A stretch of DNA of 28,798 nt from a virus (Duplodnaviria; Caudoviricetes). A program made the position numbers and the translations under genes. The notes beneath the pieces were generated by a model. That model was not told the origin of the DNA. It did no database searches and saw nothing but the letters and a program-made list of their open reading frames with translations. Where the stretch lies: IMG/VR virus record IMGVR_UViG_3300022666_000118, positions 1 to 28,798 of that record, one strand, 5' to 3'. Positions 1-28,798 of the stretch are shown piece after piece; the stretch's first letter is position 1, and each line of letters starts with the position of its first letter.

Positions 1-548
1 GCATTATCATTCGCCCTGGTTGGATTCACCGTAAACAGCCATAGCTCAACCTGTGGATCGGTGCTCTGATTCGCCGAATCAATCAAAATTACATCCGTAA
101 TAATCCCGCCCCCGCCGTTCACCCGCCCCGCCTCAATCGTCAAATCCGCCGGCGCCGTCGTACTGTCGGCAATCACATCCCCGGCCGCATACGCCGTCGT
201 GTTGGCCGGCCGCGTAAACGTCGCCGTTTTGTGCACCACCTCGCCGGCAACGCTGCCGACGTGCGTCTCGCCGGCTGCGATGCTGGCGACATCCACATCC
301 CCAATATTGTTTGTGCCAGCGGCCAGGGCCGGGAGCGATGCCACGTCCACATCCCCGATATTGTTGGTGCCGGCAGGGATTGCCGGCAACGACGAAACCG
401 CCACGGACTCGCCGTCGAGCGTGACCGCCAGGTCTCCCTGGTCGCTCGCCAGTACAACCGGCAGGCTGTTGGCCTTCGTGGCCTGCCCGGTGGCCGTGAT
501 GCCCACCAGGTTACTGATCTGTTTTTTTACTGTATCAAATACACTCAT
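1..548 (-). CDS. Putative tail fibre/virion structural protein, 3' end outside window
   Basis: Not in the ORF track because it has no stop in the window. ATG at 548 follows GAGGTGG; it reads MSVFDTVKKQISNLVGITATGQATKANSLPVVLASDQ...GTNNIGDVDVAS...TRPANTTAYAAGDVI and is open to the window edge. Confidence 0.75.
   Translation of the reverse strand, partial: MSVFDTVKKQISNLVGITATGQATKANSLPVVLASDQGDLAVTLDGESVAVSSLPAIPAGTNNIGDVDVASLPALAAGTNNIGDVDVASIAAGETHVGSVAGEVVHKTATFTRPANTTAYAAGDVIADSTTAPADLTIEAGRVNGGGGIITDVILIDSANQSTDPQVELWLFTVNPTRANDN
282..389 (-). repeat. Two imperfect 54-bp coding repeats (LPA[IL][PA]AGTNNIGDVDVAS)
   Basis: tccacatcccc at 292 and 346 (54-nt period), in-frame 18-aa repeat. 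Confidence 0.85.
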
Positions 549-555
549 ATCCACC

Positions 556-1692
556 TCACGCGATCGTCAACGCCGGTTTGGCGGTGATGTTGCCGTTTGC
601 GTCCCGCGTCACCGCCGCCTGGGTCACGGTTTTGCCGCCGGTGACGTGCGTCACCGTGTAGGCATCCACCGCCAACCAGGTCGTGTTTTTGGCCGTGCGT
701 GTCCAGGCCCCGGTGCTGCCGTCCGGCCAGGACACCGTGCCGCTCTCCAGCACGCCGTCTGCATCGTACGTGGCCGTCAGGAGCTCGTACGCCTCCCCCT
801 CCGTCCAGGCCAGCAGGCTCTGGCTCAGGTCGCCCCCGCCGCCGGCTGCCGGAACCCAGGCCGCCAGATCGGCGTCCCAGGTCAGTGCGTCGCCGTCTGA
901 CGGCGCGCTCGTGCTGATATCGCGCCCGTGCAACTGCGTCGCATTGATTGCTACCGATCTGGCCATCCAGCGCAGATCGATCAGGTCTGTACCGCTCTTC
1001 GCTTCGTGCACGGCCGTCTGACCGTAATACAGCCGCACCAGACACAACTCAACCTGCGTTGCCGCCGGCGCAGCGGGCCTATCGTCCAGATCCAGATCAC
1101 CGATATCTACCAGACTGCCAGCAGTTGCTGCCAGCGTACCGCTGGTAGTGATGGTCACCAGCACCCAGCGCTCTTTCCCGTCCACGGTTGGCAAATATGC
1201 CCGCATATCTACCGACAGCGGTGTAATGCTGCCGTTTGCCCCAGCCGATCCGATCAGCCGCATCTGACCACCGCAATACAGGAATCCGGGATGCACATAC
1301 AGCGTCAGGTCTACCGGCGTTGGGCGCAGTTGCAGAATCTGGCGAACATCAACTGGCGTAGTGTCATCCTCCAGCCAACCATGTCGTACGCCATGAGGGG
1401 CGCTATACGCGCCACCGGCCGATTCCAGTATATCGCTGCGCACGCTGATCACCCGCAGTGTACCTGGTTGGCGCGGATCTTCACCGACCACTACCGGCAG
1501 GTCTGGTATTTCCGCCACCTGGTCGTTATAGGCCATGATAGCAGACCCATCGCTATCCAGTCGTACCCAGATATAGCCTCGCCGGCCAGTTTGTACATTG
1601 CCGATGCCGTCGCCGACCAGACCCGTTTGAGCCGTGAGCCTGTCCTGTTTACGGCGCTGGGCTTGCTTGTACAGGTGCTGTGATTCGTTCAT
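556..1692 (-). CDS. Minor tail / tail fibre protein
   Basis: 378 aa, overlaps the upstream tail gene by ATGA; fibre-type linker APSDGDALTWD...WVPAAGGGG; C-terminal WPDG...VDAYTVT...VTRDANG domain resembles phage minor tail proteins. Confidence 0.7.
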   Translation of the reverse strand: MNESQHLYKQAQRRKQDRLTAQTGLVGDGIGNVQTGRRGYIWVRLDSDGSAIMAYNDQVAEIPDLPVVVGEDPRQPGTLRVISVRSDILESAGGAYSAPHGVRHGWLEDDTTPVDVRQILQLRPTPVDLTLYVHPGFLYCGGQMRLIGSAGANGSITPLSVDMRAYLPTVDGKERWVLVTITTSGTLAATAGSLVDIGDLDLDDRPAAPAATQVELCLVRLYYGQTAVHEAKSGTDLIDLRWMARSVAINATQLHGRDISTSAPSDGDALTWDADLAAWVPAAGGGGDLSQSLLAWTEGEAYELLTATYDADGVLESGTVSWPDGSTGAWTRTAKNTTWLAVDAYTVTHVTGGKTVTQAAVTRDANGNITAKPALTIA

Positions 1693-4622
1693 GGGCAGAT
1701 ATTCCAGAGATGCAATGCCTGGGCGACCAACTTATACGATGGTCGCATGCTGATGTTAAAGTTCGCTGTATGGCTGACTTGCGTTCCATCCACGCTCCAA
1801 AACGTTGGGAACGTAACGATCTTTATAAAGTTGCTGCCGAAATCGTTCTTGGAAATCAGGTCTATGCTCTCTGATACGTCGAACTCGTGATCGTCGTATG
1901 CGTAATATTTCTTCAGCAGCACACGATTGGACAGCTCGTTCACGCCGTGCACGATATCCATGCGCACGATTGCCTCCCAGCCGGCGTTTTGCGGCGTCAT
2001 GACTGACCTGGCCGCCGCCTGTACCGCGAAATATTTATCCACGTACGATACCCCGGATGGCGGGGTAATGTATAATAGCCCCCCGGGGCCGCCATAGCCC
2101 GGATACGTCGTACTTTTCACGTTTGGCGATGTCTGGTTGACGTATACGGACACACCGGTCGGCGTGGCGTAGAAGTCCAGGTCTACCGGTGGGTCTGCCG
2201 GCGACCAGATACTGCCGCCCGGAATCGGTTCCCAATACTCTATCTGGTCGACCTCGAAAACGTCCGGATCATTAAATGCGATCTCGACGTAATAAAACTT
2301 CGCTGCTGCTGGCGGGGAGAAATGGCCATCGATGGTTTTTACTTCGCCGCCGCTGACAGAATCGATTACGCCGGTCGCAATGCGATCTCCGTACCAGTCG
2401 CGCAGGTAAACCGTGTAACATACGTCATCTGTCGCCTGCCAGACGTTTTCAGAACCTGTACCGACGTTCTCGTAGACCGCCATCGTCAACGTAAACGACG
2501 TGCGATTGGTTGCCGTACTGGCCCGTACGGTTGCAATCCCCTGCCCCAACAACGGTTGGCGCTGATTTGAGTATAACGCCCGTCCCAACCAGATTCGAAA
2601 AGGCCCGTTTGCCGGTGCGTCTGCGCTCCCAGCGCATTGTCCACCGTCGCCATCGAGCAGGCCGCCGCCGTTCCCGGATCCCCCCCACCCTCCTGGCCAG
2701 CTGCCGCCGCTGCCCCAACCGCTGTCCCCGAACCAGTCCGGTGGATCATTCGGGAAATTCGGCATGATGTATTTGTTCGGTGTAGGGTCGAACCGCTCGA
2801 TGGCTGTAGTGTTGCGCTGCAATGTCGTCGAACTGGGCACGGTAATACCATCTGGCCCGCTGGTCTCGATCTCGCATGCCAGATTGGTGAGCAGGGCGCC
2901 AGATTGCCGGCGCTCATACGATATCTCGCGCACAACAAGACGTTGAGCAGTCCATACCAGACGCTGGGCAGTATCTGCCGCGCTCAGCGTCAATTCGATC
3001 ACATCACCGATTTCCAGTAGGCGATTATTGGCGTTAAGCTGTAATGAAATCGATGGATACCGCATATTCAGCCAGGCATAGCGCAATCCACAGATGGTGT
3101 TCAACTGCGCCTGGCCTGTGACAACCAGAGACTCCACTGCGTCCCTGCGCCCCATGCGCCGGCCAACATTGCCCGGAGCTCGGCTCAGCAGTGGCACAAA
3201 CTCATCGTTTGCGTATGCGAACGCCCCCTGCTCGATCAGGCTGACAGCCGGCAACTGCTCCCGTATATCAATGCGCTCCCGGCAATCTGTCGCTATCAGT
3301 GACATGACTGCGTCCTGACGGTCTGCTACCGGCGTCACCTGATTCTCAGCCCGCAGCCGCAGACGACCATACCGGTCACACAATGCCGTGAAAACGAACC
3401 TGCTATACAGTGGGGCGCTGATCTGCTGCCATAGGGAACCGGTTTGCGCCTCCAGGGCCGCGGTCACACGTGTGTCCCCAGACGGAATCACATCCATCAC
3501 GATGGCAGCCGTCGATCGCCAGGTGATCAGATGCCACAAATATGCATCTGCGGTCAGATCCTTGAAATCTCCCCAGCTGGCCGCATCCGCAACCGAATTG
3601 CGCACCCCGACCACAGGCGAATCGAGCAGCCCCATCCACTGCGCCGGGCCCCGCACCTCGAACGACGCCATTGATCGATCCACGTCGATCTGTATCGTCT
3701 CGCCGGCAATGCGTCCCCAGGCGACAATATTTTCGCGGCCAACGATAGGCCCCAGGCTGATTGGCGTCGACCCGAAAAAATCCTCTGCCACCAGGATGGC
3801 CCTGGCGCCGTCTGTAACGCTGCTGGCGTCGCCATGCAGGCGCACGCTGAATGCATATCCGCCAGATTGGTACCCGAGCCGCTCGATCTCGAAATCTGAT
3901 ATCAGCGGATGAGTGATATCCCACACGTACACCATGCGATGGCCGGTTGCAGATCTGGCGTTCGCTGCGGTGACCGTGCAGGACACACGGTACACGCCGG
4001 CAGCATTGTAGGTGATCGTCGGCGTGGCCGTCGTCATCCCCGACGTTGCCGCCGCGCCGGGCGCAGACCATGCGTACCCGGTCACAGTCGAGCCCGGGCA
4101 CCACGATGCCGCGGCGTCGAAGGCGGTAGACACATCGTCCCCGACCAACTCCACCACCGCGTCCGGGCCCAGCACAGGCACCGGCGACGGGTACTTGTGC
4201 TGGTCGGTGTATGACACATCATCATCCATGTAGATGGATTCGCCGACAATTTTTGCGTACCGAATCCACACGTCGAAGTCCAGGATGGCGGTCAGATATA
4301 GATTGTCGGCCCATGCAACTTCCGAGACGCGGCCAATCGTTAATATACTGGCGGTTGCAGACCGCAACCTCACCCGGCCGACATCTCCGGCGCCATCCTG
4401 CGTACCAACCAGCACGGTCATGCCGGAGACCAAATCTGTGTATGATCCATACGTCACTGTGTCGTAGGTAACAGTCGTGACTGCATCGGCGCTCGTAAAC
4501 GACTGGTTGACTCTCGCCTTCCACACCACTGGCTGCGGCAATATGGCCAGGCGTAACCGAGACCATTGACCTGGCGTACGCAAATACGCCATTTCCTGAG
4601 CGGTGGCTACGCCATTGATCAC
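1689..4622 (-). CDS. Large tail tip/baseplate hub protein with PKD-like domain
   Basis: 977 aa, two genes downstream of TMP; PKD-like motif (FDAAASW...YAWS...TYNAAGVYRVSCTVT); Gly-rich linker before a distinct C-terminal region. Confidence 0.7.
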   Translation of the reverse strand: MINGVATAQEMAYLRTPGQWSRLRLAILPQPVVWKARVNQSFTSADAVTTVTYDTVTYGSYTDLVSGMTVLVGTQDGAGDVGRVRLRSATASILTIGRVSEVAWADNLYLTAILDFDVWIRYAKIVGESIYMDDDVSYTDQHKYPSPVPVLGPDAVVELVGDDVSTAFDAAASWCPGSTVTGYAWSAPGAAATSGMTTATPTITYNAAGVYRVSCTVTAANARSATGHRMVYVWDITHPLISDFEIERLGYQSGGYAFSVRLHGDASSVTDGARAILVAEDFFGSTPISLGPIVGRENIVAWGRIAGETIQIDVDRSMASFEVRGPAQWMGLLDSPVVGVRNSVADAASWGDFKDLTADAYLWHLITWRSTAAIVMDVIPSGDTRVTAALEAQTGSLWQQISAPLYSRFVFTALCDRYGRLRLRAENQVTPVADRQDAVMSLIATDCRERIDIREQLPAVSLIEQGAFAYANDEFVPLLSRAPGNVGRRMGRRDAVESLVVTGQAQLNTICGLRYAWLNMRYPSISLQLNANNRLLEIGDVIELTLSAADTAQRLVWTAQRLVVREISYERRQSGALLTNLACEIETSGPDGITVPSSTTLQRNTTAIERFDPTPNKYIMPNFPNDPPDWFGDSGWGSGGSWPGGWGGSGNGGGLLDGDGGQCAGSADAPANGPFRIWLGRALYSNQRQPLLGQGIATVRASTATNRTSFTLTMAVYENVGTGSENVWQATDDVCYTVYLRDWYGDRIATGVIDSVSGGEVKTIDGHFSPPAAAKFYYVEIAFNDPDVFEVDQIEYWEPIPGGSIWSPADPPVDLDFYATPTGVSVYVNQTSPNVKSTTYPGYGGPGGLLYITPPSGVSYVDKYFAVQAAARSVMTPQNAGWEAIVRMDIVHGVNELSNRVLLKKYYAYDDHEFDVSESIDLISKNDFGSNFIKIVTFPTFWSVDGTQVSHTANFNISMRPSYKLVAQALHLWNICP

Positions 4623-5017
4623 GATTCCACCTCTGCGATCAATTCCTGGAATTGCAGCCGGAATTCCAAACGTCGGCCTGCATCAATGTTTTCGTCGTCT
4701 GGCCACAGCATACGCGCCTGATAGGCCTGATATGTATATCCGCCGCCCTCCGCCACCTCGTTCGTGGTTGTGCGAATATACACCGTGGCCGCCAGATCGG
4801 CGCAAAATGCCCGCAGCGCCTGACGCTGCGCAGCGCTCAGGAAACCCCACAGCCATTCGCACGATGACCAGCCGACGCCGAACACACCGCCGCCAGGCGA
4901 TGGCAGCGTCTCAGCGTGCAGCCGAAAATATGCACGTGGTGCGGGGATAGCCGGCGTCAGATCGGATAGATTGACCATGCCTTCCAACGTGGATCCAATA
5001 GCATACTGGTAACTCAT
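4619..5017 (-). CDS. Distal tail (Dit)-like protein
   Basis: 132 aa directly after TMP; W-x-W-x-x-L and terminal F-x-L-x-F-x-E pattern typical of this gene position. Confidence 0.6.
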   Translation of the reverse strand: MSYQYAIGSTLEGMVNLSDLTPAIPAPRAYFRLHAETLPSPGGGVFGVGWSSCEWLWGFLSAAQRQALRAFCADLAATVYIRTTTNEVAEGGGYTYQAYQARMLWPDDENIDAGRRLEFRLQFQELIAEVES

Positions 5018-7251
5018 ACAGCGCCTCGCAATACGGCCGACATTTCGCCGTCGAAAATATTGCGTACCCGGCGATCCAGCGCGTCCAGTTGGCTGGCCGA
5101 CAAATCGCCGTTGATTATCACATCCAATTTGTAGGATTGGCTGGGCCCGCTGGTCGCCGCCTGCCGCCTGTTGGCGATCACGGCCAATATTTTGTCACGG
5201 TTCAGCCGACCGCCAGCTGCGGACTCCATCGCCGCCGTGCTGGATTTGTCCAGCACGTATTCGTTATCATGCATCTGGTACAGACCCTGATCGACGTACC
5301 CACCGCTGGCCCTGGATCCACGCACCGCAGATGTCCCGGATGCGTTCAACAGTTGTTTCCACTCACTCAGATACTGCTCTCGCGCCCTGCGCATCATGTC
5401 CCCCTCGCGTCCCAGGTAGATGCCCAGGTCTGCCAGTTGTTGCACGAAGGCAGACCAGCGCTGTTGGCGTTCTGCATTTAACTGTTGATCCAGTTCGGAT
5501 AGTTGCTTCTGCGCCTGTTGGCGGATTTTTTCCGTCTCCTGGCGATGGCGGGTATCCAGATCGGCCAGCGCCCGGCGAGTTTGATCAGCCTGCTTGGTTT
5601 GCTCTTCTTTGTGGCGCTTATCGAGCTCGGCCAGTTGCTGGGCATTCTGCTGCGCTGCCTGCGCCTGCCGGTTACGAAAATCGGCTTCTTCATCGGCCAT
5701 GCGCTGCTGGAACTCTTGCCGCCGGCGAACCTGTTCTTCGGCAAACTGCTGATCCCGCTCTGCCATCTGCTGGGCAAAATCCTCGCTGCGCCGGCGAGCT
5801 TCCACCTGGTAATCCTCTTCCGCCTGCTGACGCTGTCGCTCGTAATTCTCCATCTCTCGCAGAGCGCCCAGCACGTCGCCGCGCTCGGCAGCATCCCGCA
5901 TGTTATCGTCGTGCGATTGCTGCAATTTCAGCATTTGACGCTGGTGGTCTTCTTCCATACGCTGCACGTCGCGGCTGTATTGCGCAGCTGCTTTGGCTCG
6001 TTCCTGATAGTACGACTGTTCCGCCTCGGCATTCTGGCGCGCAAAATCCAGGATCGCCCGCTGCCGGCTGCGCTCATACTGGCGCTGTTCGTCGGCCATC
6101 TGGCGTGCGAATTCAGCTATGATGCGGCTGCGTTCCTGACTGTATTGAGCCTCGGATTCTGAGCGCTGCCTGCCGGCATCCTCAACAATACGCGTGCGTT
6201 CATCCTCATATTGCCGCTCGGATTCGGCCAGCTGCTCGCCAGATTGCTGTACAATCTCGGCCTTCTGGCGCTCATATTGCTGTCGCGCTTCCTGCTCCTG
6301 GCGGACGTATGATACATACGCATCAAACCCCTGACCGGCTTTGTCCAATTCCCCATTCAGCCCGCTCAGAGATTTTTCAGCCCCGCTTGCTTCGTCTTCC
6401 AGTACACCCAATGCCCGAGCGACAGCCAGGAATGCCCGGTCTCCGCCCTCTTTCCCACCGAAGAGAGCGCCCCAACCCTTTGCAGATATCGCCAGCAGTT
6501 GCCCGCCGGCCGTTACGCCGCTCTGACCGAACTCGGTTTGGAGCAGCGCCGTCAGGCCGGCGATCGCAATACCCAACAAACCCAACTTTCCTCCGATCGC
6601 TGTCAACGCCCCACCCATGCCATTTTTCGCTGCCCCGGCGCCCATCATTCCGGATGCTGCCAGCATCCGGTCGGACGCCGTCGCCATCATGCGCCCGGCT
6701 ACCAGGTTGGTTGCACTGGCCTGGATATATTTGATATCGGCGTACAGCCGTATACCCTGGGCGACCGCTGTACCGATGCTGCCCAGCGCGGCTACCGCCA
6801 CGCCAATATTCAGCGCGGCCTTGACCGCCCCTGGATGTTTTTCGGCGAATCCTGCCGCCCTGTCTGCCAGATCCGCCACCTGGCGCATGACCGGCAGCGC
6901 CGCCTGTGCGGCCACCTTCCCGATGCGCATCTGCGAGGCTTCCAGTTGTTGCGTTGTATCCAGCCATTGCCGCGCGGCTGTGTCGTTCTCTTTGGCGCTC
7001 TGGGCGTACGATCTGGCCGCCAGCAAGATTGGGCCAGATATCGAGGCGCCCAGGACGGCCAGCGACTGCCCGGCGCTGCCAATGCGCTCAGCCTGCTCTC
7101 GCAGGCCTGCCATGCGCTTTTTCGTTTCATCCGCCTGGGTTTGCACCTGCTTTAGTGCATCCTTCAGGCTCAATGTCCCCTGCTTAGCCTGGTCGAGGCT
7201 GGATTTATCCAGTCCAAAGCGCAGCAATGCGCGCAGCGTATACTCATCCAT
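5014..7251 (-). CDS. Tail tape measure protein
   Basis: 745 aa, Ala/Gly-rich amphipathic N-half, long Q/E/R coiled coil, C-terminal RASGG..E.VL motif, follows the chaperone pair. Confidence 0.92.
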   Translation of the reverse strand: MDEYTLRALLRFGLDKSSLDQAKQGTLSLKDALKQVQTQADETKKRMAGLREQAERIGSAGQSLAVLGASISGPILLAARSYAQSAKENDTAARQWLDTTQQLEASQMRIGKVAAQAALPVMRQVADLADRAAGFAEKHPGAVKAALNIGVAVAALGSIGTAVAQGIRLYADIKYIQASATNLVAGRMMATASDRMLAASGMMGAGAAKNGMGGALTAIGGKLGLLGIAIAGLTALLQTEFGQSGVTAGGQLLAISAKGWGALFGGKEGGDRAFLAVARALGVLEDEASGAEKSLSGLNGELDKAGQGFDAYVSYVRQEQEARQQYERQKAEIVQQSGEQLAESERQYEDERTRIVEDAGRQRSESEAQYSQERSRIIAEFARQMADEQRQYERSRQRAILDFARQNAEAEQSYYQERAKAAAQYSRDVQRMEEDHQRQMLKLQQSHDDNMRDAAERGDVLGALREMENYERQRQQAEEDYQVEARRRSEDFAQQMAERDQQFAEEQVRRRQEFQQRMADEEADFRNRQAQAAQQNAQQLAELDKRHKEEQTKQADQTRRALADLDTRHRQETEKIRQQAQKQLSELDQQLNAERQQRWSAFVQQLADLGIYLGREGDMMRRAREQYLSEWKQLLNASGTSAVRGSRASGGYVDQGLYQMHDNEYVLDKSSTAAMESAAGGRLNRDKILAVIANRRQAATSGPSQSYKLDVIINGDLSASQLDALDRRVRNIFDGEMSAVLRGAV

Positions 7252-7830
7252 GATCGGCCTCCAGCGTGTAACGTACCTTCTGGCTCAGCCACCGCAGCGT
7301 GGCTAAATCGTCCATCAAGGCTTCATCCTCCGCGAGTATCTGGCTGGGCAGGAACCGCCATTCGAATGCTTCCATGATTGCATATACGCGCCGGGCCAGA
7401 TCCGGATTATTCAGCCGGACGGCGTCCGGCAAATTCGGGTCTGGCTCAGCGCTGCAAAACCGGATCAGCCAGCTGTAGAGCCCGTCTGTCTTTTTTTTTC
7501 CTCGCCGTCATCATGGCCAGGGAGCCAGTGCGGGTTCATGCGATACACAATCGCCTCCAGGCCGGCGCCGAGACGATCAGGCAGGCCCAGATACACGTCG
7601 AACTCTGGCGGCCACGCCGTTTCCTGGCCGTCAATGGTGATTGTGCCTGTGGTGCAGCTGCCGGCGTCGGCATAGGAATACATACGCAGCAGACGCCGCT
7701 CAGGATCCGTCTCATGGTCGGCGCCCAGGCTCAACATCGTGCGCCGCAGACCGATCCGGATTGTCGCTGCATGCACAACCAGGTTGGCAGAGATCCGCTC
7801 ATCCTGGTAGGTGTACGGCTCACAGTTCAT
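7244..7830 (-). CDS. Tail assembly chaperone gpGT-like, made by -1 programmed frameshift at A9 (7491-7499)
   Basis: GAA AAA AAA AGA; the -1 frame reads KTDGLYSWLIRFCSAEPDPNLPDAVRLNNPDL... without a stop and is continuous with ORF 7244..7432. Confidence 0.85.
7465..7830 (-). CDS. Tail assembly chaperone (gpG-like)
   Basis: Lies between tail tube and TMP; ends NPHWL...EEKK over an A9 run. Confidence 0.8.
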   Translation of the reverse strand: MNCEPYTYQDERISANLVVHAATIRIGLRRTMLSLGADHETDPERRLLRMYSYADAGSCTTGTITIDGQETAWPPEFDVYLGLPDRLGAGLEAIVYRMNPHWLPGHDDGEEKKRQTGSTAG

Positions 7831-8623
7831 AGAGCACCACAATATCGTCTCCGCTCGTTGGCGCAACGGAGAACGTGATCTTATCCACGGCCGGCGTCAG
7901 GCCGCTGGATACCAGTGTGCCATTCTTCCAGACGCTGATCGTCGCCACATCGCGTGCGGGAGCGGACGCCGGGAAGCTGAAATCAGTGGCGCTGCCATTG
8001 GCCTTGAACGCTACCAGCTTCGGCCGGCCTTTGGTCATCCCGATCAGGATGGTGGCCTCGCTCGCGCCGGCAGTATCTGCGTCCAGCGTTTCTCCCCACA
8101 GCGTTTTGGTAGTGGGCGACGGTGCAACCTTAAACCGGGTATCCTCTGCGTTTTCGCCCATCCCGGCCACGATCGGGATACACCGCGCGCTGGCAATGAT
8201 GAAACAGCGCCAGTGCCGTTGCTTCCCGGCCGCATCCAGGGCCTGCTGATATAACATCATGCCAACCTGCGGCTCTTCACCCTGGCGGTCGGTGCCGATT
8301 GGCACGAACTTTGCTTCGCCAACCGAGTAGCTCAGAACGTCTGTGATCAGCGCCAGAACGGCCTGATCCTCGACGCTGACACGCAGTTCGCCTTCGGCCG
8401 CCTCAGTGGCCGGCAGATAGTCGACCGCCAGCACACGATCCTGGCCAGAGTGTACAATTTTGCGCGGGTCTGGGATCGTCAGACTGAATGCCTTTTCGCC
8501 CTCGACCTCTACGCCCTCGTACGCCGTGGTGCCAGTGGCTGCCGGCCGGCCGTTCGAGTTCAATTCAAAGATGGCGGCATATTTCAAACCAACTGGGAAT
8601 TGCTTCCCGGATGCTACAGTCAT
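7820..8623 (-). CDS. Major tail (tube) protein with C-terminal Ig-like extension
   Basis: 267 aa, G-L-K-x-A N-terminus, position before the chaperones; C-terminal NGSATDF...NG...TFSVAP..GDDIVVLY beta-rich domain. Confidence 0.8.
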   Translation of the reverse strand: MTVASGKQFPVGLKYAAIFELNSNGRPAATGTTAYEGVEVEGEKAFSLTIPDPRKIVHSGQDRVLAVDYLPATEAAEGELRVSVEDQAVLALITDVLSYSVGEAKFVPIGTDRQGEEPQVGMMLYQQALDAAGKQRHWRCFIIASARCIPIVAGMGENAEDTRFKVAPSPTTKTLWGETLDADTAGASEATILIGMTKGRPKLVAFKANGSATDFSFPASAPARDVATISVWKNGTLVSSGLTPAVDKITFSVAPTSGDDIVVLYEL

Positions 8624-8626
8624 GTT

Positions 8627-9109
8627 TCACTCTCCTGGAGCATACCGCCTGTCGTGGAATTCGACCACAACCAGCGACAGCTCAAATCCAACATACGTTG
8701 TACCCGACACCAGTTCTATGACGCCGCTATCTGACACAATAGCGCTCTGTACACTGGGGCCGTCGTCATCGCCTATGCCCAGTCCCAGGGATGGCCTGGC
8801 CATGTAGGCGTCCACAAAGAGCGGTATCAGCGCCTCGGCCTGCGCTTCAATCTCTGCCGGCGTGCTCGACGCGATCATTTGTGCGATGATTTGCACCCGA
8901 TACTGGCGTTCTTCCTGATAGAAACCGGCACCGCTGGATGCGCTATCATAGCGCGCCTGTCCGGCCGTGACGATCGCTGCCGGAAGTTCGGCTCTGTCCA
9001 GTTTTGCCGGCGGGGATGTGTGTGTTGTAACCAGCACCAGGTTATCATCGTCGTCTGTAACCTGTGCAGCGATCGACGCCAGAGCGGTGCGTACCCTGCT
9101 GATACTCAT
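8627..9109 (-). CDS. Tail terminator / tail completion protein
   Basis: 160 aa, LPAAIV motif, sits immediately upstream of the tail tube. Confidence 0.65.
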   Translation of the reverse strand: MSISRVRTALASIAAQVTDDDDNLVLVTTHTSPPAKLDRAELPAAIVTAGQARYDSASSGAGFYQEERQYRVQIIAQMIASSTPAEIEAQAEALIPLFVDAYMARPSLGLGIGDDDGPSVQSAIVSDSGVIELVSGTTYVGFELSLVVVEFHDRRYAPGE

Positions 9110-10017
9110 CGAATCGATCTCCTGACCGGTGGCATCAGCGCATTGATGTCCGCGGGTACAGCGCTCGGAACGATCACAACGCCCTCGTTGATTGATACCG
9201 TCTTATCAAATACATTGGCGTCCTTCTGGCGGTAGCGCCAGGTGGCCAGGCGGACACACGCCATGTTGACCTGCGGGTCTGGCCGGTATAGGTGAATTTC
9301 AGCGTCATGATCGTGCGCAGATGCGACACTACCATTTGCTCCGCGGCGCACAGTCAGTTGGTTCTCCGTCGCGTTCACGTTCGTGACATCGAGCAGCTCG
9401 TTGCCGATGCGCGCCAGCATACCGATCTCAAACCGTGGCAGGCCATCCTCGGCGACGCCGTCAACATCCGTCACATCGATGGTCGTTTCGGACGCGCCAA
9501 TGCCATCGTCGTTTTGCACGCTGTCCAGGCTATTTGCCCAGGCCATATCATAGCGTGGTGCATACCCCCAGAGGCCTGTGATCTGAATAACCTGTTCACG
9601 TCTCCCCCCGTCTCCTGTTAACCAGCGTTCGGAATTGATCAGGCGCACGCCATTCTTTGGATACAGATTCGCCGGTTCCAGCAGGTAGTCGCTGCTGCTG
9701 ATCGTTTGACCGTCGCCGTTGATAACCTGCTCGATTTCCAGCATGTCGTCATCCAGGCGCAGCAGTCCGGCGCCGATATCCGTAGCGGCATTCATCTGGT
9801 CAACGATCCATTCGGCTGAGTACGCGCCAAACGGGTTTGCCCTCCTGACCGGATAGTCGTACCGTCGCGTTTCCCGGCGCACATCGCACCGCCGCCGGCG
9901 ATCGATGTACATGGACGCGCTACGCAGCATAGATCGTATCAACGCCGAATCGCTGGAAACCTGCGTGCTGGTCAGAGCAGCATACCGCTGCACGTCCGAG
10001 ATCGTCGCATAATACAT
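9106..10017 (-). CDS. Head-tail adaptor (gp6/gp15-like) with inserted beta domain
   Basis: Starts MYYATISDV; AS.YID, TG.WGY, P..V..AC..LA...Y and P.DI..L motifs; 303 aa is longer than a typical adaptor. Confidence 0.75.
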   Translation of the reverse strand: MYYATISDVQRYAALTSTQVSSDSALIRSMLRSASMYIDRRRRCDVRRETRRYDYPVRRANPFGAYSAEWIVDQMNAATDIGAGLLRLDDDMLEIEQVINGDGQTISSSDYLLEPANLYPKNGVRLINSERWLTGDGGRREQVIQITGLWGYAPRYDMAWANSLDSVQNDDGIGASETTIDVTDVDGVAEDGLPRFEIGMLARIGNELLDVTNVNATENQLTVRRGANGSVASAHDHDAEIHLYRPDPQVNMACVRLATWRYRQKDANVFDKTVSINEGVVIVPSAVPADINALMPPVRRSIR

Positions 10018-10062
10018 TATTGCGCTCCTGGCCGGGGAATTGCTCCCCCGGCCCAATTCGCA

Positions 10063-10485
10063 TCAATATCCAACCTGGATAACAGTATTGACCTGGGTGG
10101 GCGGCAGATGGCGCCCCTTGCCCAGGATGAACGCTACAGCCACAAGGCCGCCGTCCGCGCTGCCGGCAGTCGCCACGGCGCGCACATAGCGCTCGACCTC
10201 TGACAGATTGACATCCATCAGGTAGGGTTCTCCGTCGCCAGCGGCGAGGATTGCGCCGGTCGTTGCCCCAGTGATATCTGCCCAATCAGAATTGTTGGCG
10301 GAATCCTGGAGCTTCACCGTCAGCGATTTGTTCGCAGCGTCAACGATCGCACCGATCTCGATGTCGACCAGCAGCGTTTCATACCCGGAGCAGTCTACGC
10401 TACTGCCGTTCACGCTGCCAGATGCAATCGCCTGCGGTGCGACGACCTGCTTAACCAAGAAATTTTCTGATAAGTTACCGTACAT
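10063..10485 (-). CDS. Head decoration/cement protein
   Basis: 140 aa right after the capsid gene; NG..VD..GY, LQDS.....W.DI and RYVR motifs. Confidence 0.7.
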   Translation of the reverse strand: MYGNLSENFLVKQVVAPQAIASGSVNGSSVDCSGYETLLVDIEIGAIVDAANKSLTVKLQDSANNSDWADITGATTGAILAAGDGEPYLMDVNLSEVERYVRAVATAGSADGGLVAVAFILGKGRHLPPTQVNTVIQVGY

Positions 10486-10496
10486 GCATCACCTCG

Positions 10497-12545
10497 TTAC
10501 GATGCCGCAATTTCCATCACGGCAAACTTCCATTCTTCGCCGACCTGCCCGCCCAGCCTGCGGCGGAAGATCATCCGCACCAAATCCTGCTCTGCCAGCG
10601 TTGTCTCGTCGCGCACCAGCGACATGCCAATACGATCGGCGATCTTGTAGCCTGTCCGGTCGCCAAACACCACCGGGAAAGCGCCGGAACCGACATCCGG
10701 CATCGCTTCATCGTATGCAACCGGATATCCCAACAGCCGATCCGGCTGGCCTTCCTGGAGCGATGGCTGCCAGAATTTGCGATGCTCTGCATCCTCCAGC
10801 AGCGCGATGGCGGCGGCGGTAGAGTCGTTCATCAGCCACACAGAGCGCGAACGATATTGCGCCGCCACTGCATGGCGCGTGCGGATCAGGCCGTCGACGG
10901 TGATGGCGGACGCGGACCCGGACGCAACCCGGGCCAGGCTGTGCTTGTTCGCGGAGCCAGGCAGAATCCCCTCCGGTTTTTTGATCCCGTCGCCGATCGT
11001 GAACTGAGTATCCTCATCCACGCCGAATTCCTGGCTGGCCCACTCGCTGATTTTATTGGTCAGCGGATAGGCCGAATCTTCCATGAGTGCCTTGGGGATA
11101 TACACGGTACACAGCACGATATGCACCGGCGTCTTCTCGATGCCAAACGTCGGGGCCGTTTTGGCCTGCCCATCGGTTGGACTGTCGCCAACCCAGGTCA
11201 CGCGCATTGCAGACACATGGCGCTTATCGCCGCCGGTCACTTTCAGCCGGGTCATCACGTCGCGGGATGTCGGCGCAGCATCAGCCCCGGGGCGAATCGC
11301 AGTCATACCAGGCAGGCGCTCCAGCATATCCAGGCGCACGTCCTCGGGCACCATGTACCCGCCCAGACTCTCGACGGCCTCATTGAGATCCGCGCGCAGA
11401 GCGGACACGTCCACGCCCTCCAGGATGGCGCTCTTGAGCTGGCCCGGAGTCAGCACCACCATGCGCAGCGCACGCTGGCCGGCAGCGTCCAGACGATCGG
11501 GGCCGAACCGCAGCATCCGGCCGAATGCCTGGTGCTGCTCGTGGCGTACGACCTGGTAGCGATCGACGCCATACAGGTCATTGGACACCGCACGAACTGC
11601 GGGCTCCAGTTCGCCGAAGCGCAACATGGCAGCAGCACGCAACGGCTCAGCTGCCGGCTGGCCGCCTTGATTTCCGCCCTGATTGCCCACCGGAGCGAAC
11701 TGGTACGGTGGCCGGGCTGCCCGGGCTGCCGGGGCGCTATCTGCTTGCGAAATACCCAATTGCTGCATGGCCGAAGTGATTGCAGCAGCCAACTGCTGAT
11801 TATTCGCCGCCCTCATGCCCTCGCCTTCGGCCGGCGCCGTTTCGCCATTCTCCTGGTTCGCCTGCGGCGCTGCGCCGGTGAGGCCAACCAGTTCCAGGAT
11901 GGCGCCGATCTGAGCGTACTGTTCATCGGTCAGACCGGGTACAAGTTGCTTGATCTTTTCGAGCAAATTCATGTGTTCATCTCCTTGCAAAACTGAAACG
12001 GCCCTGAGCCATGCCGGCCCGCTACGCCCCGGCGCCCAAAACGCACGATCAAGACCGATTAACGACCGTAACGACACAACAGGCAGCGACCGCAGCGGTT
12101 GCACAACGGTGCGCGGCTCCATTGGCGTGGGGGTCAGCGACCCCTCAACGATTGGCCAGGTGGTAATTTCCCCGCTTGATTTTTGCTCAACCATGTGCGG
12201 CGCAGATCCGGACGACAAGCCCAGCTTGCCGGCCTGGGACAGCAGAAATATTGCGCGCTCGTATGCATCTCGCATATCCAATTGGGTTTCGACCCACAGC
12301 CCGACGCTGTCGAGGCCTTTGCGCTCCCATCCGGCGCCCAGCGATCTGCGCCCGATCTCTGGATCCAAACCGTGATGGTAGAGCACCGGGCGCCGTTCTG
12401 CGCCGCTCCAGTAGAACTTTGTGCTGGGGGTAAAAAATGTGTTCGCCAGATCTTCGCCTCCAAACACCACCAGGTGACCGCCAATGCGGCCCGCTCCAGT
12501 GGCCTTCAGCGCCCCGCCAAACGACACAAATAAATCATCGGCCAT
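10497..12545 (-). CDS. Prohead protease - HK97-fold major capsid protein fusion
   Basis: N-terminal protease motifs (LYHHG, GLWVE, GLSSGS, EGSLTPTP.EP); C-terminal MCP motifs (GGYMVP, GDG..KPEGI, WLMN, LLGYPV, FGD, R..G.V). ATG 12545 follows AAGGAG; a second AAGGAG-N8-ATG lies in frame at 11972. Confidence 0.93.
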   Translation of the reverse strand: MADDLFVSFGGALKATGAGRIGGHLVVFGGEDLANTFFTPSTKFYWSGAERRPVLYHHGLDPEIGRRSLGAGWERKGLDSVGLWVETQLDMRDAYERAIFLLSQAGKLGLSSGSAPHMVEQKSSGEITTWPIVEGSLTPTPMEPRTVVQPLRSLPVVSLRSLIGLDRAFWAPGRSGPAWLRAVSVLQGDEHMNLLEKIKQLVPGLTDEQYAQIGAILELVGLTGAAPQANQENGETAPAEGEGMRAANNQQLAAAITSAMQQLGISQADSAPAARAARPPYQFAPVGNQGGNQGGQPAAEPLRAAAMLRFGELEPAVRAVSNDLYGVDRYQVVRHEQHQAFGRMLRFGPDRLDAAGQRALRMVVLTPGQLKSAILEGVDVSALRADLNEAVESLGGYMVPEDVRLDMLERLPGMTAIRPGADAAPTSRDVMTRLKVTGGDKRHVSAMRVTWVGDSPTDGQAKTAPTFGIEKTPVHIVLCTVYIPKALMEDSAYPLTNKISEWASQEFGVDEDTQFTIGDGIKKPEGILPGSANKHSLARVASGSASAITVDGLIRTRHAVAAQYRSRSVWLMNDSTAAAIALLEDAEHRKFWQPSLQEGQPDRLLGYPVAYDEAMPDVGSGAFPVVFGDRTGYKIADRIGMSLVRDETTLAEQDLVRMIFRRRLGGQVGEEWKFAVMEIAAS

Positions 12546-12547
12546 AC

Positions 12548-13168
12548 TCACTCCTTAATCGCGTTGGTAATATCAATCATGGCGTCATGGAAGATCTCGT
12601 TGATTTGATCTTCCAGTTCATCCATGATTTGCTGGAGCGATCTCCAGCCACGGCGTCCATGCGCGCGCCATTGGCGCCGACCCTGTACGACATCCGCATA
12701 GGATGCTTTTGTCCCGACCGCACCCTCGACGCCCGAATCGCTTTTCTGCGTCTCAACCGTCCAGGATTTTCCGAGCGCCTCGGACGATGGCCGCAGTTTA
12801 TACCCGACCACCTTTGAATAGCCGCGCTTGGCTTTAATAACCCTGCGCGTGGATCCAAACACCGGCTTGTCCCGACTCCCCTCTTCGTACCCGGCCAATG
12901 TCCCCCACTTGCGCAGCGTTTCGCTTTGCATCAACGGATACCACCACCCGCGGCCGCGCTCGTAATACCCCATTGGTCGCCGCGTCCGCAGCGAGAACCT
13001 GCCTGGCTGGTTCGCTTCGCTGGCCGGTGGATACGATGCCACCTCACTCTGGATCAGCCGCAGCGCAGCCAGCATATACCGGTCAAAGATCGGCATGGCC
13101 ACGTCCGGCGCCGCGTCCAATGCTGCCAGCAGTTCGTCGAATCCGTCCAGGATCAAAACATCGCTCAC
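12548..13168 (-). CDS. HK97 gp10-like neck/morphogenesis protein
   Basis: GTG 13168 after GAGGT; I.G.DEL...L N-terminus, L..SW and VGT...YA..V motifs. Confidence 0.65.
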   Translation of the reverse strand: MSDVLILDGFDELLAALDAAPDVAMPIFDRYMLAALRLIQSEVASYPPASEANQPGRFSLRTRRPMGYYERGRGWWYPLMQSETLRKWGTLAGYEEGSRDKPVFGSTRRVIKAKRGYSKVVGYKLRPSSEALGKSWTVETQKSDSGVEGAVGTKASYADVVQGRRQWRAHGRRGWRSLQQIMDELEDQINEIFHDAMIDITNAIKE

Positions 13169-13183
13169 ACATACCTCGCAAAT

Positions 13184-13245
13184 AAAAAAAACGGCGCTCG
13201 GAAAACGCAGCACGTTCTTACGTGCCTTGCGCTTTCCGAGCGCCG
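13184..13245 (-). terminator. Intrinsic terminator upstream of head/tail genes
   Basis: CGGCGCTCGGAAAGCGCA...TGCGTTTTCCGAGCGCCG followed by T8 on the minus strand. Confidence 0.88.
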
Positions 13246-13347
13246 CTGTACACAGCCTGTTGCGCCCGCTCCCGCTCTGGCCCTTTTTGCTGCGCCGGCC
13301 TTCCGAACGCCGCTATCCTGACCAGATTAGATTCCAGCTATAAAAAG

Positions 13348-13375
13348 ATTTTAGCACATTATCCCAGCTTTGCAA
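13348..13375 (-). promoter_or_regulatory. Sigma70-type promoter (internal late promoter)
   Basis: TTGCAA-N16-TAAAAT with an extended TG, overlapping the 3' end of the 89-aa ORF. Confidence 0.6.
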
Positions 13376-13628
13376 TCACCTGTTTATTCTGCTCCCTGAG
13401 AGCCAACAATCGATTGTACTCTGCCCGCTGTTCTGGCGTCATTGCTTCATCGCGGATTTTATCTAGCAGCGCCAGCGTTGTCGGGACGGTATCCACCACA
13501 AAACAGATTTGATCCAGCGAATCCCACTGGTCAATATTTTGGACAGCGTCAGGCAGCAGGACATCAAAAAAAACTCGCACACTCTCAAGAAAATCTGCGA
13601 CCATCGATTCGGTAATCAACGCAACCAC
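13359..13628 (-). CDS. Candidate immunity protein for the MuF toxin
   Basis: 89 aa, acidic and helical, overlaps the MuF stop, visibly AT-richer than the structural genes. Confidence 0.6.
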   Translation of the reverse strand: MVALITESMVADFLESVRVFFDVLLPDAVQNIDQWDSLDQICFVVDTVPTTLALLDKIRDEAMTPEQRAEYNRLLALREQNKQVIAKLG

Positions 13629-14704
13629 CTTTGATTCGTGCCCAAATTCAGATTAGTAAAATCGCTGAACTGATACCCTGAAACGATCATACCATGATCG
13701 GCAGAATATACAACAATCATATTTTTTTCTGAGCCTTTCTCTGTATACGGACTCGATCCGATGAACGCGACCATATTTCCGCCCCTGCGCTCGTACAACA
13801 GCATTTTAACATCGTCTCGTTTGGCGAATGTTTGCAGGTCGTTTAAATACGATTCCGGGCTGGTGGTGATTGGCCACTGGCGTTGCTGGATACGTTTTGC
13901 CAGATGGATGTAGATCGACTGATCACGTTCGCCGATCACATGGCCACCAGGTAGCTGCGTTCCAGTCAGATCGGATGGCACATTTGCTTCTTTACGATAG
14001 AATGGCGCATTGGCGGCGCGGTTCTGTATCATAACAGCATCCTCGATAGATGGTGTTCTGCTGCCGGCGACGATCTGCCGGATGCGCCGATCTATCAAGT
14101 TAAGATTGCGCCTCTTCTCGTTATTCGCCGTTATATTGGATCTGTCTACTACTGGCGTTACCCAACAGCGGCAGTTTGGATGTGCCGGCGGCTTGGTGAC
14201 ATCCTGGCCACGCACAGACACAAACGGCTGGCCAATCCTGCGCACCTGGTTGTTTAATCGACCGCAAATCGGGCACACCAGTTCATCGCGGTTGGTGCGC
14301 CAGCGCCATTCTGTGATCCCTTCGGATTGATACGCCATCTCTTCGCCGCTCGAATAGGCCCTGGTAATCTCCGTCGTAGCAATCACACTGGCGCGCTTCG
14401 GCCCAAAGTATGGCGTCAGGCTGGCTTGCAGATCCCCGATTGTCCCCCCGGGTTTGCTGATCCAGTCGTCCAGCGCCTGGCCAACCACACGCTCATTGGT
14501 TGTGCCCAGCGTACGCAGCAGATCGTCGGTGTACTGCCTGGCCCATAGCGCAGCCTGTGCATTTGCCAGGTCTGGGTCGAACACAAACCTGGCCTTATCG
14601 GACGCCTGGCGCATGGCGTCCACTGTAGCCCGCGTCAGAATGGGCAGCAGCACAGCCTCCAGTCTGCGGCGCTCTGCCTCCCAGAATTCAGCCGGCAGCC
14701 GCAT
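13616..14704 (-). CDS. MuF (Mu gpF / SPP1 gp7) minor head protein with C-terminal toxin-like extension
   Basis: RA..IA.TE..RA, W.T..D..VCP.C and PPAHPNCRC motifs, then about 175 additional residues. Confidence 0.88.
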   Translation of the reverse strand: MRLPAEFWEAERRRLEAVLLPILTRATVDAMRQASDKARFVFDPDLANAQAALWARQYTDDLLRTLGTTNERVVGQALDDWISKPGGTIGDLQASLTPYFGPKRASVIATTEITRAYSSGEEMAYQSEGITEWRWRTNRDELVCPICGRLNNQVRRIGQPFVSVRGQDVTKPPAHPNCRCWVTPVVDRSNITANNEKRRNLNLIDRRIRQIVAGSRTPSIEDAVMIQNRAANAPFYRKEANVPSDLTGTQLPGGHVIGERDQSIYIHLAKRIQQRQWPITTSPESYLNDLQTFAKRDDVKMLLYERRGGNMVAFIGSSPYTEKGSEKNMIVVYSADHGMIVSGYQFSDFTNLNLGTNQRWLR

Positions 14705-16304
14705 CGACGCCCTCCGTAACGCGGTCCAATAGACCGGACAAATAATCCTCTAGCGCAGCCTGTAATTCAGACTGAGATTTGGATTTCTCTTCCGTATGCG
14801 GATCGTCGCCGCTCAAGACGCCATCGAAAATTGCTTTGACAGCATCCAGAGATTGCGCGCTGGCCAGGGCGGTCTCGATCCTGGATCGCACCGCGGCGGG
14901 GATATGGTCGCTGACGAAGGTCGCTGCTGCATCTCCCGACCGGCTCCAGCGCCGGACGGCCTTATCGCGCCATAGGCGGATATCTGATAGCGCCGCAGCC
15001 TGTAACGCCGGGTATCCCGCGGCCGGCCCAACCAGGGACGCCGGCTGAACGCCGAAAATCCCGCCAATGCCGGCCGCAGCCGCTGGCTGTCTGCCCGCCG
15101 GCGATTTCCCCGCGCCGTCAGGTAATGCCGGCAGTTGCCAGTAGCGCTGGCGCACCTCATCAACCGTGAGATACGGCCCGGCCTGGGAAACCTCTTGCAA
15201 TTCCATTGCCCGATTGGTTACCCGGATGTCCTTGAACGCTGCTTCCTGGTTGCGACCGTACCGCGGTACAACCCATTGCGCCGTTAGTTGCTCCGCCAGC
15301 AGGCACAGCAGTGGCCAGATGGTTTTATCCTTAAAGTTCTTTTCTGCCACCGTTGCGTTGGCCTCGGTGGCGTTCTTGTCCATCATTCCACCTGGTATGC
15401 CATAGATCACAAAGATTTCATCCTTCGTGAACTGCCTGCCGGCGAGGAAATCCATGTCCTTCGGATTCCAACCGAGCAATACCGCGCTGATTGCATCACC
15501 GGCGGTCACCAGCGTACGCCGGCCAATGGCGCCATATTCGGCTCGCAAGTCTTGTTTCAGCATTTCGATATCGGCCCGGGCGCCCTCCGGGTCGCCGGCC
15601 TCATCCGACTTGATATTGATAATCGCGCTGGGCATGACGTTGTCACGACCGAAGAACGCTCCATTCCATACCGCCATTGCAGTGTCCGAATCGCTGGGCA
15701 GCATGGCGGCGACCAGCGGGGATAACCCCCGGAAAATATCAAACGGATTCGGCAGCATGAAGTGAATCACGTTCTCGGCCGGAATATGGTATTCGCGGCC
15801 GTTCACGGTATACCGGAAATAATCCACAAACCGGTCTCCATCGCCAGGCATGACCTCAACATCTCTCGATGGCAGCGGCCAGATCTCGACCACATTACCG
15901 CCAACGTCTACCAGCGTAAACCAGTAGGCGTCTCCGGACAATTCCAGCCACATGGCCGTATATTGCCAGAGGAACGATCTACCGATATACGGATTCGGCC
16001 GGCGCAGCACGCGCTCAACTGGATGGTTACGCACGGCGACCGGGTCAGAATCGGCGTCAGATTGCTCGATCACGCCCAATTCCGCCGCGCTGATCTCCCG
16101 CGCAATCATCTGCACAGCAGCATACACCCAACTGTTCTGCATTGCCCGGCGCTGAGCGCCGCGGCTGGTGCTGTCTCCACCAGTCCATTTCGAACTCTCG
16201 GCCCAGCCGCCCAGGAATCCGGGCCGTCGCGGCCCGGCGACGCCGCGCTGAAACGACGCCAACGTTTTACCAAACTTAAATGCGACATCCTCAATCCAGC
16301 TCAT
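14688..16304 (-). CDS. Portal protein (HK97 family)
   Basis: WVYAAV..IA, HP...L..PNP, L.L.G.AYW, GLSPL, DM.F, I...YG.P motifs; follows TerL. Confidence 0.95.
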   Translation of the reverse strand: MSWIEDVAFKFGKTLASFQRGVAGPRRPGFLGGWAESSKWTGGDSTSRGAQRRAMQNSWVYAAVQMIAREISAAELGVIEQSDADSDPVAVRNHPVERVLRRPNPYIGRSFLWQYTAMWLELSGDAYWFTLVDVGGNVVEIWPLPSRDVEVMPGDGDRFVDYFRYTVNGREYHIPAENVIHFMLPNPFDIFRGLSPLVAAMLPSDSDTAMAVWNGAFFGRDNVMPSAIINIKSDEAGDPEGARADIEMLKQDLRAEYGAIGRRTLVTAGDAISAVLLGWNPKDMDFLAGRQFTKDEIFVIYGIPGGMMDKNATEANATVAEKNFKDKTIWPLLCLLAEQLTAQWVVPRYGRNQEAAFKDIRVTNRAMELQEVSQAGPYLTVDEVRQRYWQLPALPDGAGKSPAGRQPAAAAGIGGIFGVQPASLVGPAAGYPALQAAALSDIRLWRDKAVRRWSRSGDAAATFVSDHIPAAVRSRIETALASAQSLDAVKAIFDGVLSGDDPHTEEKSKSQSELQAALEDYLSGLLDRVTEGVDAAAG

Positions 16305-16315
16305 ATTTACCTGCC

Positions 16316-17609
16316 TTATGCCATGCCGGAGTACAGCCGCCGACCGCTGCGTACCCGGTTCAGCCATCCGATGATATACCGTTCTGCATCCAGGAAATGA
16401 TACATCTCCTTATCCTCGATGCCCTCTATGGGCTCGCCGCCGGCGTCCAGCGGCCGGCTGTAAGACGCCTTCTGCGCCAGGTAGCCGGCGCAATCCGAGA
16501 AAACCATGATCTCGTTGCGTGTGTGCGCCCCGTAAACCCGATTGATCCCGACCTCCACGTCGGGTTGGTCGGGCTTGCGAACCGGTAAACCCGCCCGGGC
16601 GAACTCCAGCCGCCATTGACCCTCGGAGGCGGCGCCACCAACGCAAAACGGTCTGCCGGGTTCTCCCTTCAGCAGCGCAGCGGCATGCTCTGCTGCCGTC
16701 CGGTTGCCCGCCAGATATTCCCGATACAGATACAGCCGGTTTGTGCCAGGCTCCGCCGCAAAAAACACGCCGGCAGTATTGACTCCGCCAAAATCCAGAC
16801 CCAGGTACCGGTTCCACTCTGGCGGTATATCGAAGCGCGGACAGGTATGCATCTCCGGCGAGAACGAATCGTAGATCAGGCCGGCCGGCCTCGCGAACTG
16901 CGCCAGATAAAAAAGCTGAAACTTCCACGGCGGCAACTCGCGCCGCGCTCGCTCGAACTCCGCCCGCGGAAAACGCGGGTTCATCGTCGATGCAAAGCTG
17001 ATCACCTCGATATCCTGGCTGACGCCGGCCCGCCAGGGGTCGTATATACGCTGCTTCAACCAGCCCAGATCGTATGGCGTCGTGGTGATCAGCGTACGGC
17101 CCTGATAAATGCTCAAACGACGCTGAATCGCTTCCCAGGATCCCAGCTGGAACTTGCGCTGTCCTGCTTCGTCCAGCCAGGCGGCTTTGGCCGTCGCGCT
17201 CTCCAGGCTGTCCGGATCCTGCGCATGGCCGAAAAAACACGGTGGTGGGGGTGACTCCGTCCCACCGGTCGCCGAACATGCGGCTACTGCCGTCCCGCGA
17301 GAAAACAAACTTCCGTACTGGCGATGACACATAGCGCCCCAGTTGCAGACGATCTTCAAACAGCCTGCGGAACTCTGGCAATGCCTTCAGCTCCAACAAC
17401 GGGAAGGTCGGCGTCACCACCAGGTAATCGCCCGGGCCACGCAGCTGCACCTCGCGCCATAACCAGACCGGCCCGAACGTCGTTTTCCCCCCCTGCGTGC
17501 CGCTCAGAATGGCCACGAACCTGGCCTGCGACTGCCAGGCGCGCCACTGGCCAGGGTGCAAATAGAACCGCAGCTTGCCGGCCTGCGTAATCTCGACCAG
17601 GTCATGCAT
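16316..17609 (-). CDS. terL: Terminase large subunit, split by one extra base in a T6 run (17232-17237)
   Basis: Walker A (SGTQGGKT) is in ORF 16410..17642; Walker B (WLDEAG), TTTP, GLDFG and H.LDA.RY are in ORF 16316..17359; removing one T gives ...TTVFFGHAQDPD... and a 430-aa protein. Confidence 0.92.
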
Positions 17610-18120
17610 CGCCGCCATCCTCCACGCTCTCCGGTTTAACAATCTCGATGCCGATCACCGGAACAGGCTTTCCGCCCGCCCCGCTGAGCTCCCGCCGTTC
17701 CAGCAGCAGACCGTGGTTCTTCGCCAGCAGTTCCAGCGCCGCCTGCGCATCGTGGAATTCGAGCACTGGCCGACCGTCGCGAGTATACGAGATTTTTTTG
17801 ACCAGGTGACTGTGCTCCTTGAGATACGCCCAGTTGACGCCGGTCATGGTCACCGTACCATCGTCGCCGATCTCGTAGGTGAAAAACTCGGCCGGCGCCA
17901 GCCGGGCCTGAGCTGTCAACCGCTCGATAACCTCGTTTGCCGGCATAGCCCGCTCGGCCATGCGGGCCTCAATTGCAGCCCGAACACCAACATTAACCAA
18001 CATTCGCGGCCCCTGCACATCTGGGTGAGCATACCCAACCCGCCGCGCCGCCTCTGTGGCGTTCCAGGTTTCCAGGTATGCCTCGATGAACAACCGCTGG
18101 CGATTGGTCAGTTTAGCCAT
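17602..18120 (-). CDS. terS: Terminase small subunit
   Basis: LT.RQ..F...Y....NATEAA..GY and ALELLAK motifs; directly upstream of terL. Confidence 0.93.
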   Translation of the reverse strand: MAKLTNRQRLFIEAYLETWNATEAARRVGYAHPDVQGPRMLVNVGVRAAIEARMAERAMPANEVIERLTAQARLAPAEFFTYEIGDDGTVTMTGVNWAYLKEHSHLVKKISYTRDGRPVLEFHDAQAALELLAKNHGLLLERRELSGAGGKPVPVIGIEIVKPESVEDGGDA

Positions 18121-18538
18121 GCGACGCATCCTCTTCGCCATCCGGATGCCAGTTGTCCGGCTTCCACACCGGAGTTTCCTGAAGATCGGCGAGCTGCTCA
18201 ATCAATTGGTTGATGCCCCCCATCAGGTAATCGATGCGATTGGCGAAGCTGCGCAGCCGGCGATCCAGGCGCGCAATCCGCTTCTCCTGTTGTGCTACCC
18301 GATCGGTCAGCGCTGCGATTTGTTGGATCAGGCTCTGCACAGTATTGGTCTGCGCCGTGGCCAGCGTAGACGCCGCGCCAACGATCGCGCCGACTGCCTC
18401 GCCCTGCTCGTGATCGGCGACGGCTTCCACCTGGCGCACCTCAGCCGGCCGCTTACGCCAATCTCGCCAGACCAGCACAATCTGCAAGATGGCCAGGAGC
18501 GTCGGCGCGATATATGGGATGATAACGTCTGCATTCAT
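18113..18538 (-). CDS. Membrane-anchored coiled-coil protein (lysis cassette, holin/spanin-like)
   Basis: N-terminal TM segment followed by a long coiled coil; ATGA overlap with the upstream gene. Confidence 0.55.
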   Translation of the reverse strand: MNADVIIPYIAPTLLAILQIVLVWRDWRKRPAEVRQVEAVADHEQGEAVGAIVGAASTLATAQTNTVQSLIQQIAALTDRVAQQEKRIARLDRRLRSFANRIDYLMGGINQLIEQLADLQETPVWKPDNWHPDGEEDASHG

Positions 18539-18849
18539 AGGCACGTCCGGCAATCTTTCCCGGCGCAGTTTGCCGGGGCGTTGAAGAACGCCCCGGCTGC
18601 CAGAGAGAACAATAACGTCGTGATTGCCGGGCGCACATACATCTGACCGAACAGGATTGGGTCGCTGTCCAATACCATGCCCACAACAACCAGCAGATAC
18701 AGGCCGGCGACATATAACATCGCCAGTCCATTGGTCAGTTTGATCCAGCGCCAGCGTGATCTACAGCGCACGAAGTACCGCAGATTGAGCACAAACCCGG
18801 CCAGGCCCAGCGCTATATTTAACAGCGATAGAGCCGTGGCCAGTGTCAT
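18535..18849 (-). CDS. Small 3-TM membrane protein (holin-like)
   Basis: 104 aa with three hydrophobic segments. Confidence 0.55.
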   Translation of the reverse strand: MTLATALSLLNIALGLAGFVLNLRYFVRCRSRWRWIKLTNGLAMLYVAGLYLLVVVGMVLDSDPILFGQMYVRPAITTLLFSLAAGAFFNAPANCAGKDCRTCL

Positions 18850-19325
18850 TGTGAATACGATTTCCCGACCAGCGGAATACCACGCGCCAGCGAATGAGTT
18901 GCCTTGCTGCCGAACATTTGCAGCGCCCAGGCCATCGCCAGCGATGCGATTTGTACCAGACCGCTCACCTGACTATCGAGGGCCTGAATATCATACGATG
19001 GGCTGTACACTCGCAGCGCCAGCAGGCCGGCCAGCAGCAAAAGATTCAGGCCAGCGCTCCAATTCTGCGCCTGCCCATCCCGCACCAGGCCAAACGATTT
19101 CCCGATATTGACCAGGAGCGCGATCAACGCGCCGAAACCAAACAGACTGCCGGCCCGGGCAATCAGACCATCCAGACCGCCATCATTCGATGTTTCGGCC
19201 GAAACACCTGGCTGCTCTGGCGTTTCAGCCTGCGCCAGCGCCGGAACGACAAATGCAGACGCGAACACGACGACCAGTGAGAACACGGTCAACACGATAC
19301 AGGTACTGCGCAAAAAGCTCTTCAC
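18846..19325 (-). CDS. Multi-TM membrane protein (holin-like), first gene of the late operon
   Basis: GTG after AGGAGG; signal-peptide-like N-terminus (ALA-Q) and three TM segments; SK.TH...RG.P..GKS C-terminus. Confidence 0.6.
   Translation of the reverse strand: MKSFLRSTCIVLTVFSLVVVFASAFVVPALAQAETPEQPGVSAETSNDGGLDGLIARAGSLFGFGALIALLVNIGKSFGLVRDGQAQNWSAGLNLLLLAGLLALRVYSPSYDIQALDSQVSGLVQIASLAMAWALQMFGSKATHSLARGIPLVGKSYSQ
19191..19206. promoter_or_regulatory. parS-like palindrome 1 (TGTTTCGGCCGAAACA)
   Basis: Perfect 16-bp palindrome with parS-type TGTTTC/GAAACA arms. Confidence 0.65.
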
Positions 19326-19349
19326 AACAAACCTCCTGATGTGGAAAAC

Positions 19350-19397
19350 AAAAAACCCGGAGCAAACCCATCGTCATCAGATGAGTTATGCTCCGGG
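19350..19397 (-). terminator. Intrinsic terminator in the late-operon leader (tR'-like)
   Basis: CCCGGAGCA...TGCTCCGGG followed by TTTTTTGTTTT, just upstream of the first late RBS. Confidence 0.88.
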
Positions 19398-19427
19398 ATC
19401 TATGCCTCGCTGAGCGGATTTTCTTAG

Positions 19428-19456
19428 ATTATACGCTCATGCTGCGCGCCTTTCAA
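19428..19456 (-). promoter_or_regulatory. Late promoter (pR'-like)
   Basis: TTGAAA-N17-TATAAT overlapping the end of the 67-aa ORF. Confidence 0.8.
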
Positions 19457-19640
19457 TGGCGGGTTTCTCGCGGACGACCCTGGTCATGGACTGTGAGACT
19501 TTGTCAACACGCCCCCCCTTCAGTTCGAGCTGTACCGATCCCCAGCCGCTATACTCGTGCACTGCCAGTAATGCTTCGGCTAATTCCTGTAGCTCTACCG
19601 GCGTCAGCAACCTGCTCAACAGATCTATCGCATCCGCCAT
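19437..19640 (-). CDS. Small protein, DUF2292/YezD-like; candidate late-gene regulator
   Basis: 67 aa; GWGSVQLELKGGRVDKV resembles the DUF2292 G-S-V-x-I-x-x-x-x-G-x-V pattern (recalled, not searched); has its own promoter. Confidence 0.6.
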   Translation of the reverse strand: MADAIDLLSRLLTPVELQELAEALLAVHEYSGWGSVQLELKGGRVDKVSQSMTRVVREKPAIERRAA

Positions 19641-19657
19641 AAAACCATCCTGGAATC

Positions 19658-19675
19658 ATTATAGCACGTGCGTTC
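19658..19675 (-). promoter_or_regulatory. Extended -10 promoter overlapped by a LexA-like box
   Basis: GGAACGCACGTGCTATAAT: GAAC-N4-GTGC (1 mismatch to GAAC-N4-GTTC) abutting TGnTATAAT. Confidence 0.6.
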
Positions 19676-19711
19676 CACGAACAGAATCCCTATTTAACCG
19701 GGCAAAAAAAA

Positions 19712-19891
19712 TCAACGTGCGCCGGCGCCAACTGGTTGCCGCTTGCCGCATGGGGCATGATGTACCCAGCGCTCGCCGATCCTGCGCCACTTCGGAGCGC
19801 CGCACCAGGTACAGACGCAGGTGCAGTCACGGTACAATTTTCCACACAGCACACACCGGCGCTGATTTTCCGGGACATGTTCAACAATCAT
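19712..19891 (-). CDS. Small Cys-rich (Zn-finger) protein
   Basis: 59 aa with CxxC...CxCxCxxC; ATGA overlap with the upstream ORF. Confidence 0.55.
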   Translation of the reverse strand: MIVEHVPENQRRCVLCGKLYRDCTCVCTWCGAPKWRRIGERWVHHAPCGKRQPVGAGAR

Positions 19892-20718
19892 AGCGGATCG
19901 CCGGCCTGACAATCTTGCGTGTCGAGGTGCGCCCCCGTTGCTGGCTCCGCAGCCGATTCCAACGTCCAGTGTTCCCCGGACTGGATCACCCGCATACGAC
20001 CGTTCACCTTGCTGCGCACGAATTGTCCAGGCTGCACGCTGGCGCCTGCCCTGCCCTGCCCCATCAGCAGCATCCGCATCTGCATGTTGCTCAGATACAC
20101 CCCCGTCCGCTCGCTCCCTGGGAGGGCCACCCAGTACACCATCCCTGCCGGCCAGTCCCCCGGCAGAAAAGGGAAGTTGCCTGGTTGCGCACCTCCTGCC
20201 GGATCGCCTGTTTCCGCGTTTGCGTCAGATGACGATTCTGCACGATCTTCCACCACGGGTTGAGCGGCCGCTTGCCGCCCGCCCCTCTTACGTTGCGCCA
20301 CGGCCTTTGCATCCCGGCGCCACTTCTCACGCTGGCATTCCGGGTTCTCACAGAGAAGCTTGCGCCGCGCCGTCAGCGGCGTCCCACATACTACACACCG
20401 TTTATCTTTGGCCGTCTCATCCGTTTTTACTGGTGTTTCGATCGAAACACCGGTCTTATCAGGTGCCTGTGTTTCGATCGAAACGCTCGCAGTCGGCGAG
20501 AAGATCGATGCGTCGGCGCCAGCGACAGGGTATTGGATCTCGCCCGGAAACATGCACGCCAGACTGCGCAGCACCCCGGCCACCGGCCCACTATCGTCAA
20601 TGCGCAGCCTGCGCAAACGAACCTCGGTCGCGCTCATATCGATATTGGCCGCCTCGCAGATGCGGCTGATCGATTGCTCCAGGGCTTCCTGGTTTGCTCC
20701 CATCAGTAGAATATCCAT
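19888..20718 (-). CDS. Hypothetical protein with CxxC...C-x4-C Zn finger
   Basis: 276 aa, starts 1 nt after the ParB stop; CVVCG...CENPEC followed by a basic helix; carries two VSIET (parS-like) motifs. Confidence 0.75.
   Translation of the reverse strand: MDILLMGANQEALEQSISRICEAANIDMSATEVRLRRLRIDDSGPVAGVLRSLACMFPGEIQYPVAGADASIFSPTASVSIETQAPDKTGVSIETPVKTDETAKDKRCVVCGTPLTARRKLLCENPECQREKWRRDAKAVAQRKRGGRQAAAQPVVEDRAESSSDANAETGDPAGGAQPGNFPFLPGDWPAGMVYWVALPGSERTGVYLSNMQMRMLLMGQGRAGASVQPGQFVRSKVNGRMRVIQSGEHWTLESAAEPATGAHLDTQDCQAGDPL
20434..20449. promoter_or_regulatory. parS-like palindrome 2 (TGTTTCGATCGAAACA)
   Basis: Perfect palindrome extending to 20 bp (20432-20451). Confidence 0.75.
20470..20485. 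promoter_or_regulatory. parS-like palindrome 3 (TGTTTCGATCGAAACG)
   Basis: 15/16 match, starting 36 bp from copy 2. Confidence 0.72.
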
Positions 20719-20719
20719 G

Positions 20720-22702
20720 TCATAACTCCATCAGTTCTGTGTCGTTCTCATCCAGAGATGGCGTAACCTCCCAACCGCAGTGCGGACAGCAGGTCATCTC
20801 GTGTGGGATAATCTCGCCGCACAGATCGCAGGTGTAACCGTCTGCCGGCTCCTCAGACCAAATTTCTGACAGTGTCATACCATCCTCCCCTTCGTAGGAC
20901 TCTTGATCTTGCACTGTTTCGATCGCAACACCTGGCGTTTCTGGCTGCACAGACACCGCCAGAGCTTCAGCCATCGACGCCGGCGTATCCGCATCATCGT
21001 CCTCGAACGGGTCTAATCCGGATTCGATCAACAGCCGGTTATACGTGTTCCTCGCGCTCAACATAGTGCCGCCATCGTCCGGGTTATACACGTGGCGAGC
21101 CAACGCGCCGGCAATCCAGCGCCATAAATCATCTACCAGGTCAATCCGGCTTCCATCCCGCCAGTTATCTGGCGGTTTCGCCGCTGACCGCGCCGAATAA
21201 TGCACCTGACAGGCGACGCTCCACCAGGTCATCGGGTTGAACTCGCGCATACCCTTCGCCAGGCGATTGGTTGCATCTTCGTACATCGCCCGGATTTCGG
21301 CCAGTTCTTGCCGCCGCGCCTCGCGCAGCTGCCGATTCTGCTCTTTGAGATACTCTTCGCTGATCTGAACCGAAGCCTGCTGTTCGACCGAGTGTCCGCC
21401 ATCGATCTCGTTTGTAGCGCCGCTGGCTGCATCCATTTCCCGGCTGATCGGCGCCGGGGCAGGCGCCACAATATTCATGCCGGCATCGGATGCCTTCTGA
21501 CAGGTGCATACGTTATGACGCCGGCAGACAATGCGGGCATGCTCAAAACCCTCTGCCTTTAACGTATCCCCGTCAGACGCACTGGCATCTCCCAGCCATA
21601 CCAGCACCAGATTCGGACACCGCCCCGCCCGGGCATGTTCCAGGGCTTCGTGGGGCTCCGATTTCCACGAAGCGAATGTCGTGTACGCCGTGCTGTACCG
21701 GTCAAAAATCTTATCCTCGCTGGCCACCGGAATGCCGCTGATCTCGCTGGCCTGCTCCAGATAACGCAGGATATACGCCCTACGTTTGGCATGATAGCAC
21801 TTGGACGCCAGGCAGAAAATTTTGTTGCCAGAGCGCAACAGATTCGGGCAGCCCTTGCACGGCCCCAGGACACCGTCGCCGGTCAGCGTATTATCGTCAT
21901 GCTTCCACAACGTCCCAGATGTGATATCTTTGCCAAAGATCAGCGGAATTTGGCCGACCCGTTTCAGGCACCCATCGCCGGTATCCTCCCCGCTCAACGC
22001 ATCCTGCAGAATGGCAGATGGTTTGATATCTCTGTCCCAGTGACCCTCTGCCTTGTCGCGCAGTTCTGCCGGCAGATCGACGAGCGCCAATAGCGCCCGC
22101 ACAGCAGATTCGTTCACGTTCGGGCTAACCTGCTCCTGAATATCCGCAGGCAGTTCCAGCAAACGAATCTTGCCGCGCACGGTGCTGCCAGATACCCCAA
22201 ACAGCGCACCAACCTCTTCCGATGTGCGGTTGAATTCCTGTTGATAACGCTGCATGGCCCGCGCCTCTTCCAGCACGGTCAGATTCTTGCGGGCGATGTT
22301 TTCCCCCACCGCCCAGCGGAACATCTGTTCTTTTTCGATGTCCTGCACATTGACCGTCATACGCTCGAAACCACGGTTGCCGGTGTCACGCAAAAACTCA
22401 AACGCCGCCAACCGGCTGTGACCGAAGGCCAGCTGCACCCGGCAGCCACTGGCAAAGATATCGTCCCACAGCCGGTTAGAATCTGCGGTGATCGCCTTCG
22501 CGCCAGCGCGGGAAAACGTCTCCAACACCGAGACCGGCCACCAGCCGTTGGCGTCGCCGGATACCAGCCGCCCGGCCGGCGCCTGCATCAGACCATTTTC
22601 GCCGATGCTCATGGCCAGCGCCTTGATGTGCTCCGGGTTCTCGCTCGTGCGCGGCTGATACGGATTCGCAATGATGAATTCCAGCGGTACCTCAACCAAC
22701 AT
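20720..22702 (-). CDS. parB: ParB/RepB/Spo0J-family protein with HTH and Cys-rich C-terminal domains
   Basis: ATG 22702 after GAGGTG; NPYQPR, SI...G..Q, GHSR, ENIARKNL..LEEA, HTH (TSEEVGALFGVSGSTVRGKIRLLELP), CxxC..C..C cluster and terminal Zn ribbon; 660 aa. Confidence 0.9.
   Translation of the reverse strand: MLVEVPLEFIIANPYQPRTSENPEHIKALAMSIGENGLMQAPAGRLVSGDANGWWPVSVLETFSRAGAKAITADSNRLWDDIFASGCRVQLAFGHSRLAAFEFLRDTGNRGFERMTVNVQDIEKEQMFRWAVGENIARKNLTVLEEARAMQRYQQEFNRTSEEVGALFGVSGSTVRGKIRLLELPADIQEQVSPNVNESAVRALLALVDLPAELRDKAEGHWDRDIKPSAILQDALSGEDTGDGCLKRVGQIPLIFGKDITSGTLWKHDDNTLTGDGVLGPCKGCPNLLRSGNKIFCLASKCYHAKRRAYILRYLEQASEISGIPVASEDKIFDRYSTAYTTFASWKSEPHEALEHARAGRCPNLVLVWLGDASASDGDTLKAEGFEHARIVCRRHNVCTCQKASDAGMNIVAPAPAPISREMDAASGATNEIDGGHSVEQQASVQISEEYLKEQNRQLREARRQELAEIRAMYEDATNRLAKGMREFNPMTWWSVACQVHYSARSAAKPPDNWRDGSRIDLVDDLWRWIAGALARHVYNPDDGGTMLSARNTYNRLLIESGLDPFEDDDADTPASMAEALAVSVQPETPGVAIETVQDQESYEGEDGMTLSEIWSEEPADGYTCDLCGEIIPHEMTCCPHCGWEVTPSLDENDTELMEL
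20915..20930. promoter_or_regulatory. parS-like palindrome 4 (TGTTTCGATCGCAACA), inside parB
   Basis: 15/16 match. Confidence 0.68.
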
Positions 22703-22703
22703 A

Positions 22704-22925
22704 TTACACCTCGCTTTCCCCCTGAGGGATGCACACATCCCCCAGGCGACCAAATGCTGTCCGCAAATCCTGACGCTGCAATACCCTGCCAGACAATTGC
22801 GATATCCAGCGGATAAACTCTTCCGCATCCTGTCGGGTCTGGAACTGAATAGCGATCCGCCCGTCAATGCTCACGGCCCAGTCCCGGGGCCCAATCGGTA
22901 TGATCTTGATTTCGTCAAATTCCAT
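22704..22925 (-). CDS. Hypothetical protein
   Basis: 73 aa, fills the gap between neighbours, AGGTG RBS. Confidence 0.6.
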   Translation of the reverse strand: MEFDEIKIIPIGPRDWAVSIDGRIAIQFQTRQDAEEFIRWISQLSGRVLQRQDLRTAFGRLGDVCIPQGESEV

Positions 22926-22940
22926 ATCGCACCTGGTTGT

Positions 22941-23396
22941 CTATCCAGACTCACGGCATACAGACCAGACCACCCAACCTTCAATCGCGATATGGCGCTG
23001 TACCAGGTGCACGTGCACCCAGCGCACGCCGTTCACGCCGGCCTCCAGACCGGTCAATGTCGCCTGCTCTCCCGTCGCAGCGCTGCCAACGACCAGCCCG
23101 GAAGCCGGGCCAGACAGCAGCAGCACATCCCCGCGGCCGCGGCTGTCTATCGTACAGGAACGCAGGGGGTCTGCGGTAGCCGTTCTCTGGCGTTGCAGTA
23201 GATCGTCCCATTCTGCCGGCGTCATTGTACTGACCTCTGGTGTAGTCAGCGCCCCGGCCTGAACCGGGGCGCTGCAACCGCTGCACACAGAGAGCACACA
23301 ACAAGCCGCCATCAGCACAATGACCGTGGCTGCAATACTGGCTGCCTTATGAGACAAATTGAATGTCCGCAATGGATGTGTGCGCCGCCTGCTCAT
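22941..23396 (-). CDS. Membrane/lipoprotein with SH3b-like C-terminal domain
   Basis: Basic N-terminus, TM segment, lipobox-like CSGC; L.SGP....V.....G....V....W..V.......GWV pattern. Confidence 0.6.
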   Translation of the reverse strand: MSRRRTHPLRTFNLSHKAASIAATVIVLMAACCVLSVCSGCSAPVQAGALTTPEVSTMTPAEWDDLLQRQRTATADPLRSCTIDSRGRGDVLLLSGPASGLVVGSAATGEQATLTGLEAGVNGVRWVHVHLVQRHIAIEGWVVWSVCRESG

Positions 23397-23856
23397 TTAC
23401 CCACCTCCGCATCTGTTCCAAACCAACATGCTCACGCTCCAGCATCTCGGCCAGCGTCAGCGTCTGCCGGCCGCTCGCCCCACCGTCCTGCCCGGACTCC
23501 TTACGCCACAGCCACGCCAGACGTTGCAGCGCCGGCCTGACCGGCCGGATATCGCCGACGTATACGCGCCGGATCTCCAGATCGAACACCAGGCATTGCC
23601 GCGCCGGATTTTCCGATCCGCCCAGATCATACCGGCGAAATACCGGATCATATCCCAGATAGGTCAGGTACGGGCGCCAGCAGCCATCCTGGCAGATCAC
23701 GCCATCCCATAGCACGAGTTTGTCTCCCGCCCACTCCCACCACGCCGCCAGATAGCGGCGCGGGTACCAGTATCCGAAGGACGCCTCCAGGCAGTCTGGC
23801 ACCAACAGGTCTAACGGCTCCAGCACCTGCATCAGAGCATCAATGTCCGGCAACAT
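23347..23856 (-). CDS. Hypothetical Trp/Tyr-rich protein
   Basis: Start MLPDID after GGAGG; 169 aa; LE..FGY, Y.LG.SE..A..CLVFD motifs look protein-like. Confidence 0.7.
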   Translation of the reverse strand: MLPDIDALMQVLEPLDLLVPDCLEASFGYWYPRRYLAAWWEWAGDKLVLWDGVICQDGCWRPYLTYLGYDPVFRRYDLGGSENPARQCLVFDLEIRRVYVGDIRPVRPALQRLAWLWRKESGQDGGASGRQTLTLAEMLEREHVGLEQMRRWVNEQAAHTSIADIQFVS

Positions 23857-24247
23857 TCTCGCCCCCTCCCTGTCCCCGTTGGACCGTGTCCCGCCCCGGC
23901 AGATCGCCGTCTGCCATGCCCGCCGCACGCATCTGCACCAGCGCTTCCAACGCCCGCCGTTCGGCTTCCAGGCCCTGGATACGCGCCGCCGCAAACAGCT
24001 TATCCTCGGTCAGCGCCGCCAGCCGCTGGGTCATCTCTGCCATCTGGCCATCCGTAGCAAAGGTGATCTCCTGCGCCGTGCGGCGCTTATCCTCGCTGCT
24101 CCCCGGCCACCCCTCCGGCGGGGTAATCATCCGCTTGCGCCCGGCAATCAGCCGCTCTTCGTCCAGAATGGCGGCAGTCAACGCCGCCATTTCTTCGTAC
24201 GCTGCGGCCAGGTCTGCCGCCACAGCCAAAAATCGATTCGCACTCAT
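23840..24247 (-). CDS. Hypothetical coiled-coil protein
   Basis: 135 aa, ATGA overlap, GGAGG RBS; G.SEDKR motif. Confidence 0.75.
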   Translation of the reverse strand: MSANRFLAVAADLAAAYEEMAALTAAILDEERLIAGRKRMITPPEGWPGSSEDKRRTAQEITFATDGQMAEMTQRLAALTEDKLFAAARIQGLEAERRALEALVQMRAAGMADGDLPGRDTVQRGQGGGENVAGH

Positions 24248-25602
24248 GCAGCACCTCCTTCAACCGGCAACTCCAATTGTCCATTTTCCACTTGCGCCGC
24301 CCGGTACACAGCCCGGGCCTCAATCGCCGACTCTTCGCTCGGATGCCATTCCCCTCCGGTATCCTGGTACGGCCGGATCCAACCCTTGAGCATCGCCAGC
24401 ACCATCTCATCCGGGACATCCCGCATGTGGCCGTGACCGGTCAGGTATTTCAGCACCGTGTACCGCGCCCCGTCCAGTGCAACTGCATCCTGCGATGGCG
24501 CCCAGAGCGCACGGTTCAACAGACCGATCAACCCGCCGCGCTGCGTACCGGTCGCACGCTGCCCGGCCATCCGCTGCGCAGCCAGTTGCAGCCGGCGCCT
24601 CAACACCCCCGGGCCGTAGGGCCTGGCGTCCGGCATCCCTTCCACCGGCGGCGGCACCTGGGCAGGTGTTTCGATCGAAACACCCGACGCCGCCGGCGCA
24701 TCGATCACGCCGTCGCCTTCCTCCGGGTCGTCATCGTCATCCTCTTCCGGGTTCGGCGCTCCAACCCCCAGGGGCGGGGTCATCACCGGCGTGCTGCCAC
24801 CCGCAGCCGGCAGCGCCGGCAGGGTCGTACCGCTGTCCAGCCCAGACCGCAACCTGTCCATCCGGTCGGCCACCCAGGCCGGATCGATCTCGATGTAGAC
24901 CAGCCACTTGGAGGTCATGGTCACCGTCCCGTCGTCGTGCGACCAGGGAATATCGGTCGCCTTGCGATAGATCATGATCGGGATGCCGCCGCAATTCCCG
25001 CCGCTCAGCACGTCGGCAAACGCCTGGATGGCCGCCAGATTGCCCTCCCAGTTCACACAGTCATAGAAGGACGTCGTCTTCAAGATAAAATGCACCAGCC
25101 GCACAGATCCGGGCCGAATCGTGTACGGCAGCACCAGTTTCAGCCGGCCATGCGGTTTGAACTTGAGCACATACGGCTTGCCGTTGCGCTCGTAGCTGAT
25201 CGTGTCCCCTGGGGCCCACGGCTTGTATGGCTCCCCGTTGCGCACCAGGTACTCGCCCGTCAACGGATCGCGCAGCGTCAGGTAATGATCCCCGTCCGCC
25301 TGGGCAACCATACGGCCATTCATGTACGCCTCGTTGTGCGCCCGCAGGCAGTCCTGCGCCCGCCGGAACGGCAGAATGGCGCTGATAATCTCCGGCTCCA
25401 GCGAGCCGTACGCCTGAATGAACCCGTCTCTCAGGTCATCCGTACCCGGATGGAACGCCACCCGGAAGCGCCCGCCCAGGTCTGGCCCAACGACATCAAT
25501 ATCCCGGCCATCCCGCTTAACCCGGCGCTTCGCTTCGCCCTTGCAGATCTTCGCGACCGTTGGAAACAACAATTCCTGTTGTAGCGTTTTGATGATTGGC
25601 AT
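24244..25602 (-). CDS. Gp3-like / recombination-directionality-factor-like protein
   Basis: MPI..L.....FP....I.KG N-terminus, GRLKLVLP, TTS..D and G.P....R motifs; acidic linker and a second domain; AGGAGG RBS. Confidence 0.65.
   Translation of the reverse strand: MPIIKTLQQELLFPTVAKICKGEAKRRVKRDGRDIDVVGPDLGGRFRVAFHPGTDDLRDGFIQAYGSLEPEIISAILPFRRAQDCLRAHNEAYMNGRMVAQADGDHYLTLRDPLTGEYLVRNGEPYKPWAPGDTISYERNGKPYVLKFKPHGRLKLVLPYTIRPGSVRLVHFILKTTSFYDCVNWEGNLAAIQAFADVLSGGNCGGIPIMIYRKATDIPWSHDDGTVTMTSKWLVYIEIDPAWVADRMDRLRSGLDSGTTLPALPAAGGSTPVMTPPLGVGAPNPEEDDDDDPEEGDGVIDAPAASGVSIETPAQVPPPVEGMPDARPYGPGVLRRRLQLAAQRMAGQRATGTQRGGLIGLLNRALWAPSQDAVALDGARYTVLKYLTGHGHMRDVPDEMVLAMLKGWIRPYQDTGGEWHPSEESAIEARAVYRAAQVENGQLELPVEGGAA
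24667..24682. promoter_or_regulatory. parS-like palindrome 5 (TGTTTCGATCGAAACA)
   Basis: Perfect 20-bp palindrome 24665-24684, identical to copy 2. Confidence 0.75.
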
Positions 25603-25611
25603 GGTTTCCTC

Positions 25612-25902
25612 CTAGAACCCCAGTTCGCTCAAAATCTGTTTCTCGCTCTTCGGCGCCGGCGCCGGCAGCAGGCCGGCCTCGGTCAACACCTGGCGCACTT
25701 CCCGCTCTTCGGCTGCCCCCTCCACCCGGCGCAGTTCCACCGTGCTCTTACGCACGAACCCGTTGCACGGGCAGCCCTCGGTGGTGCAGCGCACGTCCGT
25801 TTTGCCGCTGGCCCGATCATTCACCCCCACCAGGTGGCCAAAGCAGTCCGAACACACATACCGGCGCACCGTCCGTTCTGCATCCTCATGATCCAGTTTC
25901 AT
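25612..25902 (-). CDS. Small Zn-finger protein
   Basis: 96 aa, CSDC...C-x4-C; ends ILSELGF; GGAGG RBS and ATGA overlap. Confidence 0.75.
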   Translation of the reverse strand: MKLDHEDAERTVRRYVCSDCFGHLVGVNDRASGKTDVRCTTEGCPCNGFVRKSTVELRRVEGAAEEREVRQVLTEAGLLPAPAPKSEKQILSELGF

Positions 25903-26126
25903 ACCCGCCCCTCCAGTCGCTCGCTCAGCGCACACTCCGTGCACAACACATCATTTGCCGGCGCCGGCCGGCTGTGACAGCACAGGCACACCGTGCGCTC
26001 TTCCGGCTCAAACTGCCCGCTGGGGTCTACCACAACCATCACCGGTGTGGTACAATACCCCATGACGTTAGAGATTTTCCGCCGGCCTGCTCGTAACAGG
26101 ACGGCGGAACGATTTAAACCGCTCAT
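25899..26126 (-). CDS. Small Cys-rich protein
   Basis: GGAGG RBS; CLCC...CTEC; start uncertain. Confidence 0.5.
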   Translation of the reverse strand: MSGLNRSAVLLRAGRRKISNVMGYCTTPVMVVVDPSGQFEPEERTVCLCCHSRPAPANDVLCTECALSERLEGRV

Positions 26127-26153
26127 AGACGCCTCCATCGATCGATTAGATTT

Positions 26154-26165
26154 GAAAATATGTTC
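26154..26165. promoter_or_regulatory. LexA-like box
   Basis: GAAAATATGTTC (1 mismatch to GAAC-N4-GTTC) in AT-rich DNA between a terminator and the next RBS, next to TTGCAA. Confidence 0.45.
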
Positions 26166-26183
26166 TATTATTGCAATAAATTC

Positions 26184-26211
26184 GAAGGCCCCGGCAAAAA
26201 CCGGGGCCTTC
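26184..26211 (-). terminator. Hairpin/terminator downstream of tRNA-Ala
   Basis: Perfect 11-bp stem GAAGGCCCCGG/CCGGGGCCTTC; weak U-tract. Confidence 0.65.
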
Positions 26212-26253
26212 TTACAGGGGAGGAGGGAGGAGAAATACCCGCGCTCGGGCGTG

Positions 26254-26324
26254 TGGATCGGCCGGGACTCGAACCCGGATCGTCGAAATGCAAATCCGAC
26301 GTGCTCCCATTACACCACCGACCC
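26254..26324 (-). tRNA. tRNA-Ala(UGC)
   Basis: GGGTCGG/CCGATCC acceptor with G3:U70 and A73; D arm GTGT/GCAC; anticodon loop TTTGCAT; T arm CCGGG-TTCGAGT-CCCGG; 71 nt, CCA not encoded. Confidence 0.92.
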
Positions 26325-26729
26325 ATTGACCCGCCGTGACCGGCGGCGGGTCTGCCATCCGCACACTGGGTGCTGCCGTCTCTCCGGCATGCCGCGCCAT
26401 ATTCTTAGCCCAGATTTCAGCGTTCGGGCCGTGCCGGTCTCTCCCGGCTGTCACGACAGGTTTGGCCGTCGTTCGCCGCCAGCCATAGGGCTGCCGGCAA
26501 CTACCTGAAAACATCATAAAAATGACCGCGCCGCCGATCATCTCGTTGCTGAATACCCATCCCGAACGGCGCAGCCTGATTCGCAATTTCACCACGTCCA
26601 GCCTCCAGGCTTCCTGTGCGAGCCGTCGCCGCTCGGGCGAGGGTCAGGTCAGGCGTAGTGAGGATGTACACGGGCCGGCGCTGGTTCACACAGCCCCTCG
26701 GGGTTCGTCTGCCCCCGGGCCCGCGATTG

Positions 26730-26972
26730 TCAATGTTCTGGGGTCTCTTCGTGCGGCACGCCGTACAGGCTGCGCACCATTGCCTGCTGGCCGCCCGCCA
26801 GCCAGGCCGCATACTGTCCGCTGTTCCGGCTCAGTTTCCCGGCCAACTGCCGGCGAGCCTCTTCGATGTCGCCCGCCAGCGCCGATACCACCGGCAGGAT
26901 CGGGCGATCATTGATCGCTGCAATCCAGATGCGGCGGGTGGGGTAGCTGGCGGGGGGTTGGTAGGCGGTCAT
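26730..26972 (-). CDS. Hypothetical protein, first gene of the leftward early transcript
   Basis: 80 aa starting about 55 nt after a strong promoter; no clear RBS. Confidence 0.55.
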   Translation of the reverse strand: MTAYQPPASYPTRRIWIAAINDRPILPVVSALAGDIEEARRQLAGKLSRNSGQYAAWLAGGQQAMVRSLYGVPHEETPEH

Positions 26973-27026
26973 TTTTCGAATCGCAAATCGTATACTTGAA
27001 AAGGTATCTTTTTATAACTACCAAAT

Positions 27027-27055
27027 ATGATACAACTTTATCGCGCGCTTGTCAA
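27027..27055 (-). promoter_or_regulatory. Strong early promoter
   Basis: TTGACA-N17-TATCAT. Confidence 0.85.
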
Positions 27056-27079
27056 TAATATTCGATAGCAAAAATAGGA

Positions 27080-27107
27080 TTGATTTTTGGTATAAAGCGT
27101 GTATACT
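27080..27107 (+). promoter_or_regulatory. Repressor promoter (divergent)
   Basis: TTGATT-N16-TATACT; ATG 7 nt downstream suggests a leaderless mRNA. Confidence 0.65.
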
Positions 27108-27114
27108 TATATGC

Positions 27115-27396
27115 ATGAGTGAACAAACAGCTTATGACATCATGAATCCCAATCAACTGGAGGTGAAAGTGGGCGCGCTGGTTTCTCGTGTGCCCGAACT
27201 CCTGGCAGCACGTGGTTGGAGCGCACTGGATTTAGTACGCAGAGGATTGACGTACAATACAGCCTATCGCATTGCACGGGGGGATACTGATGTGACAGCG
27301 AAAACGCTGTGCCAGCTCGTTGATATTTTCGAGCTAGAGTCAATCAGCCAGGTATTAGTTTACTTGCGCGACAACAAGCAGGAGACGGGTAAATAA
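27115..27396 (+). CDS. XRE/Cro-C1-type HTH regulator, probable repressor
   Basis: ELLAARGWSALDLVRRGLTYNTAYRIARG.TDV...TL..L..IF; divergent from the lytic genes; alternative GTG start at 27169 region; no peptidase domain. Confidence 0.85.
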   Translation: MSEQTAYDIMNPNQLEVKVGALVSRVPELLAARGWSALDLVRRGLTYNTAYRIARGDTDVTAKTLCQLVDIFELESISQVLVYLRDNKQETGK

Positions 27397-27439
27397 CGAG
27401 AAACCCCCAGCGCCTAATGCACTAGGGGTTCGTCGTTTT
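27395..27439 (+). terminator. Imperfect hairpin terminator after the HTH gene
   Basis: AACGAGAAACCCC...GGGGTTCGTCGTT followed by TTG. Confidence 0.55.
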
Positions 27440-27547
27440 GCTGCTATGCGAGCTATCGTATCAACCGTCCGGCCAGCTTGCCGGCAACGCCGGGCGGAAT
27501 CTACCAACAGAAGGAGGTATGTCTTAATGCCCTGGCGGGCATCTTTA

Positions 27548-27715
27548 TCAGGGCCTCTTCGGCGGGGGCGGCGTTCCGTCCCAGGTGCGAATCGAAGTCC
27601 TGTCCGGCCCACGGGTCGGGGGCGGCGTTTGCGGTTGTGGCTTTGGCGCAGGCTGCTGCGGTTGCGATGATGGTTTCGATTTAGTCTTCAAGGTGCACTC
27701 ACTCATCTGTCTCAT
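27548..27715 (-). CDS. Small Pro/Gln-rich peptide
   Basis: 55 aa KPSSQPQQPAPKPQPQTPPPTRGPD...GTPPPPKRP; GAGG RBS. Confidence 0.45.
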   Translation of the reverse strand: MRQMSECTLKTKSKPSSQPQQPAPKPQPQTPPPTRGPDRTSIRTWDGTPPPPKRP

Positions 27716-27726
27716 AGGAGTTCCTC

Positions 27727-28227
27727 GTGAATAATCCATCCAGACCCAATCAAGACGATGTGCTCGCCGCCATGCATGCGGCGGTGGATGAGGGCCGCCG
27801 TTTCCTGGACGAATCTGACCACAGCATGAACGCCTTGCGCGATATGGCAAAAACTTTGTTCATCACTGCCTGTACGGTCATTCCGGCCATCATTACGCTT
27901 CGCCAATCCGTATTCTTAATGTCCTATCAACCAATCCCGCAGATTGCCGGGTATACCAGGGTCGCGTTGCTGATTGTATTTGCCATCTTCGCCTACTGCT
28001 GCATTCGGGCCTACTTCCCGGAGAACTGGCACCTGCCATTCGACCGTGACCAGAAGACCATCATCGACGCCCTGTACCGGCCAGAAGAAGAAATGCTTGT
28101 AATGCTGCTCGCCGCCTACATTGAGGCTGTCAAAAACAATGAACCGATCATCGTCCGGCGCACACGCTACGTGCGCATTGCAATGGCCGCGCTGGCCGTT
28201 GCAATATCAATTTTGCTGATTCCGTAG
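27727..28227 (+). CDS. 3-TM membrane protein, Pycsar-effector (DUF5706)-like topology
   Basis: AGGAG RBS; helix + 2 TM + P + helix N..I..RR..V + TM. Confidence 0.65.
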   Translation: MNNPSRPNQDDVLAAMHAAVDEGRRFLDESDHSMNALRDMAKTLFITACTVIPAIITLRQSVFLMSYQPIPQIAGYTRVALLIVFAIFAYCCIRAYFPENWHLPFDRDQKTIIDALYRPEEEMLVMLLAAYIEAVKNNEPIIVRRTRYVRIAMAALAVAISILLIP

Positions 28228-28234
28228 AGGAGCA

Positions 28235-28387
28235 ATGAAAAAGGTTATCGCCATCTGTTTCACAATCTTGTTCGCCTGTGCATCCATTGCGCTGTGCTGT
28301 GGCTTCATCCTGTCGAAAAAGCACGTCATGGAAACCTATTCGAACGGCGACACTGGGTTACTGACCAGGATCGCGTCAGCGTTATAG
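28235..28387 (+). CDS. Small single-TM peptide (50 aa)
   Basis: MKKVIAICFTILFACASIALCCGFILSKK...; GAGGAG close upstream; not in the ORF track. Confidence 0.5.
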   Translation: MKKVIAICFTILFACASIALCCGFILSKKHVMETYSNGDTGLLTRIASAL

Positions 28388-28393
28388 TTCAGT

Positions 28394-28612
28394 TCAGTGA
28401 TCCTTGCTTCCGTCGCCGGAATATAACCGTACAGGCTTAGCTTTTTGAGCATTCTGCAAATCGGCAATGAACTTGTAGCACTTCTCGAACTCTTCTAGAA
28501 AATTACCACCAGAGAAATCAATATCACTGGCATACTGAAAAGCGATGAACAGCCTCGCAACTTCAGGGTCATCGGTTGATGGGAAATTTTGAGAAGGGGA
28601 AGAGATTGGCAT
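28394..28612 (-). CDS. Small hypothetical protein (72 aa)
   Basis: ATG after AAGGTG; AT-rich; VARLFIAFQYA...FLEEFEKCYKFI. Confidence 0.55.
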   Translation of the reverse strand: MPISSPSQNFPSTDDPEVARLFIAFQYASDIDFSGGNFLEEFEKCYKFIADLQNAQKAKPVRLYSGDGSKDH

Positions 28613-28622
28613 AAGCACCTTA

Positions 28623-28646
28623 AAATCTTAATACAAATCTTAATAC
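28623..28646. repeat. Perfect 12-bp tandem repeat AAATCTTAATAC x2
   Basis: 28623-28634 and 28635-28646. Confidence 0.85.
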
Positions 28647-28678
28647 CGTAACGGCATTCATCATAAGCAAGGTAAAAA

Positions 28679-28722
28679 GGTGAGCGCGGAGGGGATCGAA
28701 CACTCAACCAATGGCTTAAAAG
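28679..28722 (-). other. 3' half of tRNA-Lys(UUU): attachment (att) site candidate
   Basis: CTTTTAA-GCCAT-TGGTT-GAGTG-TTCGATC-CCCTC-CGCGCTC-ACC; tRNA-likeness breaks down 5' of the anticodon loop. Confidence 0.8.
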
Positions 28723-28798
28723 CCGGGCCGACCGCCCCCACGCTCAAAATGTGAACCTTAGCTGCGCTTTATGATCCTGTAATAAATCACACGCCTAC

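Follow-up and report, generated by a model that had tools for sequence, protein, structure and literature searches.

Introduction

Among described systems, the Q/pR'/tR' region of phage lambda consists of a small regulator gene followed by a strong late promoter, a short leader, an intrinsic terminator and the genes for lysis and packaging, and unrelated Q families occupy this same position in lambdoid phages. In the BglG/SacY/LicT-RAT systems and in HutP (Bacillus hut), a protein recognizes a leader element lying over the 5' side of a terminator, and the action is local. Phage Mu Com is a small zinc-ribbon protein that binds RNA beside a hairpin in the mom leader and opens this hairpin, thereby acting on translation. 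The put RNA of HK022 acts in cis as an antitermination signal. The canT element of Tn916 is likewise described as a cis-acting RNA of processive antitermination (PMC11658703).

The DNA analyzed here (the window, meaning the whole stretch of 28,798 bases) is an entire IMG/VR virus record, rated as approximately 49% of a complete genome, with nearly all genes carried on the minus strand. The lambda order of small regulator gene, strong late promoter, short leader, intrinsic terminator, lysis and packaging genes is found in it again, with a 67-residue protein (p67) encoded at the Q position. It differs from lambda in the lack of any Q-family domain (Pfam families Q of lambda, 21 or 82, for p67 at E ≤ 10 and for the other ORFs scanned; PHROGs), in a conserved element that is tied to the terminator without keeping a fixed position relative to the promoter, in the presence of two putatively gated cassettes per genome, and in candidate proteins of 59-77 aa. 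The succession of promoter, leader element overlapping the 5' side of the terminator, and genes resembles the BglG/SacY/LicT and HutP systems; however, no CAT/PRD or HutP domain is found here (Pfam), and the alternative hairpin of those systems lacks statistical support for the first cassette. As for Mu Com, cassettes of this clade occur together with a zinc-ribbon ORF, but Com acts on translation and not on termination, and the only family link is a weak PHROG match in one relative (L005). With put and canT the locus shares a mobile element, a terminator as gate and a leader-borne antitermination signal; those RNAs, however, need no element-encoded protein and act processively, whereas here a very short leader carries a box whose presence goes along with that of a small protein.

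To our knowledge, detailed accounts of late-gene timing exist for few phage groups, and for phages of Chloroflexota there are none. No paper on regulation in Anaerolineae prophages was found among the literature matches listed. We propose, tentatively, that the locus is a terminator-gated late switch in which read-through needs a phage factor, most likely p67.

Results and Discussion

Gene Order of the Window

The features of the window are collected in Table 1, ordered along the minus strand from high to low coordinates.

Table 1. Features of the window in the order of minus-strand transcription, with coordinates as positions of the window
Feature	Position	Strand	Remarks
ORF of 115 aa	27049-27396	+	faces away from the promoter at 27055-27027
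Promoter TTGACA-N17-TATCAT	27027..27055	-	11/12 matches; head of the minus-strand early genes
Early ORFs and tRNA-Ala		-	after the promoter at 27055-27027
452-aa Gp3-like protein, then 715-aa ParB-like protein		-	after the early ORFs
276-aa ORF, then Cys-rich ORF (59-66 aa), then 67-aa ORF		-	gene order
Cys-rich ORF, candidate zinc-ribbon regulator	19712..19891	-	59 aa from ATG; 66 aa from TTG at 19912
Extended -10-like TGcTATAAT	19658..19666	-	in the 71-nt gap before the 67-aa gene
p67 gene, 67 aa	19437..19640	-	from the ORF list; candidate box-specific antiterminator
Late promoter A, TTGAAA-N17-TATAAT	19428..19456	-	sigma-70-type, 11/12 matches
Conserved leader box, 27 nt	19389..19415	-	runs into the 5' arm of the terminator; holds mini-hairpin and AGGC
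Intrinsic terminator (predicted)	19345..19397	-	interrupted 17-bp stem 19397-19356 and U-run TTTTTTGTTTT 19355-19345
AGGAGG ribosome-binding site of the first late gene	19332..19337	-	read in the sequence
Three small membrane/coiled-coil ORFs, then small terminase	17602..19325	-	first late genes
Large terminase (two frames), portal, Mu-F-like head protein, major head protein, tail genes		-	after the small terminase
Cassette B	13180..13375	-	in front of the capsid-side genes; overlooked by the sequence-only reading

At the head of the early genes, the 115-aa ORF and the promoter diverging from it probably constitute an immunity switch. This ORF looks HTH-like by eye and has no Pfam match at E ≤ 0.01. 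A tRNA-Ala(TGC) gene, 26253-26324 (-), sits within the early operon and is followed by a 12-bp GC-rich hairpin (26211-26184) with no clear U-run.

Late transcription would first reach a gene beginning at the GTG at 19325 (-). The 159-aa and 104-aa membrane ORFs among the first late genes have no family match, and the 146-aa coiled-coil ORF gives a weak Rz-like match (PHROG 739, E 0.0033). The small terminase is identified by PF03592 with an E-value of 5e-17. The sequence-only reading had placed holin-like genes and then terminase at this point; the terminase stands, while "holin-like" is only inferred. It had further seen no Q, RinA, ArpU or sigma-like gene, and none is found by Pfam and PHROGs among the window ORFs scanned, nor is a domain of these four kinds found in the 36 ORFs scanned, out of 47 of at least 50 aa, in a complete relative with terminal repeats (G003).

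The large terminase, 16316-17642 (-), is encoded in two overlapping frames. The ORF at 16410-17642 looks real in its first ~135 aa only, where a Walker-A-like motif is seen, and the ORF at 16316-17359 matches PHROG 2 from residue 43 onward. A frameshift, gene breakage or programmed shifting may underlie the frame switch; among the rows listed for contigs from another study, no indel occurs near it. A tblastn comparison of the large terminase of the relatives with the window gives no match.

Promoter, Leader and Terminator of Cassette A

The unit directly in front of the lysis and packaging genes is termed cassette A. Here the sequence-only reading had pointed to a near-consensus promoter lying over the ORF stop, a strong intrinsic terminator, the 67-aa ORF itself and an AGGAGG motif, all of which are recovered at the positions of Table 1. 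The TGA stop of the ORF (19439-19437) falls inside the spacer of promoter A. Sites with 11/12 matches number only two in the entire window (promoter A and the early promoter, each on the coding strand), where ~0.09 per window are expected by chance according to our own arithmetic at 59% GC. The leader between promoter A and the end of the terminator measures ~77 nt. Within it, a GC-rich hairpin of -27 kcal/mol is directly joined to the U-run, as is typical of a predicted intrinsic terminator; the fold of 19325-19430 has a z-score of -3.8, and 0/200 shuffles fold as well. The hairpin is absent from the list of a simple terminator scan because the loop limit of that scan is 8. A search of the cassette A region against Rfam gives no match. 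The distance from the end of the U-run to AGGAGG is ~7 nt and therefore leaves no room for another promoter before the first late gene.

Upstream of the p67 gene, the extended -10 claimed earlier is present as TGcTATAAT, but its -35 region has only 2/6 matches in our own reading, the element is unlisted by the promoter scan, and nothing corresponding to it is present in the homologous locus L219, where the homologous gene starts 3 nt after the zinc-ribbon gene and no promoter gap exists. This element is possibly the own promoter of the 67-aa gene. The stretch upstream of it does not fold like a terminator (z +1.3). A "LexA-like box" proposed for the same region proves to be only GTTC-N3-GAAC; the consensus of the LexA box is GAAC-N4-GTTC, and the candidate was set aside against this consensus only.

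The A-run of the leader is one A shorter (window position 19419) in L002, a near-identical contig, as well as in contigs from two runs of another study, so that the promoter-box distance is not strictly constant even among copies of this phage. Four runs labeled RNA-Seq were considered as transcript evidence and rejected: three of the four are flagged "probably DNA", and the contigs have even depth, one of them bridging the cassette.

A Conserved Leader Box Adjoining the Terminator

The 27-nt leader box is shared by window cassette A and both cassettes of L219, with 23/27 positions invariant across the three, whereas no such agreement extends to the promoter spacer, the loop of the hairpin or its 3' arm. 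Measured from the -10, the start of the box is at a different distance in each cassette (12, 29 and 24 nt), but in every case the box abuts the hairpin. The gene order of L219 is a zinc-ribbon ORF, the p67 homologue, a promoter over the 3' end of the latter, box, terminator, ribosome-binding site, late-gene homologues and small terminase; homologues of the 159-aa ORF and of the following ORFs appear in the window order. At this one homologous locus, the downstream promoter, the leader box and the terminator are thus kept. The mini-hairpin with AGGC that the sequence-only reading had singled out lies inside the conserved box, but its 3-bp hairpin is lost in the second cassette of L219.

A covariance model of box and terminator (R1), searched over 903,250 bases from 88 sources, matches only the three box cassettes at E<0.01, all of them in the 2 phages that carry p67. 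Window cassette B has no R1 match, and the box is not found in it. The box co-occurs with the p67 family, in two related phages only; shared descent could therefore explain the association. In most relatives, the leader holds a different conserved motif, which also adjoins the terminator. A pattern scan of IMG/VR for this motif was rejected as a source of further cassettes: its 124 matches in fetched loci are at chance level, and the 3 accompanied by a terminator were all already known.

Pairing between the leader and the 5' arm of the terminator was evaluated as the basis of a competing structure. For a near-identical copy of cassette A (L153), the pairing is not above shuffles (p 0.196). Over 21 cassettes, Fisher combination gives p 0.022 with 3/21 below 0.1, a weak signal that ignores the relatedness of the cassettes. 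Because of these two results, a competing hairpin of the RAT type is not established. The truncated fold of the leader yields an alternative hairpin of only -6.5 kcal, and in the alignment of the relatives' leaders (A11) the pairing register slides between rows. A protein that holds the box in single-stranded form, along with the initial bases of the stem, is a model that fits no less than a competing hairpin.

The p67 Family and Its Possible Relation to DUF2292

The L219 homologue of p67 has 77 aa and 41% identity (E 3e-12), and a third member of the family was obtained by profile search. An exhaustive profile search among 1.84 billion representatives returns 20 proteins at E ≤ 0.001, mostly of 60-84 aa, with the common pattern LTP..E...L..AL......GWG.V.I..K.GR.D. 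The homologue and the 20-protein family lead us to conclude that, on this comparison, p67 is the product of a real gene and belongs to a small uncatalogued protein family. No Pfam, PHROG or NCBIfam match and no RNA-binding family is found for p67, and a word-indexed search returns only p67 itself. Its single-sequence model (pLDDT 70.5) consists of two helices, a beta-hairpin and a basic tail; fold searches give no match at E ≤ 0.001 in PDB or BFVD. A scan of JGI metagenomes gave L142 as sole match, which was discarded, being a shared word inside an 899-aa ORF. IMG/VR scans with the family members P0004 and P0008 found nothing.

The sequence-only reading had regarded p67 as DUF2292-like. The likeness to DUF2292/YezD (PF10055) lies in the similar size and in a helix followed by a "G-S-V-Q-L" beta-hairpin, as in p67. 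Against this, p67 and 18 relatives are without HMM match: PF10055 does not match p67 (hmmscan, E ≤ 10), the six-frame translation of the window (E ≤ 10), P0002 and P0003 (E ≤ 1) or 16 further relatives (E ≤ 0.1), and NCBIfam gives no DUF2292 match for p67. The claim thus fails in every HMM comparison and is left with a single structural lead, the YezD cluster among the structural neighbors of p67 in the ESM Atlas, with a TM of 0.66 that the tool flags as under the bar and as a lead only. When the p67 family is compared by hhalign with one Chloroflexota DUF2292 protein, the expected helix-hairpin is aligned, with probabilities of only 1.1% and 3.6%. No solved DUF2292 structure surfaced in the PDB fold search. 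Among likely host genomes, DUF2292 occurs in 0/3 of Anaerolineae and in 1/151 of the Chloroflexota genomes sampled. The literature search, as far as its results extended, gave no study of the function of DUF2292. Kinship between p67 and DUF2292 is possible.

A Second Cassette and the Layout in Relatives

Cassette B is located ~6 kb downstream of cassette A. It comprises a promoter TTGCAA-N16-(TG)cTAAAAT at 13375-13348 (-), a structured leader of ~100 nt and then a predicted hairpin of -44 kcal with T8 (13245-13180; z -5.7). Relatives of the phage were found via the small terminase and via the small zinc-ribbon protein. The whole or nearly whole relatives G001 to G004 have two cassettes each, the first before the lysis and terminase genes and the second ~6 kb further on; these cassettes were mostly called by script, and those read by eye are cassette A of G003 and of G004 (2/8). 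Among 80 loci fetched with the small-terminase profile, some of which are the same contigs as G001-G004 or near-copies of the window, 22 strict cassettes lie on the coding strand versus 2 on the other strand, and at least one strict cassette is present in 16/80. As far as can be read from these sequences, the promoter-leader-terminator unit before late genes is conserved in layout among the relatives. A possible exception is L149, from an Anaerolinea sp. genome, where at ~2690-2900 a zinc-ribbon homologue is followed by TTGACT-N17-TAAGAT and no terminator is seen by eye within 200 nt.

With the zinc-ribbon profile, 3/4 genome matches fall in Anaerolineae genomes, including that of Ornatilinea apprima P3M-1, and the phage clade therefore likely infects Chloroflexota. 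Some relatives are prophages in Anaerolineae genomes, and G003 carries an integrase, an HTH repressor and an RHH protein.

Two further features are seen in the relatives. By eye, many second cassettes (those of L157, L160, L161, L181, L190, L206 and L225) share an A-rich motif with GAATA at its end in the initial 10-15 bases of the transcript, a second conserved leader element that is not clearly present in the window. In L181, positions 11463-11519 (+) match the Rfam family GP20-b (RF03003) with 39.5 bits versus a gathering score of 36.2. Given that this match immediately follows the second cassette's terminator, GP20-b, a cis-regulatory motif of unassigned function, may belong to the same late-leader architecture.

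Proposed Mechanism

Since a near-consensus promoter needs no activator, control should be exerted after initiation or by repression. The arrangement is probably a factor-dependent gate of late antitermination, as judged from the layout of the DNA. In a lysogen or early in infection, promoter A would fire into the strong terminator directly before the lysis and packaging genes, and transcripts of ~77 nt would end there. Once made from the upstream operon, p67 would attach to the box as it emerges in the new transcript, immediately beside the 5' arm of the hairpin; the bound protein would prevent hairpin closure, and RNA polymerase would continue through the late genes. Each cassette would be opened separately, by local action like that of RAT/CAT, HutP or Mu Com, with no processive modification loaded at the promoter. 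Since the box is part of the transcript and is fixed to the terminator and not to the promoter, local action at the RNA level is favored over a lambda Q mechanism.

The sequence-only reading had proposed p67 as an antiterminator acting on the leader. What holds of this is the gate unit, which is real, and the leader box, which is kept at L219; what weakens it is that most relatives with a cassette lack p67 and encode a zinc-ribbon protein in that position instead, the p67 family being absent from loci L004-L232 except L219. The identification of p67 as the factor is plausible, and we advance it with reserve.

The Zinc-Ribbon Protein and Other Explanations

The zinc-ribbon protein ranks close behind p67 as the factor. 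In the corresponding reading the gate is the same, a Mu Com-like zinc-ribbon protein (the Cys-rich ORF of Table 1) opens the hairpin, and p67 is an accessory gene inserted in one sub-lineage; we consider this a doubtful proposal, to be kept in view. The window ORF, which overlaps at its start with the stop of the 276-aa ORF, contains CxxC...CxxCG-x7-GER. An ORF with CxxC...CxxC occurs upstream of cassette A in 5/7 loci, in 4 of them directly and in L219 one gene further up; of the remaining 2/7 loci, one encodes a 69-aa ORF without Cys instead, and the other is truncated because its contig ends there. An alignment of eight sequences, from the window and 7 other loci including L219, L225 and the 73-aa family, brings the four Cys and CxxCG-x7-xER into register, but four-Cys ribbons align easily by chance. 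In most relatives the late promoter overlaps the end of the ~73-aa zinc-ribbon gene, although this position could merely mark the end of a replication module. The zinc-ribbon protein of L005 shows a weak match to a PHROG "translational regulator" (E 0.0054); the window ORF, on the other hand, has no Pfam, PHROG or NCBIfam family, and statistical support for its homology to the 73-aa family is weak (hhalign probability 15%, E 0.0018; BLASTP E 0.009). Two arrangements are conceivable: the cognate factor may in every case be the directly upstream protein, as with the unrelated Q families, or the zinc ribbon may serve as factor throughout, the p67 gene being an insertion.

The gate is less likely to take the form of a strict lambda-Q mechanism. 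Such a switch, with a factor that loads on promoter-paused RNA polymerase and confers long-range resistance to terminators, would account for the gene order Q-pR'-tR'-lysis-packaging, for the strong promoter with a short terminated leader, and for a "Q position" that is kept while its protein varies, as it is with the unrelated Q families of lambdoid phages. It is nevertheless unlikely: beyond the missing Q-family domain, the promoter spacers are not conserved between cassettes, the box keeps its distance to the terminator and not to the promoter, and no convincing -10-like pause element is seen by eye. Furthermore, a processive factor needs no second gated cassette 6 kb downstream.

We find it similarly improbable that no dedicated protein is involved, with the terminator insulating the late genes, read-through arising from a cis-acting leader RNA (as in put of HK022 or canT of Tn916) or from leakiness, and timing set by a repressor. 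The conserved leader adjoining the terminator is consistent with such a scheme, but the put and canT RNAs are far longer than the ~30 nt of leader that precede the hairpin here, no operator-like repeats are noticed at the promoter, and lysis genes would be expressed in the lysogen if a near-consensus promoter had read-through built in. A precedent is described in the cis-acting processive RNA of Tn916 (PMC11658703).

Finally, the notion that the product is a small regulatory RNA of ~77 nt, with the late genes read through from far upstream, draws on the discrete short transcript delimited by promoter and terminator and is highly improbable, considering that the unit always occupies the coding strand immediately ahead of a block of late genes, whose ribosome-binding site follows within a few bases of the U-run, and that no Rfam family is matched.

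Conclusions

The preferred reading remains the factor-dependent gate opened locally at the RNA level, with p67 as its tentative factor. A broader version of it is conceivable, in which two unrelated kinds of small protein, the p67 family (perhaps a far relative of DUF2292) and a zinc ribbon of ~70 aa, would open cognate boxes lying against terminators. The proteins and boxes might be swapped as modules among temperate Chloroflexota phages, giving a local, non-Q mechanism at the RNA level that serves two late operons per genome; this version, too, we regard as speculative. The unit is compact, with ~110 nt plus a gene of ~200 nt, and is therefore directly testable, and it could serve as an orthogonal genetic switch. 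If the reading is true, a whole clade of phages would gate its lysis, packaging and capsid genes by promoter-box-terminator units opened by tiny proteins of unassigned function.
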